DNA from: an uncultured Gemmatimonadales bacterium
GTDB lineage: Bacteria; Gemmatimonadota; Gemmatimonadetes; Gemmatimonadales; GWC2-71-9
DNA: 64,000 bases
NCBI GenBank assembly: GCA_963779755.1
Contig: CAVZZO010000001.1
Location: 1,945,650-2,009,649 of the forward strand
Direction: 5' to 3'
This document shows positions 1 to 64,000 of the stretch, one piece after another. Under the pieces are notes generated by a model. It ran no database searches and had not been told where the DNA came from. It worked only from the letters and a program-made list of their open reading frames with translations. Position numbers and translations under genes: made by a program. Each line of letters starts with the position of its first letter. The stretch's first letter is position 1.

Positions 1-2
1 TG

Positions 3-89
3 AGCCGCCATCTGGTCCTCTACCAGCGGTTGCTGGCCGGCGCGCCGCCCGTGGGGGTTGCCGATGCTTTAAGTCGGCCATCGCGTTAA
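3..89 (+). CDS. C-terminal tail of an upstream gene cut by the window edge, probably a glycosyltransferase
   Basis: Frame 3 reads SRHLVLYQRLLAG...SR* to TAA at 87-89. The 'LYxRLL' ending resembles the GT4 C-termini seen elsewhere in this locus. Confidence 0.45.
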   Translation, partial: SRHLVLYQRLLAGAPPVGVADALSRPSR

Positions 90-138
90 GTTTAGGAAGC
101 CGCTCGACCCTCGTTGGCGGGCACTTTGCCGGTAGACT

Positions 139-1743
139 ATGCCAGGACCACGGATTGCTGTCGAAACTCCACCTACTCAGCCCGCGATGACGGCCAGTCC
201 CCGTCCGGCCCTCCTGTCTTCGGAGTCAGTCCTTCCGCCCCCCCACGCCGTGCCGGTCGAGGTGCGGCTGGCCCTGCAGCGCCGCGCAGCGGGCAACTTC
301 CGGCGCCATCTCTTCCGGGCGGTTCGCCGGGTTGCCGTCCTGATGCTGGCGGATCTGGGCACCTTCGAACTGATGCGGGTGGCGCTCCGGTCCCTGCGCG
401 ATCAGGCCACCGGCGGCAGCGACCTGGCCCGGATGCTCCAGGTCACCCTGCCGACCGGCTACCTGGGCGGGTGGCAGTTCGCCGCCGCGCTGCTGCTGGG
501 GCTCTGGATTACCGGGAACTATGCCCCGGGTGACAACCGCCGCAGCGGGCGCCAACTGCTGGCCGGGTGCGCCTTTGCCGTGGCGCTGCCGCTGTGGCTG
601 GCGCTGTGGAGCGAGGGCGCATCGCTGGTCCTTTTCCAGTATGCGCTGACGGTGTTTCTGGTCTGGGCGGTCATCATGGGCGAACGGCTGCTGATCGACC
701 GGGTGGTGGCCCTGGTGCTGCCGGTGGAACATCGCGCGGCGCGCACCCTCTTCGTCGGGCCGGCCGCCGCCTGCCGCACCGCCATGGGCAACCGGGCCTT
801 CTCCCGGTCCCCCGATCATTTGGCGGTGGGATTCGTGGATCTCAGTCTCCCCCCTGCCGCCGACGCGCTGGGGTCGATCCCCGAGCTGCCGCAGGTGCTG
901 CAGCGCTCGCGGGCCGAGGCGGTGGTCGCCTGCGGGTACCTCTCCGACGCGCAGCTGCACGATGTGACCGAAATAACGCTGCTGGCCGGGTGCCAGCTGC
1001 TCTCGCTCCCCCGGACGATCAGCGTGGCAGGAGTGCAGCCGGCGGTGGTCTGGCGGCAGGGACAGCCCGTGGTGGAGCTGAGCGCGCCCAGCCTCAAGGG
1101 GCAGCAGTTGTTCATGAAGCGCACGCTGGATCTCCTGGGCGCCTCGCTGATGCTGGTGGTGGCATCACCGGTCATGCTGCTGGCGGCGATCGCCATAGTG
1201 CTGGATTCCCGCGGGGGTGTCTTCTTCCTGCAGGACCGGATCGGCACCGGGGGGCGGACGTTCAAGGTGTGGAAATTCCGGACCATGGTGTACGGCGCTT
1301 CGGATACCGTCCACCGGGACCTGGTCAGCCGGATGATCCGGGAGAACGATCCCGAGGCCGGGCAGGCCGCGGGCGACGGCCGGCCGGTCTACAAGCTGGT
1401 CAACGACGCGCGAGTGACCCGGGTCGGCCGCTGGCTGCGCCGCACGTCACTGGACGAGTTGCCCCAGCTCTTTAACGTTCTGAAGGGCGAAATGAGCCTG
1501 GTGGGGCCGCGTCCGCCGCTGCACTATGAGTTCGAGGCGTACGATCACTGGCAGTACGACCGGCTCCAGGTGCGCCCGGGGATCACCGGCCTGTGGCAGG
1601 TTTCCGGCCGCAACCTGCTCACCTACCGGCAGATGTGCGAACTGGACGTGGAGTATGTCCGCCAGTGGTCGCTGTACCTGGATCTCAAGATTCTCCTGCG
1701 CACCGTGCCGGTGGTCCTGTTCAACAGCGGCCGGGCGGCGTGA
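139..1743 (+). CDS. Priming polyprenyl glycosylphosphotransferase (WcaJ/WbaP-like sugar transferase)
   Basis: N-terminal TM helices, a CoA-binding-like middle domain, and a C-terminal Bac_transf domain with KRTLD, FKVWKFRTM, RTSLDELPQLFNVLKGEMSLVGPRP and PGITGLWQVSGR. Confidence 0.93.
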   Translation: MPGPRIAVETPPTQPAMTASPRPALLSSESVLPPPHAVPVEVRLALQRRAAGNFRRHLFRAVRRVAVLMLADLGTFELMRVALRSLRDQATGGSDLARMLQVTLPTGYLGGWQFAAALLLGLWITGNYAPGDNRRSGRQLLAGCAFAVALPLWLALWSEGASLVLFQYALTVFLVWAVIMGERLLIDRVVALVLPVEHRAARTLFVGPAAACRTAMGNRAFSRSPDHLAVGFVDLSLPPAADALGSIPELPQVLQRSRAEAVVACGYLSDAQLHDVTEITLLAGCQLLSLPRTISVAGVQPAVVWRQGQPVVELSAPSLKGQQLFMKRTLDLLGASLMLVVASPVMLLAAIAIVLDSRGGVFFLQDRIGTGGRTFKVWKFRTMVYGASDTVHRDLVSRMIRENDPEAGQAAGDGRPVYKLVNDARVTRVGRWLRRTSLDELPQLFNVLKGEMSLVGPRPPLHYEFEAYDHWQYDRLQVRPGITGLWQVSGRNLLTYRQMCELDVEYVRQWSLYLDLKILLRTVPVVLFNSGRAA

Positions 1744-1747
1744 GTGC

Positions 1748-1857
1748 ACGGCAGGACGGCAGGACGGCAGGACGGCAGGACGGCAGGACGGCAGGACGGC
1801 AAGACGGCAAGACGGTAGGACGGCAAGACGGCCAGGACTGGCGACTGGTGACTGGCA
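1748..1857 (+). repeat. Intergenic tandem octamer repeat (ACGGCAGG) followed by degenerate ACTGGNN heptamers
   Basis: Six perfect ACGGCAGG at 1748-1795, five variants (ACGGCAAG, ACGGTAGG, ACGGCCAGG) to 1836, then ACTGGCG/ACTGGTG/ACTGGCA. Confidence 0.95.
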
Positions 1858-1928
1858 AGTTTCGCGACTTATTTTCCGCGGCCGATAACTGATAGCATGC
1901 TCCCACCCACCTGAGGTCATAGCGCATC

Positions 1929-2972
1929 GTGCCACCACTGCGTGTCGGGGTCATCGGGTGCGGGTACTGGGGCCCCAATCTCGTCCGGAATTTTGCGCGC
2001 CATCCGGAGAGCCGGGTCAACGCGGTCTGCGACCGGATGCATGAGCGTGCGGCGCGAGCCGGCGCGGAGTACCGCGTTCCCCTGGTATCAGACGACCCGC
2101 AGGACCTGCTCAGCTCGCGGGAGCTGGACCTGATCGTGATCGCGACGCCCAGCTTCACCCACTTCGATCTGGCGAAGGCGGCGCTGGCAGCGGGGAAACA
2201 CGTGCTGGTGATGAAGCCGCTGGCGACGCGGGCGGAGGAGGCGGAGGAGTTGTGTGACCTGGCCGACCGCAAGGGGGTGCAGCTGGCGGTGGATCATACC
2301 TTCGTCTTTACCGCCGCCGTCCGGAAGATGAAAGAGCTGATCGACAACGGCGAGATCGGCGATCTCTACTATTTCGATTCGGTGCGGATCAACCTGGGCC
2401 TGATCCAGACCGACGTGAACGTGATCTGGGATCTGGCGCCGCACGACGTCTCCATCATGGACTACCTGCTGGCCGAGGAGGCGGTGGCGGTCTCCGCGGT
2501 GGGAGCGTGTCATGGCGGCAGCCCCACGGAGAACATCGCCTACATCCACGTGCAGTTCAGCGGCTCCCTGCTGGGGCACGTGCACGTCAACTGGCTGGCG
2601 CCGGCCAAGGTGCGGACCACCATTCTGGGAGGCTCCAAGCGGATGGTGATCTACGACGACATGGAACCCAGCGAAAAGCTCAAGATCTACGACAAGGGCG
2701 TGCTCATCTCCCAGGATCCCGGGCAGGAGAGTGAGTATCAGTGGATGATCCAGTACCGCTCCGGCGACATGCACGCCCCCAAGCTGGATGCCCGCGAGGC
2801 GCTGGCCACCGAGGTCGATAACATCATCCGCGCGACCCGCGGCCAGGAGCCGCTCATCTGCGACGGCCGGGCCGGGTGGCGGGTGGTCCGCATTCTGGAC
2901 GCCGCCCAGCGATCCATCGAACAGGGCGGGATCCGGGTGGCGGTCAACGGCGCCGGGATCTCCTCCCGCTGA
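1929..2972 (+). CDS. Gfo/Idh/MocA family oxidoreductase (WlbA/WbpB-like nucleotide-sugar dehydrogenase)
   Basis: Rossmann motif VGVIGCGYWG, plus HVLVMKP and WDLAPHD; lies in a polysaccharide locus. Confidence 0.88.
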   Translation: MPPLRVGVIGCGYWGPNLVRNFARHPESRVNAVCDRMHERAARAGAEYRVPLVSDDPQDLLSSRELDLIVIATPSFTHFDLAKAALAAGKHVLVMKPLATRAEEAEELCDLADRKGVQLAVDHTFVFTAAVRKMKELIDNGEIGDLYYFDSVRINLGLIQTDVNVIWDLAPHDVSIMDYLLAEEAVAVSAVGACHGGSPTENIAYIHVQFSGSLLGHVHVNWLAPAKVRTTILGGSKRMVIYDDMEPSEKLKIYDKGVLISQDPGQESEYQWMIQYRSGDMHAPKLDAREALATEVDNIIRATRGQEPLICDGRAGWRVVRILDAAQRSIEQGGIRVAVNGAGISSR

Positions 2973-2977
2973 CGCGG

Positions 2978-3478
2978 ATGGCACCGGCGGACGACGATGC
3001 GCGGCTCTGCCGGATCGCGCCGGACGTGAAGCTGGGGCGCGGGGTGCGCCTCTACGCCTTCGTCAACCTCTACGGCTGCCAGATCGGCGACGACACCTCC
3101 ATCGGTACGTTCGTCGAAATCCAGAAGGGCGTGCGGATCGGCGCCCGCTGCAAAATCCAGAGCCACACGTTCATCTGCGAAGGCGTCACGATCGAAGACG
3201 AGGTCTTCGTCGGCCACAACGTCAACTTCATCAACGACCGGTTCCCCCGGGCAGCCAATCCCGACGGGTCCCGCCAGACCGAGGTCGACTGGGCGGTCGA
3301 GCCGACGGTGGTCCGCCGCGGCGCGTCCATCGGGACTGGGGCCGTGCTGCTGGGCGGGATCACCGTCGGCGCGGGCGCGCTGGTGGGAGCCGGCGCGGTA
3401 GTGACCCGCGATGTCCCCGCGGGCGCGACGGTGGTGGGCAACCCCGCGCGGGTGGTGGAGCGGGAGGGCCCGGCCTGA
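2978..3478 (+). CDS. Hexapeptide-repeat N-acetyltransferase (WlbB/WbpD-like)
   Basis: LbH repeats (IGDDTSIG, IGARCKIQ, IEDEVFVG, VGAGALVGAGAVVTRDVP...VGNPAR). ATG at 2978 is 5 nt after the upstream stop. Confidence 0.9.
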   Translation: MAPADDDARLCRIAPDVKLGRGVRLYAFVNLYGCQIGDDTSIGTFVEIQKGVRIGARCKIQSHTFICEGVTIEDEVFVGHNVNFINDRFPRAANPDGSRQTEVDWAVEPTVVRRGASIGTGAVLLGGITVGAGALVGAGAVVTRDVPAGATVVGNPARVVEREGPA

Positions 3479-4707
3479 GCGTCTTCGCCCCGCAACCGCT
3501 GGCGGAGCTCTGGGGCCTGCAGCCGGCGCGCTCCGCCATCCCGCCCTCCGGGGCCGTGCTGCCGCTGGGGCGGCACGGCAGCGTGCTCGATCTGGGGGGC
3601 GGCGAATCCCTCGAGACCAGCGGAGGGGTGATCGTCAGGCTGCCGGCGCCGGGCGGCGCGGACGCCCCGCTCCTGAACGATCTCGAGGCGGCGGCCCGCT
3701 ACGTACTCTCCGAAGCCTATCGAGGCGAGCACCCTGCGGAACCTTCCTGGCTGCTTCGGGCCTATTACCGGTTGCGGCCGCTGATGCCCCGGCCGGTGCA
3801 GCTCATGCTGCGGCGCCGGCACGCGCGCGGGCGGGCGGCGCGGGCCTGGCTCGGCTGGCCGGTGGATGGGCGGTGGGTGGCGCTGGCGGAATCGTGGCTG
3901 TTTCTGCGGCTGGGCGCGGCGGTCGAGGTGAAGGTGTTGCGCGCGTGGCCCGAACCGTTTCGCGCTGCCGCCGCCCTGACCCACGACGTCGAAGGCAGCG
4001 AAGGGCAGGCGCGCTGCCTGGAGGTAGCCGCGCTGGAGGAGCGCTACGGCTTCCGCAGCTGCTTCAACTTCGTGGCGGAACGCTATCCCCTCGACCAGGG
4101 CGTGATGGATGAGCTGCGGGCGCGGGGCCACGAAATCGGGCTGCACGGTATCCGGCACGACGGCCGCAAATTCAGCAGCCGGTCCATCTTCGAGGAGCGG
4201 GTGCAGGCGATGCGGCGCTATCGTGACGCCTGGCGGGTCGAGGGGTTCCGCTCGCCCGCCACGCACCGGCGCTGGGACTGGATGCCCGAGCTTCCCTTTG
4301 CCTACGACAGTTCGTTTCCCGACACCGACCCCTACGAGCCGATTCCCGGTGGTTGCGGCAGCCCCTGGCCCTTCCGCCTGGGGGACCTGATCGAGTTGCC
4401 CATCACCCTGCCGCAGGACCACACCGTCTGGGAGATTCTGCGGCAGCCCGCGCTTCCGCTCTGGCTGGCGAAAGTGGACTGGCTGCGGCAGGTGCGCGGC
4501 CTGGCGACGATTATCGTGCACCCGGACTATCTCAGCCGGCGGGAACGGTGGGAGGAGTACGAGGCGTTCCTGGCCGGGCTGGCCGGCCGGCAGGAGGTCT
4601 GGGTTGCGCGGGCCGGGGACATCGCCCGCTGGTGGCGGGAGCGGCGCGAGCGGCAGCGGGCGACCCGGGTACGGGAGGGATCGGTATGGCGTATCCACTT
4701 CGCCTGA
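3475..4707 (+). CDS. Polysaccharide deacetylase-like (NodB/CE4 fold) protein
   Basis: Motifs ALTHDVE, HEIGLHGIRH, GFRSPA, YDSS, ELPITLPQD, IVHPDY. Start uncertain: the CTG overlapping the upstream TGA was taken. Confidence 0.75.
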   Translation: MSVFAPQPLAELWGLQPARSAIPPSGAVLPLGRHGSVLDLGGGESLETSGGVIVRLPAPGGADAPLLNDLEAAARYVLSEAYRGEHPAEPSWLLRAYYRLRPLMPRPVQLMLRRRHARGRAARAWLGWPVDGRWVALAESWLFLRLGAAVEVKVLRAWPEPFRAAAALTHDVEGSEGQARCLEVAALEERYGFRSCFNFVAERYPLDQGVMDELRARGHEIGLHGIRHDGRKFSSRSIFEERVQAMRRYRDAWRVEGFRSPATHRRWDWMPELPFAYDSSFPDTDPYEPIPGGCGSPWPFRLGDLIELPITLPQDHTVWEILRQPALPLWLAKVDWLRQVRGLATIIVHPDYLSRRERWEEYEAFLAGLAGRQEVWVARAGDIARWWRERRERQRATRVREGSVWRIHFA

Positions 4708-4714
4708 GCACGCG

Positions 4715-5779
4715 ATGAGCGGCGACGGGCTGGTCCGGCGGGGGCGGCTGCCCTGGCGCCATCTCGCGTTCTTCGGCTGGATGCCGGGGCCGCTCAAGCG
4801 CTGGTGCTATCGGCACCTGCTGGGCTACCGGATCGGCCGCGGGGTCGAGCTGGGCTTCGGCTCGGCGGTGGTGGGGCAGGAGGTCGAACTGGGCGACGGG
4901 GTGTCAATCGGCTTTCTGACCATCGTGCGCGGCCGGCAGATCCGGATCGGCCGGCATACCCAGATCGGCGCCACCAGCTATCTCCTCTGTGAGCGCATCG
5001 AGATCGGCGAGGACGCGAAGATCAACGAGCAGGTATTCGTGGGCGGTCCCATGCTGCCGGATTCGCTCTTCCGGCTGGGCAGCCGCACCATCGTGATGCA
5101 GATGGCCTTTCTCAACCCGACGCGCCCCCTGGTGATCGGGGATGACAGCGGCATTGGCGGTCACTGTCTCATCTTCACCCATGGGTCGTGGCTCAATGTG
5201 CTGGACGGCTACCCGGTGTCCTTCGAGCCGGTGACGATCGGCGAGAGCGTCTGGTTGCCGTGGCGAGTCTTCGTCATGCCGGGCGCGACCATCGGCGATG
5301 GCAGCGTGATCGGCGCCAACTCCCTGGTGCAGGGTGACATTCCGCCCTCCAGCCTGGCCGTGGGGTCGCCCGCGCGGGTCATCCGGTCGGCGCCGGAGTT
5401 CCCCCCTCGGCCCGACGAGCGCCGCCGCCGGCAGCTGGTGGACACGATGATCGGCGCGTTCGACGAGTATGTGGCGCGCAACGGCGTGCAACGCGAGGGC
5501 CGGCGCTACCGGGCGGAGGGCCGGGAGTACACGCTCCTGTGGCGGCGGGAGCCGGCCCCGCTGCCGCCCGCGCTCACGGCCGGGACGCTGCTGCTGACGG
5601 AGGTCCCGCTCAGCGAGGCAGAGAAGGACATCTTGCGGCGGCAGCATGCCAGCTGGCTGGACCTGGCCGGCCGGAGCCGGAGCGAGCACGGCAACCGCCT
5701 GTGCGAAGAGCTGGCGCTCTTTCTCTCGCGCTACGGCATCCGCTTGCCGCGGGACGGCGGCCCGGGCCCCGGCCGATGA
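4715..5779 (+). CDS. Hexapeptide-repeat acyltransferase with C-terminal extension
   Basis: Many LbH repeats and PVTIGESVWL...GATIGDGSVIGANSLV...LAVGSPARV. ATG at 4715. Confidence 0.82.
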   Translation: MSGDGLVRRGRLPWRHLAFFGWMPGPLKRWCYRHLLGYRIGRGVELGFGSAVVGQEVELGDGVSIGFLTIVRGRQIRIGRHTQIGATSYLLCERIEIGEDAKINEQVFVGGPMLPDSLFRLGSRTIVMQMAFLNPTRPLVIGDDSGIGGHCLIFTHGSWLNVLDGYPVSFEPVTIGESVWLPWRVFVMPGATIGDGSVIGANSLVQGDIPPSSLAVGSPARVIRSAPEFPPRPDERRRRQLVDTMIGAFDEYVARNGVQREGRRYRAEGREYTLLWRREPAPLPPALTAGTLLLTEVPLSEAEKDILRRQHASWLDLAGRSRSEHGNRLCEELALFLSRYGIRLPRDGGPGPGR

Positions 5780-7311
5780 CCGGAGGAACCGTCCCACGCC
5801 GGGCTGCCGCCCTGCTGGCCCTGCTCTGGCTGGCCGGGTGCCGCGATCTCACCCCACCGAAGACGCCGGAAGGATCGGTGCTGCTTCCCTCCGCGCCCGC
5901 CCACGTCTTCTCGGCGTTGGCCGACACGCTGCAGCTGCGACCCCTGGCCTTCGATGACCGGGGTTGGCTGGCGGTCGATGCGCGTTTTTCATTTGCCAGC
6001 AGCGACACCTCGGTGGCGCGGGTGTCTCCCCGCGGGCTGGTTCGCGCCGTGGGCAATGGCTCGGCCCTGGTGGTCGCCGCCGTGCAGGGCCGGGCAGCCG
6101 CCGGCAGCCTGAGCGTGGTCGTGCGGCAGAAAGCCGACTCGCTCGCCGTGGCCCTGAGTGATACGTCTTCCATTCTCACCCTCGATGCCGGCGATCCGGT
6201 TCCACTGGTTTGCCAGGCCTGGGACCATAACCGGATGCCGCTGCAGTTTCCGCTGCCGGTGGAGAGCGCGACCGGAGTGGTTCCGGCCGGCTCGTGCGAC
6301 GGTCTGCCGGCGCTCCGGTCCGGGCTGGATACCCTGACGGTCGCCGCCGGCTCCCTGTCGGTGGCGCTGCCCCTGGCCGTGGCGCTGGCGCCGGTGGTGG
6401 ACGTTCCCGATGCCTATCCGGTGCCGGTGGACGTTCCGCCCGCCGGGCAGCGCCCCTGGGCCCCGACCCTGGTGCGGAGCAGCCGGGGCACGCTGGATCT
6501 CTATTTCGGCAACTACGCGCCCGACTCCACCTCGGTGATCGGGGCGCGGGGCGATCTGGCCCGCTACGTCTCCCAGGACGGGGGGGCCAGTTTCCAGTAC
6601 GACGGAACCATGCTGGCCCGCGACAGCGTTCCCTGCAGCCCCAACGGCGACGGCATCGAGAACATCGCCATCGCGCCCCGCCCGGACGGCGTGGGCTATC
6701 GCATGTTCTACAGTTCCGGCGGTTTCACCTGCTACGGCTGGCAGGTCTTCTCGGCCGTGTCGACCGACGAGCGCACCTGGACGCGCGAGCCCGGGGTGCG
6801 GCTGAGCAACGGCGGGCCGCTGCCGCCCGATCCGCCGGCGGGCCCCTACCGGCCGACCGGCGAGGGCATGATCATCGACCAGCTGCCCTCGGGCGAGTGG
6901 CGGATGATCTCGGGCACGGTGGTCCCCGGCTCGGCCAGCGGCAAGTTCGCGATCACCGAATGGCGCTCCCCCGATCAACTGGCCTGGACCTACCTGCGGA
7001 CCCTGCTGACCACCGACGACCTGGGCCCCGGGGCGGAGCGGTCGGTCTACAGCCCGACCATCCGCGAGTTCGCGCCGGGCCTGTACCGGATGCTTTTCAC
7101 CGGCGATAATCGTGACGTCCCGGGCGGCCTGAGCCGTATCTACTCCGCCGTCAGCCTCGATATGGTACACTGGAAGGTGGAGGGGGTGCTTCTGCAGAGT
7201 TCCACCGCCAACCTCTACTACAGCAGCCTGGTGGACGACCTGCTGGTGCTGATCCGGCAGAACCCGGGCGTGCCGGTGTACTTGGCGATGGCCAGGGTGG
7301 AGATGCGATGA
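5776..7311 (+). CDS. Lipoprotein with an Ig-like (Big_2) domain and a C-terminal glycoside-hydrolase-like beta-propeller
   Basis: Lipobox LAGC; Ig motif FASSDTSVARVSPRGLVRAVGNG; repeated blade motifs (YRMFYS, SAVSTDERTW, YRMLFTG, SAVSLDMVHW). ATGA overlap with the upstream gene. Confidence 0.65.
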   Translation: MTGGTVPRRAAALLALLWLAGCRDLTPPKTPEGSVLLPSAPAHVFSALADTLQLRPLAFDDRGWLAVDARFSFASSDTSVARVSPRGLVRAVGNGSALVVAAVQGRAAAGSLSVVVRQKADSLAVALSDTSSILTLDAGDPVPLVCQAWDHNRMPLQFPLPVESATGVVPAGSCDGLPALRSGLDTLTVAAGSLSVALPLAVALAPVVDVPDAYPVPVDVPPAGQRPWAPTLVRSSRGTLDLYFGNYAPDSTSVIGARGDLARYVSQDGGASFQYDGTMLARDSVPCSPNGDGIENIAIAPRPDGVGYRMFYSSGGFTCYGWQVFSAVSTDERTWTREPGVRLSNGGPLPPDPPAGPYRPTGEGMIIDQLPSGEWRMISGTVVPGSASGKFAITEWRSPDQLAWTYLRTLLTTDDLGPGAERSVYSPTIREFAPGLYRMLFTGDNRDVPGGLSRIYSAVSLDMVHWKVEGVLLQSSTANLYYSSLVDDLLVLIRQNPGVPVYLAMARVEMR

Positions 7312-7403
7312 AAGAGAAACGGACCGAGGGCTGAGAAAAGTGCCGGGCCGGGATTAGGTTTGCAGCCGCAGATACCTGTTCACTTCCTGGTGGGAGCCGT
7401 GTC

Positions 7404-8528
7404 GTGACTTCGGGTGCAACTCCGGCCTCCGTGCCGTTTCTCGACCTTGTTTCGCAGCACCGGGCTCTGGAGGAGGAGCTGGTGGCCGCGTTTCGCGCCG
7501 CCGTGCGGTCGGCGGCCTTCGTGGGGGGGCCGGAAGTCGAAGGATTCGAGCGCGAGTTTGCCGCCTATACCGGCTGTCCCGCGGCCGTAGGCGTGAACAG
7601 CGGCACCGATGCGCTTCGATTCGCCCTCATGGCCATGGGGCTGCGCCAGGGCGACGAGGTCATTACCGCGCCCCATACATTCATTGCCACCACCGAAGCC
7701 ATTACCCAGGCCGGTGGCCTCATCCGGTTCGCCGACATCAGCCGCGACAGCATGACGCTGGATCCGGTCGCGCTCGCGTCTGCCGTAACCCCGCGGACGG
7801 TCGGCATCGTACCGGTGCACCTCTACGGACATCCGGCCGACATGCAGGCGATCGCGGCGATCGCCGAACGGCATGGGCTGTGGATTGTCGAGGATGCCGC
7901 GCAGGCGCACGGGGCGCACTATCGGGGCCGGCCCGCCGGCTCGCTGGGCGCGCTGGCGGCATTCAGCTTCTACCCCGGCAAGAACCTGGGCTCGTGCGGG
8001 GAAGGGGGGGCGGTCACCGGCAGTGCACCGGAGCGGCTGGAGATCGTACGCCAGCTGCGGGAACACGGCCAGCGGGAGAAGTACTACCACGTGACGGAGG
8101 GGTACAACGGGCGCCTGCATGCCATCCAGGCGGCGGTGCTGCGGATCAAGCTGCCCCATCTGGAACACTGGATCGAAGGACGCCGCCGGGCGGCGGCGTG
8201 GTACCGCGAGGCCCTGGGCGACCTCCCGGAGGTGGAGCTGCCCGCCGAGGCGGGCGAGGTCCGGCACGTCTATCACCTCTATGTCATTCGCACCGACCAC
8301 CGCGACGCGTTACAGGCCCACCTGCGGCAACAGGGGATCGGCACCGGGCTGCACTATCCCGTGCCCCTGCATCTGCAGGAGGCCTATGCCGGGATGGGGC
8401 TCGGCCCCGGAGCTTTTCCCGTGGCGGAGGACGCCGCCGCGCGCGGGCTGAGCCTGCCCATGTTCCCCGAGCTGACCCGATCACAGGTCGAGCGTGTCGC
8501 TACAGCCATCCGTGCCTTCTTCCGCTAA
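7404..8528 (+). CDS. DegT/DnrJ/EryC1/StrS PLP-dependent aminotransferase
   Basis: Motifs VPFLDL, NSGTDAL, PVHLYG, EDAAQAHGA, and SFYPGKNLG (PLP lysine). Confidence 0.95.
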   Translation: MTSGATPASVPFLDLVSQHRALEEELVAAFRAAVRSAAFVGGPEVEGFEREFAAYTGCPAAVGVNSGTDALRFALMAMGLRQGDEVITAPHTFIATTEAITQAGGLIRFADISRDSMTLDPVALASAVTPRTVGIVPVHLYGHPADMQAIAAIAERHGLWIVEDAAQAHGAHYRGRPAGSLGALAAFSFYPGKNLGSCGEGGAVTGSAPERLEIVRQLREHGQREKYYHVTEGYNGRLHAIQAAVLRIKLPHLEHWIEGRRRAAAWYREALGDLPEVELPAEAGEVRHVYHLYVIRTDHRDALQAHLRQQGIGTGLHYPVPLHLQEAYAGMGLGPGAFPVAEDAAARGLSLPMFPELTRSQVERVATAIRAFFR

Positions 8529-8549
8529 CCCCAGGCCGGCAGGCCCGGC

Positions 8550-10679
8550 ATGAAGCAGGTGGTGCTGCGTTCCGGCCAGGCGCTGGTAGTCGATGTGCCG
8601 GCACCCGCCGTCGCGCCCGGCGGGGTGCTGGTCCGGGTCAGCCATTCGGTCATCAGCTCCGGCACCGAGCGGGTCAACCTGCAATCCAGCGGCGAGTCGG
8701 TGCTGTCCCGGGCCCGTCGCCGCCCGGAACTGGCCGCGAGCCTGCTCCGCCAGGCCTGGCGCAATGGTCTTGGCCCCACGCTCGAGAAGGTCCGCCGGAA
8801 GCTGGACGCCGAGCGTCCGGCGGGGTACACCTGCGCCGGTACGGTCGTCGCTCCGGGGGCCGGCGTGACCGACCTCCCCGCCGGAACGGCAGTCGCCTGC
8901 GCGGGGGGCGGCTATGCCGTACATGCCGAGTACGTGTGGGTCCCGAGGAATCTGGTGGCGCCCATTCCCGAAGGGGTCACCGCCGCGGCGGGTGCCTCGG
9001 TGGCGATCGGCGCCATCGCGCTGCAGGGCGTGAGGCAGGCGGCCATCGAGTTGGGCGATCGGGTGGTGGTGACCGGACTCGGGCTCATCGGGCTGCTGAC
9101 CGTCCAGCTGGCGCGCGCCGCGGGTGGCGAAGTGCTGGCGGTGGACCCGCTCCCGGAGCGGCGCAAGCTGGCGCTGACCCTGGGTGCCGCGCACGCGGCC
9201 GGCCCCGGAGATGCCGCGGCACTGGTGGCCGGCTGGACCGCGGGCCTCGGCGCCGACCGGGTGTTGCTGACCGCGGCCACGCCGAGCGACGGGCCGCTGC
9301 GGCAGGCCATGGAGCTGGTGCGGCAGCGCGGTACCGTTGTGGTGGTCGGCGACGTGGGGCTCGGCCTTACCCGTTCGCCCTTCTACGAAAAGGAAGTCGA
9401 GCTCCGGATCTCCTGTTCCTACGGCCCGGGGCGATACGATCCTTCCTACGAGGAGGGCGGCCTCGACTATCCCGCCGGTCTGGTTCGCTGGACCGAGAAC
9501 CGGAACATGGCGGCTTACCTCGAGCTGTTGCGTGCGGGATCGGTGCGGTGGGAGCCCCTCGCGTCGCGGACGCTGCCGGTGGACCAGGCGGGGCAGGCCT
9601 ATGCCGATCTCGAGTCCGGCGCGCCACCGCTGGCTATTACCCTGACCTATACACCGGATGGTCCGCCCGACCATTCCGCCGGCGCGACGGTGGCGTCGCC
9701 CGCCCTGGTGCGCCGGAGCGGCGTGGTGCGTCTCGGCATCGTGGGGGCCGGCGAATTCGTCCGATCGATGCATCTGCCGCAGCTGCTGCGGCTCCCCAAC
9801 CGGTTCTCCGTGGTAGCCGTGGCCAACCGCACGGGGCTCAGCGCACGCTCGGCGGCCCAGCAGGCGGGCGCTCCGTTCTGGACCACGGAGGTCCAGGCGC
9901 TGCTGGAACGGCCGGAGGTCGATGCGGTGCTGATCGCGACCCGGCACCACCTCCATGCGGAGCTGGCGATCGCCGCGCTCGAGGCGGGGAAGGCGGTATT
10001 CCTGGAAAAACCGCTCGCGGTCGAGCCGGAGGAGCTGGACCGGCTGCTGCCGGTGATCGCCGGCTCGGACCAGCCGTTCCTGGCGGGGTTCAACCGGCGT
10101 TTCTCGCCGGCCGCCGCCCTGCTGGCCGAGCGCATCGCGGCGCATGCTGCGCCGCCGGTGCTGCTGTACCGGGTGAATGCCGGCCCGCCGGGGAAAAACG
10201 ACTGGACCCTCGGGCCGGAGGGCGGTGGCCGCGCGGTGGGCGAGGCGTGCCATATGGTCGACCTGCTGGAGTTTCTGGGCGGACCGTTCGACCCCGCGAT
10301 CGGTGTGGTTGCCGCGGGCTCATCCTGGCCCGATGCCGACTTCAGCGCGCAGTTCCGACATACCGGCGGGGCCGCAGCCACCCTGGTCTATACGGTGCGC
10401 GGCAACGCCGGGCTGCCGAAGGAACACCTGGAGGCGTTCCTGGGCGGGGAAGCCGTCGTCCTGGAGGATTTCCGGCATGTGGTCGGCTATGGGCGCGGGC
10501 GGCCATCGCGCCGGAGCACGGGGAAAGGCCACGCGGAGATCTGGGAGGCGTTCTACCGCGCCTGTACCACCGGCGACCGGCTGCCGATCCCGCTGGATTC
10601 GCTGGCGTCGGTGGCGCGGGCGACGTTCCGGATTCGCGCTCTGGCGCGCGGCGGTCAGGACTCCAGCAGCTCTTCGTAG
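8550..10679 (+). CDS. Bi-domain oxidoreductase (Zn-ADH-like MDR domain plus Gfo/Idh/MocA domain)
   Basis: N-terminal SVISSGTE, GLGLIG and SCSYGPGRYD..YE..G.DYP...VRWTENRN; C-terminal GIVGAG, VFLEKP, GFNRRFSP and GEACH. Confidence 0.9.
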   Translation: MKQVVLRSGQALVVDVPAPAVAPGGVLVRVSHSVISSGTERVNLQSSGESVLSRARRRPELAASLLRQAWRNGLGPTLEKVRRKLDAERPAGYTCAGTVVAPGAGVTDLPAGTAVACAGGGYAVHAEYVWVPRNLVAPIPEGVTAAAGASVAIGAIALQGVRQAAIELGDRVVVTGLGLIGLLTVQLARAAGGEVLAVDPLPERRKLALTLGAAHAAGPGDAAALVAGWTAGLGADRVLLTAATPSDGPLRQAMELVRQRGTVVVVGDVGLGLTRSPFYEKEVELRISCSYGPGRYDPSYEEGGLDYPAGLVRWTENRNMAAYLELLRAGSVRWEPLASRTLPVDQAGQAYADLESGAPPLAITLTYTPDGPPDHSAGATVASPALVRRSGVVRLGIVGAGEFVRSMHLPQLLRLPNRFSVVAVANRTGLSARSAAQQAGAPFWTTEVQALLERPEVDAVLIATRHHLHAELAIAALEAGKAVFLEKPLAVEPEELDRLLPVIAGSDQPFLAGFNRRFSPAAALLAERIAAHAAPPVLLYRVNAGPPGKNDWTLGPEGGGRAVGEACHMVDLLEFLGGPFDPAIGVVAAGSSWPDADFSAQFRHTGGAAATLVYTVRGNAGLPKEHLEAFLGGEAVVLEDFRHVVGYGRGRPSRRSTGKGHAEIWEAFYRACTTGDRLPIPLDSLASVARATFRIRALARGGQDSSSSS

Positions 10680-11935
10680 ATGCTTCGCAGCACCTGCGCT
10701 TCGCTTTCCCAGCTCAGCCGCTCGCTCACGATCGCCCGTGCCCGTCGGGCCCGCTCCGCCCGTTCCGCCGGCGATGCGGCGCGGAACTCCCGCAGCACCT
10801 CCACCGCCGCGTCGACCGACCCGCCCGGAAAGTACCAGAGCGTGCCGGGCGGGAAGTACTCCTGGTAGGTCGGCAGCGCGGTCGCCACGACCGGCAAGCC
10901 GAGATGCACGTATTCCAGCAGCTTGGTGGAGAGCGAGTACCGGGTCATCCCGTTCTCCCGGGTCGGGACCAGCCCGGCATGATACCGGGGCAGCAGCACC
11001 CGCAGTTGTTCGTGTGGTGCGGAGCCCTTGAGCCGCACGAACGGTCCCAGGCCGGCGGCGGCAATACGCCGTTCCAGCGCTTCCTGCTGAGGCCCTTCTC
11101 CATAGAGATCGAGCTCGACCTCCAGGCCTCGCTGCCGAGCGGCGGCGACGATGTCCACTGCAATATCCAGCCCGTAGAGCTCGGTCAGGGTCCCGTGGTA
11201 GACCAGCCGCAGGGGGCCCGGCTCGATGATGCCGCTGGTGACGCCGCCCGGTCCGAAGTCGGCCGGGTCGGTTACATTGTGTACCACCGCGATCCGCTCG
11301 CCGTTGCCGGCGGGGCGCTGGCGCAGCAGCCGGGCAACCGCTGCATTCACCGTGACGACCACCGTCGCCTGCCGGCGCGACCAGCGTTCGACCGCGGCGG
11401 CCAGGCGGCCGGCCAGGGCGCCCGCGGGCCCGGGGAACTTGGTGCGTGTGAACTCGGGGAAGATTTCGTGCAGATCGAGAATCACCCGGGCCCCCCGCCG
11501 GCGCGCCGGCGCGGCGGCGGCCACCAGGAAGTCCGGCAGCGTGTGCACGTGGACGATGCGGGCCCGCCGCAGCCGGTCGTCATTCGCGATGAGCCGCCGC
11601 GCGCGCCTGAGGAAATCCAGATAATTCAGCAGATACGTGGCGAACCCGCCGCGGCGCCGCGGGGTCGGCAGCCTGATCACCGCCAGCGGGCCGTAACGCG
11701 AGATCGGCCGGGGATCCCGGCCGCCTGCCGCCACGATGAGCGCCACGCGGCGGCCGCCTTCGGCGGCCACCATGGCTTCACGCCGGGGACGGGGGTCCTC
11801 GGGGAAGGGCGTGTGGGCCACGTGAATGATGTCAAACGGCGGATGCTGGGAACGGGGCACGGGCCGCTCTGGGCTCGGGAGATGGTCGGCTCTGGACTCG
11901 GAGGAGAAAGGTGCTGCAACCGGAGGGGCTGGCAA
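10655..11935 (-). CDS. Glycosyltransferase family 4
   Basis: Motifs DPRPRREA, VHVHTLPDFL, LDLHE, LVYHGTL, STKLLEY...GLPVVA. The start may instead be the GTG at 11860. Confidence 0.85.
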   Translation of the reverse strand: MPAPPVAAPFSSESRADHLPSPERPVPRSQHPPFDIIHVAHTPFPEDPRPRREAMVAAEGGRRVALIVAAGGRDPRPISRYGPLAVIRLPTPRRRGGFATYLLNYLDFLRRARRLIANDDRLRRARIVHVHTLPDFLVAAAAPARRRGARVILDLHEIFPEFTRTKFPGPAGALAGRLAAAVERWSRRQATVVVTVNAAVARLLRQRPAGNGERIAVVHNVTDPADFGPGGVTSGIIEPGPLRLVYHGTLTELYGLDIAVDIVAAARQRGLEVELDLYGEGPQQEALERRIAAAGLGPFVRLKGSAPHEQLRVLLPRYHAGLVPTRENGMTRYSLSTKLLEYVHLGLPVVATALPTYQEYFPPGTLWYFPGGSVDAAVEVLREFRAASPAERAERARRARAIVSERLSWESEAQVLRSIYEELLES

Positions 11936-11970
11936 GGGGTGAGGACCGGATGAACCGGAGGGGGCGCTAG

Positions 11971-13854
11971 ATGTGCGGGGTCGCCGGACTGGTGGGCCAT
12001 GCCCCGGACCGGGGACGGCCGCTGCTGGAGCGGCTCACGGCGGCGCTGGCGCACCGCGGCCCGGATGGCGCCGGCATCCGCTGCTTCGACGAGGGCGTGC
12101 TGCTGGGGCACCGACGGCTCAGCATCGTGGATCTCGCCACCGGCGACCAGCCGATGTCCAACGAGACGGGCGACGTCTGGATCACCTATAACGGCGAGAT
12201 CTACAACCACCTGGAGCTGCGGCGCACCCTGGAGGCGGCGGGACATCGCTTCCACACCCGGGCGGACAGCGAAGTGCTGGTGCACGGCTGGGAGGAATGG
12301 GGCACCGAGCTCTTCCCCCGCCTCAACGGCATCTACGCCTTCTCGCTCTACGATCAGCGCCGGGGCCCGGGGCAGGGCGTCTGGCTGGTGCGCGACCCGG
12401 TGGGCGTGAAACCGCTCTACCTGGGGCACAGCGGCGGGGGCTTCTGGTTTGCCAGTGAGCTGGCCGCTGCGCAATCCGCCGGCCTGGTGCCGGGCGCCCT
12501 GCGCGCCGGGGCGCTCGGCGAGTTCCTGGTGTACCGCTTCGTCCCTTCGCCCGGGACATTCTACGAGGGCGTCTGGAAGGTGCCCCCGCGCCATTTCTGC
12601 CGGCTCCCAGCGTCGCCGGGCGCCGAACCCGAATTCCAGTCGTTTGCGCCACGCTTTGCGCCGGCGGCCCCGCCGCGGAGCCGGGACGAGTGGGAGGAAG
12701 CGATTCGCGACGGCCTCGACGGGGCGGTGAACCGGCAGCTGATGTCGGATGTCCCGGTCGGGTCGCTGCTGTCGGGCGGCGTGGATTCCACGGTGGTGAC
12801 CGGCCTCATGCGGGATCATCTGCCCGATCCACCGCAGGCCTTCGCGGTCGGATTCCCCGAGGCGGGAGCATTGGCCGAGTTGCCGGTGGCGCGCCGCGCT
12901 GCCGCGGCGCTCCGGGTGCCGCTGCGCGAGGTGGAACTGGACCGCACCGAGTATCTCGCGGCATGGCCAGCGCAGGCGGCAATGCTGGGTGAGCCGATCG
13001 CGAACACCGGGTTGCTGATGGTGGGGTTGTTGTGCCGGACGGTCCGGCAGACACACAAGGTGGTGCTGAGCGGCCAGGGGGCGGACGAGCCGCTGGGCGG
13101 CTATGCCCGCCATGCGGCGGAGCGCTGGTACCGCTGGACCCGCCATGTCCCCGGCGTGCTGGCGCGGTTGCCTGAGCGGCTGGCCAGTTCCGACCGGGTG
13201 GCCCGCCTGGCGCGCGCCGCAGGGGAGGCCGACGAAGCGCGGCGCTATGCCGAAATCCTGGCGGTGTTCTCGCCCGAGGAGAGCGCCGCCCTGCGCGGCG
13301 CCGCCGACGCCGAACGCCTGGTCGCGCCGGTGCGGCGCTGGCTGCCGGCCCCGGGCGATTCCGACTCGCTCAACCGGCTGTTGCGGGTGGACGCCCGGCT
13401 CTCGCTGGCGGACGATCTGCTGACCGTTGCCGATCACATGGCCATGGCATCGTCGGTCGAGTTGCGGGTCCCGTTTCTCGACCTGCCGCTGCTCGGGCTG
13501 CTCGAGGCGATGCCCGGCCGGTACAAGGTCTCGGTCCTGGGCGAGCGCAAATGGCTTTATCGCCGCGCGGTGCGTCCCCTGCTGCCCGCATCACTCCACG
13601 GCCCCCTGCTGGGCTGGCGTGAGCGAACCGGCCCCAAGCTGGGATTCAGCACTCCGCTGGATGCCTGGTACCGGGGGTGGCTGCGCGCCCAGGCTGAAGA
13701 CTACCTGGTGGGACCGCAGGCCCGGCTGCCGGGCTGGCTCCAGCCGGCGCGGGTGCGGGAGGTCGTGGCCGAGGCGCGCGATCGAGGCCGCCCGCGGCAG
13801 CGCCAGCTGCTGGCCCTGTACACCCTGGAAACCTGGTTACGGTCGCATACCTGA
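11971..13854 (+). CDS. asnB: Asparagine synthase (glutamine-hydrolysing) family amidotransferase
   Basis: Ntn nucleophile MCG, HRGPD, GHRRLSIVD, NGEIYN, RDPVGVKPLY, LSGGVDS, SGQGADE, ELRVPFLD. In this context it probably amidates a polysaccharide uronic acid. Confidence 0.93.
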   Translation: MCGVAGLVGHAPDRGRPLLERLTAALAHRGPDGAGIRCFDEGVLLGHRRLSIVDLATGDQPMSNETGDVWITYNGEIYNHLELRRTLEAAGHRFHTRADSEVLVHGWEEWGTELFPRLNGIYAFSLYDQRRGPGQGVWLVRDPVGVKPLYLGHSGGGFWFASELAAAQSAGLVPGALRAGALGEFLVYRFVPSPGTFYEGVWKVPPRHFCRLPASPGAEPEFQSFAPRFAPAAPPRSRDEWEEAIRDGLDGAVNRQLMSDVPVGSLLSGGVDSTVVTGLMRDHLPDPPQAFAVGFPEAGALAELPVARRAAAALRVPLREVELDRTEYLAAWPAQAAMLGEPIANTGLLMVGLLCRTVRQTHKVVLSGQGADEPLGGYARHAAERWYRWTRHVPGVLARLPERLASSDRVARLARAAGEADEARRYAEILAVFSPEESAALRGAADAERLVAPVRRWLPAPGDSDSLNRLLRVDARLSLADDLLTVADHMAMASSVELRVPFLDLPLLGLLEAMPGRYKVSVLGERKWLYRRAVRPLLPASLHGPLLGWRERTGPKLGFSTPLDAWYRGWLRAQAEDYLVGPQARLPGWLQPARVREVVAEARDRGRPRQRQLLALYTLETWLRSHT

Positions 13855-15009
13855 GCGAACGGCACCGTAGGCCGCGAGCAGCGCGCGCGAGGCCTGCGCC
13901 CAGCCGAATGTTCCCTGCAGCGCCCGCATGGCCGCGCCGATATTGCGCCGGCGGGTCTCGTCGCGCAGCAGATCCAGGGCACCGGCCAGCGCCCCGGCCG
14001 AGGGCGGCTCCAGTACCAGGGCATCGGCCACGCCGCGCATGATCCGGCCCGGTTCTCCCAGCGGCGCTGTAATGAGCGGCAGGCCGTAGGCGATGGCCAG
14101 ATGGAGCGTGTTGGACGCGGCGAAGCGGGTGTAGGGATGGGAAGGCTCCAGGACATAATACAGTGCGTCGGCGGCGGCGTAGAGCCCGGCGGGCTGGTCC
14201 TGCCAGCCGGTTACCCGCAGGTTGCCGCTGTTCTGTCCGGCGGCCTGGAGCCGGCGCTCCAGGGGGAGCTCTCCCCGTCCCGCCACGACGAACATCCAGC
14301 CGGGGCGCTCGGCGGCCGCCTCGATCAGCAGGTCGAGCCGCCGTTCGGCCGCGATTCCGCCCGCATACAGGAGCACCGGGGTATCGTCGGTGATCCCCAA
14401 CTCTGCCCGGGCGCGGGCGCGGGCTTCCCGGCTCACGGTCACCGGATCGTACCAGTTCCCCACCACGAACACCGGGGTCCGTCCCCGGACGGCATCCCAG
14501 TATGCCGCCACCCGCTGCTGGCTCACCGTGACCAGCGCGTCGACCGAATGGCGCACCAGCCACCGCTCCGTTCCCGCCAGGGCGGCCAGCAGCGGTCGCG
14601 GGTATCGCTCGGCTTCCATCACGTGGTAGATCTCGTGCGCATCGTAGATGAGCGGTGCCCGCAGCCGCCGGGCGAGGAAGGCGCCCAGCGGGAGCATCAG
14701 CAGGTCGTGGGCATGCACCACATCGGCCCTGGACTCGCGCGACCGGCGGCTGGCCTCGCGATAGAATCGCGCCAGCGTACCGAGCTGCCGGATGCCCCGC
14801 TGCCGCTCAGCCGGGGTGCGGATGCGTTCGATCAGGAGGCCGTCCCGGGTTTCGGTCTCCGGAGCGCGGGCCTCGCGATCCCAGCAGAGAATCCGGACCG
14901 CTGCGCCGGCGTCCCGCAGCGCGGCCGCTTCCCGCAGGACCCGCCAGTCGGGGGCGCAGGCATTGTCCAGCAGCATCAGCACCCGCCGCCCCGCGAGCGC
15001 CGCGCTCAT
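13837..15009 (-). CDS. Glycosyltransferase family 4
   Basis: Motifs DWRVLREA, DVVHAHD, LIYDAHE, LYAGGI. ATG at 15009 overlaps the upstream stop (ATGA). Confidence 0.85.
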   Translation of the reverse strand: MSAALAGRRVLMLLDNACAPDWRVLREAAALRDAGAAVRILCWDREARAPETETRDGLLIERIRTPAERQRGIRQLGTLARFYREASRRSRESRADVVHAHDLLMLPLGAFLARRLRAPLIYDAHEIYHVMEAERYPRPLLAALAGTERWLVRHSVDALVTVSQQRVAAYWDAVRGRTPVFVVGNWYDPVTVSREARARARAELGITDDTPVLLYAGGIAAERRLDLLIEAAAERPGWMFVVAGRGELPLERRLQAAGQNSGNLRVTGWQDQPAGLYAAADALYYVLEPSHPYTRFAASNTLHLAIAYGLPLITAPLGEPGRIMRGVADALVLEPPSAGALAGALDLLRDETRRRNIGAAMRALQGTFGWAQASRALLAAYGAVRSGMRP

Positions 15010-16391
15010 GCGGGGGCGGGGAAGTCGGCCCGGAGCACCGCGGTGAGCAGCGTGGCCGCGATCAGCACGGTGCCGGCCGTCGAGAAATAGGGCTGCAGGC
15101 AGGCGGTCACCCCCATGATGGTAAGACCGCCGAGCGAGGTAGCGGCGATGCTTCGAGTCGCCTCGTCCCGTATGGCCGCCCCGGCGCGACGGAACCAGAG
15201 CAGCGTGAAGGGAAGCGCGGCGGCTACCCCGACGAGACCGTTGTTCACCAGAAACCAGAGCGGATCGTTGTGGATCGAGCTGGTGAACGAGGCGGCAAAC
15301 TCGGCGACTTCGATGTTGAAGTATTCGAAGACGTTGGTGAAGCCCAGCCCGGTGCCGAGCAGGGGGTGGTCCAGCCAGGTGAGGAAAGCGTTGCGCCAGG
15401 AGAAGAGGCGCCAGAGCCCCGAGGTGGTGATGTTCTCCGGGTTGAATCGCTGCAGGATCAGTCCGCCCAGCGGGGTGGCGGTGATGAGGATGTAGAGGAC
15501 TGGCGCGGCCACCAGCGCCATGGCGATGGCTGCCAGGATGGCGCGGCGGCCGCGCATGATGACGAGCTGGACGACCAGCCCCGCCGCCAGCGCTGCCCAG
15601 GCGGTGCGATAATTGGACACCAGGACGGCGCCGGCGTCGACAGCGGCCAGCAGCCACCAGCCGGCCGAGCGGGTGCGCGGGTCGAGGGCCCGCGACACCG
15701 CGATGAGCACGCCGATCCCGGCGGTGCTGGCCTCGATGAAAGAGAGATACCGGATGGTCGATCCGGCCAGCAGCTCCTCGGCGTATCCCGTCCCGGTGGC
15801 CACCCGTACGACGGCGATGATGGCCACCCCGATCCCCGACAGGGCCAGCGCGTTCATGGCCCGCTCGACGTGCCCCCGGTGCTGCAGGACGGCCGCGGTT
15901 ACCAGGATGGTGAGTGAATACAGGCCCATGCGCCGGTAATCGCCCAGGGCGCTGCGCAGGTCGTTGCCGGCGAGGGCACCGTGCACGAACGAGAGCGTCA
16001 GCCAGGAGAATAGCAGGAGATACATCCTGCGCCCGGGCCAGCGATGATCCCAGCGCTCCGGCGCTATGAATGTGCCGATCACCGCCGCTCCCAGGAGTCC
16101 TGCCACCAGGATGTCCAGGTAGTAGACGCGGATACCAAAGTCCACGCCGCCCGTTCCCAGGGGCAGGCCGAAGACTGCGGAGAGCACCAGCACGCTCAGC
16201 AGCGCCGGCATCGGCTCGGCGCTGGCGAAGATCATCAGCGTGCCGCCCAGCGCCACCATCAGCGGCAGCGCGAAGAGCGGCTGCTGGCCCAGCAATGCCA
16301 CGGTGCCGGAGACGGCCAGGGCTAGTCCGGCCGCCAGCCAGGTCCAGCTGGAGCGACGCATCAGCGGGCGTTCAGGAGCGGGTGCCGACAT
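15006..16391 (-). CDS. O-antigen ligase/polymerase (Wzy_C) family membrane protein
   Basis: About 11-12 hydrophobic segments; SNYRTAW, WRLFSW, HPLLGTGLG and a conserved HND motif. Confidence 0.82.
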   Translation of the reverse strand: MSAPAPERPLMRRSSWTWLAAGLALAVSGTVALLGQQPLFALPLMVALGGTLMIFASAEPMPALLSVLVLSAVFGLPLGTGGVDFGIRVYYLDILVAGLLGAAVIGTFIAPERWDHRWPGRRMYLLLFSWLTLSFVHGALAGNDLRSALGDYRRMGLYSLTILVTAAVLQHRGHVERAMNALALSGIGVAIIAVVRVATGTGYAEELLAGSTIRYLSFIEASTAGIGVLIAVSRALDPRTRSAGWWLLAAVDAGAVLVSNYRTAWAALAAGLVVQLVIMRGRRAILAAIAMALVAAPVLYILITATPLGGLILQRFNPENITTSGLWRLFSWRNAFLTWLDHPLLGTGLGFTNVFEYFNIEVAEFAASFTSSIHNDPLWFLVNNGLVGVAAALPFTLLWFRRAGAAIRDEATRSIAATSLGGLTIMGVTACLQPYFSTAGTVLIAATLLTAVLRADFPAPA

Positions 16392-18402
16392 CGATAACGG
16401 TACGGATCGCGTGTACGGCCCTGCCGGGAACCAGCTCGCCGGACAGCCGCAGGTAAGAGGCGGGAGCGCGCCGCGAATAGCCCGCACTGTACCAGCCGTC
16501 GAGGGCTTCCCAGCGTGCCGTGATGCCGTGGAGCGACGCCTGGCCGGTGAGGATCGCCCCTTGGCTCGCGACCCGCCAGGTCTCCGCAGTTACTTCCTGC
16601 ACCGCCACGCCGGGCGCGAGCGGCAGCGTGAGGCAGATCGGCAGCCGGCTGGCGTGGCCCCGGCAGGGCTGGAGCAGGTCGAGCACGATCCAGCGGCGCG
16701 TCCCCGGACGGTGCGCGATGCGCCGGATGTGGCGGAGGTGAAACGGCGCCCGCTGATAGCCGGTATGGCTGCCCCGGAAGACCCAGGTGCCGCCCTGCTG
16801 CCGCAGCGCGCGGTCCACCGGCCGGGCATCGGGGATGAGTCGGAAGGCGCTGGTATCAGAATAGCGGTTCTGTTCAGCGTGCCCCACCGCCACCGTGCTG
16901 TGCATCAGGGTGGAGCGGAAGTGCTGCCGCGCAGCTACGTCGCGGGTGTAGACCCAGGTTCCGGGATCGGCGATGACCTCGCGGCCGTCGTGGAACAGCG
17001 TAAAGCTCAGCTTGTCGTTGTGGGCGTGCCCGCCGCGTCCGTTCTGGCCGTTCCAGCCGCACACCGCCACCAGTTCGGTCGCGCCGTCCGACAACCGGGC
17101 GATGCCCGCCGCGGGCAGGAACAGCGCCGCCCGGCCGGGCCTCCCCGTGGGGCCATTTCCCCGAACGGCGGGACCCCGCAGCCAGACGGTCTCGGGCGTG
17201 TCTTCCCGCGGCTCTCGCCCGGCGGCGGGCCCGAACAGCGGCACCAGATAGCTGAAATCCCGGGGATCCCTGGAATGGAGCACGTGCAGCCGCGCGTCGT
17301 CCGAGTCGCCGATCTGCGGCGCCTGCCCGCGGGCGGTGGTCAGCACGTCCGCCGCCTCCAGCATGCGCTCGAGCCGCTCCCGGAAGCGGCCGCGGGGCGC
17401 CTCGCGGTCGGCCAGCGCAGGATAGGCCAGCAGCTCCAGCGCCAGCCGATGGTAGCCGGCGGAAGATTCGAACGAGAATCCGTCGTCCAGCGTCTGCAGG
17501 ACGATTTCCCGTTCCGCCTCCCGGCGACCCAGGGCGGCCCAGCGGGCGGCGGGAGGATAGACCGGGGCGAGGTGCCCGAGATAGGCCAGTCCGGCGAGAT
17601 CGGCGAGATAATGATTGGAGCGAATCCCGTCGCGGTTCTCCAGGTTACGGACGATGAACCGTCCGTGCTCCACCAGGCTGCGAAAGAGCGGCTCGGCGAG
17701 CGCATCCGCCGCCGGCGCATCGCGGATCATGTCCCACGTCGCGATCCAGTTCGCCGCCCGGATAGCGACGTCCATGGTGCTGACCCACTGGATGCCGTAC
17801 CCCACCGGATTGTCCGCGATGAAGGAGCGGACCTGCCGGGCGATGGTATCCGGGTAGGCGGGGTTGTGGCGGAGCCGCCATGCCTGGGCCAGGGTCAGCA
17901 GATGCAGGCAGCGGCCCAGTTCCCAGGGCACTTTGGGATCGAGGCCCGGCTCCCGCCCGATGGCCAGCCCGGCGGACGGGACCGCAGGATCCCAGCCGCC
18001 CTGCGCGAACCAGTCCCGGTGCCAGTCAGGGGTCCCGCCCGGCCCGGCGATCCGCACGTCGCGGCCGAACAGGCAGACCCGGCCGGCGCACAGGGCATCC
18101 GCCGTTGCCACGATCTGGCCGGCGTGGTCGGGGAAGATCCGTTCCAGCACCGCGGCCGTCCCGGGGCGGGCGCCGTACCAACCCAGGCCGGCGGCCCCTT
18201 CGCGCCACCGCTGGAGGGCACCGCGGCCCAGGCGCTCCCGCAGCGCGGCCCACTCGCGCTCGTCCAGGCCGGCCCGCACTCGGCGCCGATGGCTGGCGCC
18301 CGAGCGCTGCTCCAGCTCGCGCCGCACCTTACCGCGCAGCAGTTCCAGGGTCATGCCGGGCCCCAGCAGGCGGGCCTCGCGCCATCCCCGGCGCCAGTCC
18401 AT
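16372..18402 (-). CDS. Heparinase II/III / alginate-lyase-like family protein
   Basis: Motifs DPKVPWELGR, NPVGYGIQWVSTMDVAIR, SNHYLADLAG, ESSAGYH, IGDSDD, GHAHNDKLSF, DPGTWVY. TGATG coupling to the flippase stop. Confidence 0.88.
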   Translation of the reverse strand: MDWRRGWREARLLGPGMTLELLRGKVRRELEQRSGASHRRRVRAGLDEREWAALRERLGRGALQRWREGAAGLGWYGARPGTAAVLERIFPDHAGQIVATADALCAGRVCLFGRDVRIAGPGGTPDWHRDWFAQGGWDPAVPSAGLAIGREPGLDPKVPWELGRCLHLLTLAQAWRLRHNPAYPDTIARQVRSFIADNPVGYGIQWVSTMDVAIRAANWIATWDMIRDAPAADALAEPLFRSLVEHGRFIVRNLENRDGIRSNHYLADLAGLAYLGHLAPVYPPAARWAALGRREAEREIVLQTLDDGFSFESSAGYHRLALELLAYPALADREAPRGRFRERLERMLEAADVLTTARGQAPQIGDSDDARLHVLHSRDPRDFSYLVPLFGPAAGREPREDTPETVWLRGPAVRGNGPTGRPGRAALFLPAAGIARLSDGATELVAVCGWNGQNGRGGHAHNDKLSFTLFHDGREVIADPGTWVYTRDVAARQHFRSTLMHSTVAVGHAEQNRYSDTSAFRLIPDARPVDRALRQQGGTWVFRGSHTGYQRAPFHLRHIRRIAHRPGTRRWIVLDLLQPCRGHASRLPICLTLPLAPGVAVQEVTAETWRVASQGAILTGQASLHGITARWEALDGWYSAGYSRRAPASYLRLSGELVPGRAVHAIRTVIDVGTRS

Positions 18403-19727
18403 CAGGATTCCGCCCCGCCGGCCGGGGCGGCGTGCCGGACCAGATACCATCCGGTGCCCGCCACGCCCAGGGCCAGCAGCGTGAAGGAAATGAACGACGC
18501 GAGCCCCGCGCCTTCCAGCCCCATGCGGGGGAGCAGGAACAGCGTGGCGGTGATCTTGACGACCGCCGCGCCGACGGTGAGGGTGGCGATGACCCCGGTA
18601 CGGCGCAGCAAGGCGTGCAGGTTGGCCAGCACCTGCACCGAGGCGTTGGCGGCGGCTCCCCATGCGATCCACCGGAGGGCCGGGGCGGCCGCGGCATACT
18701 GCGGGCCGGTCACCAGCCGGATCAGCGGGTCGGCCGCGAGGGTAAGCGCGGTGGCGGCCAGCAATACCAGCACCAGCGTGCCGCGATGAAACCGGGACAC
18801 CAGCCGGGCGGCGGCGCCGATGCCCGAGCGCGCCTGGCGCTGGAACACCATGGGGGGAAGGAGCGCGCCCAGCGGCACCACGATGAGCAGATTGGTGACG
18901 CCGCCCAGCCGGGCCGCCACGCCATACAACCCGGTGGATTCCAGGCCCAGGATGCTGTTCACCAGATACCGGTCCACCAGGCCGAGTCCCCATCCGCTTA
19001 CGTTGACCGCCACCAGCGGCAGGCCGTAGGCCAGCGCGGGGCGGAGGAACCGTTGCCAGTCCGCGGGCAGGCGGGGTCGGTCGCGCCGCACCAGCAGCCC
19101 CACCGTGGTTCCGCCCAGGGCGGCGCCCAGGCTGGCGAGTACGAAGCCGCGGATGCCCAGATGATGCACCACCAGGAGCAGCACCGCCAGCAGCGCGAGC
19201 AGCCCGCTCTGAACCGCCGCGAGCGAGGCGAAGCGTGCCGCATTGCCCGAAGCGCGCGCCGCCGCCTGCTGCAGGGCGAAGATGTTCTGGGCGACAAAAT
19301 AGGCCAGGGCCAGCGCGACGATCTCGCCGCTGCGGCTGCCCAGGACAAAATCCGAGAGGCCCGGCACCAGCCACATGGTGGCCATCAGCAGGGCGGCCGC
19401 ACCCAGGCTGACCAGGCCGACCAGCGCGGTGATGGCGCCGATCATCCGTCGCCGGTCCGACTCGTCCCGGTAATCGTAATATTCGCGCACCAGCGCCGAG
19501 TTGAGCCCCAGCAGGGTGACGGCCGAAAAAAGGCTGTAGGCCGCCGTGATCAGGGTGAGCGAGCCGAACCCCGCCAGCGACAGCGTACGGGCATAGACCG
19601 GCAGCAGCACGAACCCCATGGCCGTGGGCCCGACGGCGCCGGCCCCATAGAGGCCGGCCCGCAGGAGATAGCGAGGCTGCAGCCAGGCCGGCCGGGGGCG
19701 GGGTGCAGAGGTGGTGGTATTATTCAC
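18402..19727 (-). CDS. Wzx-type oligosaccharide flippase
   Basis: 12 or more TM segments; LLPVYARTLS...FG, LGLNSALVR, YGLPL and VDRYLV...GLYGVAARL are typical of the MOP/Wzx family. Confidence 0.88.
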   Translation of the reverse strand: MNNTTTSAPRPRPAWLQPRYLLRAGLYGAGAVGPTAMGFVLLPVYARTLSLAGFGSLTLITAAYSLFSAVTLLGLNSALVREYYDYRDESDRRRMIGAITALVGLVSLGAAALLMATMWLVPGLSDFVLGSRSGEIVALALAYFVAQNIFALQQAAARASGNAARFASLAAVQSGLLALLAVLLLVVHHLGIRGFVLASLGAALGGTTVGLLVRRDRPRLPADWQRFLRPALAYGLPLVAVNVSGWGLGLVDRYLVNSILGLESTGLYGVAARLGGVTNLLIVVPLGALLPPMVFQRQARSGIGAAARLVSRFHRGTLVLVLLAATALTLAADPLIRLVTGPQYAAAAPALRWIAWGAAANASVQVLANLHALLRRTGVIATLTVGAAVVKITATLFLLPRMGLEGAGLASFISFTLLALGVAGTGWYLVRHAAPAGGAES

Positions 19728-19758
19728 CGCGGCTGTCCCTCATCCGTCCGCGAGCCAC

Positions 19759-20982
19759 ATGATGCCATCTGCCGGAGCCGTTGCCGAGCCATCCGTCTGC
19801 CTGGTGGGCGACCTCCCGCCGCCGCCGGGCGGGGTGGCCACCTACTGCCGCGCGCTGGCGGAGGAACTGGCGCATCGGGCGTGGGCGGTGCATCTGGTGG
19901 ATACCTCGGGCGGCCGCGGCAAGTCGCTGCCCGCGGGCCTGCGGCGCTACGATGCCATCACCCCGCTGGGCAGCCTGCTCTGGAGCATTCCCGGCGGCAT
20001 CCCGGCGGGGCTGCACCCGGCAGCCTTTCGCGATCGGGTGCGCTTCCGCGCGCTGCGCGGCCGGCTGCGTGCGCTGTTGCGGCAGACCCCGTCTCAGCTG
20101 GTTCATGCCAACCACGCCGGGATCCGCAGCTGGGCGGCGCTCTGCGCATCGCGCTCGGCCGGCGTGCCGTTCGTCCTCACCATCCACGGGGCCGAGTTTT
20201 CGGCGGAGGCACTGGCACCGCTCCGTCCAGCCGCCGTGGCTCTGTGCCGGGCGGCCGATGCGATCATTGCCAACTCGGCGTTCACGGCCGGCGCCGCGCG
20301 CGCCTGCGGAGTCGACGCGCCGATCGAGATCATCCCCCTCGGCGTGGATACCCGGCGCTTCCATCCCGGCCCGGTGCCCGAGCCCTTTCTGCAGCGCTAC
20401 CGGATCGACCCCGCACGCCGGCGGATCCTCTTCGGCGGGTGGATCTCCCGCAACAAGGGGCCCGACGTGCTGCTGGCGGCGCTGCGCCTGCTGCCGCCGG
20501 CGGAGCGCGACGGGGTCGAGTGTCTCTTCGTCGGTCCGGATCGCGGATGGGGTGCGGAGCTGCGCTCGCAGATCGCCTCGTCCGGCCTGGACGGCGTGCG
20601 TCTGCTCGAGCCGGAGCGGCCGGAGGATTTCCCGCTGTTCTACCGGACGGCGGATGTCTTCGTTCTTCCTACCCGCGAGTACGAAGGGTTCGGCCTCGCG
20701 GCGCTGGAGGCGCTGGCCTCGGGTTGTGCCGTAGTGGCCTCGGATCTGGGTGGAATCCCCGAGGCGGTGGCGGGGAATACGGCCGCCCGGCTGGTGCCGC
20801 CCGGCGATGCCTCCGCTCTGGCCGGCGAGCTCCGGAGGCTGCTGGCCGACCGCGAGGCCCTCGCGGCATTGCGCGAGCGGGCGGCGGTTGAGGCGGCCGA
20901 ACGCACCTGGGCGCGGGTGGCGGCGCATACCGAGGTGGTCTATCGGCGGCTGCTGGATGCTCCCTCCCGGCGCGCCCGATAG
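19759..20982 (+). CDS. Glycosyltransferase family 4
   Basis: Motifs PPPGGVATY, LTIHG, IANSAFT, IPLGVD, RNKG and EGFGLAALEALASG (EX7E). Confidence 0.9.
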   Translation: MMPSAGAVAEPSVCLVGDLPPPPGGVATYCRALAEELAHRAWAVHLVDTSGGRGKSLPAGLRRYDAITPLGSLLWSIPGGIPAGLHPAAFRDRVRFRALRGRLRALLRQTPSQLVHANHAGIRSWAALCASRSAGVPFVLTIHGAEFSAEALAPLRPAAVALCRAADAIIANSAFTAGAARACGVDAPIEIIPLGVDTRRFHPGPVPEPFLQRYRIDPARRRILFGGWISRNKGPDVLLAALRLLPPAERDGVECLFVGPDRGWGAELRSQIASSGLDGVRLLEPERPEDFPLFYRTADVFVLPTREYEGFGLAALEALASGCAVVASDLGGIPEAVAGNTAARLVPPGDASALAGELRRLLADREALAALRERAAVEAAERTWARVAAHTEVVYRRLLDAPSRRAR

Positions 20983-20996
20983 CGCGCGCGGCGGCA

Positions 20997-22034
20997 TCAG
21001 GGCCGGGGCAGCCGGCCGAACAGCCGGGCCTGCGCCGAGGCGTGCAACCGGCGCAGCAGGGGTGAGGCGGTTCCGTCCAGCGGCTGGCTGATGGTCCGGA
21101 GCAGGGCCAGCGCCGTTCCAATGAAGGCGGACAGCACGGCCGTCAGGATGACCGTGGCCCGACGCTTGGGCCAGCTGGGGCGCACCGGCAGGGAGGCGGG
21201 CTCCAGCACGGTGATGAGCGGTGTGCTGTTCACTTCTTCCAGCCGGGCATTGTCGAACTCGTGGCGCAGTCCGTCGGTGACCTCCTGCCGGCTGTCCACC
21301 CGGTGGGAGAGCCGCTGGTAGGTGAACGACAGCTCGGGGGAAGAGTAGACCTTGTTGCGCTTCAGGAACTCCTGCAGCGTGTCCTCCGCGGACCGGACCT
21401 CCTGTTCCGCCTCGGTCAATCGGGATTCCAGAAACTGCCGTTTGACGTGCGCCCGGGTTTGCCGGGTTTCGATGTTGTAGGTATTGACCGACTGCACCAG
21501 GGAATCGGTCAGCTCCTGCGCCAGAGCGGGGCAGGCGGCTTCGAGGACCACCGTGACCACGCCGGTGTGCAGGTCCACGCCGGCGGACACCAGGTCGTTC
21601 AGCCGCTTGCGTCCCCGGAAGAGCGAGTCGGCGGGAGACCGGCCGCCGGCATCCAGGAGTTCCAGGACCGTGGCGGCAGGCCGGCCGCAGGTCTCGCTGG
21701 GGCGGATGCGCAGCAGATGATCGAACACCGGCCGCGACTGGAGCAGCCGGATATAGAAGGCCGGCGACTCGGCGCTGGCGCTCTTGAGGTTGAGCTGGCT
21801 GATGAGTCCCAGCACGGCCGAGGGCAGATTGATCCCCTCGCCCGCCTCGGGCACGAACGACGATTCCGACTGATAGCGCCGGGGTGTCAGCAGCACCACG
21901 ATAACGGCGATGATCGTGGCGGCAATGGGAATGCCGAAGGCCAGCAGCGGCTGGCGCCGGGCGCCCTCCCAGGCGGCGGCAACCGTGCCGCTCAGGGAGG
22001 ACAGCACGCCTTCGGGGCGGCGGTCGTCGGGCAT
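20997..22034 (-). CDS. Wzz/GumC-like polysaccharide chain-length determinant
   Basis: N-terminal TM followed by PRRYQSESS, a central coiled coil, and a proline-rich ITVLEPASLPVRPSWPKR before the C-terminal TM. Confidence 0.82.
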   Translation of the reverse strand: MPDDRRPEGVLSSLSGTVAAAWEGARRQPLLAFGIPIAATIIAVIVVLLTPRRYQSESSFVPEAGEGINLPSAVLGLISQLNLKSASAESPAFYIRLLQSRPVFDHLLRIRPSETCGRPAATVLELLDAGGRSPADSLFRGRKRLNDLVSAGVDLHTGVVTVVLEAACPALAQELTDSLVQSVNTYNIETRQTRAHVKRQFLESRLTEAEQEVRSAEDTLQEFLKRNKVYSSPELSFTYQRLSHRVDSRQEVTDGLRHEFDNARLEEVNSTPLITVLEPASLPVRPSWPKRRATVILTAVLSAFIGTALALLRTISQPLDGTASPLLRRLHASAQARLFGRLPRP

Positions 22035-22086
22035 TGCATCCGGGTGTTGTGGCAAGGTACAGGAAACTCGCTGCCAACGGCCCGGT

Positions 22087-22920
22087 TCACAAGCCTTCCC
22101 GCCGGAAGATTCCCAGGCGCATGTCGGCGCAGCGCGAGGCGTAGCGGGCGTGGAGGCGAGCCGCCGGCCCCTCACCGCGGCAGAGCAGGTAATCGTCGCT
22201 CCGCAACACCGGCGCTCCCGCCTGCGCCAGGGTTCGCTCCAGCCGGTCCCACTCGATATGATCGTCGGGCCAGACGTGCAGGTCGCCGTCGGGCTGATAG
22301 CGCGGGTTGGTGAGACGGCGGAGCCGGAGCATCCAGCGCGCCGGCGACGCCAGACGCCGGAGCCGCCCGGCCGAGCCTCCCCGGGCCTGGAACTGGAGCC
22401 CGGTCAGCTCGCGCCGGTAGGCCTGCAGGTCAGGGCCGGGGGCCCAGTATGCCGGCCCCGCTTCGTGGTCGAGAAACAGCACCCCACCCGGCCGGAGTAC
22501 CCGGACCATGTCGCGCGCGGCGGCAAGGTAGTCGGGAACGTGGTGCAGGACCGAGTAGGCGCCCAGGAAGTCAAAGGCCTGGTCCGGCAGGCCGGCGAGA
22601 TCGATACCGTTGAGAACGAAGCGCCGCTCCGCCGGCAGGCCCAGCCGGTCGCCGACCGCGGCGACCGAGCGTGGGGACACATCCGCCACCGTGACCTGGG
22701 CTCCCAGCGCCGCGAGCTGCTCGGCCAGGTTGCCGTCGCCGGTGCCGAAATCGAGGCTGCGGGGCCGCTCGGAGCCGGTGGCGGCCAGCGCACCGGCCAG
22801 CGCCTTCCTCAGCCGGTGCTGCTCGACCTCGTTGTAGATCTCGGGATGGCGGGAGCGATAGGTGGCGACGCCCCGATCGTGCGCCGAGATGTTGTGCTGA
22901 ATCCTGGCATCGCGGCGCAC
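22087..22920 (-). CDS. Class I SAM-dependent methyltransferase
   Basis: Motif I LDFGTGDG, plus VADVS, FDFL..YSVLHHVPD and RVLRPGG. GTG start inferred. Confidence 0.85.
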   Translation of the reverse strand: MRRDARIQHNISAHDRGVATYRSRHPEIYNEVEQHRLRKALAGALAATGSERPRSLDFGTGDGNLAEQLAALGAQVTVADVSPRSVAAVGDRLGLPAERRFVLNGIDLAGLPDQAFDFLGAYSVLHHVPDYLAAARDMVRVLRPGGVLFLDHEAGPAYWAPGPDLQAYRRELTGLQFQARGGSAGRLRRLASPARWMLRLRRLTNPRYQPDGDLHVWPDDHIEWDRLERTLAQAGAPVLRSDDYLLCRGEGPAARLHARYASRCADMRLGIFRREGL

Positions 22921-22930
22921 GGGGACTCTG

Positions 22931-23431
22931 CTACTTCGCGGCCGTGCTGTCGCCGCCTGCCGCGGGCGGCGCGTTATCGCTGTTCCAGATGTCGGTAGCG
23001 GCATGCCACTCGCCGTTATCGCCCTTGACCCAGACCACCACATACTTGCCGTTGTCCTTCATCGGCTGCGGCCCGCCCGCGGAAAGTGTCCAGGTGCCCC
23101 GCTCGGCGGCCATGTCGCCGGAGCCGGCGACCTGGATGTCACCGGGAGTAATCACCAGCTTCACATCGGGCAGCTGCCACAGGCCGGCCCAGAAGGCCCG
23201 GATACTGGCTGCGCCGCTCTGGCTCGGTTGGTTGGGCGGCATCAGGACGCCGTCGGCCGTGTAGAGCGCGGCGATCCCCGAGTCGTTCCGGGCGACGATC
23301 ATCTGGTTCCAGCTCTGGTCCCGGTCGCGGATCGCCTGCTGGACGGCGGCGGTATCGACCGTCGGCCGGGGCTGCCCGCAGGCGGCGAGCAGCGCGAGCG
23401 CTGCTGCCCCGGCAAGGCGCGGGATACGCAT
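22931..23431 (-). CDS. NTF2-like (DUF4440/YybH) lipoprotein
   Basis: Lipobox LAAC; ALYTADGVLMPPN and GKYVVVWVK...W....DIWNSD; AGGAG RBS upstream. Confidence 0.85.
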   Translation of the reverse strand: MRIPRLAGAAALALLAACGQPRPTVDTAAVQQAIRDRDQSWNQMIVARNDSGIAALYTADGVLMPPNQPSQSGAASIRAFWAGLWQLPDVKLVITPGDIQVAGSGDMAAERGTWTLSAGGPQPMKDNGKYVVVWVKGDNGEWHAATDIWNSDNAPPAAGGDSTAAK

Positions 23432-23488
23432 GGGATTGCTCCTGGGAAAGGGGTGAGGCGGAATAGTCGGCCCCATCCCGGCGGAGTG

Positions 23489-25165
23489 TCAAGCCGTGCC
23501 GTCGGGGCAGGCCGGCGCCGCCGCCCAGGCCTGCGCTGCGGCAAGAAAGGCGGCCAACGCTTCCCCGTCGCCGGCCTTCACGGCCTCGGTCAGCGCCCGC
23601 AGCACGTCCTGCAACGCCTGCAGGGCTGTCGCATCGGCCACCCGGTTGCTGCGCACCGCGCCGGCCCACAGCAGGGGGGAGCTCAGCGCCAGCCGCGTGG
23701 TGTCGCGGCCGCCCGGCCCCAGGGACGCCCGCGGCGTCCCCGCCTGCCGCAGGGCGAGCGCCAGGGCGGAAGCCAGCAACTGGGGCAGATGGCTGGTCCA
23801 GGCCATCTCCGCGTCGTGCTGCTCCGCCTTCATGCGCCGGCAGCGCGCCCCGAGGGCCAGCCACAGGCGCTCGGCCGAGGCAATACTGTGGGCGGCGCTC
23901 TGCGGGCCGGGGCAGATATAGACCGTCGCATTCTGAAAGAGTCCCAGCCGCGAGGCCTCCCAGCCCGAGCGGTGATCGCCGGCCAACGGGTGTGTCCCGA
24001 CGAAATTGCCCAGGCCCAGCCGGGCGGCGGTCGCGACGATCTCCTGCTTGGTGCCCCCGACATCGACCACGGTATCGTAAATGCCGGTCCGGGAGGCATT
24101 GGCCTGGAGCCAGGCGGGGGCCGCCTCCGGCGGGATGGCGAGGATGAGCATCTCGGCGCGGGCGTCCGGCTCGTCGCAGGTGATGATGCCCTCGGCCCGG
24201 GCCTGTTGCAGGGTCCCGGCATCGGCGTCTTCGCCCTGCACCCGGCAGCCGCGAGCCGCCAGCTCGCGGGCGATGGAACCTCCGATGAGGCCCAGCCCGA
24301 CGATCCGCGCCGTCTCGAAAGGCCGCTCGGGCCGGCTGCCCCCGCTTCGGCCGAACCGGCCCAGCAGCCGGAGCGAGGTCGCCACGCGGTGCGCCCGCTC
24401 GACGGCCCGGTCCCAGGAGGCCTCATCGACGTTGGTATCCAGCTCGAGAATGAAGCGGTAGGTCCAACGCTCCCGGGCCGGGCGCGCCTCCAGTCTGGCG
24501 AGATTGATCCCGGCATCGGCGAAGGGCAGCAGCAACGCCGCGAGTGCACCGGGGTGGTTGGCCGTCTCGGCCAGGAGTACGGCGCGGCCGGTGCTCGCGG
24601 AGCGAAGGGGAGCGGAGCCCGGTGGCCCGACCAGGTAGAAGCGGGTTTCGTTGTCGGAGCGGTCCTGGACCTCTTCCGCCAGCAGCGTGAGTCCATAGTG
24701 CCGGGCGGCTTTGCGGCCGGCCAGCGCCGCCAGCGTCCGGTCGCCCGATTCCGCGACGAGGCGCGCGGCGCCGGCCGTATCGGCTACGGCCTGTGCCAGG
24801 ATGGCGGGGTGGCGCGCAAGAAACCGGGTACACTGACTCAGGGCGACGGGATGCGAAAGGATACGGCGGAGGCCCGGCCATTCCGTACCGGGGAGCGCCG
24901 CGAGGCAAAGGGGGATGCGATGCGTGAACTCATCCAGAATGACCAGATCCCCGCCGGCAAGCAGATCGTAGACGTCGGCGATGCCGCCGGCGGTCGAGTT
25001 CTCCACCGGCAGGAGCCCGTACTCGGCTCCGCCGGAGAGCACCGTTCGCGCCACGGCGCCAAAGTCGGGGCAGGGCAGGGCCGTGGCCGAAGGCGCGGCG
25101 CCGAGAATCGCCTCCTCGCTGAACGCACCCGGTTCGCCCTGGTAGGCGATGCGTACCGCGCTCAC
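23489..25165 (-). CDS. Fused prephenate dehydratase-ACT-prephenate dehydrogenase (PheA PDT + TyrA)
   Basis: PDT motifs YQGEPGAFS, PVENS, SHPVALSQC, NETRF; ACT motif PGAL...INLARLEARP; TyrA motifs IVGLGLIGGS, DVGGTK, HPLAG, HD...TSHLPQ, RDTTRLA. All in one continuous frame; GTGA overlap with the upstream gene. Confidence 0.88.
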   Translation of the reverse strand: MSAVRIAYQGEPGAFSEEAILGAAPSATALPCPDFGAVARTVLSGGAEYGLLPVENSTAGGIADVYDLLAGGDLVILDEFTHRIPLCLAALPGTEWPGLRRILSHPVALSQCTRFLARHPAILAQAVADTAGAARLVAESGDRTLAALAGRKAARHYGLTLLAEEVQDRSDNETRFYLVGPPGSAPLRSASTGRAVLLAETANHPGALAALLLPFADAGINLARLEARPARERWTYRFILELDTNVDEASWDRAVERAHRVATSLRLLGRFGRSGGSRPERPFETARIVGLGLIGGSIARELAARGCRVQGEDADAGTLQQARAEGIITCDEPDARAEMLILAIPPEAAPAWLQANASRTGIYDTVVDVGGTKQEIVATAARLGLGNFVGTHPLAGDHRSGWEASRLGLFQNATVYICPGPQSAAHSIASAERLWLALGARCRRMKAEQHDAEMAWTSHLPQLLASALALALRQAGTPRASLGPGGRDTTRLALSSPLLWAGAVRSNRVADATALQALQDVLRALTEAVKAGDGEALAAFLAAAQAWAAAPACPDGTA

Positions 25166-25461
25166 GCCTCTTCCACCTGGACCCCGCGGCACAGGCCGAT
25201 CACCTGCCAGAGGAGCTGGCGCACCTCCTCCACCGGGAGGCCGGATTCCCGGGCAAAGACCGCCGCCCGCCGGACCACCGCCGCCTCCTGGGCCGGATCC
25301 ACCAGGGGGAGCCGGGCGTTGCGCTTGATCTCCCCCGCCTCACGGGCCAGCGACATGCGTTCGGCGAGGAGCGTGAGCATCTGCCGGTCCAGTTCTTCGA
25401 TCTCCACCCGCAGCTGCTCCAGGAGCTGCTGCGGCGCGGCACCGCTGCACCTGGTCGTCAT
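25162..25461 (-). CDS. Chorismate mutase (AroQ type II, stand-alone)
   Basis: LEQLRVEIEELDRQMLTLLAER...GEIK...P..DPAQE; ATGA overlap with aroF. Confidence 0.88.
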   Translation of the reverse strand: MTTRCSGAAPQQLLEQLRVEIEELDRQMLTLLAERMSLAREAGEIKRNARLPLVDPAQEAAVVRRAAVFARESGLPVEEVRQLLWQVIGLCRGVQVEEA

Positions 25462-26504
25462 GCGGCCTCCCCGGCCTCGCAGGCCGGCAGGGGATCCAGG
25501 GTGCGGCCGGCCGCCTCGGCGATGAGCCGGACCCGGCGCATGCACGCGGCGAACTCGACCAGCGACAGCGACTGGTCGCCGTCGCTCCGCGCCTGGCTGG
25601 GATCGGGATGGACTTCGATGAGGAGCCCGTCCGCCCCGGCGGCCACCGCGGCGCAGGCGAGCGGCGGGACCAACGCAGCCCGTCCGGCGGCGTGGCTGGG
25701 ATCGACCAGCACCGGGAGGTGAGTTTCGCGCTTCAGGACGGGAACGGCGGCAATATCCAGCGTGTTGCGGGTGGACGTCTCGAAGGTGCGGATGCCCCGT
25801 TCGCAGAGGACCACGTCCGGGTTGCCCCGGGCCAGCACGTGCTCGGCGGCGTGCAGCAGCTCGGTGATCGTGGCACCCATGCCGCGCTTCAGGAGCACCG
25901 GCCGGCGGATACGGCCGGCCTCCGCCAGGAGAGTGTAGTTCTGCATGTTGCGCGCGCCGATCTGGATCATGTCGGCCACCTCGGCGACCTGCTCCATCCG
26001 GCGCGGGTCCATCACTTCGGTGACCACCGGCAAGCCGCTGGCCCGGCGCGCCTCGGCGAGGAGGGGGAGCGCGTCCTCGCCCAGGCCGGCGAAGGAATAG
26101 GGGGAGGTGCGGGGCTTGAAGGCCCCGCCGCGCAGCAGGGTGGCCCCCGCTGCCCGCACCGCGCGCGCCGACTGGAGCAGCATGTCGGCCCCTTCCACCG
26201 AGCAGGGGCCGGCAATCACCGCCACCTCGCGGCCGCCGATGCGGGCCGGCCCCACCCGGACGACGGTGGGCTCGCCGGTGCCGAGCGCCGCCAGCGGACA
26301 GGACACCGGGAGGGGCAGGGCGGCCTCCACCAGCGGATGCGCTCGGAGCAGATCCGGATCGACCGGGCCGGTTTCGGGGATGCAGCGGAGCAGGGCGCCG
26401 TGCTCGCCGCGGGAGCATCGGGTGCGGGCGCCGCGGGATTCGATTAACTCACGCAGCTGATCGAGCTGCTGCTCGGTGGCGCCGCGACGAACCAGAATGA
26501 GCAT
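25458..26504 (-). CDS. aroF: 3-deoxy-7-phosphoheptulonate (DAHP) synthase, class I-beta with N-terminal regulatory domain
   Basis: Motifs IAGPCSVE, RGGAFKPRTSPY, QIGARNMQN, LLKRG, LCERGIRTFE, DPSH, EVHP...SDG. GGAGGT RBS before the ATG at 26504. Confidence 0.95.
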   Translation of the reverse strand: MLILVRRGATEQQLDQLRELIESRGARTRCSRGEHGALLRCIPETGPVDPDLLRAHPLVEAALPLPVSCPLAALGTGEPTVVRVGPARIGGREVAVIAGPCSVEGADMLLQSARAVRAAGATLLRGGAFKPRTSPYSFAGLGEDALPLLAEARRASGLPVVTEVMDPRRMEQVAEVADMIQIGARNMQNYTLLAEAGRIRRPVLLKRGMGATITELLHAAEHVLARGNPDVVLCERGIRTFETSTRNTLDIAAVPVLKRETHLPVLVDPSHAAGRAALVPPLACAAVAAGADGLLIEVHPDPSQARSDGDQSLSLVEFAACMRRVRLIAEAAGRTLDPLPACEAGEAA

Positions 26505-26524
26505 ACCGTACCTCCGGGGGGGAC

Positions 26525-26556
26525 AAAAAAAGCGGCCCGTGAATTTCACGGGCCGC
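26525..26556 (-). terminator. Intrinsic terminator (attenuator) upstream of aroF
   Basis: Minus strand GCGGCCCGTGAAATTCACGGGCCGC forms a perfect hairpin followed by 7 T, about 20 nt upstream of the aroF start. Confidence 0.92.
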
Positions 26557-26578
26557 CGTCTTCGGAAACGCAGGGTCG

Positions 26579-26662
26579 CTAGACTCGCAAACGCCCGGTT
26601 CCGCGGCCCGTGGTTGGGGTCGCGTAGCTGAAATAGAAAGCGAAGCGGGAGCGTGTGGTCAC
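26579..26662 (-). CDS. Phe/Tyr-rich leader peptide MTTRSRFAFYFSYATPTTGRGTGRLRV (27 aa)
   Basis: GTG...TAG with codons 7-13 = F A F Y F S Y; lies between a sigma70-like promoter and a terminator upstream of a Phe/Tyr biosynthetic operon. Confidence 0.82.
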   Translation of the reverse strand: MTTRSRFAFYFSYATPTTGRGTGRLRV

Positions 26663-26668
26663 GTGCTA

Positions 26669-26697
26669 TTGATACCATCCGGGCCGGCGGGCGTCAA
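26669..26697 (-). promoter_or_regulatory. Sigma70-type promoter of the aroF operon
   Basis: TTGACG-17 nt-TATCAA with a TGn extended -10. Predicted +1 falls on or next to the leader GTG. Confidence 0.72.
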
Positions 26698-26702
26698 GTA
26701 TT

Positions 26703-26737
26703 TTCCCCTTTCCCCCTTCCCGTTTCCCTGTTCTCTG
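26703..26737. repeat. Five degenerate heptamers (TTCCCNN)
   Basis: TTCCCCT TTCCCCC TTCCCGT TTCCCTG TTCTCTG. Confidence 0.6.
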
Positions 26738-26790
26738 CGTGCCGGTCCCTTTCGCGAACGGCGGCACCGGCGCAGATTGCACCGGTGTTC

Positions 26791-26864
<74 letters not shown>

Positions 26865-26870
26865 TTGAGG

Positions 26871-26910
26871 ACGGCAGGACGGCAAGACGGGAGGACGGCA
26901 GGACGGCAAG
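26871..26910 (+). repeat. Second ACGGCA(G/A)G octamer array (5 units)
   Basis: ACGGCAGG ACGGCAAG ACGGGAGG ACGGCAGG ACGGCAAG; same unit as at 1748. Confidence 0.9.
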
Positions 26911-26955
26911 GAATATCCTCGACCCTCTTAGTCCCCTCGACACCTCGACCCACCC

Positions 26956-29580
26956 ATGCCAGACGAGCGCACCCGCCTGAAGGATGCCCTTGCCGACCGC
27001 TATGCCCTCGATCGGGAAATCGGGAGCGGGGGCATGGCCACGGTCTACCTCGCCCAGGACCTGCGCCACGACCGTCAGGTGGCGGTCAAGGTCCTCCGGC
27101 CCGACCTGGCCGCCACGCTGGGGAGCGACCGGTTCTTCCGCGAAATCCAGGTGGCCGCGCGGCTGCAGCACCCGCACATTCTGCCGCTGCTCGATTCCGG
27201 CGAGGCGGGCGGCTTCTACTACTACGTCATGCCCTATGTGCAGGGCGAGTCGTTGCGCGAGCGGCTGGCCAGGCATGGCGAGTTGCCGGTGCACGAGACG
27301 GTGAAGCTGCTCTCCGAAGTCGTGGATGCCCTGGCCGAGGCCCATGCCAACGGCGTAGTGCACCGCGACATCAAGCCGGACAACGTGATGCTCTCGGGCC
27401 GTCACGCGCTGGTGATGGACTTCGGCGTGGCCAAGGCGGTGAGCGAGGCGACCGGGCGGCAGAAGCTGACCACGGCCGGTATCGCGCTGGGGACGCCCTC
27501 ATACATGGCGCCGGAGCAGGCGGCGGCCGATCCGCAGCTGGATCACCGGGTGGACATCTACGCGGTGGGGGTGCTGGGCTACGAGATGCTCACCGGCAGC
27601 CCGCCGTTTGGGGGAAAGAGCCCGCAGGAGATCCTGGCGGCGCAGGTGACCCAGGCGCCGGAGCCGATTTCGAAACATCGCCCAGCCGTGTCGGCGGCGC
27701 TGGAGTCGGTACTGATGAAGTGCCTGGAGAAGCGGGCGGCCGACCGGTGGCAGACGGCGGAGGAGCTGCTGGGGCAGCTGGAGGTGCTGGCCACGCCAAG
27801 CCTGGGGATGACGCCGACCCAGACCCGGCCGGTGGCGGCGGTCGCGGTCGGCGGCCGCGGGTTCCCGCTCTGGGCCGCCTGGGTGCTGGGCGGGGCGCTG
27901 GTGGCGGCGGGTGCTCTGGCATTGACGCTGCGGCAGCGAGCGCCCGCCGTGCTGGACCTGGGAAATCGCACCCCGCTGGCGGTCTCGCCGGACATCGAGC
28001 AGTGGCCCGACCTCAGCCCTGATGGAAAGCTGGTCGCCTACACCGTGGCGGACACGGCCGGAGTTCACCTCACGGTGCGGCAGGTGGGTGGCGGGGTTCC
28101 CATCGCCATTACCGAAGGCACTCAGGCCTGGGTCGGCGCCATATCGCCCGATGGCAGCCGCCTCCTGCATTCCGGCCCGAACGGTCTGTACGTCATGCCG
28201 CTCCTCGGTGGCCCCGCCCGGCCCGTAGCGGACATCAGCCCGATGGGCGCGGCGTGGTCTCCCGACGGACGGCGTGTCGTCCTTGCCTCCCGGGATACCC
28301 TGTTCGAGCAGAGCCTGGACGGCACCGGCCGGAAGCCGCTGGCGGCCGGCGTAGATCTGCATTCGCCCGCCTGGTCGCCCGACGGCAGGTGGATCGCCTA
28401 CGTCGAGGGAAATTCGAGGTTCTACGGCCAGGGCAACAACGCGCCCAGCCGGATCCTGGTACTACCCGCCGCGGGGGGCACGCCGGTCGCCGTGACGGAC
28501 TCGGCCTCGTTCAACACCAGCCCGGTCTGGATCCCCGGCCGGCGCGCCCTGCTGTTCATTTCCGACCGCGAGGGCGGCCGCGATATTTATCAGCTGGAGC
28601 TGACCTCCAGCGGGGCCGCGGCCGCTCCCCCGGTCCGCATCACGACCGGCCTCAACCCCGGCCGGATCAGCCTTTCGGCCGACGGGAAACGCCTGGCCTG
28701 GTCCACCGGAGTCCAGACGTCCAACATCTGGGAGATCCCCATCTCCGGTCGCGATTCGGTTCCGTTCTCCCGGGGCCGCCAGGTCACCACCGGCTCGCAG
28801 GATGTCGAGCAGGCAGACGTGTCGCCCGATGGCCGATGGCTGTACTACGACTCGAACCTCGGCGGCCACTCCAGTATCTGGCGCCAGCCGCTGGCGGGAG
28901 GAACCCCGGAGCGCCTCACCAGCGACTCCGCCGACGATTTCGCCCCCGCCGTCTCGCCCGACGGACGCTGGGTCGCCTTCCACTCCACGCGCAACGGCAG
29001 TAGTAACCGGGACGTGTTCGTGATCCCGGCGGCGGGAGGGCCTGCCGTGCAGGTCTCCACCAGTGCCGGAGACGACCGGGTCCCTCATTGGAGTCCGGAC
29101 GGCAGGATGCTGGCCTGGTCCGATAACGACAGGCCCGACAGCAATATCCTGGTAGCGCACCGGCAGGCCGGCGGGTCCTGGTCGGCGCCGCGGCGGCTTG
29201 CCGCGCGGGGATTTCAGGCAGGACAGTGGCGGCCCACGGGTGGGATCACGCTCGGGTCATCCGCTGGAATCTCGCTGCTGGACCCCGCGAGTGGGGCGAC
29301 GACCCTTCTGGTGGACTCGACCGGGGCCCCGGGGGGGGGTGCGTACACCGCCTGGTCCGGGGACGGCAAGACGCTGTATTTCGCCGTACGGGATTCGGCG
29401 GGCCCGGTCGTCCGCCTTCGGGCAATCACGCGGCCGGGGGGCCGGCCGAGGACGGTGGCGTACACCGATAATCCCCGGGCCCAGTTCTTTCGCTTCGGCC
29501 TGGCGGCGCATGCGGGATATCTCTACCTGCCACTGGTGGATGCAAACTGGGATGTGTGGGTGGCGGATGTGGAGCGCTAG
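26956..29580 (+). CDS. Membrane Hanks-type Ser/Thr protein kinase with extracytoplasmic PD40/TolB-like beta-propeller
   Basis: Kinase motifs GSGGMATV, VAVK, HRDIKPDN, DFG, GTPSYMAPE, DIYAVG; one TM (WAAWVLGGALVAAGALAL); many (W)SPDG repeats. Confidence 0.93.
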   Translation: MPDERTRLKDALADRYALDREIGSGGMATVYLAQDLRHDRQVAVKVLRPDLAATLGSDRFFREIQVAARLQHPHILPLLDSGEAGGFYYYVMPYVQGESLRERLARHGELPVHETVKLLSEVVDALAEAHANGVVHRDIKPDNVMLSGRHALVMDFGVAKAVSEATGRQKLTTAGIALGTPSYMAPEQAAADPQLDHRVDIYAVGVLGYEMLTGSPPFGGKSPQEILAAQVTQAPEPISKHRPAVSAALESVLMKCLEKRAADRWQTAEELLGQLEVLATPSLGMTPTQTRPVAAVAVGGRGFPLWAAWVLGGALVAAGALALTLRQRAPAVLDLGNRTPLAVSPDIEQWPDLSPDGKLVAYTVADTAGVHLTVRQVGGGVPIAITEGTQAWVGAISPDGSRLLHSGPNGLYVMPLLGGPARPVADISPMGAAWSPDGRRVVLASRDTLFEQSLDGTGRKPLAAGVDLHSPAWSPDGRWIAYVEGNSRFYGQGNNAPSRILVLPAAGGTPVAVTDSASFNTSPVWIPGRRALLFISDREGGRDIYQLELTSSGAAAAPPVRITTGLNPGRISLSADGKRLAWSTGVQTSNIWEIPISGRDSVPFSRGRQVTTGSQDVEQADVSPDGRWLYYDSNLGGHSSIWRQPLAGGTPERLTSDSADDFAPAVSPDGRWVAFHSTRNGSSNRDVFVIPAAGGPAVQVSTSAGDDRVPHWSPDGRMLAWSDNDRPDSNILVAHRQAGGSWSAPRRLAARGFQAGQWRPTGGITLGSSAGISLLDPASGATTLLVDSTGAPGGGAYTAWSGDGKTLYFAVRDSAGPVVRLRAITRPGGRPRTVAYTDNPRAQFFRFGLAAHAGYLYLPLVDANWDVWVADVER

Positions 29581-29611
29581 GAATCAGGGACCAGGAACCG
29601 GGGATCAGGGG
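29581..29611 (+). repeat. Degenerate heptamer repeat (GG[G/A]A[C/T]C[A/G])
   Basis: GAATCA GGGACCA GGAACCG GGGATCA GGGG between the kinase and the FHA gene. Confidence 0.5.
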
Positions 29612-29628
29612 CATTCCCCTCATCACCG

Positions 29629-31140
29629 ATGATCCGGCTTACCCTTCGCGGGGACCCCGCGCAATCGCGCGACTACACGCAGGCGCTGATCCGGGTGGGC
29701 CGCGGCTCCGGCTGCGATTGGGTGGTCCAGGGCGATCAGGCGGAGAGCGTCTCCCAGTTTCACGCCCAGATCTCCCTGCGCGACGGGTCCTGGCTGCTGC
29801 AGGATACCGGCAGCACCAACGGCACGCTGGTGAACGGGCAGCGGATCCAGCGGCGCGTGCTGCAGCCGGGCGATGTGATCAGGCTCGGCGCGGGCGGGCC
29901 CGAGCTCCTCGTCGAGATCGATTTCGACGCCATTCCCCGCGGTGCACCCGCCGTCATGAGTACCGCTCCACGTCCCGCCCTGCCCGATGATCCATCCAGC
30001 GACCTCCCGCCGGGCGATCCGGTGCCGGCGGGACGGCCCAGCACCGCCCTGGCGGTGGAACGGGCGGTATTGGATATCGAAGCGGCGCGCAGCGAATCCG
30101 GTGGCCGACGGCGCAGCACCCGTTCGCTCCTGCGCGAGGCGCTCCACGAGGTCTCCGCCACGGTGCAGGCGAGGACCCGGCGCCGCTGGGTGCGGGTGGT
30201 GCTCGGTGTGGCCGGCGTCGGGCTGCTCGGGCTCATGACCCTGGGCGTGATCGTCGTCCGCCAGCAGCGGCAGCTCGCCGCTCTGCTGGCCCGGAAAGCG
30301 GCCATCGACCGGCAGATCGAACAGGTGCAGGAGGCCATGCAGAATGAAGATGATCCCGGCCGCCTGGCGCAGCAGGAACAGCTGCTCGATGCGCTGACCG
30401 GCAACGCCGAGGCCACGCTCGTGGCCGTAGGACAGCGCGACAAGGCCCGGGCCGCCCAGCTGGCGCAGGGCAGCGACGAGCTGGACCGGGAGATCCGCCG
30501 CATTCTCTCCCAGTTCGACGCCACGACCTACGCGGTGCCCCCCATCTTCCGGGAACGGCTGCAGTATCACATCGACCAACTGGTTCACTCGGGAACCCTG
30601 GGCCAGGTGTACCGGCGCAAACAGAAATACTGGCCGATCATCAGGAAGGAATTCGGCGCCCTGGAGTTGCCGGAGGACATGGCCTACATCGCCTGGGCCG
30701 AGTCGGAGTTCGATCCCGAGGCGCTGAGCGGCGCGGGCGCGCGGGGGATGTGGCAGATGACGGTCGCGACCGCCGAGCGCTACGGGCTCATGGTGAACGA
30801 CTCGGTGGACCAGCGGCTCGATGTCCGCCTGCAGACCCACGCCGCGGCCCGCTATCTGGCCGACCTGCTGAGCGAGTTCGGCGAGGATGCCTTCATGCTG
30901 GCGCTGGCCAGCTACAACCGGGGCGAGGCCGGCGTGCGCCGGGCGCTGCACGACGTGGCCGCCGATCCCGGCGGCTTCCGCCGGGACAAGCGGAACTTCT
31001 GGCATCTCTACCGGCTGAAGAAGCTGCCGCCGGAGACGCGGGAATACGTGCCCAGGGTGCTGGCCGCGGCCGTGATCGGGAGCAACCCCGAGCGGTACGG
31101 GCTCGCACCGGCCTCCTCGTCACCTCAGGCTTCCCATTAG
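29629..31140 (+). CDS. FHA domain - TM - coiled coil - MltD-like lytic transglycosylase (SLT)
   Basis: FHA motifs VGRG...VSQFHA...DTGSTNGT..NG...GDVIRLG; TM VVLGVAGVGLLGLMTLGVIVV; SLT motifs AES (catalytic Glu), GARGMWQM, ARYL, ALASYNRGE, LPPETREYVPR. Confidence 0.88.
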   Translation: MIRLTLRGDPAQSRDYTQALIRVGRGSGCDWVVQGDQAESVSQFHAQISLRDGSWLLQDTGSTNGTLVNGQRIQRRVLQPGDVIRLGAGGPELLVEIDFDAIPRGAPAVMSTAPRPALPDDPSSDLPPGDPVPAGRPSTALAVERAVLDIEAARSESGGRRRSTRSLLREALHEVSATVQARTRRRWVRVVLGVAGVGLLGLMTLGVIVVRQQRQLAALLARKAAIDRQIEQVQEAMQNEDDPGRLAQQEQLLDALTGNAEATLVAVGQRDKARAAQLAQGSDELDREIRRILSQFDATTYAVPPIFRERLQYHIDQLVHSGTLGQVYRRKQKYWPIIRKEFGALELPEDMAYIAWAESEFDPEALSGAGARGMWQMTVATAERYGLMVNDSVDQRLDVRLQTHAAARYLADLLSEFGEDAFMLALASYNRGEAGVRRALHDVAADPGGFRRDKRNFWHLYRLKKLPPETREYVPRVLAAAVIGSNPERYGLAPASSSPQASH

Positions 31141-31143
31141 GAA

Positions 31144-31313
31144 CCGCAGATTACGCAGATTACGCAGATTGACTCTATGAAATCAGCGGATCAACCCCGG
31201 CCTCTCTTCACCCCCGCACTTCTCGACCGGATTGGATGCTGGATCTGGGCACCGCTGCCAAGATGGTTGCGGGTCGCTCCAGATTACATCTGCGTAATCT
31301 GCGTAATCTGCGG
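31144..31313. repeat. Perfect 26-bp inverted repeats, each built of GCAGATTAC 9-mers, bounding a 170-bp segment (MITE-like)
   Basis: CCGCAGATTACGCAGATTACGCAGAT at 31144-31169 and its exact reverse complement at 31288-31313. Confidence 0.9.
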
Positions 31314-33888
31314 CTTCTTCCTCCCCAGCCTCGCCGTTGCTCAGAAGCCGGGGGCTCTGCCGTACCAGGATCCGCGATTGCCGATCGCCGAGCGGGCCCA
31401 GGATCTCCTGGGCCGCATGACGCTGGAGGAGAAGTTCTGGCAGCTGTTCATGATCCCCGGCGATCTGGACGATCCGGCAAACGACTACCGCCACGGGGTT
31501 TTCGGCCTACAGGTGTCGGTGGTGGATTCGACCGGAAGCGCAGGCGAGATCGCCCGGGCCCACGCGTGCCGCATCAACGCCATCCAGCGCTACTTTGTCG
31601 AGCGCACCCGGCTGGGGATCCCGATCATTCCCTTCGATGAGGCAGTTCACGGGCTGATCCGGCCCGGCGCCACCATGTTTCCCCAGGCCATCGCCCTGGC
31701 CGCGGCCTGGGATTCCGCGCTGGTGGGAGACGTGGCCCAGGCGATCGCCCGGGAGACCGGGAGCCGGGGCATCCGGCAGGTGCTCTCGCCGGTGCTGAAC
31801 ATCGCCAGCGATGTGCGATGGGGCAGGGTGGAGGAGACCTACGGCGAGGACCCGGTGCTTGCTTCGCGCATGGGCGAGGCGTTCGTGCGCGCCTTTGAGG
31901 CGCTGGGCGTGGCGGCCACCCCCAAGCACTTCGTGGCCAACGTGGGCGAGGGCGGCCGGGACAGCTATCCGATCGACTACGACCGTCGGGCGCTGGAGGA
32001 GCGGTTCTTCCCTCCCTTCCGGAGTGCGCTTGCAGAAGCGGGCGCGCATTCCGTCATGGCGGCCTACAACTCGGTGGGCGGGATCCCGGCCTCGCAGAAC
32101 CGCTGGCTGCTGACCCATGTCCTGCGGGGGGAATGGCACTTCGGCGGTGTCGTCATCTCCGATCAGGCCGCGACCGCCGGCCCGACCGTGTTGCAGCACA
32201 CCGAAGCCAGCACCGCCACTGCGGCGCAACACGCGCTCGAGGCCGGGCTGGACGTGATCTTCCAGTCGGCGTATCCGCAATATCGCCCCTATCTCGCGGC
32301 CTTCCAGCGGGGCCTGGTCCCCCGGCCCGTGCTCGACACCGCGGTGGCGCGGGTGCTGCGGCTCAAGTTCGAGCTGGGTCTCTTCGAGCATCCCTACGCC
32401 GATCCGGACAGCGCGGCCCGGTGGAACGGCAATGCCAGGCATGCGGAGCTGGCGCGGCAGGCCGCCCGCGAGTCGATCGTGCTGCTCCGGAACCGGAAGG
32501 GTACGCTGCCACTGTCCCGGTCGATCGGCTCGGTCGCGGTGATCGGCTCCGATGCCGTGGAAGCGCGGCTGGGAGATTACAGCGGTGCCGGAGCTCGGCC
32601 GGTGTCCATCCTCGACGGCATCCGCCAGGAGCTCGGCTCCTCGGCACCGGTGCGGTACACCCCCGGCCCGGGCCGGGCCGATACGGAGTATGTGACCATT
32701 CCGGCGGCGTTGCGGGGCGAATACTTCGCCAACCCGCGGCTGGAAGGGGAGCCGCGGGTGGTCCGGAGTGATACGCGGGTGGATTTCCACTGGACCATCA
32801 GTCCGCCGGCGCCAGGCATCCCACAAGACTGGTACTCGGTGCGCTGGACGGGGCAGGTGACCATCTCCCCCGGCGGGGTCCGGCGAATCGGCGTCGAAGG
32901 GAACGACGGCTATCGTCTCTACCTGGACGATTCGCTGGTCATCGACAACTGGCGGAAACGGTCCTACGGTGTGCGCCTCGCCCCCGTGGCGGTGGTTCCC
33001 GGCAGCAGCCACAGGCTGCGCCTGGAGTACTTCGAGACCAGGAGCAACGGCCGGATCCGGCTGGTCTGGGACGCCGGGGCCGCTCCCATCTGGCCGGCCG
33101 CGCTCAAGGCCGCCGTCGCGCTGGCGCGGACGAGCGACGTCGCCATCGTGGTCGCGGGCATCGAGGAGGGCGAGTTTCACGATCGCGCCTTGCTCGCGCT
33201 CCCCGGCCGCCAGGAGGACCTGATCCGGCAGCTGGCGGCGACGGGCACGCCGGTGGTGGTGGTCCTGATCGGCGGCAGTGCCGTCACCATGCCCTGGCTG
33301 GAGGAGGTGGACGCGGTGGTTGACGCGTGGTACCCCGGCGAGCAGGGCGGCCCGGCGGTGGCCGATGTGCTGTTTGGCGGCTACAATCCGGCCGGGCGGT
33401 TACCGATCACGTTCCCCGTCGCCGAGGGGCAGCTGCCGCTGTACTACAACCACGAACCGGCCGGCCGGGGCGACGATTATGGCGACCTCACCGGGCTGCC
33501 GCTCTTTCCGTTCGGCTTCGGGCTGAGCTATACCACCTTCGAGTATTCGTCGCTCGGCATCTCGCCCGAGTCCATGGACGCCGCCGGCACGGCGGTGATC
33601 CGCTGCCGCGTGCGCAATACCGGAACTCGCGGGGGCGACGAGGTGGTGCAGCTATACATCCACCAAGTGCTGGGATCGGTGGCCCGTCCGGTGATCCAGC
33701 TCCAGGGCTTCCAGCGCATCCACCTGGAGCCGGGCGAGGAGCGCGAGGTCCGGTTCCGGCTTTCGACCGAGCAGTTGAGGACATTCCAGCGGGGTGGGGA
33801 CTGGGTAGTAGAGTCCGGGGCATACCAGGTGATGGTCGGAGCTTCCTCCCGGGACCTCCGGTTGCGGGGGGTGCTGCTGATCCGCTGA
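31177..33888 (+). CDS. GH3 beta-glucosidase (BglX-like) with PA14 insert and Fn3-like C-terminal domain
   Basis: Motifs RMTLEEK, TRLGIP, DEAVHG, RWGRVEETYGEDP, KHF, VISD (nucleophile), ESIVLLRN; PA14 YSVRWTG...DGYRLYLD; AWYPGEQGG, PFGFGLSYTTF, EVVQLY. The true start may be the TTG at 31267. Confidence 0.93.
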   Translation: MKSADQPRPLFTPALLDRIGCWIWAPLPRWLRVAPDYICVICVICGFFLPSLAVAQKPGALPYQDPRLPIAERAQDLLGRMTLEEKFWQLFMIPGDLDDPANDYRHGVFGLQVSVVDSTGSAGEIARAHACRINAIQRYFVERTRLGIPIIPFDEAVHGLIRPGATMFPQAIALAAAWDSALVGDVAQAIARETGSRGIRQVLSPVLNIASDVRWGRVEETYGEDPVLASRMGEAFVRAFEALGVAATPKHFVANVGEGGRDSYPIDYDRRALEERFFPPFRSALAEAGAHSVMAAYNSVGGIPASQNRWLLTHVLRGEWHFGGVVISDQAATAGPTVLQHTEASTATAAQHALEAGLDVIFQSAYPQYRPYLAAFQRGLVPRPVLDTAVARVLRLKFELGLFEHPYADPDSAARWNGNARHAELARQAARESIVLLRNRKGTLPLSRSIGSVAVIGSDAVEARLGDYSGAGARPVSILDGIRQELGSSAPVRYTPGPGRADTEYVTIPAALRGEYFANPRLEGEPRVVRSDTRVDFHWTISPPAPGIPQDWYSVRWTGQVTISPGGVRRIGVEGNDGYRLYLDDSLVIDNWRKRSYGVRLAPVAVVPGSSHRLRLEYFETRSNGRIRLVWDAGAAPIWPAALKAAVALARTSDVAIVVAGIEEGEFHDRALLALPGRQEDLIRQLAATGTPVVVVLIGGSAVTMPWLEEVDAVVDAWYPGEQGGPAVADVLFGGYNPAGRLPITFPVAEGQLPLYYNHEPAGRGDDYGDLTGLPLFPFGFGLSYTTFEYSSLGISPESMDAAGTAVIRCRVRNTGTRGGDEVVQLYIHQVLGSVARPVIQLQGFQRIHLEPGEEREVRFRLSTEQLRTFQRGGDWVVESGAYQVMVGASSRDLRLRGVLLIR

Positions 33889-33921
33889 ACACCTGGCCTG
33901 AGGGCCGGTCTGCGCCGCGCG

Positions 33922-34304
33922 GACGGCCCGGCCATCCCTCCGCGCGCTGGTGGTGCGCGCTCCTTTCTGGAGATCCCGATCCACTTCACCGCGCCCCAAC
34001 GCGCGCTCCGGGATGGTCCAGCCCGTCGGCGCGGCTGGGGGAAGGCAGCAGCAGAAGGGGCCTCCCGCCGGGGCCGCTGGGTCCCGCAGGGCGCGTCGGA
34101 GCGCCCGCAGGTGGATTGGGGATGGCGGAAAAGCGAAGGGATCCGTGAGGGCGCGGCGACGGCCCGGCCATCCCTCCGCACGCTGGTGGTGCGCGCTCCT
34201 TTCTGGAGATCCCAATCCACTTCACCGCGCCCCAACGCGCGCTCCGGGATGGTCCAGGCCGTCGGCGCGGCTGGAGGAAGGCAGCAGCAGAACGGGCCTC
34301 CCGC
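33922..34304. repeat. Two 147-bp direct repeats (33922-34068 and 34158-34304) with internal inverted repeats
   Basis: The copies align without gaps with 5 mismatches and an 89-bp spacer; each has terminal IR GACGGCCCGGCCATCCC...GGGATGGTCCAG(G/C)CCGTC. Confidence 0.92.
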
Positions 34305-34330
34305 GCGGGGCCGCCGGGCAGGAGGCCCGT
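34292..34330. terminator. GC-rich hairpin just downstream of the ppsA stop; possible terminator
   Basis: 10-bp stem ACGGGCCTCC...GGAGGCCCGT; U-tract is weak. Confidence 0.4.
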
Positions 34331-34335
34331 GTTTC

Positions 34336-36822
34336 TCAGCGGTGAGGTCTCTCCGACGCGGCCACCAGGGCGACCGGTTGAGGAACACGCTTCGCGGGGA
34401 GCGGCTCCTTCTTCCTGCCGGTCTGCGGACTCCCCGCCAGGTGTCTCGCCACTCCCAGCAGCGCGTCGGGGCTCAGCGACATGCTGTCGATGCCCAGCCC
34501 GACCAGGAACTCCGCGAACTCCGGATAGTCGCTCGGCGCCTGGCCGCAGATCCCCACCGGGCGCCGCTTGCGATGGGCCGCCTCGATCACCATGGCGATC
34601 ATTCGCTTCACCCCGGGGTCGCGCTCGTCGAAGAGCGGAGCCAGCAGGTCGGAGTCGCGATCGATGCCCAGGGTCAGCTGGGTGAGATCGTTGGACCCGA
34701 TGGAGAATCCGTCGAAGAGGTCGGAGAACTCCGCGGCAAGGACGACGTTGTTCGGGATCTCGCACATTACATAGACCTCGAGCCCGTCTTCCCCCTGGCG
34801 CAGCCCGTGGCCGGCCATTTCCTCCAGAACCCGGCGTGCCTCTCCCAGCGTGCGGCAGAAGGGGATCATCACCTTGAGGTTGGTGAGCCCCATGGTCTCC
34901 CGTACCCGGCGTATGGCGGCGCACTCCAGGGCGAAGCCGTCGCGATACCGCTCATGATAGTATCGGGAGGCGCCCCGGAACCCGATCATCGGGTTGGCGT
35001 CCACCCGCTCGAAGGCGCGGCCGCCCAGCAGCCCGGCGTATTCGTTGGTCTTGAAATCCGAGAAGCGGACGATCACCGGCCGGGGATGGAAAGCTGCCGC
35101 GATCTGCCCCACACCCGACGCCAGCCGTTCCACGAAGAACTCCGCGGGCGTACCGTATCCCCGGGCGCGAGCCTCGATCGTCTGCCGGTCCGCCGCATCG
35201 GCCATCCGCTCCGGATGGGCGACGGCCATGGGGTGGATGCCGATCCACCCCGAAATCACGAACTCGATCCGGAGCAGACCGACCCCGGCGGCGGGCAGCT
35301 GAGCCAGGCTGAAGGCCTGGTCGGGGTTCGCCAGGTTGAGCATGAGCGGGACCGGCGACGGCGGCAGGGTTGCGGGGTCGATGTCCTCCCGGGCAAAGGC
35401 CACCTCGCCTTCATAGACCCGGCCCTCGTCGCCTTCGGCGCAGGAGACGGTGACCACGCTGCCCGCGGCCAGGCGCCCGGTGGCATCGCCGGTGCCGACC
35501 ACGCAGGGGATGCCCAGCTCGCGCGAGACGATCGCCGCGTGGCAGGTGCGGCCCCCCTCGTCGGTGACCACCGCGGCGACCCGTTGCAGCACCGGCTCCC
35601 AGTCCGGGTTGGTCATCCGGGTGACCAGCACCTCGCCGGCCTGCACCTCGGCCAGTTGCGATGAGCCGCTGATCAGCCGGACCGGGCCGCTGGCGACGCG
35701 CTCCCCCACGCTCTTGCCGGTGACCAGCACCCGGCCTTCGCCGCTCCGCCGGTAGAGCGTGATCCGGGTGCCCCGCCGTTCCGCGTGGACCGTCTCCGGC
35801 CGAGCCTGCACCACGAAGAGCTCGCCGCTGCGGCCGTCGCGGGCCCACTCGATGTCCATCGGCGTGTCCCGGCCCGCCAGGCGGGTGTAGTGCTCCTCGA
35901 TGGCGAGGGCCCAGCGCGCCAGCGTCAGCAGGTCCCCCTCCTCCAGCACGAAGCGGGAGCGATCGCTCTCCGGGACCGCCACCTCGGTGACCGGCCGGCC
36001 GCCGTCCTCGGCATACACCAGCTTGACGTCCTTGCCGCCCAGCTCCCGCCGCAGGATGGAACGGAAACCGGCGCGCAGCATGGGCTTGTGGATCCAGAAT
36101 TCGTCCGGTACCACCCGCCCCTGGACCAGAGTCTCGGCGATGCCCCAGGCCCCGGTGATGAGGATGACGTCGCGGAACCCGCTCTCGGTATCGAGGGTGA
36201 AGATCACCCCGGCGGAGCCCAGGTCGCTCCGGACCATCTTCTGCACCCCCACCGACAGGCTCACGCTCCGGTGGGCGAAGCCCTTCTCGGTCCGGTACGC
36301 GATGGCCCGGTCGGTATAGAGCGAGGCGAAGCAGGCACGGATCGCTCCGTCCAGCGCCTCCAGGCCGCGGATGTTGAGATAGGTCTCGTGCTGTCCCGCG
36401 AACGACGCGCCCGGCAGGTCTTCAGCGGTGGCGCTGGAGCGCACGGCGACGTCCGTCTCTGCCTCGCCGAAGCGCTGCGACAACTCCGAATACGCCGCCG
36501 CGATGAGCGGCCGCAGCTCCTCCGGCAGCGGTGCTTCGCGGACTCGCTTCCGGATGGCCTCGCCGGCGCGGGACAGGGCGTTGACGTCCCGCACGTCCAC
36601 GCCCGCCAGGGTGGATTCGATCCAGTCGGTGAGGCCGGCCCGGTCCAGGTGCAGCCGATAGGCCTCCGCGGTGAGGACGAACCCGTCAGGAACCCGCACG
36701 CCCTTCTTGCCCAACGTCTGAAGCATCTCGCCCAGCGAGGCGTTCTTCCCCCCGACCTGGCCGATATCGGCCAGGGTGACGCCGTCGAGCGGCCGCAGAT
36801 AGACCCGATGAGAGCTGTTCAT
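34336..36822 (-). CDS. ppsA: Phosphoenolpyruvate synthase (pyruvate, water dikinase)
   Basis: Motifs VGGKNASLGEM, AVRSSATAED, SFAGQ, MDIEWA, QARPETV, GGRTCHAAIVSRE (phospho-His), DFKTNEY, NPMIGFRGASRY, MCEIP, FSIGSNDLTQ, GICGQ. Confidence 0.97.
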   Translation of the reverse strand: MNSSHRVYLRPLDGVTLADIGQVGGKNASLGEMLQTLGKKGVRVPDGFVLTAEAYRLHLDRAGLTDWIESTLAGVDVRDVNALSRAGEAIRKRVREAPLPEELRPLIAAAYSELSQRFGEAETDVAVRSSATAEDLPGASFAGQHETYLNIRGLEALDGAIRACFASLYTDRAIAYRTEKGFAHRSVSLSVGVQKMVRSDLGSAGVIFTLDTESGFRDVILITGAWGIAETLVQGRVVPDEFWIHKPMLRAGFRSILRRELGGKDVKLVYAEDGGRPVTEVAVPESDRSRFVLEEGDLLTLARWALAIEEHYTRLAGRDTPMDIEWARDGRSGELFVVQARPETVHAERRGTRITLYRRSGEGRVLVTGKSVGERVASGPVRLISGSSQLAEVQAGEVLVTRMTNPDWEPVLQRVAAVVTDEGGRTCHAAIVSRELGIPCVVGTGDATGRLAAGSVVTVSCAEGDEGRVYEGEVAFAREDIDPATLPPSPVPLMLNLANPDQAFSLAQLPAAGVGLLRIEFVISGWIGIHPMAVAHPERMADAADRQTIEARARGYGTPAEFFVERLASGVGQIAAAFHPRPVIVRFSDFKTNEYAGLLGGRAFERVDANPMIGFRGASRYYHERYRDGFALECAAIRRVRETMGLTNLKVMIPFCRTLGEARRVLEEMAGHGLRQGEDGLEVYVMCEIPNNVVLAAEFSDLFDGFSIGSNDLTQLTLGIDRDSDLLAPLFDERDPGVKRMIAMVIEAAHRKRRPVGICGQAPSDYPEFAEFLVGLGIDSMSLSPDALLGVARHLAGSPQTGRKKEPLPAKRVPQPVALVAASERPHR

Positions 36823-37023
36823 CTCTCATTCCTAGCGGTCCGCTTCTGAAGGAAGCGGGAAACGGGAGTGAAGCGGGCGCGGGCACGCCGTGGCCGATCG
36901 TGGCGCGGTTCTCCTGAAGCGACTTCTGAAGAGCGTTTCAAGACTCCTTCACCTGCGCTTCGGTGGGGCCCGGACAGATTGTCGGGAACCAGCGGTTCTG
37001 CCGCGCATCCTGGAGCGCTCACG

Positions 37024-37878
37024 GTGCCACACTCCGCAGGAGCATCCCACCGATCCGAGTGCCACGCGGGAATCCTGGTCGCCATTGGGGGCTCGGAATC
37101 GAAGGATGGCGTGCCGGAGATCCTGGGGCGTTTCGTGTACGCGGCGGGCGGGCGGCACGCCGATATCCTCCTCATTCCGATTGCGTCGTCCCTGCAGAGC
37201 ACGGCGGAGCGTTACCGTGCGACTTTCCGGCATCTGGGAGCGGCGTCGGTGCAGGTGTTGCATCCCAAGACGTCGGGTGCCGCCAACGATCCCGAGGCCG
37301 TGGCGATGGTGGGCCAGGCATCGGCGATCTTCTTCACCGGGGGAGACCAGTACCGCCTGGCCCAGCGCCTTGCCGGTACCGCGCTGGAGCGGGCGATTCG
37401 AGAGGCGCATGCCCGCGGCACCACTGTCGGAGGGACCTCGGCCGGCGCCTCCTTCCTCTCACGACGGATGATCGCGTACGGCAAGAGCGGCTCCACTCCG
37501 CGGCACGATCTGGTCAACCTGGCCGATGGGCTGGGCCTGACCTCCCGCTTCATCATTGATCAGCACTTCCAGGAGCGAAACCGCATGGGCCGTCTGCTGA
37601 CGGCGCTCGCACTGTGTCCCGGCGCCATGGGGCTGGGGCTGGATGAGGGGACGGCCGCGGTGCTTGACGGCGACTCGCTGGAGGTCGTCGGCGACGGTGC
37701 CATCACGGTCCTCGACGGCCGCCGTATGGACGCCCGCGTGCCGCATCACTGGGACCGGCACGACCCGATCTGCCTGACCAACGTGCGGATGCACATCCTG
37801 GTGCACGGCGCGCGGTTCGATGTCCGCCGCCGCCGCGCCACCCCACCGTCAGCTACCGAGAAGGAACCCCGGCAATGA
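37024..37878 (+). CDS. cphB: Cyanophycinase (peptidase S51)
   Basis: Motifs AIGGSE, IPIAS, FFTGGDQ, GGTSAGA (catalytic Ser), IDQHF..RNRMGRL, GLDEGT. GTG start with GGAG RBS; ATGA overlap with cphA. Confidence 0.92.
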   Translation: MPHSAGASHRSECHAGILVAIGGSESKDGVPEILGRFVYAAGGRHADILLIPIASSLQSTAERYRATFRHLGAASVQVLHPKTSGAANDPEAVAMVGQASAIFFTGGDQYRLAQRLAGTALERAIREAHARGTTVGGTSAGASFLSRRMIAYGKSGSTPRHDLVNLADGLGLTSRFIIDQHFQERNRMGRLLTALALCPGAMGLGLDEGTAAVLDGDSLEVVGDGAITVLDGRRMDARVPHHWDRHDPICLTNVRMHILVHGARFDVRRRRATPPSATEKEPRQ

Positions 37879-40586
37879 ACATCGAGGGCATTTCTGTCTA
37901 CCAGGGCCCGAGCGTCTGGGCGTATTTTCCGGTCATTCGTGTCCGGCTGGACCTGGGGCTGCTGGAGTCGTGGCCCAGCGGCCGACTCGGCACGGCGTTC
38001 CAGCAGGGACTCCTCAGGGCCTTGCCCGGGCTGCGCGAGCACGGCTGTTCCTACGGCGTTTCCGGCGGATTCGTGCGGCGCCTGACCGAGGGCGATGGCA
38101 CCTGGCTGGGGCACGTGATGGAACATTCGGCCCTCGAGCTGCAGAATCTCGGCGGGTTCCCCGTCAGCTTCGGCCGCGCCCGCGGCGTCCCCGGCCGGCC
38201 CGGGGTGTACGACGTGGTCTACCAGTTTCGCGAGCGGGAGGTCGGCCTCGCGGCCGGCCGGCTCGCGCTGACGCTGCTGTACTCGCTCCTGCCGGAAACC
38301 CTGCGCGAGGGCTTTACCCCGCCGCTTCCTGATTACGCCGCGGAGCGTGAAGGCTTCCTGGAACTGGCGCGGCGCAAGACGCTGGGGCCCAGCACGGCTG
38401 CTCTGGCCCAGGCCGCACAGCAGCGGCGCATCCCCTGGGAGCGGCTGGACGGCGACCACCTGATCCAGCTGGGAACCGGGGTGTACCAGTGCCGGGTGCA
38501 GGGGTCCATCACCAGCCGTACCTCGCAAATAGGGGTGGAGATCGCACAGGACAAGGCGCTGACCAACCGGGTGCTGGACGCTCTGGGGATTCCGGTGCCG
38601 GCCCAGGTGCGGGTCGATGACGAGGACGAAGCCGTGGCGGCGGCGGCTCGGCTGGGATGGCCCGTTGTGGTGAAACCGGTGGATGGCAATCACGGCCGGG
38701 GGGTCGAACCGGGGGTCAGTACCGCGGCCGAGGTGCGGACGGCGTATCATGCTGCGTCGCAGGAGGGGGGTGGGGTGCTGGTGGAGGAGCACCTCGAGGG
38801 GCGGGATTATCGGCTGCTGGTAGTGAACGGGTCGGTCGTGGCTGCCGCCCAACGGGTGCCGGCCCAGGTGGTGGGCGACGGGATAAGCGCGATCGAGGCG
38901 CTGGTGGAACGGGTCAACGCCGACCCGCGGCGGGGGGAGGGACATGCGAATGTGCTGACCCGCATCGAGCTGGATGAAGAAGCGGACCGGATGCTGGCGC
39001 GGGCCGGGCACCGCCGGGACAGCGTCCCCGCCCGTGGAGAGGTGGTTCCATTGCGGGCTACGGCCAACCTTTCCCGGGGCGGCACCTCGGTGGACGTCAC
39101 CGACCGCGTTCACCCCGACAATCGTCTGCTCGCCGTGCGCGCCGCCCTGGCGGTGGGCCTGGACGTGGCGGGCGTGGACTTCCTCTGCCCCGACATCACC
39201 CGTTCCTACCTGGAGGTGGGTGGCGGCGTGTGCGAGCTGAACGCCGCTCCCGGCCTGCGCATGCATGTGGCGCCGGCAGCAGGTACGCCCCGCGACGTCG
39301 CCGGCCCGATCATGGATTATCTGTATCCGCCCGGCTCTGCCACCACCATTCCCATCGCCGCGATCACCGGAACCAACGGCAAGACCACCACGGCCCGGAT
39401 GGTGGCGCACCTGGCCGCTGCCGCCCACCGGCGCGTGGGGCTTGCCACGACCGACGGAGTGTACGTCGGCGGGCGGCGGATCGCCCGCGGCGACATGACG
39501 GGCCCGGCATCGGCGCGCATGCTGCTGCGGGACGCCACGGTGGACTGCGCCGTGCTGGAGACCGCACGGGGCGGCATTCTGCGCGAGGGGCTGGGCTTCC
39601 GGCATTGCAGCGTAGGCGCGGTGCTCAACGTGACCGCGGACCATCTGGGACTCGGCGGCATCGACACGGTCGAAGGCCTGGCCGACGTCAAACGGATCGT
39701 GGTCGAGGTCGCCGGCAACCTCGCCGTCCTCAACGCCGACGATCCGCTGTGTCTCGTGATGGCGGAATCCACCGAGGCGCGTATCTGTCTGGTCAGCCTG
39801 GACCCGATGAACCCGGCCATCGTGCGGCATCTCCAGAGTGGCGGGCTGGCCGTCGTGCTGGAGGATGGCAATGATCCGTCGCTGGTGGTCTGCGAAGGGG
39901 CCCGGCGCACCCCCCTGCTGCCGGCGCGCCGCATCCCCGCCACCCTGGACGGCAAGATCCGCTTCAACATCCAGAATGCAGCTTTCGCGGCGGCTATCGG
40001 CCTGGGATTGGGATTGGACGTTGGGACGATCCGGGGCGGGCTGGCTACCTTCGAGGCCAGTATCACCCATACACCGGGACGGGTGAACCTGTATGACAAA
40101 CATCCGTTCCGGGTGCTGGTGGACTACGGGCACAACCCGGCGGCGGTACGCGCCATGTGCGAGGTGGCCGGGAAGCTGGCTGGCACGGGGCGGACGATCT
40201 GTGTGCTGGCGGTGCCGGGCGACCGGCGGGACGAAGATATCCGGGAGGTGGCCCGGGTGGCCGCGGGCTGGTGCGACTACTACATCTGCCGTCGCGACGA
40301 CCAGCTACGCGGCCGGCGACCGGACGAGGTGCCGCTTCTCCTGTGCGAAGGGCTTCGTTCCGCCGGGGTGCCGGCCGAGCGAATCAGCGTGGTGCCGTCC
40401 GAAGCGGACGCCACGCTGACGGCGCTCGGCACGGCCCGCCCGGGCGATCTGCTGCTCCTCTTCGCCGATAACCTGGAGCGGACCTGGCAGCAGGTGGTGA
40501 CCTTCCAGCCGGAGGTGCAGCCGGTGGTGTCGCGGGGTCGGTTCAGCACGCCGGCGGTCGCCCGGCGGGAGCAGGCGCTCGCGTGA
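37875..40586 (+). CDS. cphA: Cyanophycin synthetase (CphA1 type)
   Basis: N domain LREHGCS.G..GGF..RL.EG.GTWLGHVMEH; ATP-grasp VVKPVDGNHGRGV, ANLSRGG, ELNAAPGLRMH; Mur-ligase AITGTNGKTTT, LETARGG, DYGHN. Confidence 0.96.
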   Translation: MNIEGISVYQGPSVWAYFPVIRVRLDLGLLESWPSGRLGTAFQQGLLRALPGLREHGCSYGVSGGFVRRLTEGDGTWLGHVMEHSALELQNLGGFPVSFGRARGVPGRPGVYDVVYQFREREVGLAAGRLALTLLYSLLPETLREGFTPPLPDYAAEREGFLELARRKTLGPSTAALAQAAQQRRIPWERLDGDHLIQLGTGVYQCRVQGSITSRTSQIGVEIAQDKALTNRVLDALGIPVPAQVRVDDEDEAVAAAARLGWPVVVKPVDGNHGRGVEPGVSTAAEVRTAYHAASQEGGGVLVEEHLEGRDYRLLVVNGSVVAAAQRVPAQVVGDGISAIEALVERVNADPRRGEGHANVLTRIELDEEADRMLARAGHRRDSVPARGEVVPLRATANLSRGGTSVDVTDRVHPDNRLLAVRAALAVGLDVAGVDFLCPDITRSYLEVGGGVCELNAAPGLRMHVAPAAGTPRDVAGPIMDYLYPPGSATTIPIAAITGTNGKTTTARMVAHLAAAAHRRVGLATTDGVYVGGRRIARGDMTGPASARMLLRDATVDCAVLETARGGILREGLGFRHCSVGAVLNVTADHLGLGGIDTVEGLADVKRIVVEVAGNLAVLNADDPLCLVMAESTEARICLVSLDPMNPAIVRHLQSGGLAVVLEDGNDPSLVVCEGARRTPLLPARRIPATLDGKIRFNIQNAAFAAAIGLGLGLDVGTIRGGLATFEASITHTPGRVNLYDKHPFRVLVDYGHNPAAVRAMCEVAGKLAGTGRTICVLAVPGDRRDEDIREVARVAAGWCDYYICRRDDQLRGRRPDEVPLLLCEGLRSAGVPAERISVVPSEADATLTALGTARPGDLLLLFADNLERTWQQVVTFQPEVQPVVSRGRFSTPAVARREQALA

Positions 40587-40724
40587 TTGAACTGGCGCTC
40601 TTCGAGGAAGACGCCGTCCTGGCCCGGATGGCGTTCCGCACCGCCTCCGCTACCTTGGCGGAAAGGAGATGTTCAAACTGCTTGAACGGGAGCCTCGCAT
40701 TTTACGACTCACGGGCGGTATGGC

Positions 40725-41177
40725 ATGACCCCGGACACACCACCGGAATCCCCGCTCTCGCTCACCGAGGCCCAGCGCCGGCGCCTGGCGGTGTTTCTCG
40801 AAATCGTGGACCGGGGGATCGCCGAGGTAGTCGGCGCCTCCCCGCCGCCGAGCCCGCCGGGAATCCTGGGGCATGAGGCCGACGATTTGCCCCAGGGATT
40901 CTCCGAGGCGATCGCAGCCGATGCGCACGCGGTGCGCGCCGAGCTTCGGCTGCTGGTCGAGAGCCTGGGCCTGGCGCGGACCGAACGTTCCCGCCGCAAG
41001 CGGATCCGGGCCCTGCTGGTGTCCATGATCGTCAACCTGGAGGACGCCGGCTCCCGCGGCCTGCGAGGCTACGGCCCGATGGATGAACGCATCGGCCAGG
41101 CCATCGACCCGGCACTCGACGCCATTCGCTCCCGGCTGGTCCGGATCGCCCGGCTGCTGGACGAACCATCGGGATGA
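40725..41177 (+). CDS. Hypothetical alpha-helical protein (150 aa)
   Basis: Coding-like codon usage and amphipathic helices; contains a GLRGYG motif. Confidence 0.65.
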   Translation: MTPDTPPESPLSLTEAQRRRLAVFLEIVDRGIAEVVGASPPPSPPGILGHEADDLPQGFSEAIAADAHAVRAELRLLVESLGLARTERSRRKRIRALLVSMIVNLEDAGSRGLRGYGPMDERIGQAIDPALDAIRSRLVRIARLLDEPSG

Positions 41178-41346
41178 CGCCTGGGAGGGAGCCCCGGCCC
41201 GGGGGCGGCCGCCACCGGGGGTCAGCGGTAGCGGCTGCTCTCGCCGCTGTCCGCCGTGAGACGGAACTTCCGGCGGGTTCGCCGGTATCAGGCAGGAGCA
41301 GCACCAGCCAGGTGCGTCGCCGGCACCTGATGAAAGGCGGGACGAG

Positions 41347-41994
41347 ATGCATGGAGGAATCGGGCTGACGCTCGGTGTGATGGCCGGGATGGTCTTGTGG
41401 GCCGGCCGGGCTGTGGCGCAGGCCGACAGTACGCGCCGGCCGGTATCACCGGTCGACAGCGTAGACCTGCACCGGTACATGGGCCGCTGGTACGAGGTGG
41501 CGCGCCTGCCCAACGGCTTTCAGAAGCAGTGCGTGGGGGAGACCACGGCCGATTACGACCTGCTGGCGGACGGGCAGATCCGGGTGGTCAACCAGTGCCG
41601 CCAGGCCGACGGCACCCTGAAACGCGCCGAGGGCCGGGCACGGCGGGCCCACCGCAAGGCGCCACTCTCGGAGCTCAAGGTCCGGTTCGCGCCGAAGTTC
41701 CTTTCTTTCCTCGGCGTGGTCTGGGGCGACTACTGGATTCTCGACCTGACCGACGACTACTCCGCCGCGCTGGTGGGCGAGCCGAGCCGCCGGTATCTCT
41801 GGGTGCTTTCACGCACGCCGGTGCTGGCCGATTCGACTTACCAGCGGATGGTCGCCACCGCCCGGCGTCAGGGATTCGACACGACGCAGCTCATGTTGTC
41901 GCCGGCGCAAGCGGAGGCCGGGGAGCCCCCCTCCTCTGCTCCGCCCGCTCACGGCGGAAGTCCGGCTCCTGGTCGGGACGGCGGGAAGCCCTGA
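41347..41994 (+). CDS. blc: Bacterial lipocalin (Blc-like), secreted
   Basis: SCR1 VDLHRYMGRWYEVARLP, LKVRF, YWILDLTDDYSAALVG, YLWVLSRTP. Signal peptide ends AVA-Q with no lipobox Cys. Confidence 0.88.
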   Translation: MHGGIGLTLGVMAGMVLWAGRAVAQADSTRRPVSPVDSVDLHRYMGRWYEVARLPNGFQKQCVGETTADYDLLADGQIRVVNQCRQADGTLKRAEGRARRAHRKAPLSELKVRFAPKFLSFLGVVWGDYWILDLTDDYSAALVGEPSRRYLWVLSRTPVLADSTYQRMVATARRQGFDTTQLMLSPAQAEAGEPPSSAPPAHGGSPAPGRDGGKP

Positions 41995-44900
41995 TTACGG
42001 CATGGCGGGCCGCACGCTGACCTCGTGCCGCTCGCCGTCGTCCACCAGGAGGATGGCCGGCCCGTTCACCGGCCGGCCGTCCATCATCAGTTCCACCGCT
42101 CCCCGGGCGGCGCCGTCCGGATTGTGCACCACGATGACGTAGCGGCTCCGTCCGTGCCGGTACTCGATGGTGTATTCACGCCATCCTGCGGGGGCCCTGG
42201 GCTCCAGGAACAGCATCTCGCCGCGTTTGTGGAATCCCAGGATTCCTTCCAGGCCGGCGCGGTACATCCAGCTCGCCGATCCGGTGTACCAGGTCCACCC
42301 GCCGCGCCCGAGGTGGCCCTCGGCCGTGTACACATCGGCCGCCACCACATACGGCTCCACCTTGTAGATCTCCACCTCCTCCGGCGTGCGCGCGTGCGTG
42401 AGCGGATTGAGCATCTGGTACAGTTCGAACGCCCGGTCCGCGTCGCCGCGCAGGGCCGTTGCGAGCACGGCCCATATGGCGGCATGGGTGTACTGGGCGC
42501 CGTTCTCGCGGATGCCGGGCAGGTAGCCCTTGATGTAGCCGGGATCCTGCGGCATCGTGTCGAACGGCGGGGTGAGGAGCATGATGAGCCGCGCATCCTC
42601 CCGCACCAGGCGGTGTTCCAGCGAGCCCAGCGCCTGGGCCTGCCGGTCCGGGTGCCCGGCGTGTGACAGCACGCTCCAGCTCTGCGCGATGGAGTCGATC
42701 TGGCACTCCTCGTTCCCGGCGGAGCCGAGCGGCGTGCCGTCGTCGAAATAGGCGCGGCGATACCAGGCGCCGTCCCATCCATGCGCCTCGACCGCGGCGG
42801 TGTAGGCTTCGGCGTGTCGCCGGCAGTCGGCCGCGACGGCCGCATCCCCACGGGCTTCGGCATGCTGCGCGAAGCTCCGCAGGGTCGCAATCAGGAACCA
42901 GGCCAGCCAGACGCTCTCCCCCCGGCCCGCCACGCCGACGCGATTCATCCCGTCGTTCCAGTCGCCCGCCCCGATCAGCGGCAGCCCGTGCGTCCCGGCG
43001 GTGCAGGCGTGCGCGAGAGCCCGGCGGCAGTGCTCGTATACGCTCGCCTCCTCGTCGGCGGTGCGGGGCACGTCGTACACTTCCTGCTCGTCCGGCTCGA
43101 GCGCGCGCATGACGAGGAAGGGGACCGGTACGTCCAGTACCGACGCGTCCCCGGTCGTCCGGATGTAGTGATCGACCACATACGGCAGCCAGACGAGATC
43201 GTCGGAGAACCGGGTGCGTATCCCGCGCCCGGCCGGCGGATGCCACCAATGCTGCACGTCCCCTTCCAGAAACTGGCGGCCGGCGGCCCGGACGATGTGC
43301 TCGCGCGCCAGGGCCGGGTCGGCGTAGACGAACGCCATCACGTCCTGCAGCTGATCACGGAAGCCGTAGGCCCCGCCGCTTTGATAGAGCGCCGAGCGTC
43401 CCCACATGCGGCAGGAGAGCGCCTGGTACAGCGTCCACCGGTTGAGCATGGCGTCGAAAGTGGGCTCCGGTGTCCGGACGGTGATCGCCGAGAGCCGCTC
43501 GGCCCAGGCGGCGATGCTGCCGGCGAGGGCGGCCTGTGCCCGGGCCACGTCGCGATACTCCGCCACCGCCTGCCGGGCCGCGGTCTCGTCGCCGGCGGCG
43601 CCCAGCAGGATGGCGATCTCGCGCGTCTCTCCCGGCGCCAGCGACAGCTCGCACTGCAGCGCGGCGCAGGGATCGATGCCGGCGCCGGTGATGGCGTTCA
43701 GCCTGCCGCCGGCACGAAGCGCCGCCGGGTCGGCGACGGTGCCGTTCCTGCCGAGGAAGTCCAGCCGGCTCGCGGTGTGCGCCGCCAGCGGCTCGGTGAT
43801 GGCATGGAAGGCCACCCAGTCGGCGAACTGCGGGTCGAAGGTATTCTGCGCCAGGATGGCGCTCTGCGCAGGGTCCGGCATGGTGCGCACCTGGTGCTGC
43901 GTGTGTTCGCGCAGCACACCCAGCGTCCATTCCACGTAGGTCGTGATGGTGAGCCGCCGGGGACGGGTGTCGTGATTGGTCACCCGCAGGATCGACAGCT
44001 TCACTGCCGCGTCGTCCGCCATGCCCAGCATGAGCGTGGTGGTGATGCCTCCGCCGTGTTCGTGCTCGAACGAGGTGGTGCCCGCGCTGTGGCGGACGAG
44101 GTAGGGCAGCGCCTGTCGTACCGGCCCCGGTGTGGCGCTCCACAGCTCCCCGGTCTCGTCGTCCTGCAGGTAGACGGCTTCGGTCACCTGATCGCTGACC
44201 GGATCGTTGTGCCAGGGCGTGAGCCGGTAGAGCTGGCTGTTGGCGGCCCAGGTGAATCCGCCGCCCCGCTCGGTCACCACGAACCCGCCGTGAGGATTGG
44301 CGATGACGTTCGCCCAGGGGGCCGGGGGGAGACGGCCGTCCTGGACCTGGATCTCGTAATCCCCCTCGGCGGTGAGGCCGCCGAAGCCGTTGGCCGGCGG
44401 CGGGGGCGGCGCGCCGCCCCGGCGTCCGGTGCCGGAGGACCAGCTGGAGAACAGCGGCGCGGTGAGCGGCCCGAGCAGACGCGCCCCGATTCGCCGCATC
44501 ACATTCGCCACCCGCAGGTCGCTCCGCTCCGGGGCGCGCGTGCCGGAGGGCGGGGATTCGTCTTCGTCGGCCGGCAGCTCGTCCGGCGGCGTGGCGGCCG
44601 CCACGGCACGCCCCAGCGCCCGCCCGTCGCAGGAGATGTGCACCCGGGCGGTGGCGCGCAACATCTGGAGCGCGTCGGCAGCCAGCTGATCGCGCCGGCG
44701 CACGAAGACGCCTCCGGGGCGGTCGAACGAGCCGGAATCGCTCACGGCGTAGACCGCCGCGGTAATCCGGTCGGTCAGGTCCTGGTGATAGGTGGATGCG
44801 GCCATGTTGAGGACGACCAGATCCACCGTCATGCCGCGGCGCCGCCAGTAGCGGTGCGCCGCGAGCAGCTGGCGCAGGGTGGAGAGCCCGTCGGCCGACT

Positions 44901-47900
44901 CGATGGTGGCGAGCAGAATAGGCCAGTCACCGGAAAGGCCGGCGGTCCACAGCAGCGGCTGGGAGCCGCGGTTGCGGCGCAACTCCGACTGCGGCGGACG
45001 CAGGCCCGGGTTGCCGTAGAACAGGTCTCCGGCAAGTTCCTGGAACACGGCGGCATCGGCCGGTGTGAGCCCGAGCTCCCGCAGTTCGACCTGATTCGAG
45101 GTCCAGGCCAGATCCAGGGCGCGCTGGGCTGCGTGGGGATCATGGTAACGGTCCGCCAGCTCGAAGGCCCGCTCGGGGCTGGTGGCGACCAGCGTGGTAA
45201 AGGCCACGGACGCCGACTGCCCCGGCGCGAGCCGGACCCGGGTGCGCAGCGCGAAGACGGGATCCAGGACCGCCCCGGTGGTCCCCGAGAGCGGCCCCTC
45301 GCCCTCCAGGGCGGCCGGGTCCCGGGGCGTGCGGCCCCGGCCGAGGAAGCGGGCCCGGTCGGTTTCGCAGGTCACCGGCCCGACCCGTTCCTTGCCGCTA
45401 TCCATCACATGGACGCACCAGAGCTGCCGCTCCTCTGCCGACCGCGGCCGGCGGGTGGCGGTGATCGCGCTACACCACTCGTGCCATTCCGTCTCGACGA
45501 ACAGATTGCTGAAGGCCGGATGGGCACGGTCCGCAGTCGGCGGAGCGAGGACGATCTCCCCGTAGCTGGTGAGCTCGACCTCGCGGTCATCGTCGGCGTG
45601 GTTGGTCAGGATCACCCGCCGGACTTCGGCCGAGTCCTCCGGGACCGCGACGACCTCGGTCCGGGTCTCGATGGCATCGTCCAGGCGGTGGAAGGTCACG
45701 CGATCGGTGGCCAGATGGGCGTGATACCAGTCGGCCGCCGCGGCCACGGGCTGGTGCGCCGCCGACCAGACCCGCCCGGTCGACACATCCTTGAGGTAAC
45801 AGAACTGCCCGGTGGCGTCGCAGGACCCGTCGGCCCGCCAGCGGGTCACGGCGAGGCCCTCGTAGCGGGAGTACCCGCCGCCGCAGTGGCTCAGCATCAC
45901 GGTGTAGGGCAGGTAGCCCAGCAGCGCGACATGCGGCTCGGGCGTATCGGGCGTCTCGAACTGGCGCACCACAGGCTCCTCTCCTTCCCCCTCATGCCGC
46001 ATTGGGTCGGGCCGGCCGCCGTCGCGCTCCTGCAGCACCAGCCGGCGCGGGATGCGTTCGTGCAGCAACAGTTCCGCCGAGCGCACCAGCGGATCCGCGT
46101 GAAAGCGGCGCTGCCAGACCCGCGAGGCCAGCAGGTTCGTGAGCGCGACCAGCCCCATCCCGATATGATGGGCCATGTAGGTATCAACCAGGGCATAGCG
46201 CCGGTCCGGATCGGGGCGGGTATAGTCCAGCGCGTCCCGGAACCCGTACGGACCGAGGGCCCCCTTGCTTTCCAGCAACTGGAGGTTCGCCAGGGCGGCC
46301 TGCGGGTCGATCAGGGTGGCGAGGATGCTGGCATAGGGCGCGACCACCAGTTCCCGTCCCAGGCCGCGCTTGAGGGCGAGGTCGGGCACCCCGAAGGCCC
46401 GGTACTGGTACGTATGGTGCCGGTCGCGCACGTTGTAGGCGCTCTCGCTCACGCCCCAGGGGACACCGCGCGACGCGCCGTAGGCCATCTGCCGGGCCAC
46501 CACCCCCCGGTACGTCTGCGCCAGCAGGGTGAACGGGAACGACTGCATGACGAGCAGGGGCATCAGGTATTCGAACATGCTCCCGCTCCACGATACCAGC
46601 GCCGGGGTTCCCGCGGCGTAGGTCATCGTGCGGCCCAGGCGGAACCAGTGTTCCACCGGTACATCGTTCTTGGCCACGGCCAGGAAGCTGGCCAGGCGCG
46701 CCTCCGAGGCAAGGAGATCGTACGACGATGCGTCCAGGGCGTGCGTGTCCTGGTGGAAGCCGGTCGCGAAGAGCTTGTGCTTGCCCTCGAACAGGAAGCG
46801 GAAATCGGTCTCCAGGGCGTAGGCGTAGGCCCGCTCGGCCAGGGCTTCGAGCCGGGCCGCCAGGTCTGCCGCGGCCGGCGAGCGCACCGCCAGTTTGCGC
46901 AGGGTAGCCGGGGAATCCGTCCCGAGGCCGTCGGTCAGGGCGGGCTGCCCGGCGATGCGCTGCAGGCTCCACTCGATCCATTCCGACGCCTGGTCGCGTT
47001 CGGCCCCGGGGAGCCCCGCGCGGGCGATCGCGTCCTGCGCCTGCGCCAGGGGGCCGGCCACGCCGGCGAGGGCCGCCGCCGAAACGGGCCCCCGGGCCGA
47101 GGCGGCCAGCGCGTCGCGCGCTGCGCGGAGATGCTCGTCGGCGCCGTTCGCCGATGCGGGAGAAGGCAGCCGGTCGCCGGCCAGGTCCAGCGCGGCCTCC
47201 AGCGCGAGCCAGGGCGCGCGGGTGAGCACCGGCTGATCCATCAGCGCGAGGCATGCCTGGCGCAGGGCGACCAGGTGGCCGGCGAGATTGCCGCTGTCCA
47301 CGGTGGACACGTAGGCCGGCTCCAGCACGCTCAGGTCCCGCAGGTCGTACCAGTTGTAGAAGTGCCCCCGGAAGCGGCGCATCCGCTCCAGGGAACGGAA
47401 CGCCAGCTCCAGGCGCCGGACCATCTCGCCCAGAGTCAGGAAGCCCAGGTCGGCGGCGCTGACGGTCGCCAGCAATTGCAGGCCGATGTTGGTGGGCGAA
47501 GTGCGCAGCGCCACGACCGGGTCGGGGCTCTCCTGGAAGTTGTCCGGAGCGAGCCAGTTGCTCCCGGCGTTGACGAAGCGGTCGAAAAAGCGCCAGTGCA
47601 GCAGGGCATAGCGCAGCGCCCGGCTCTGCAGACCCTGGCCCAGGCGGCGGCGCCGGGTGACGGCCGGCGCGCTCAGCACCTGCGCCACCGCCGGGGCGAT
47701 CATCCATGCCAGCATCAGCGGCAGCACGGCGACCGCGACCTCCCAGGCCGGTGTGCCCGTGCCCGCGGGCCGGGCGCTCAGGCGCCACAGGAACCCCAGC
47801 AGCACCAGGCCCGCCACCGCCACCGCCGGTCCCATCGCCCGCCAGGCGGCGGCGCCCGAGTCCGGCAGGCCCTGCTCGATATGGGACGCCGTCTGCCATT

Positions 47901-50595
47901 CGAGCAGATGGCGCCGGGTGACGAACATCCGCCAGAGGGTCCGGACGATCGCGTCCGTGGACACCCAGGCCTGATGGGGAAGGAAGATGATCGCGAGCGC
48001 CAGTTGCCGGGCCGCGGTTTCGGTATCGCGCCCTACCGCCGCGTAGTAGGCGCGCCACGACTTGTCGAGCGATGGGCGGAGCAGCGCGAGCGAGAGGGAA
48101 ACGATCCAGGGGGCGGCCACGGCCCCCAGGCCCAGCAGTGTCCAGCGCAGCGGCGAGCCCGGCAGGAAGAGCCAGCCCGCAACCAGAAAGGCGAACTGCG
48201 CCAATTCCACCGTGCTGCGCCGCAGGTTGTCCAGGATCTTCCAGCGGGAGAGGAAGGAGAGCCGGTTGGGTTCCGGGCCGTTCGGCCCCGGCACCCGGGC
48301 AGTGAGCCACGGCAGCAGTTGCCAGTCTCCCCGGATCCACCGGTGCTTGCGGCGGCTGAACGTCAGATACCGGCGGGGATAGTCGTCATACACGACCACA
48401 TCGGTGGCCAGGCCGGCGCGGGCGTAGCTGCCCTCGATCAGATCGTGGGAGAGCAGCGCGTTCTCCGGGAAGCGACCCTGCGTGGCCCGGTGGAACGCCT
48501 CGAGATCGTAGATCCCCTTGCCGGTGAAGCTGCCCTCGCCGTAGAGGTCCTGGTACACGTCGGAAACGGCGGTGGTGTAGGGATCGACGCCGGGATGCCC
48601 CGAGTGAATGTCGGCGAAGCGCGACCGATGCGCGCTCGGCAGGGAGACCCCGACGCGCGGCTGCAGGATCCCGTAGCCGCGCACCACGCGCCCCTGCGCC
48701 GGGTCGTACCACGCGCGATTGAGCGGGTGGGCCAGGGTCCCCACCAGAAGCGGCGCGGCATCCGGCGGGAGGACGGTGTCGGAATCGAGGGTGACGACAT
48801 ATCGCACCTGCCGCAGCGGATCCGGGTCGCCCACCACCAGGGTGAACCCGCCGGCCTCCCCGGTCATGATGAAGCGGTTGAACTCGGTGAGCTTGCCCCG
48901 CTTGCGCTCCCATCCCATCCAGACACCCTCACCGGGATTCCAGCGCCGGGGCCGGTGGAAGAGATAGAAAGCATCCTGCCCATCCACCGCGTAGCGCGCG
49001 TTGAGGGCCCGCACCCCGTCGGCCGCCGCGGCGATGATCTCCGCGTCGCCGGCCCGGGTCTCCTCCGGAGCGTCGGTCAGGTCGCTCAGGATGGCGAAAT
49101 GGAGATGCGCCTCCCGGTTGGCCAGGAACTGCACTTCCAGATTCTCCAGTGCCTCGTGCACCGCACCCGGACTCTCGAAGAGAGTGGGGATGACCACCAC
49201 CGTCCGGAACTCGGGCGGCACGCCGTGCTCATGAAGATCGAGCTTGGGCAGCGTCCGGGGCGGCAGGAATACCGTGATCAGCTGGTTCACCACCGTCAGG
49301 GCGATGTCGGCGGCGGGCAGAAGCCCGAGGAGCACGACGGCGAGCCACTCGGAGCGGGCGGCCGGGCCCCCCAGCCACAGCAGGAGGGCGAGCGCCGCCG
49401 CCGTTGCCGACAGCACACTGCCCCCGAAAACCATATTGGGATGCCGCCGGGCCCACCGGTCCGCTGCCTCCGCCGCCGGAGGGCGGTACCCCAGGTCCCG
49501 CTCCAGCCGGGCCACGCCGACGTCGATCAGGTAGTAACCGACATGCGTGCGCCGCGGGTCGCCTCCGTCCCCTTCCGCCGCCCCGCGCGCGTAGTCGATG
49601 GCCCGGCGCGCCACCGCCTCCTGCGGCAGGCCCGTCCGCTTGGCGATACGCTCCACCACATGCCGGTACCGGTCGCGGGTGGCGAACGTCATGCGCCCAT
49701 AGTCACCCGAGGGGTCGGCGCGCAGGATCGCCTCCATGCGGCTCTGCCCCTCCACGAAGGCGCCCCATTCCATGCGGGCGATGGCACGCAGGCTGGTGAT
49801 GCTGTTGGCCATTCCGACCTGGGTCAGGGCCAGGCGCTGGGTCGCGCGGGCGGCGGCCTCCTCTGCGCTCAGGGCCTCGTCCGCGATCCACTGCTCGAGC
49901 CGCTGGACGGCCGGGAGCGCACCGCCCTCAACCCGAAGCTGCTGCAGGAAACGGGAGACGAAGGTGGGGGTGAGGGTCGGGGCGTGGGAGGCGAAGCGGT
50001 ACAGGGCCGCGTCCAGGGTTGCCGCGTCCGCGGCGGCCCCCGCGATGGCGGCTGCCTCGGCGTCGGCCGCCGCCAGCTCGTCCAGCCGTTGCACCGTGCG
50101 GAGGGCCATGCGACGGACATTCTCGATCAGTCCCAGCCGCAGCATGGCGGGGATCGCCCAGAGCTCGCCGACCGACAGGGGGGCAACCTGCTGAAACGCC
50201 GTCACGAACCCGTTCAGGTTTTCGAGATCGATCCGGCCCTCGCTGTGCGAGATCAGCGTAATCGCCAGCTCGTAGATCCGGGGGTAGCCCGCCAGCGGGC
50301 CGGTGGCCAGCTCGGGCAACTCCCGGTAATAGCTGCGGGGCAGACTCTCGTGCACCTCGCCGATATGCTCCAGGACAATGTGGTAGTTGTCCAGCAGCCA
50401 TTCCCCGGCGGGCCCGACATCCCGGCCCCGGTCGGCGGCGGCGGCCAGCCGTGCCTGGGCATCCCGGAGGATGCGGCGGGTGGCTTTGAGGCGCTCCAGG
50501 AGCGGGACCAGTCGCCGGGCGCGCGCGGGCGGCGCCAACCGCTGGCCACGGGCGATGACCTGGGCCCGCTCGGCCAGGTGTTCGGCGCCGAGCAT
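41995..50595 (-). CDS. ndvB: Cyclic beta-1,2-glucan synthase (Cgs/NdvB/ChvB; GT84 plus C-terminal GH94 phosphorylase)
   Basis: 2866 aa; EWLLDN, GELWAIPAMLR, GWERKRGKL, TLDSDT, LLSHDLIEG, RWIRGDWQL, PDNFQE, TSPTNIG, YDLLASEARL, SWSGSMFEY, PWGVSES, YQSGGAYGFRDQLQD, GDWNDGM, GIRENGAQYTH, GGWTWYTGSA. Confidence 0.95.
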   Translation of the reverse strand: MLGAEHLAERAQVIARGQRLAPPARARRLVPLLERLKATRRILRDAQARLAAAADRGRDVGPAGEWLLDNYHIVLEHIGEVHESLPRSYYRELPELATGPLAGYPRIYELAITLISHSEGRIDLENLNGFVTAFQQVAPLSVGELWAIPAMLRLGLIENVRRMALRTVQRLDELAAADAEAAAIAGAAADAATLDAALYRFASHAPTLTPTFVSRFLQQLRVEGGALPAVQRLEQWIADEALSAEEAAARATQRLALTQVGMANSITSLRAIARMEWGAFVEGQSRMEAILRADPSGDYGRMTFATRDRYRHVVERIAKRTGLPQEAVARRAIDYARGAAEGDGGDPRRTHVGYYLIDVGVARLERDLGYRPPAAEAADRWARRHPNMVFGGSVLSATAAALALLLWLGGPAARSEWLAVVLLGLLPAADIALTVVNQLITVFLPPRTLPKLDLHEHGVPPEFRTVVVIPTLFESPGAVHEALENLEVQFLANREAHLHFAILSDLTDAPEETRAGDAEIIAAAADGVRALNARYAVDGQDAFYLFHRPRRWNPGEGVWMGWERKRGKLTEFNRFIMTGEAGGFTLVVGDPDPLRQVRYVVTLDSDTVLPPDAAPLLVGTLAHPLNRAWYDPAQGRVVRGYGILQPRVGVSLPSAHRSRFADIHSGHPGVDPYTTAVSDVYQDLYGEGSFTGKGIYDLEAFHRATQGRFPENALLSHDLIEGSYARAGLATDVVVYDDYPRRYLTFSRRKHRWIRGDWQLLPWLTARVPGPNGPEPNRLSFLSRWKILDNLRRSTVELAQFAFLVAGWLFLPGSPLRWTLLGLGAVAAPWIVSLSLALLRPSLDKSWRAYYAAVGRDTETAARQLALAIIFLPHQAWVSTDAIVRTLWRMFVTRRHLLEWQTASHIEQGLPDSGAAAWRAMGPAVAVAGLVLLGFLWRLSARPAGTGTPAWEVAVAVLPLMLAWMIAPAVAQVLSAPAVTRRRRLGQGLQSRALRYALLHWRFFDRFVNAGSNWLAPDNFQESPDPVVALRTSPTNIGLQLLATVSAADLGFLTLGEMVRRLELAFRSLERMRRFRGHFYNWYDLRDLSVLEPAYVSTVDSGNLAGHLVALRQACLALMDQPVLTRAPWLALEAALDLAGDRLPSPASANGADEHLRAARDALAASARGPVSAAALAGVAGPLAQAQDAIARAGLPGAERDQASEWIEWSLQRIAGQPALTDGLGTDSPATLRKLAVRSPAAADLAARLEALAERAYAYALETDFRFLFEGKHKLFATGFHQDTHALDASSYDLLASEARLASFLAVAKNDVPVEHWFRLGRTMTYAAGTPALVSWSGSMFEYLMPLLVMQSFPFTLLAQTYRGVVARQMAYGASRGVPWGVSESAYNVRDRHHTYQYRAFGVPDLALKRGLGRELVVAPYASILATLIDPQAALANLQLLESKGALGPYGFRDALDYTRPDPDRRYALVDTYMAHHIGMGLVALTNLLASRVWQRRFHADPLVRSAELLLHERIPRRLVLQERDGGRPDPMRHEGEGEEPVVRQFETPDTPEPHVALLGYLPYTVMLSHCGGGYSRYEGLAVTRWRADGSCDATGQFCYLKDVSTGRVWSAAHQPVAAAADWYHAHLATDRVTFHRLDDAIETRTEVVAVPEDSAEVRRVILTNHADDDREVELTSYGEIVLAPPTADRAHPAFSNLFVETEWHEWCSAITATRRPRSAEERQLWCVHVMDSGKERVGPVTCETDRARFLGRGRTPRDPAALEGEGPLSGTTGAVLDPVFALRTRVRLAPGQSASVAFTTLVATSPERAFELADRYHDPHAAQRALDLAWTSNQVELRELGLTPADAAVFQELAGDLFYGNPGLRPPQSELRRNRGSQPLLWTAGLSGDWPILLATIESADGLSTLRQLLAAHRYWRRRGMTVDLVVLNMAASTYHQDLTDRITAAVYAVSDSGSFDRPGGVFVRRRDQLAADALQMLRATARVHISCDGRALGRAVAAATPPDELPADEDESPPSGTRAPERSDLRVANVMRRIGARLLGPLTAPLFSSWSSGTGRRGGAPPPPPANGFGGLTAEGDYEIQVQDGRLPPAPWANVIANPHGGFVVTERGGGFTWAANSQLYRLTPWHNDPVSDQVTEAVYLQDDETGELWSATPGPVRQALPYLVRHSAGTTSFEHEHGGGITTTLMLGMADDAAVKLSILRVTNHDTRPRRLTITTYVEWTLGVLREHTQHQVRTMPDPAQSAILAQNTFDPQFADWVAFHAITEPLAAHTASRLDFLGRNGTVADPAALRAGGRLNAITGAGIDPCAALQCELSLAPGETREIAILLGAAGDETAARQAVAEYRDVARAQAALAGSIAAWAERLSAITVRTPEPTFDAMLNRWTLYQALSCRMWGRSALYQSGGAYGFRDQLQDVMAFVYADPALAREHIVRAAGRQFLEGDVQHWWHPPAGRGIRTRFSDDLVWLPYVVDHYIRTTGDASVLDVPVPFLVMRALEPDEQEVYDVPRTADEEASVYEHCRRALAHACTAGTHGLPLIGAGDWNDGMNRVGVAGRGESVWLAWFLIATLRSFAQHAEARGDAAVAADCRRHAEAYTAAVEAHGWDGAWYRRAYFDDGTPLGSAGNEECQIDSIAQSWSVLSHAGHPDRQAQALGSLEHRLVREDARLIMLLTPPFDTMPQDPGYIKGYLPGIRENGAQYTHAAIWAVLATALRGDADRAFELYQMLNPLTHARTPEEVEIYKVEPYVVAADVYTAEGHLGRGGWTWYTGSASWMYRAGLEGILGFHKRGEMLFLEPRAPAGWREYTIEYRHGRSRYVIVVHNPDGAARGAVELMMDGRPVNGPAILLVDDGERHEVSVRPAMP

Positions 50596-50858
50596 CTCGC
50601 CGGCAATGGGGCCGGCGATCAGATCCTGGCGGGCGTCGGGCCGGCGGGAGAGAAGGCGAGAGAGGAAAGCGGGCGCCTTGAAGGGAGCGTTCGTCGGGGA
50701 CCTCGAGTGAGGGACGCGTGGATCAGGCCGCGGTTGAAACGTAACCCCCGGCGGAAGAACGCAACGCCGGCCCCGCCGTCACCGGCGTGCGAGGCGACCC
50801 CGGCCCGGACGGCGAGGGCCGCGTGAACATCGCTTCAGGAATCCCTCAGGATAGATCC

Positions 50859-50874
50859 ATCAAGAACAGTTGAT
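50859..50874. promoter_or_regulatory. ArsR/SmtB-type operator ATCAA-N6-TTGAT
   Basis: ATCAA GAACAG TTGAT ends 11 nt before the permease ATG. Confidence 0.7.
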
Positions 50875-50885
50875 CTTTCCTCCCT

Positions 50886-51953
50886 ATGGCCAGTTCGCCG
50901 CTTCCCATTCATCACCCGGTTGCCCCTCCGGCCGCTTCCCTGCGAAATCCGTGGTGGGGGGCCGCCGGGGCAATCCTCTGGCTGGCGTTGTACAGCCAGG
51001 CGGCCGCGGTATCTCACTGGGTTACCTATGGTCTCCTGGATCTCGCCGAGGGCGGCCGGGTGGGGGCGTCCGTCGGCTTCTTCCTCTACGAGGTTCCCAA
51101 GGTCCTGCTGCTGCTGGTCGCCGTGGTGTTCGCAGTGGGGGTGCTCCGCAGCTTCGTCACCCCCGAACGCACCCGGCAGATCCTCGCCGGTACCCGGGAA
51201 AGCGCCGGAAACGTCCTTGCCGCCGGTCTCGGCGTGGTCACCCCCTTCTGTTCCTGCTCGGCTGTGCCGCTTTTCCTCGGATTCGTGAAGAGTGGGGTGC
51301 CGCTGGGAGTCACCTTCTCGTTTCTCATCGCCGCTCCCATGGTGAACGAGGTGGCGCTGGTCCTGCTGGCGGGGCTCTTCGGCCCGCGGGTCGCGCTGCT
51401 GTACGTAGGCACCGGGCTGAGCCTTGCGATCATCGCCGGCTGGATTATCGGAAGGCTGCACCTGGAGGGCTGGATCGAGCCATGGGTGACGGCCATGCCG
51501 GCCGTTCAGGCCGGGGGCGGCGTTGCCGGCCCCCGGCGCTGGAGCGAGCGGGTGCAGGCCGGCCGGGAGGCGGTGAGAGAAATCGTGGGGAAGGTGTGGC
51601 CCTGGGTGGTGGCGGGCATCGCCGTCGGCGCGGTGATTCACGGATACGTCCCTACCGGTGCGATGACCAGCCTGCTGGGAGCGGAGCGGTGGTGGTCGGT
51701 CCCCGCGGCCGTGCTGCTTGGCGTGCCGATGTATTCCAATGCCGCCGGGATCATCCCGATCGTGCAGGCGCTGATGGAGAAGGGCGCCCCGCTCGGGTCG
51801 GTGCTCGCCTTCATGATGTCGGTGATCGCCCTGTCGTTCCCCGAGATGCTGATTCTGCGCAAGGTGCTGCAGCCGCGGTTGATCGCTCTCTTCATCGGGA
51901 TCGTGACCGTGGGGATCATTGCGGTGGGCTATCTGTTCAACGCGATCTTCTGA
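50886..51953 (+). CDS. ArsP/DUF318 family permease
   Basis: Motifs TPFCSCSAVP, GVPLGVTFSFLIAAPMVNE, GVPMYSNAAG, AFMMSVIALSFPE; multiple TM segments. Confidence 0.9.
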   Translation: MASSPLPIHHPVAPPAASLRNPWWGAAGAILWLALYSQAAAVSHWVTYGLLDLAEGGRVGASVGFFLYEVPKVLLLLVAVVFAVGVLRSFVTPERTRQILAGTRESAGNVLAAGLGVVTPFCSCSAVPLFLGFVKSGVPLGVTFSFLIAAPMVNEVALVLLAGLFGPRVALLYVGTGLSLAIIAGWIIGRLHLEGWIEPWVTAMPAVQAGGGVAGPRRWSERVQAGREAVREIVGKVWPWVVAGIAVGAVIHGYVPTGAMTSLLGAERWWSVPAAVLLGVPMYSNAAGIIPIVQALMEKGAPLGSVLAFMMSVIALSFPEMLILRKVLQPRLIALFIGIVTVGIIAVGYLFNAIF

Positions 51954-51963
51954 GGGAGGAAGC

Positions 51964-52245
51964 ATGCGAGTGGAGATTCTGGGTACCGGATGCGCCCGTT
52001 GTCACCAGCTCACGCGTAACGTGCAGACCGCGCTAGAGCGGCTCGGCGCCGAGGCCGACGTGCGCCAGGTGGAGGACCCGCAACAGATTCTGGCCTACGG
52101 GGTGATGAGCACGCCGGCGCTGGTGGTCGATGGAGCGGTACGCCTGGCCGGGCGGGTACCGGGGCCGGAAGAACTGCAGCAGTACCTGGCCGGTCCGCCG
52201 GCCCCGGCCGATCTCGCCGTCACCCCGGCCCGGGAAGAGCGGTAG
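51964..52245 (+). CDS. Small thioredoxin-fold redox-active disulfide protein (MTH895/TM0996-like)
   Basis: EILGTGCARC and YGVMSTPALVVDG; GGGAGGA RBS. Confidence 0.9.
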   Translation: MRVEILGTGCARCHQLTRNVQTALERLGAEADVRQVEDPQQILAYGVMSTPALVVDGAVRLAGRVPGPEELQQYLAGPPAPADLAVTPAREER

Positions 52246-53314
52246 GCTCCGAAAGAAAGCGGCGGACCTGGCGTACGATCTTCTCCGCGTCGTCGGCGAC
52301 GCCGCAGAGCAGCCCGGATGCCCGGCTGTTCTGCCACTCACGTCCGACATAGAACAGTCCGGGAACCGGGGATAGGCCGCGATGCTCCAGGAAGCTTCCG
52401 TGGGCACCGGTCGCTCCGGGGATGCTCATCCAGGACGGATCATCCCGATAGCCGATAGCCCAGACCACGGCGTCGAAGGCGGCCGCGCGGCCGCCTGCGA
52501 AGCGCAGCGTGGCGCCGTCGGCATCGATCGTGCGCGGCACCAGGCGCACTCCCCTGCGCCGGAGCGATCCGGGCCGCAGGTGCGCGCCGGGGAAGGGATC
52601 CAGGGCGCGGCTGACGCGGCCGGGGACGGTGGCCTTGTCCGCACGCAGAGCGCCGAGGTGGTCCGCCCACCACAGGTTGTCTCGGCCCAGAATGCGCTGG
52701 GGCAGAATTACCGAGCGCCGGCCCGTGGAGAGCCACGTCTCGTGCGTGGATGCCAGCTCCCGGGCGACATTCCGGCCGGTGGGACCGCCGCCGACTACCA
52801 GGACGCGTCCGGGGGGGACCTGCTCCGGCCGCCGATAACTGGCCGCATCGAACCGGGGCAGTCCGGGTGCGAGGTTCGCGGCAAAGGAGGGGGTGACGGG
52901 TCGTTCGAAGCCGCCGGTCGCGACGATCACCGCAGTGGCTTCGAGGCTGCGTCCCTGGGCGGTGCGCGCCGAGAAACGGCCGCCCTGTCGCTCGAGCGCT
53001 ATCACCGCATCGCCGAGGGCAAGGGGGAGCTCGAAGGTGCGGGCGTAGCGGCCCAGGTAGTCCGCAATCTCGTGGCCGGCGGGATACCCCTCCGGGTCGC
53101 CGGAGAGAGGCAGGCCTGGAAGCGCGCTGTAGGACCGGGGCGAGAAGAGGGTGAGAGAATCGTACCGCCGGCGCCAGGAATCGCCGGAATACGCGTGCCG
53201 TTCCTGGATGTGAAAGGAGAGGCCGTTCGATGCGAGGGCCCGTCCTGCGGCCAGGCCGGCCTGGCCCGCACCGATCACCAGGACGTCCAGCCCGGTTCTG
53301 GAGGACTCCTTCAC
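52220..53314 (-). CDS. Flavin-containing monooxygenase-like oxidoreductase (ArsO/CzcO-like)
   Basis: FAD motif VIGAGQAG, GDSWRRRYDSLTLF, VIVATG, NADP motif VVGGGPTG, VVWAIGY, PGLFYVG. GTG start inferred. Confidence 0.82.
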   Translation of the reverse strand: MKESSRTGLDVLVIGAGQAGLAAGRALASNGLSFHIQERHAYSGDSWRRRYDSLTLFSPRSYSALPGLPLSGDPEGYPAGHEIADYLGRYARTFELPLALGDAVIALERQGGRFSARTAQGRSLEATAVIVATGGFERPVTPSFAANLAPGLPRFDAASYRRPEQVPPGRVLVVGGGPTGRNVARELASTHETWLSTGRRSVILPQRILGRDNLWWADHLGALRADKATVPGRVSRALDPFPGAHLRPGSLRRRGVRLVPRTIDADGATLRFAGGRAAAFDAVVWAIGYRDDPSWMSIPGATGAHGSFLEHRGLSPVPGLFYVGREWQNSRASGLLCGVADDAEKIVRQVRRFLSEPTALPGPG

Positions 53315-53390
53315 CAGCGCACTGCCTCCCCCGATTACGGTTGCGTCGGGGCGGCGCCGGCCGCCCGCCTCTCGCCGGTAAGCTAGTCGC

Positions 53391-54683
53391 TCACCCGAGT
53401 GCCGCGCGCCGGCGTTCCAGCTCGCCGGCCAGGAGGGCGCGCGTCTCTTCCGGCACGCCGGTGGCACGCGCCTGCCGCTCCCAGCCGGCCACCGCGGCAA
53501 TCGCCTGGTCGATGACCTTCCCGGCCCCCTTCACGGCGAACTGGTGTCCCACCGACAGCAGGTCGGTGCGGGTGATGCCCTCGCGCTTGTCGGCCACCCG
53601 CATCTGGTGCCGGCTGGTGAAGCCGTGGCCGCGGGCGAAGGTGATGTCGTAGGCCGGCGCCAGCCGCCAGCTCCCCTCCGGGGTCATCTGGAAGGACAGG
53701 TTCTTCACGTGGTCGTCCTGGTTGACCGCGACGACGTTGAACACCATGCGACGGTAGCCCTGCTCCACCGCGGCGGGCGGCAGACCCAGTCGCAGGACGG
53801 TGCGCAGGTATTCCTCGTAACTGCTCGCACCCGCGTCGTTATAGTCGAGGTGGAGCAGACCGCCCAGCGTGTGCTGATGCAGCCGGGTACCGTCCGGGTC
53901 CAGGTCGAACCGGCGGATGAGCAGGTGGGCGTAACCGCCGGCCCCTTCCAGCACTTCGACATGCGCCATGTCCACCCCGGCCTCCCCGGCCATGCGGGCG
54001 TAGGCCGCTTCGATCCGGTTGTAGGGGGCCGGTTGTTCCAGATGATCCCGCCGCAGCGCGTCGCCCACGCCGTCGAACTTGATGATGTACGGCTCATCCC
54101 CGGCCTGCGGTGTGGCATAGCCCGAGCGGATCCGGCCTGATGGGCGGTTGTACAGGACCAGGGCCTTGGGCCGCATGCCGCCGGCCGAGGAGCCGATGCG
54201 GTAGATCTCCGGCACCGCCACGTCGGGTTTCCCTTCGATCACCTTGCGGGCGTCGCGCACCAGGGCGGCCACCTCCAGCGACTCCTGTTCGGCGGGGCGG
54301 CCCGGCAGCTGCACCTCGGGATGGTAGGTGAGGGCGCCGATGGCCCGCCGGCCGACGTAGAGCAGGCGCTGCACCGGGGACATGGCGCGCTCGGTCTGCC
54401 CGCGGGCGGTGTAGAAGGCCCGGATCACCAGGTTGCCGAAGGAATCGGGCAGGGAATCGGCGAAGACGCCGGGCAGGCCGTTGAAGGCCTCCTTGCGGCG
54501 CAGCTCGTCAAAGGAAACCGCCTGCGCGAGTGACAGCGGGAGGTGCAGGGGGGAGATCTCCAGCCCGCTGCGGCGGAAGGCGGGATCGTACTCGAAGACG
54601 ATGCGACCGTCGTCCATTTCGGCGACCGCGCCAACCGTGCGGTCCCAGAGCCGGACTTCCGCCAGGCAGCGTACCTCAGGCAT
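53391..54683 (-). CDS. hipA: HipA family type II toxin (Ser/Thr kinase)
   Basis: N-terminal HipA_N-like region (EVRLWDRTVG...FEYDP...ISPL.LP, GVFADSLPD); P-loop GSSAGGMRPK; catalytic NQDDHVKNLSF; LAPAYD. Confidence 0.9.
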   Translation of the reverse strand: MPEVRCLAEVRLWDRTVGAVAEMDDGRIVFEYDPAFRRSGLEISPLHLPLSLAQAVSFDELRRKEAFNGLPGVFADSLPDSFGNLVIRAFYTARGQTERAMSPVQRLLYVGRRAIGALTYHPEVQLPGRPAEQESLEVAALVRDARKVIEGKPDVAVPEIYRIGSSAGGMRPKALVLYNRPSGRIRSGYATPQAGDEPYIIKFDGVGDALRRDHLEQPAPYNRIEAAYARMAGEAGVDMAHVEVLEGAGGYAHLLIRRFDLDPDGTRLHQHTLGGLLHLDYNDAGASSYEEYLRTVLRLGLPPAAVEQGYRRMVFNVVAVNQDDHVKNLSFQMTPEGSWRLAPAYDITFARGHGFTSRHQMRVADKREGITRTDLLSVGHQFAVKGAGKVIDQAIAAVAGWERQARATGVPEETRALLAGELERRRAALG

Positions 54684-54978
54684 CGGGACGCCCCTTTCCG
54701 GCCTTCTTTGCCTGGCGCAGAAGGGCGATGGGGCTCACCTCCGGTGCCGGGATGAACGCATCCAGCGCACCCAGACGGCCGTAGACCCGGAGCATGCGGA
54801 TGATGGTGAGCAGGGTGGGGTTCTGGCCCTGTTCCGCTCGCGCCACCGTCTGGCGCGTGAGCCCGGCCTGCCGGGCAACCTCCTGCTGCTGGCGCGATCC
54901 CCGGAGTGCCCGCAGCCGGCGGCCAATATTCTGGAGGATCTCCGGGTCGGCCATTTCGGTGAATGATGTATTTGGCAT
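54676..54978 (-). CDS. XRE-family HTH protein (HipB-like antitoxin)
   Basis: IGRRLRALR..RQQQEVARQAGLTRQTVARAEQG.NPTL; overlaps the hipA start by 8 bp. Confidence 0.88.
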   Translation of the reverse strand: MPNTSFTEMADPEILQNIGRRLRALRGSRQQQEVARQAGLTRQTVARAEQGQNPTLLTIIRMLRVYGRLGALDAFIPAPEVSPIALLRQAKKAGKGRPDA

Positions 54979-55064
54979 ATCCCGCGTTCCGGGCCGGGGA
55001 AGTTCGATACAAAGCACAGAAGGAATGTACTCGGAAGCCATCTGGAAGACAAGTCATCTGTGGA

Positions 55065-55105
55065 TGATATATCAAACTTATATGGCTATTACTAGCACAT
55101 AAGTT
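55065..55105. promoter_or_regulatory. AT-rich palindromes upstream of the hipBA-like operon; candidate operator
   Basis: Perfect TGATATATCA (55065-55074) and imperfect AACTTAT..GCTA/TAGC..ATAAGTT (55075-55105). Confidence 0.45.
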
Positions 55106-55350
55106 ATATATATTTTGCTCATCGACGCGCATGGAGCGGGACTCGGAACCTGGTCTCCTCTGCCGCACCGGCTCCCGCCACTGGCTGCTGCCGGACGGGG
55201 CGCCGGGGACCACGCCGGTGGCCGCCGGAATCCATCGCTGCTTCGGTGACGTGCTGGTGGTCACTTCATCTCCGGCATTCCGGCGAAACCATGCAGTGCC
55301 GGAGCGTCCGCTCCGGCGAGCGGGGGGAGGCACCACAACCGGGAGCGCGC

Positions 55351-55674
55351 ATGGCCGGGGAGGGCAGGCAGGAGCTGAATCGCCAATTGGGCCAGCTGGA
55401 GGATCAGATGCCGGACCGGCTTGCCCGCTTCATCGAATGGTTGCGGCATCCCTCCTCCCGCTGGGTGCGGATTCCCCTTGCCATCATCTGCATCGGCGCC
55501 GGCTTCCTGGGCTTCCTTCCCATCCTCGGCTTCTGGATGTTGCCCCTGGGGGTGCTGCTGCTGGCGCAGGATATCCCCTTTCTGCGGAAGCCGACCGCCC
55601 GGGCCCTGGAGCGGGTGGAAGACACCTGGGGCGAGCTCAAGCAGAAATGGCGGGAGCGGAAACGCGGCCATTGA
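55351..55674 (+). CDS. Small hypothetical membrane protein
   Basis: Hydrophobic hairpin GFLPILGFWMLPLGVLLLAQDIPFL; GGGAG upstream of the ATG at 55351. Confidence 0.7.
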   Translation: MAGEGRQELNRQLGQLEDQMPDRLARFIEWLRHPSSRWVRIPLAIICIGAGFLGFLPILGFWMLPLGVLLLAQDIPFLRKPTARALERVEDTWGELKQKWRERKRGH

Positions 55675-55728
55675 GGCGCGCGTGGAGAAAGGCAGGGCTC
55701 ACCCGACCGATTGCGAAGGAGTCGATCA

Positions 55729-57408
55729 ATGGGAAACGATCCCCATCAGCCTCATATCGACGATCTCTGGTACAAGAACGCCATTATCTACTGCCTCGAT
55801 GTCGAAAAATACATCGACGCAAATGGCGATGGCATTGGAGACTTTGCCGGCCTGACCCGGCGGCTGGATTACCTCGCCGGCCTGGGCGTCACCTGCCTGT
55901 GGCTGCAGCCGTTCTATCCCTCTCCCAATCGCGACAACGGCTACGACGTCTCCGATTATTACGGGGTGCACCCCAAACACGGCACCCTGGGGGAGTTCGT
56001 GGAGTTCATGAACCACGCACAGCAGATCGGCCTGCGGGTGATCGTCGACCTGGTCGTCAATCATACCTCCGAACGGCATCCCTGGTTTCGCGCCGCGCGG
56101 AAGGACCCCGCTTCGTACTACCGGGACTGGTACGTATGGTCGACGACGCGGCCGGCCGACTGGAACAAGGGGGTGGTGTTTCCGGGCGTGCAGAAAGCGA
56201 CCTGGAGCCGTGATCCCGTGGCCGGCGAGTATTACTTCCACCGGTTCTATGACTTTCAACCGGACCTCAACACCGGCAATCCTGCGGTGCAGCAGGAAAT
56301 CATGCGCATCATGGGGTTCTGGCTGCAGCTTGGCGTGTCCGGATTCCGGATGGACGCCGTGCCGTTTCTGATCGAAGCCAAAGGGGCGGGTGTCGCCCCG
56401 CGCAAGCATTACGACATGCTCCACCTGCTGCGCGACTTCCTCCAGTGGCGCCGGCGGGACGCCATCCTGCTCGCGGAGGCCAATGTGCCTCCCGCCGAGA
56501 GCATGCACTACTTCGGCGACAGCGGCGACGACCTGCAGATGATGCTGAACTTTCCGGTCAACCAGCGGCTGTTCTATGCCCTCGCCACCGGGGATATCCG
56601 ACCCCTGGTGCGAGCGCTGGAGGCCACCTACCAGCGGCCGCCGGCGGCACAATGGGTGAATTTTCTTCGCAGCCATGACGAGCTGGATCTCGGCCGCCTG
56701 ACGGACCGGCAGCGCGAGCGCGTGTTTGAGGCCTTCGCGCCGGCCAAAGAGATGCGATTGTACCAGCGCGGGATCCGGCGCCGGCTGGCGCCGATGCTCG
56801 ACAACGACCGCAGCAAGCTGGAGCTGGCCTTCAGTCTGCTGTTCACGTTGCCCGGCACCCCGATGCTGCAGTTCGGCGATGAAATCGGCCTGGGTGACGA
56901 CCTCTCCCTTCCGGAACGGGAGTGCGCCCGGACGCCGATGCAGTGGTCCAGCGCGGAGCACGGCGGCTTCACCACCGGCAAGCCCGTAGCACCGGTCATC
57001 GCGGACCCGATCTACGGATATCAGCGCGTCAGTGTCGAAGCCCAGCGTCGCGACCCGCATTCGCTGCTGAACTGGATGGAACGAAAGATCCGGATGCGCA
57101 AGGAATGCCCGGAGATCAGCTGGGGCGACTGGAAGATCCTGAAGACCGATCAACCCGGGGTGCTGGTGATGCGGTATCAGTGGGATGACCGCACCCTGGT
57201 GACGCTGCACAACTTGACGGCCAAGCCGCGGGCGGTCGTGCTCGATCGGTCGGCCGTGGGCGCCGACACCGGCAGCGGCACGCTCGTCGATCTGCTCGCC
57301 ACCAACGACAGCCACGCCGACGAGAGCGGCCGCTACGCCATCCAGCTTCAGCCGCATGACTATCGCTGGCTGCGCGCCGGCGGCATCGAGCTCAGCGTCC
57401 GGCCATGA
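55729..57408 (+). CDS. GH13 trehalose synthase-like / alpha-amylase family protein
   Basis: LWYKNAIIY, DGIGDF, DNGYDVSDY, DLVVNHTS..HPWF, QPDLN; catalytic triad regions GFRMDAVP, LAEAN, RSHDEL; GIRRRLAP. AAGGAG RBS. Confidence 0.9.
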   Translation: MGNDPHQPHIDDLWYKNAIIYCLDVEKYIDANGDGIGDFAGLTRRLDYLAGLGVTCLWLQPFYPSPNRDNGYDVSDYYGVHPKHGTLGEFVEFMNHAQQIGLRVIVDLVVNHTSERHPWFRAARKDPASYYRDWYVWSTTRPADWNKGVVFPGVQKATWSRDPVAGEYYFHRFYDFQPDLNTGNPAVQQEIMRIMGFWLQLGVSGFRMDAVPFLIEAKGAGVAPRKHYDMLHLLRDFLQWRRRDAILLAEANVPPAESMHYFGDSGDDLQMMLNFPVNQRLFYALATGDIRPLVRALEATYQRPPAAQWVNFLRSHDELDLGRLTDRQRERVFEAFAPAKEMRLYQRGIRRRLAPMLDNDRSKLELAFSLLFTLPGTPMLQFGDEIGLGDDLSLPERECARTPMQWSSAEHGGFTTGKPVAPVIADPIYGYQRVSVEAQRRDPHSLLNWMERKIRMRKECPEISWGDWKILKTDQPGVLVMRYQWDDRTLVTLHNLTAKPRAVVLDRSAVGADTGSGTLVDLLATNDSHADESGRYAIQLQPHDYRWLRAGGIELSVRP

Positions 57409-57426
57409 GGCCCCGCGCGGCGCCCC

Positions 57427-61505
<4,079 letters not shown>

Positions 61506-61704
61506 CACTGTAAAGCCCTCATGCGAAGAGAACCGCGGGGCAGGTCCGCCGCGCCCCAACGTGCGCCGGGAAGTATACCCGCAGGGGGTCTACGACGCGC
61601 GGATCACCCCGGGTCATCGACGCAATCAGGTCCACGGATCACACAGGCGCTGAAAGCGGGACACCTCTCCGACCGGGAACACAGAAAATGGCCGCGGAAC
61701 CGCT

Positions 61705-62403
61705 TCACTCCGTCCGCAGCCGGTATCCGACGCCGGATTCCGTCGTCAGCAGCCGGGGGCGTGCCGGGTCCCGCTCCAGCTTGTGCCGCAGCTGGGCCAT
61801 GTACACCCGGAGATACTGGGTGTGCTCGATGTAGCCCTGGCCCCAGACTTCCTTGAGCAGCTGCCGGTGGGTGACCACCTTGCCTGCATGGCGGATGAGG
61901 GTGGCCAGCAGCTTGTACTCCGTCGGCGTGAGGTGCACCTCCCGGCCGCCGAACCGCACCTCGCGCCGGCCGAGGTCCACTGTCAGGTCTCCGGCCACGA
62001 AGACCGGGTCGGGTGAGCCCCCTGGAGGCAGGGCCGCGTGCCGCAGGGCGACGCGGATCCGGGCCAGCAGCTCCGGGACGCCGAACGGCTTGGTCAGGTA
62101 ATCGTCGGCGCCGATATCCAGCGCCGCCACCTTGTCCTGCTCTCTGCCGCGTGCCGAAATGACGATGATGGGCGTGGTGGTCCACTCCCGCACCTGCCGG
62201 GTGAGCTCCAGCCCGTCCATGTCGGGCAGCCCCAGGTCCAGCAGGATGACCTCGGGGTTGCGGCCGGCCACCTGGGCCAGGCCATCCCGTCCGGTGGTGG
62301 CTTCGACCAGTTGATAGTCCAGATTCCCCAGTGCGGCGCGCAGGAACCGCCGCATCGGCGGCTCGTCCTCGATCAGAAGAATGACGGGTGGCGATCCGGA
62401 CAT
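61705..62403 (-). CDS. kdpE: KdpE two-component response regulator (OmpR family)
   Basis: LIEDE, ILLDLGLPDMDG, ISAR, GADDYLTKPF, LTPTEY, LLKEVWG, YLRVYMAQLRHKLE.DP.RP. Confidence 0.93.
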   Translation of the reverse strand: MSGSPPVILLIEDEPPMRRFLRAALGNLDYQLVEATTGRDGLAQVAGRNPEVILLDLGLPDMDGLELTRQVREWTTTPIIVISARGREQDKVAALDIGADDYLTKPFGVPELLARIRVALRHAALPPGGSPDPVFVAGDLTVDLGRREVRFGGREVHLTPTEYKLLATLIRHAGKVVTHRQLLKEVWGQGYIEHTQYLRVYMAQLRHKLERDPARPRLLTTESGVGYRLRTE

Positions 62404-62410
62404 GGCGGTC

Positions 62411-64000
62411 TCAGACCTCGGCCGCTTCGACCGGGGTATCCAGCGGGGGCGCACCGGCCAACGGGATGGCGAAGCGGAACAGCCCGCCTCCTCCCGGGCG
62501 CGGCTCCGCCCAGATCCGCCCACCATGCGCCCGGAGGATACCGCGACAGATGGTGAGGCCGAGTCCGGTGCCGGCCGCGGCCCCGGGAGTCGAGGCCCGA
62601 TGGAACTTGTCGAACACTGTCTCTTCTTCGTCCGGCGGAATCCCCGGTCCGCGGTCGGCCACGCTCACCACGATGTCCCCGCCTTCCTTGCGGGCGGTGA
62701 TTTCGATGGGGGTACCCTCGGGGGTGTAGCGGGCGGCATTCTCCAGCAGATTGATAAAGACCTGCTCCATCAGCAGGCCGTCGACCGGTACCAGGAGCAT
62801 GTCGGGCAGGTGGACCTCGACCGGATGCTGCTGCAGCTGGTCGCCCAGCCGCAGCAGCGCGACCCCGATGACCTCCTCCAGCGGCAGCCATTCCTTGTGC
62901 ACTCCCAGCGTGCCGGTCTCGAGCCGCATCATGTTCAGCAGGTTACCCACCAGGCGTGTCATGCGCTGCGATTCCTGCAGAATGGTCTCGGCCAGCTCCC
63001 GGCGGGCCGGCACGCCGGTGACGGCCGGATCCTGCAACAGGCTGCTGGCCGCGCCTTCGATGCTTCCGAGCGGCGTCCGCAGGTCATGGGAGAGCGAGCT
63101 GAGCAATGAGCTGCGGAGACGCTCGGCTTCGATTTCCATCTGGGCGTTGCGGTTGCGCTCCGCCAGCCGGGCCCGCTCCAGCGCAATCGCCGCCTGGCCG
63201 GCGAAGGTCTCCAGCAGGCGCCGCTGGACCGGATCGCGAAGGCGGGACGGATCCGCGGCCCAGACACCCGCGATGCCGACGGCCCGGCCGGACACGGTGA
63301 GCGGCAGATAGAGGCCCGACGCCGCGGGAAGCGTATCGGTGCTGGCGCCGGCGGGCAGCCGGTGCTCATAGGCCCAGCGGGCCACGCTGCGTTCCTTCCA
63401 GCTCGCCAGCGGCCCCTCGCCGGGCCAGATGAGATCGCCGCCGGGGCCCGGCAGGACAATGGCGACCGTGCTGTCGAGCGTTTCCTCCATGTGGCGGCTG
63501 GCGATTCCGGCCAGGGCCTTTTCATCCGCGGTGGCGGCCAACTCGCGGCTCATGGCATAGAGCGTCGCCGTCCGGCGCTCGCGTTCCCGGGCCGTCTCGG
63601 CCTGTCGGCGGATGCGGGCGGTGAGCCGGCTCATCACCAGCGCCACGACCAGCATCATCAGAAAACTGAGGAAATACTGGCTGTCGGAGACATCCAGGGT
63701 CCCGTAGGGCCGGACGAAGAGGAAATCGAACGCCGCGATGGTCAGGACCGAGGCGAGGACCGCGGCGGGCTGGGAGAACCTGGTGCCGACGATCACGACT
63801 TCCAGCAGGAAGAGCATCGCGACGTCGATGATCTTGAGATGCGTTCGCAGCGGCAGGAGGAGAATGGTCGTGAGCGCCACGATCCCGGCGGCCCGCACGT
63901 ATTCCCGGAGCGGTGTCGCCTGCCGTGCCGGGACGAGCCGGCTCGGCAGGGCCGGGGATCCCTCGCCGGTCACCACGTACACGTCGATGGTGCCGCTCTG
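62411..64000 (-). CDS. kdpD: KdpD sensor histidine kinase (5' part lies outside the window)
   Basis: End of the USP-like region (IDVYVV), 4-TM DUF4118 region (AFDFLFVRPY), GAF domain, H-box LSSLSHDLRTPL, NLLENA, DRGPG, GTGLGL; adjacent to kdpE. Confidence 0.93.
   Translation of the reverse strand, partial: QSGTIDVYVVTGEGSPALPSRLVPARQATPLREYVRAAGIVALTTILLLPLRTHLKIIDVAMLFLLEVVIVGTRFSQPAAVLASVLTIAAFDFLFVRPYGTLDVSDSQYFLSFLMMLVVALVMSRLTARIRRQAETARERERRTATLYAMSRELAATADEKALAGIASRHMEETLDSTVAIVLPGPGGDLIWPGEGPLASWKERSVARWAYEHRLPAGASTDTLPAASGLYLPLTVSGRAVGIAGVWAADPSRLRDPVQRRLLETFAGQAAIALERARLAERNRNAQMEIEAERLRSSLLSSLSHDLRTPLGSIEGAASSLLQDPAVTGVPARRELAETILQESQRMTRLVGNLLNMMRLETGTLGVHKEWLPLEEVIGVALLRLGDQLQQHPVEVHLPDMLLVPVDGLLMEQVFINLLENAARYTPEGTPIEITARKEGGDIVVSVADRGPGIPPDEEETVFDKFHRASTPGAAAGTGLGLTICRGILRAHGGRIWAEPRPGGGGLFRFAIPLAGAPPLDTPVEAAEV

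Follow-up and report, generated by a model that had tools for sequence, protein, structure and literature searches.

Organization of the aroF operon and its leader

The window analysed here is a 64,000-nt stretch of DNA from a soil bacterium of the little-studied phylum Gemmatimonadota. All coordinates are positions within this window and all features described lie on its minus strand. It carries an operon for the synthesis of phenylalanine and tyrosine, and the genes are preceded by a promoter-like site and a short reading frame:

26692..26697, minus strand: -35 hexamer TTGACG, read from the sequence; the same -35 type occurs in 21 related leaders
26669..26677, minus strand: extended -10, with TG at 26677-26676, one base, and TATCAA at 26674-26669
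26579..26662, minus strand: leader open reading frame (ORF), GTG at 26662-26660, 27 codons, TAG at 26581-26579
26624..26644, minus strand: putative regulatory codons 7-13, with Phe at 7, 9 and 11 and Tyr at 10 and 13
26511..26515, minus strand: Shine-Dalgarno sequence of aroF, GGAGG, read from the sequence
25458..26504, minus strand: aroF, 348 aa, type I-beta DAHP synthase with an N-terminal ferredoxin-like regulatory domain; start ATG at 26504
25162..25461, minus strand: chorismate mutase type II, 99 aa, whose start overlaps the aroF stop
23489..25192, minus strand: fused pheA-tyrA (prephenate dehydratase, ACT domain and prephenate dehydrogenase), up to 567 aa

Pfam matches agreed with the preliminary description, which had named the operon as aroF, chorismate mutase and pheA/tyrA. 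The aroF product matched DAHP_synth_1 (4.6e-80), the chorismate mutase CM_2 (9.4e-21) and the fused product PDT (1.7e-52), ACT (3.1e-06), PDH_N (1.1e-21) and PDH_C (6.3e-12). An 80-aa ORF at 25200-25442, considered as the chorismate mutase, had no Pfam match, and the actual gene is the 99-aa frame at 25162-25461. At the N-terminus of the 348-aa aroF product, positions 1-64 of the DAHP_snth_FXD profile align to residues 1-64, and alignments with homologues begin at residue 1, with a methionine at the identical place. The ORF list nonetheless contains, as the preliminary description had pointed out, a 406-aa frame (25458-26678) that carries aroF back across the leader. That this frame, open for its full length from an ATG at 26678, is the real aroF and the leader an N-terminal extension of the enzyme is practically untenable, given that the ferredoxin-like domain profile and the homologues both align from residue 1 of the shorter product, the GGAGG 6 nt before ATG 26504 favours the shorter gene, the ATG at 26678 falls within the promoter spacer, the extension would include a 12-bp terminator and its T run, and what relatives conserve upstream is a short aromatic frame that ends in a stop codon. 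The gene model is corrected here to an aroF start at 26504 rather than 26678, and the 27-codon leader gene and the 99-aa chorismate mutase gene, both hidden by the longest-ORF reading, are added.

The promoter-like site (TTGACG-N17-TATCAA) and the GTG lacking a Shine-Dalgarno sequence were found where they had been described, as was the 27-aa frame with its three Phe and two Tyr codons within seven. The -35 and -10 elements are separated by 17 nt and the GTG follows the -10 after 6 nt, with no purine-rich Shine-Dalgarno sequence before it and no alternative in-frame start either upstream or ahead of the first aromatic codon. A consensus promoter scan called no promoter at the leader because the -10 does not have T at its sixth position. 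From promoter spacing only, transcription is predicted to start at or within about 2 nt of GTG 26662, and with its start codon at the 5' end of the transcript the leader would therefore be translated without a Shine-Dalgarno sequence, that is, leaderless. Codons for the operon's own end products are clustered in this upstream frame, where aromatic residues occupy five of the seven consecutive codons 7-13. Among the 89 short ORFs lying upstream of the 87 strict terminator-like sites of the whole genome, this leader alone had at least five aromatic residues in eight, the next best having three.

Alternative pairings of the leader RNA

The leader ORF is followed by an intrinsic terminator that precedes aroF, the first structural gene, and its ribosome-binding site, as previously described; the terminator has a 12-bp stem with nine G-C pairs, a 3-nt loop and a run of seven T that ends 20 nt before the aroF start. 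The pairing segments of the leader are as follows:

26617..26623, minus strand: segment 1, weakly pairing with segment 2 in minimum-energy folds
26603..26612, minus strand: segment 2, a 10-nt exact copy of the terminator 3' arm, within the leader frame
26565..26602, minus strand: inner hairpin enclosed by the predicted antiterminator, from folds; holds the leader stop codon
26546..26557, minus strand: segment 3, the terminator 5' arm, from the terminator call
26531..26542, minus strand: segment 4, the terminator 3' arm, beyond the 3-nt loop at 26543-26545
26525..26531, minus strand: run of seven T, the first of which closes the terminator stem

Segment 2 begins 11 nt past the last Tyr codon. 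The preliminary description had proposed that this copy of the 3' arm (26612-26603) could pair with the 5' arm, and the calculated energy of this duplex is -24.9 kcal/mol, a value matched in none of 300 shuffles of the upstream region; a copy of equal length was likewise absent from all 300 shuffles. When the nascent RNA was folded up to the terminator loop, segment 2 paired with the terminator 5' arm, and the fold energy was -35.3 kcal/mol for a ribosome mask at four of the five aromatic codons and -32.0 kcal/mol for one at the last Tyr codon, a mask that covers the first base of segment 2. In these models the antiterminator pairing excludes the terminator and would be freed by a ribosome stalled at the aromatic codons. 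At full length the terminator forms (-56.5 kcal/mol), and it also gives the lowest-energy structure when a ribosome mask covers the aromatic codons; antitermination would then need to be kinetic. Judged by folding energy, the complete 165-nt leader is unremarkable, with z = -1.62 and 11 of 200 shuffles equalling or exceeding its stability.

Two features bear on how termination might be favoured when amino acids are plentiful. The modelled pairing of segments 1 and 2 may act as an anti-antiterminator or as a pause hairpin. In Escherichia coli trpL, a ribosome waiting at the stop codon covers segment 2. The leader stop codon described here lies 21 nt past segment 2, so that a ribosome waiting there would, unlike in trpL, leave segment 2 uncovered, and termination in times of plenty would therefore depend on timing or on the weak hairpin between segments 1 and 2.

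Recurrence of the leader in related Gemmatimonadota

Conservation of the Phe and Tyr codons among relatives had been proposed as a check, and when this was run an aromatic leader, a terminator and a matching antiterminator copy recurred upstream of orthologous DAHP synthase operons. A short aromatic-rich frame was present at 21 of 22 examined Gemmatimonadota loci and was followed by a terminator-like hairpin in all 21; upstream of the synthase at the Longimicrobiales locus L036, neither leader nor terminator was found. A less selected tally covered 59 distinct DAHP synthase places, leaving out the third G000 paralogue (C3:503340; by eye, no leader) and genome G014, and counted the design as present where a start codon 4-11 nt after a promoter-like site opens a short frame in which aromatic codons cluster, followed by a terminator. 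This design was found at 15 of the 20 places where the synthase is at least 57% identical to the aroF described here, the five misses comprising three truncated contigs, one gene directly after smc and one after trpA. Paralogues of at most 53% identity had it in 2 of 39 cases, both Trp-type.

The promoter-like site and start codon keep their relative positions across the 21 leaders. The -35 sits 16-19 nt ahead of a -10-like hexamer, and the start codon, GTG here and ATG in the 20 other leaders, follows the promoter-like site by 4-11 nt in every case. A promoter score of at least 9 was reached at 12 of the 21 leader starts against 0.37% of 3,269 background start-like triplets, a comparison that is inflated because promoter score helped to select the starts of the relatives. 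In nine of the 21 leaders, no further in-frame start is available upstream.

Mean column identity across the 21 leaders is 42%. Two MAFFT alignments of the leaders failed to bring the helices into register, and co-variation was therefore assessed from the duplex energy of each sequence, with shuffles and swaps as controls, rather than column by column. In 21 of 21 cases, a leader's own upstream region was a better partner for its terminator 5' arm than the other 20 leaders were on average, and an exact copy of at least 7 nt of the 3' arm was present upstream in 13 of 21 leaders, compared with 66 of 420 cross-pairings. The copy in relatives starts a few nucleotides after the aromatic cluster, inside the frame. 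These comparisons point to an antiterminator and a terminator that have changed in step, segments 2, 3 and 4 apparently co-varying within a conserved arrangement.

The same leaders bear on whether the peptide itself is the product of interest. It is extremely unlikely that the short frame encodes a small functional protein, with the hairpin as its ordinary terminator and a separate promoter for aroF; the peptide does resemble that of the closest relative, G033, over its C-terminal half, as a conserved protein might, but this resemblance coincides with the RNA pairing segments, whereas peptide sequence outside the aromatic cluster is not conserved across the 21 leaders, and the 20 nt from the T run to the aroF start contain no called promoter-like site.

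We also consider it very unlikely that the switch is real but set by a protein or small ligand (TRAP-like, T-box-like or a riboswitch), with the aromatic codons incidental. Alternative pairings do exist in folds without a ribosome, but only a translated sensor explains the combination that recurs in the 21 leaders, namely the frame, the aromatic cluster just before segment 2 and the start just past the promoter-like site. The Trp operon of the same genome, moreover, has Trp codons in the equivalent position. Rfam leader families include Phe, Trp, His, Leu and Thr leaders. The sole Rfam match on this leader was mmgR/suhB, scoring 19.9 bits where the gathering score is 41, with no leader family, T-box or riboswitch above threshold, and a cmscan of positions 25000-28000 with E up to 10 returned six matches, among which only a tRNA exceeded its gathering score.

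A second scan of the genome looked for a short ORF combined with a promoter-like site and a terminator; 19 of 1,027 candidate starts qualified. These matches included both DAHP synthase leaders, and the others had no convincing amino acid run. One match contains Thr/Val codons, and a Tyr-containing match proved to lie inside a long ORF on the opposite strand. One Trp-containing and one Leu-run short ORF picked out at first look were set aside, since by eye each seemed to belong to the 3' end of a preceding coding region. Starts scoring at least 9 for the promoter, 1,027 in all, are about as numerous as expected from the background rate and therefore carry no evidence on how common leaderless genes are in this genome. 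Among public sequencing runs, the 24 matches each shared at most 0.06 of the sampled words and none holds the locus; the shared words most likely come from the neighbouring conserved tRNA-Met gene.

Proposed attenuation and its relation to known systems

Taken with the operon content, the sequence elements, their mutually exclusive pairings and the recurrence and co-variation of the arrangement in relatives argue strongly that the aroF, chorismate mutase and pheA-tyrA operon has in this element a ribosome-mediated (leader-peptide) transcription attenuator, one that most likely turns these aromatic genes up when Phe or Tyr is short. The earlier reading of a pheL/trpL-type attenuator is supported by the aromatic leader, terminator and antiterminator copy that relatives share. 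From these features we infer where transcription starts, that the frame is translated, the kinetic behaviour of the switch and which of Phe and Tyr is sensed. With charged Phe-tRNA and Tyr-tRNA plentiful, the ribosome would pass codons 7-13 and segment 2 (26612-26603), the terminator arms would pair and RNA polymerase would halt at the T run (26531-26525) before aroF. With Phe-tRNA or Tyr-tRNA scarce, the ribosome would stall on the aromatic codons, covering segment 1 and leaving segment 2 free to pair with the terminator 5' arm once that is made, so that the terminator would not form and the polymerase would continue into aroF. Termination at the leader and its response to amino acids are thus predicted rather than observed steps.

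An attenuator of this type upstream of aroF is already published, in Corynebacterium glutamicum, and the mechanism is textbook; the leader described here leaves knowledge of how attenuators work unchanged. The attenuators of C. glutamicum are reportedly leaderless. At aroR-aroF of that species, a Phe-Tyr-Phe leader upstream of the DAHP synthase gene is described, with read-through increasing as charged tRNA becomes scarce (Mentz et al. 2013, PMC4046766; PMC11802643). The Gemmatimonadota leader resembles it, as described in those sources, in being a short Phe/Tyr leader directly before a DAHP synthase gene and differs in phylum (Gemmatimonadota versus Actinomycetota), in having five regulatory codons rather than three, and in an operon that adds chorismate mutase and a fused pheA-tyrA. 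Independent origin of the two leaders and common descent appear equally likely.

With the enterobacterial pheL-pheA and trpL-trpEDCBA systems, as these are outlined in PMC11802643 and PMC3082878, the leader shares a run of end-product codons, four pairing segments, an intrinsic terminator and ribosome stalling, the last of these predicted here. The leaders of E. coli have a Shine-Dalgarno sequence according to PMC4007540; the leader described here, unlike pheL and trpL, has its start 6 nt after the -10, its stop beyond segment 2 and no Rfam leader match. Leaderless leader peptides in Deinococcus deserti (PMC4007540) and polycysteine leaderless short ORFs in mycobacteria (bioRxiv 10.1101/834739) are described with starts mapped by RNA sequencing. 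These offer a parallel for a regulatory ORF beginning with AUG or GUG at the 5' end of the transcript, a position that is predicted here from promoter spacing. Table 7 of PMC1173090 lists putative attenuators before operons of aroAI-beta with tyrA or pheA in Thermus and Thermoanaerobacter, in which, as here, a type I-beta DAHP synthase is followed by tyrA/pheA; the entries of that table are database predictions, with no leader peptide described and no Gemmatimonadota among them. Our search of one literature library found no paper on attenuators in Gemmatimonadota. For this phylum the leader offers a specific model, open to experimental test, of how the synthesis of aromatic amino acids is regulated.

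Sensing of both Phe and Tyr by one leader is plausible. The possibility that the attenuator is genuine yet effectively senses Phe only, with the Tyr codons contributing little, is less likely but deserves real weight; three of the five regulatory codons are Phe, and the C. glutamicum Phe-Tyr-Phe leader responds to Phe limitation while Tyr availability is without effect, a result of Neshat et al. 2014 on aroR, in which only Phe limitation was effective, as summarised in the review PMC11802643. Against this stand the operon itself, which makes both amino acids, and a relative whose leader has four consecutive Tyr codons and no Phe before aroF, chorismate mutase and tyrA only, which suggests that Tyr codons can be the sole regulatory codons in these leaders.

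Across the leaders compared, codon content appears broadly to follow operon content, although the match is loose. A Phe-rich leader in one relative precedes aroF and pheA only, and other leaders are Phe-rich before pheA-DAHP synthase fusions or combine all three aromatic residues upstream of a synthase that stands alone. In relative G037, two Tyr codons stand before an operon in which only pheA, and no tyrA, was found. In the genome described here, a Trp-codon leader, with its Trp codons in the same position, precedes an operon of DAHP synthase-trpE, trpG and trpD, and in G004 a Trp leader precedes a DAHP synthase with trpE and trpD among the ORFs scanned.

We tentatively extend this pattern to a proposal that we rate slightly below an even chance, namely that the aromatic entry step in Gemmatimonadota is controlled by leaderless leader peptides of a single modular family and not by TyrR/TrpR-type repressors, with codons re-tuned repeatedly to suit each operon. 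If so, ribosome loading at the 5' end of the transcript would build in coupling to the polymerase, and with such coupling a strong pause hairpin between segments 1 and 2 would be unnecessary. The Tyr-only, Phe-only, mixed and Trp-only leaders together form a natural series for relating codon choice to attenuator specificity.

Leader elements and the downstream operon

Every sequence feature listed in the preliminary description, which had read 26504-26697 as a leaderless attenuator responding to Phe and Tyr, is present on the minus strand of the window.

Features of the aroF leader (read from the sequence), its operon and its neighbour
26697-26692, minus: -35 element TTGACG, separated from the -10 by 17 nt
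26674-26669, minus: -10 element TATCAA, with TG one base upstream of the hexamer
26662, minus: leader start GTG, 6 nt past the -10, without a purine-rich ribosome-binding site
26581-26579, minus: TAG stop of the 27-codon leader frame (Phe codons 7, 9, 11; Tyr codons 10, 13)
26612-26603, minus: exact 10-nt copy of the terminator 3' arm, within the leader frame
26557-26531, minus: terminator stem of 12 bp (9 G-C pairs), then seven T
26504, minus: aroF start ATG, with GGAGG ahead
26504-25458, minus: DAHP synthase (aroF), N-terminal ferredoxin-like regulatory domain aligning from residue 1 (domain match)
25461-25162, minus: type II chorismate mutase (domain match)
25192-23489, minus: fusion of prephenate dehydratase, ACT domain and prephenate dehydrogenase, 567 aa (domain matches)
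26791-26864, plus: tRNA-Met gene, divergent from the leader

As had been claimed, the mechanical ORF list extends aroF back across the leader, as a 406-aa frame (25458-26678) whose ATG falls within the promoter spacer; a corrected annotation of this locus is part of the value of the finding. Two results weigh against taking the leader at face value: the final position of the -10 is not T, for which reason the consensus promoter scan called no promoter there, and the whole leader folds no better than shuffles (z = -1.62). No Rfam family matched the leader.

Judged by domain content, the three genes of the operon supply the enzymes for the entry step, for the branch point and for both the Phe and Tyr branches, which bears out its earlier description as an operon for both amino acids. 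An 80-aa ORF in another frame was rejected as the chorismate mutase, as it had no match. Branch enzymes are unusually fused in this family (window 23489-25192, minus strand; loci L119-L129): prephenate dehydratase is joined to DAHP synthase in several relatives (frames of about 600 aa) and to type I chorismate mutase in one. The tRNA-Met gene adjoins a gene for a serine/threonine protein kinase of 874 aa (26956-29580, plus strand) whose C-terminal part carries PD40/WD40-like beta-propeller repeats. Short tandem repeats lie on either side of the divergent tRNA-Met/leader intergenic region, one directly past the tRNA-Met 3' end (26868-26908; 8-nt unit, 5.1 copies) and one just 5' of the leader -35 (26702-26728; 7-nt unit, 3.9 copies), and comparable intergenic 7-8-nt repeats were seen beside relatives' DAHP synthase genes (loci L003, L013 and L017) and elsewhere in the source genome.

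Recurrence of the leader in Gemmatimonadota

The closest named records were Gemmatimonadaceae and other Gemmatimonadota assemblies, and the regions upstream of the best DAHP synthase matches were read in 40 relatives. One design recurred there: a promoter-like site, a start codon a few bases on, a short frame in which aromatic codons cluster, and a G+C-rich hairpin bearing a T run. A scripted search recovered leader frames at 21 of 22 selected Gemmatimonadota loci, the sole exception being a Longimicrobiales locus with no leader by script or by eye, and a terminator-like hairpin accompanied all 21. We also made a less selected tally of 59 distinct DAHP synthase places in the 40 relatives and the source genome, leaving out the latter's third paralogue (read by eye) and one unpublished genome (G014). 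Conservation of Phe and Tyr codons in relatives had been proposed as a check, and aromatic-codon leaders preceded 15 of the 20 orthologous places with at least 57% identity to aroF; the five misses were three contigs that end too soon, one gene directly after smc and one that follows trpA and closes a trp operon. At 53% identity or less, leaders were found at 2 of 39 places, both tryptophan-type; no P value is attached to this tally, since kin are not independent. Even so, the leader tracks one orthologous DAHP synthase group and not its paralogues.

Chance was gauged within the source genome (68.5% G+C), which contains only 87 strict terminator-like sites. Among the 89 short ORFs upstream of these sites, the aroF leader alone reached at least five aromatic residues per 8-residue window, the runner-up having three. 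When the upstream region was shuffled 300 times, no shuffle reached the -24.9 kcal/mol at which the upstream copy pairs with the terminator 5' arm.

Across the 21 leaders, the terminators form several sequence classes, and in each class the upstream segment has changed in step. The helices were not in register in either MAFFT leader alignment, and co-variation was judged by per-leader pairing rather than column-wise. The co-varying terminator and antiterminator that the preliminary description suggested seeking are evident here: in 21/21 leaders the upstream region pairs more strongly with the terminator 5' arm of its own leader than the upstream regions of the 20 others do on average; 0-6 of those others per leader, mostly of the same class, pair equally well. 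An exact copy of the 3' arm of at least 7 nt occurs upstream in 13/21 leaders, compared with 66/420 cross-pairings. Its first base usually lies 4-17 nt past the aromatic cluster, and the copy is within the frame, 5' of the stop codon. Relatives' leaders, terminators and matching antiterminator segments therefore support the attenuator interpretation, and the aroF leader is very probably a real attenuator.

Translation start and the proposed switch

In each of the 21 leaders, a -10-like hexamer precedes the selected start codon by 4-11 nt, with the -35 another 16-19 nt upstream. Combined promoter scores of at least 9 (12/21 leaders versus 0.37% of 3,269 other start-like triplets at the same loci) and at least 8 (16/21 versus 1.9%) separate the two sets, a contrast inflated because starts were chosen partly by that score. 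Nine leaders, that of aroF included, have no alternative in-frame start upstream. The Clostridia leader frames found here have an ordinary Shine-Dalgarno ahead of the start, whereas two in the Geobacter group start directly past a promoter-like site. In Deinococcus deserti, leader peptides whose mapped 5' ends show them to be leaderless have been described (PMC4007540). A leaderless start of the aroF leader is likely.

When the nascent RNA is folded as far as the terminator loop, the 3'-arm copy (segment 2) pairs with the terminator 5' arm (segment 3), closing a branched structure. The predicted energy of the ribosome-free RNA is -41.3 kcal/mol. Masking a ribosome on four of the five aromatic codons gives -35.3 kcal/mol, and masking it at the last Tyr codon, where segment 2 loses its first base to the mask, gives -32.0 kcal/mol. 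The full-length leader always favours the terminator (-56.5 kcal/mol), masked ribosome included, so antitermination would have to be kinetic: segment 2 would capture segment 3 before the terminator 3' arm is made. When amino acids are abundant, segment 3 would emerge while the ribosome is crossing segment 2 or has already reached the stop codon. Since the stop is 21 nt past segment 2, a ribosome waiting there would leave segment 2 uncovered; the fold predicted for that state is a weak hairpin between segment 2 and segment 1 (26617-26623), plus the terminator. The model is least secure at this termination step.

Amino acid specificity and known systems

In relatives, leader codon content broadly matches operon content.

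Leader codon content and downstream genes in relatives
Four consecutive Tyr, no Phe: aroF, chorismate mutase and tyrA only
Six Phe, one Tyr: aroF and a pheA-chorismate mutase fusion
Phe-dominated: pheA-DAHP synthase fusion genes
Trp, Phe and Tyr together: stand-alone synthases without the regulatory domain

The match is not strict, as one relative has two Tyr codons with only pheA found downstream. In C. glutamicum, a Phe-Tyr-Phe leader peptide upstream of aroF was predicted (PMC4046766) and then characterised, expression being changed by Phe limitation only, according to a review (PMC11802643). We consider sensing of both Phe and Tyr by the aroF leader a reasonable inference, held with moderate confidence.

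The mechanism proposed for aroF is already known. PMC1173090 tabulates predicted attenuators of Thermus and Thermoanaerobacter ahead of operons that hold tyrA and a type I-beta DAHP synthase, and among our homologue matches 14 of 74 loci from other phyla carried aromatic leader frames and terminators before the same synthase type (named loci L045, L049, L052, L054, L056, L069, L074, L076, L078, L079, L091, L092 and L107), including Clostridia, Geobacter, Syntrophaceae and a planctomycete. A literature search covering a minority of subscription journals found no paper describing such an attenuator in Gemmatimonadota. The finding also has value because the leaders, differing in codon content, form a tidy natural series.

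Outside the window, the source genome holds a second candidate leader-peptide attenuator (contig C1, approximately 1418735-1423100; L111:836-5184). Here a paralogous DAHP synthase (C1, approximately 1,418,933) has a promoter-like site of the same type ahead, a start codon 7 nt on, and a Trp-type leader of 27 codons with three Trp within four codons, followed by a terminator; trpE, trpG and trpD lie downstream. At the third paralogue, located after smc, no leader was seen by eye. Thus, two of the three DAHP synthase isozymes appear to be attenuator-controlled, with different amino acid specificity. The Trp leader type was also found in two relatives (genomes G004 and G028).
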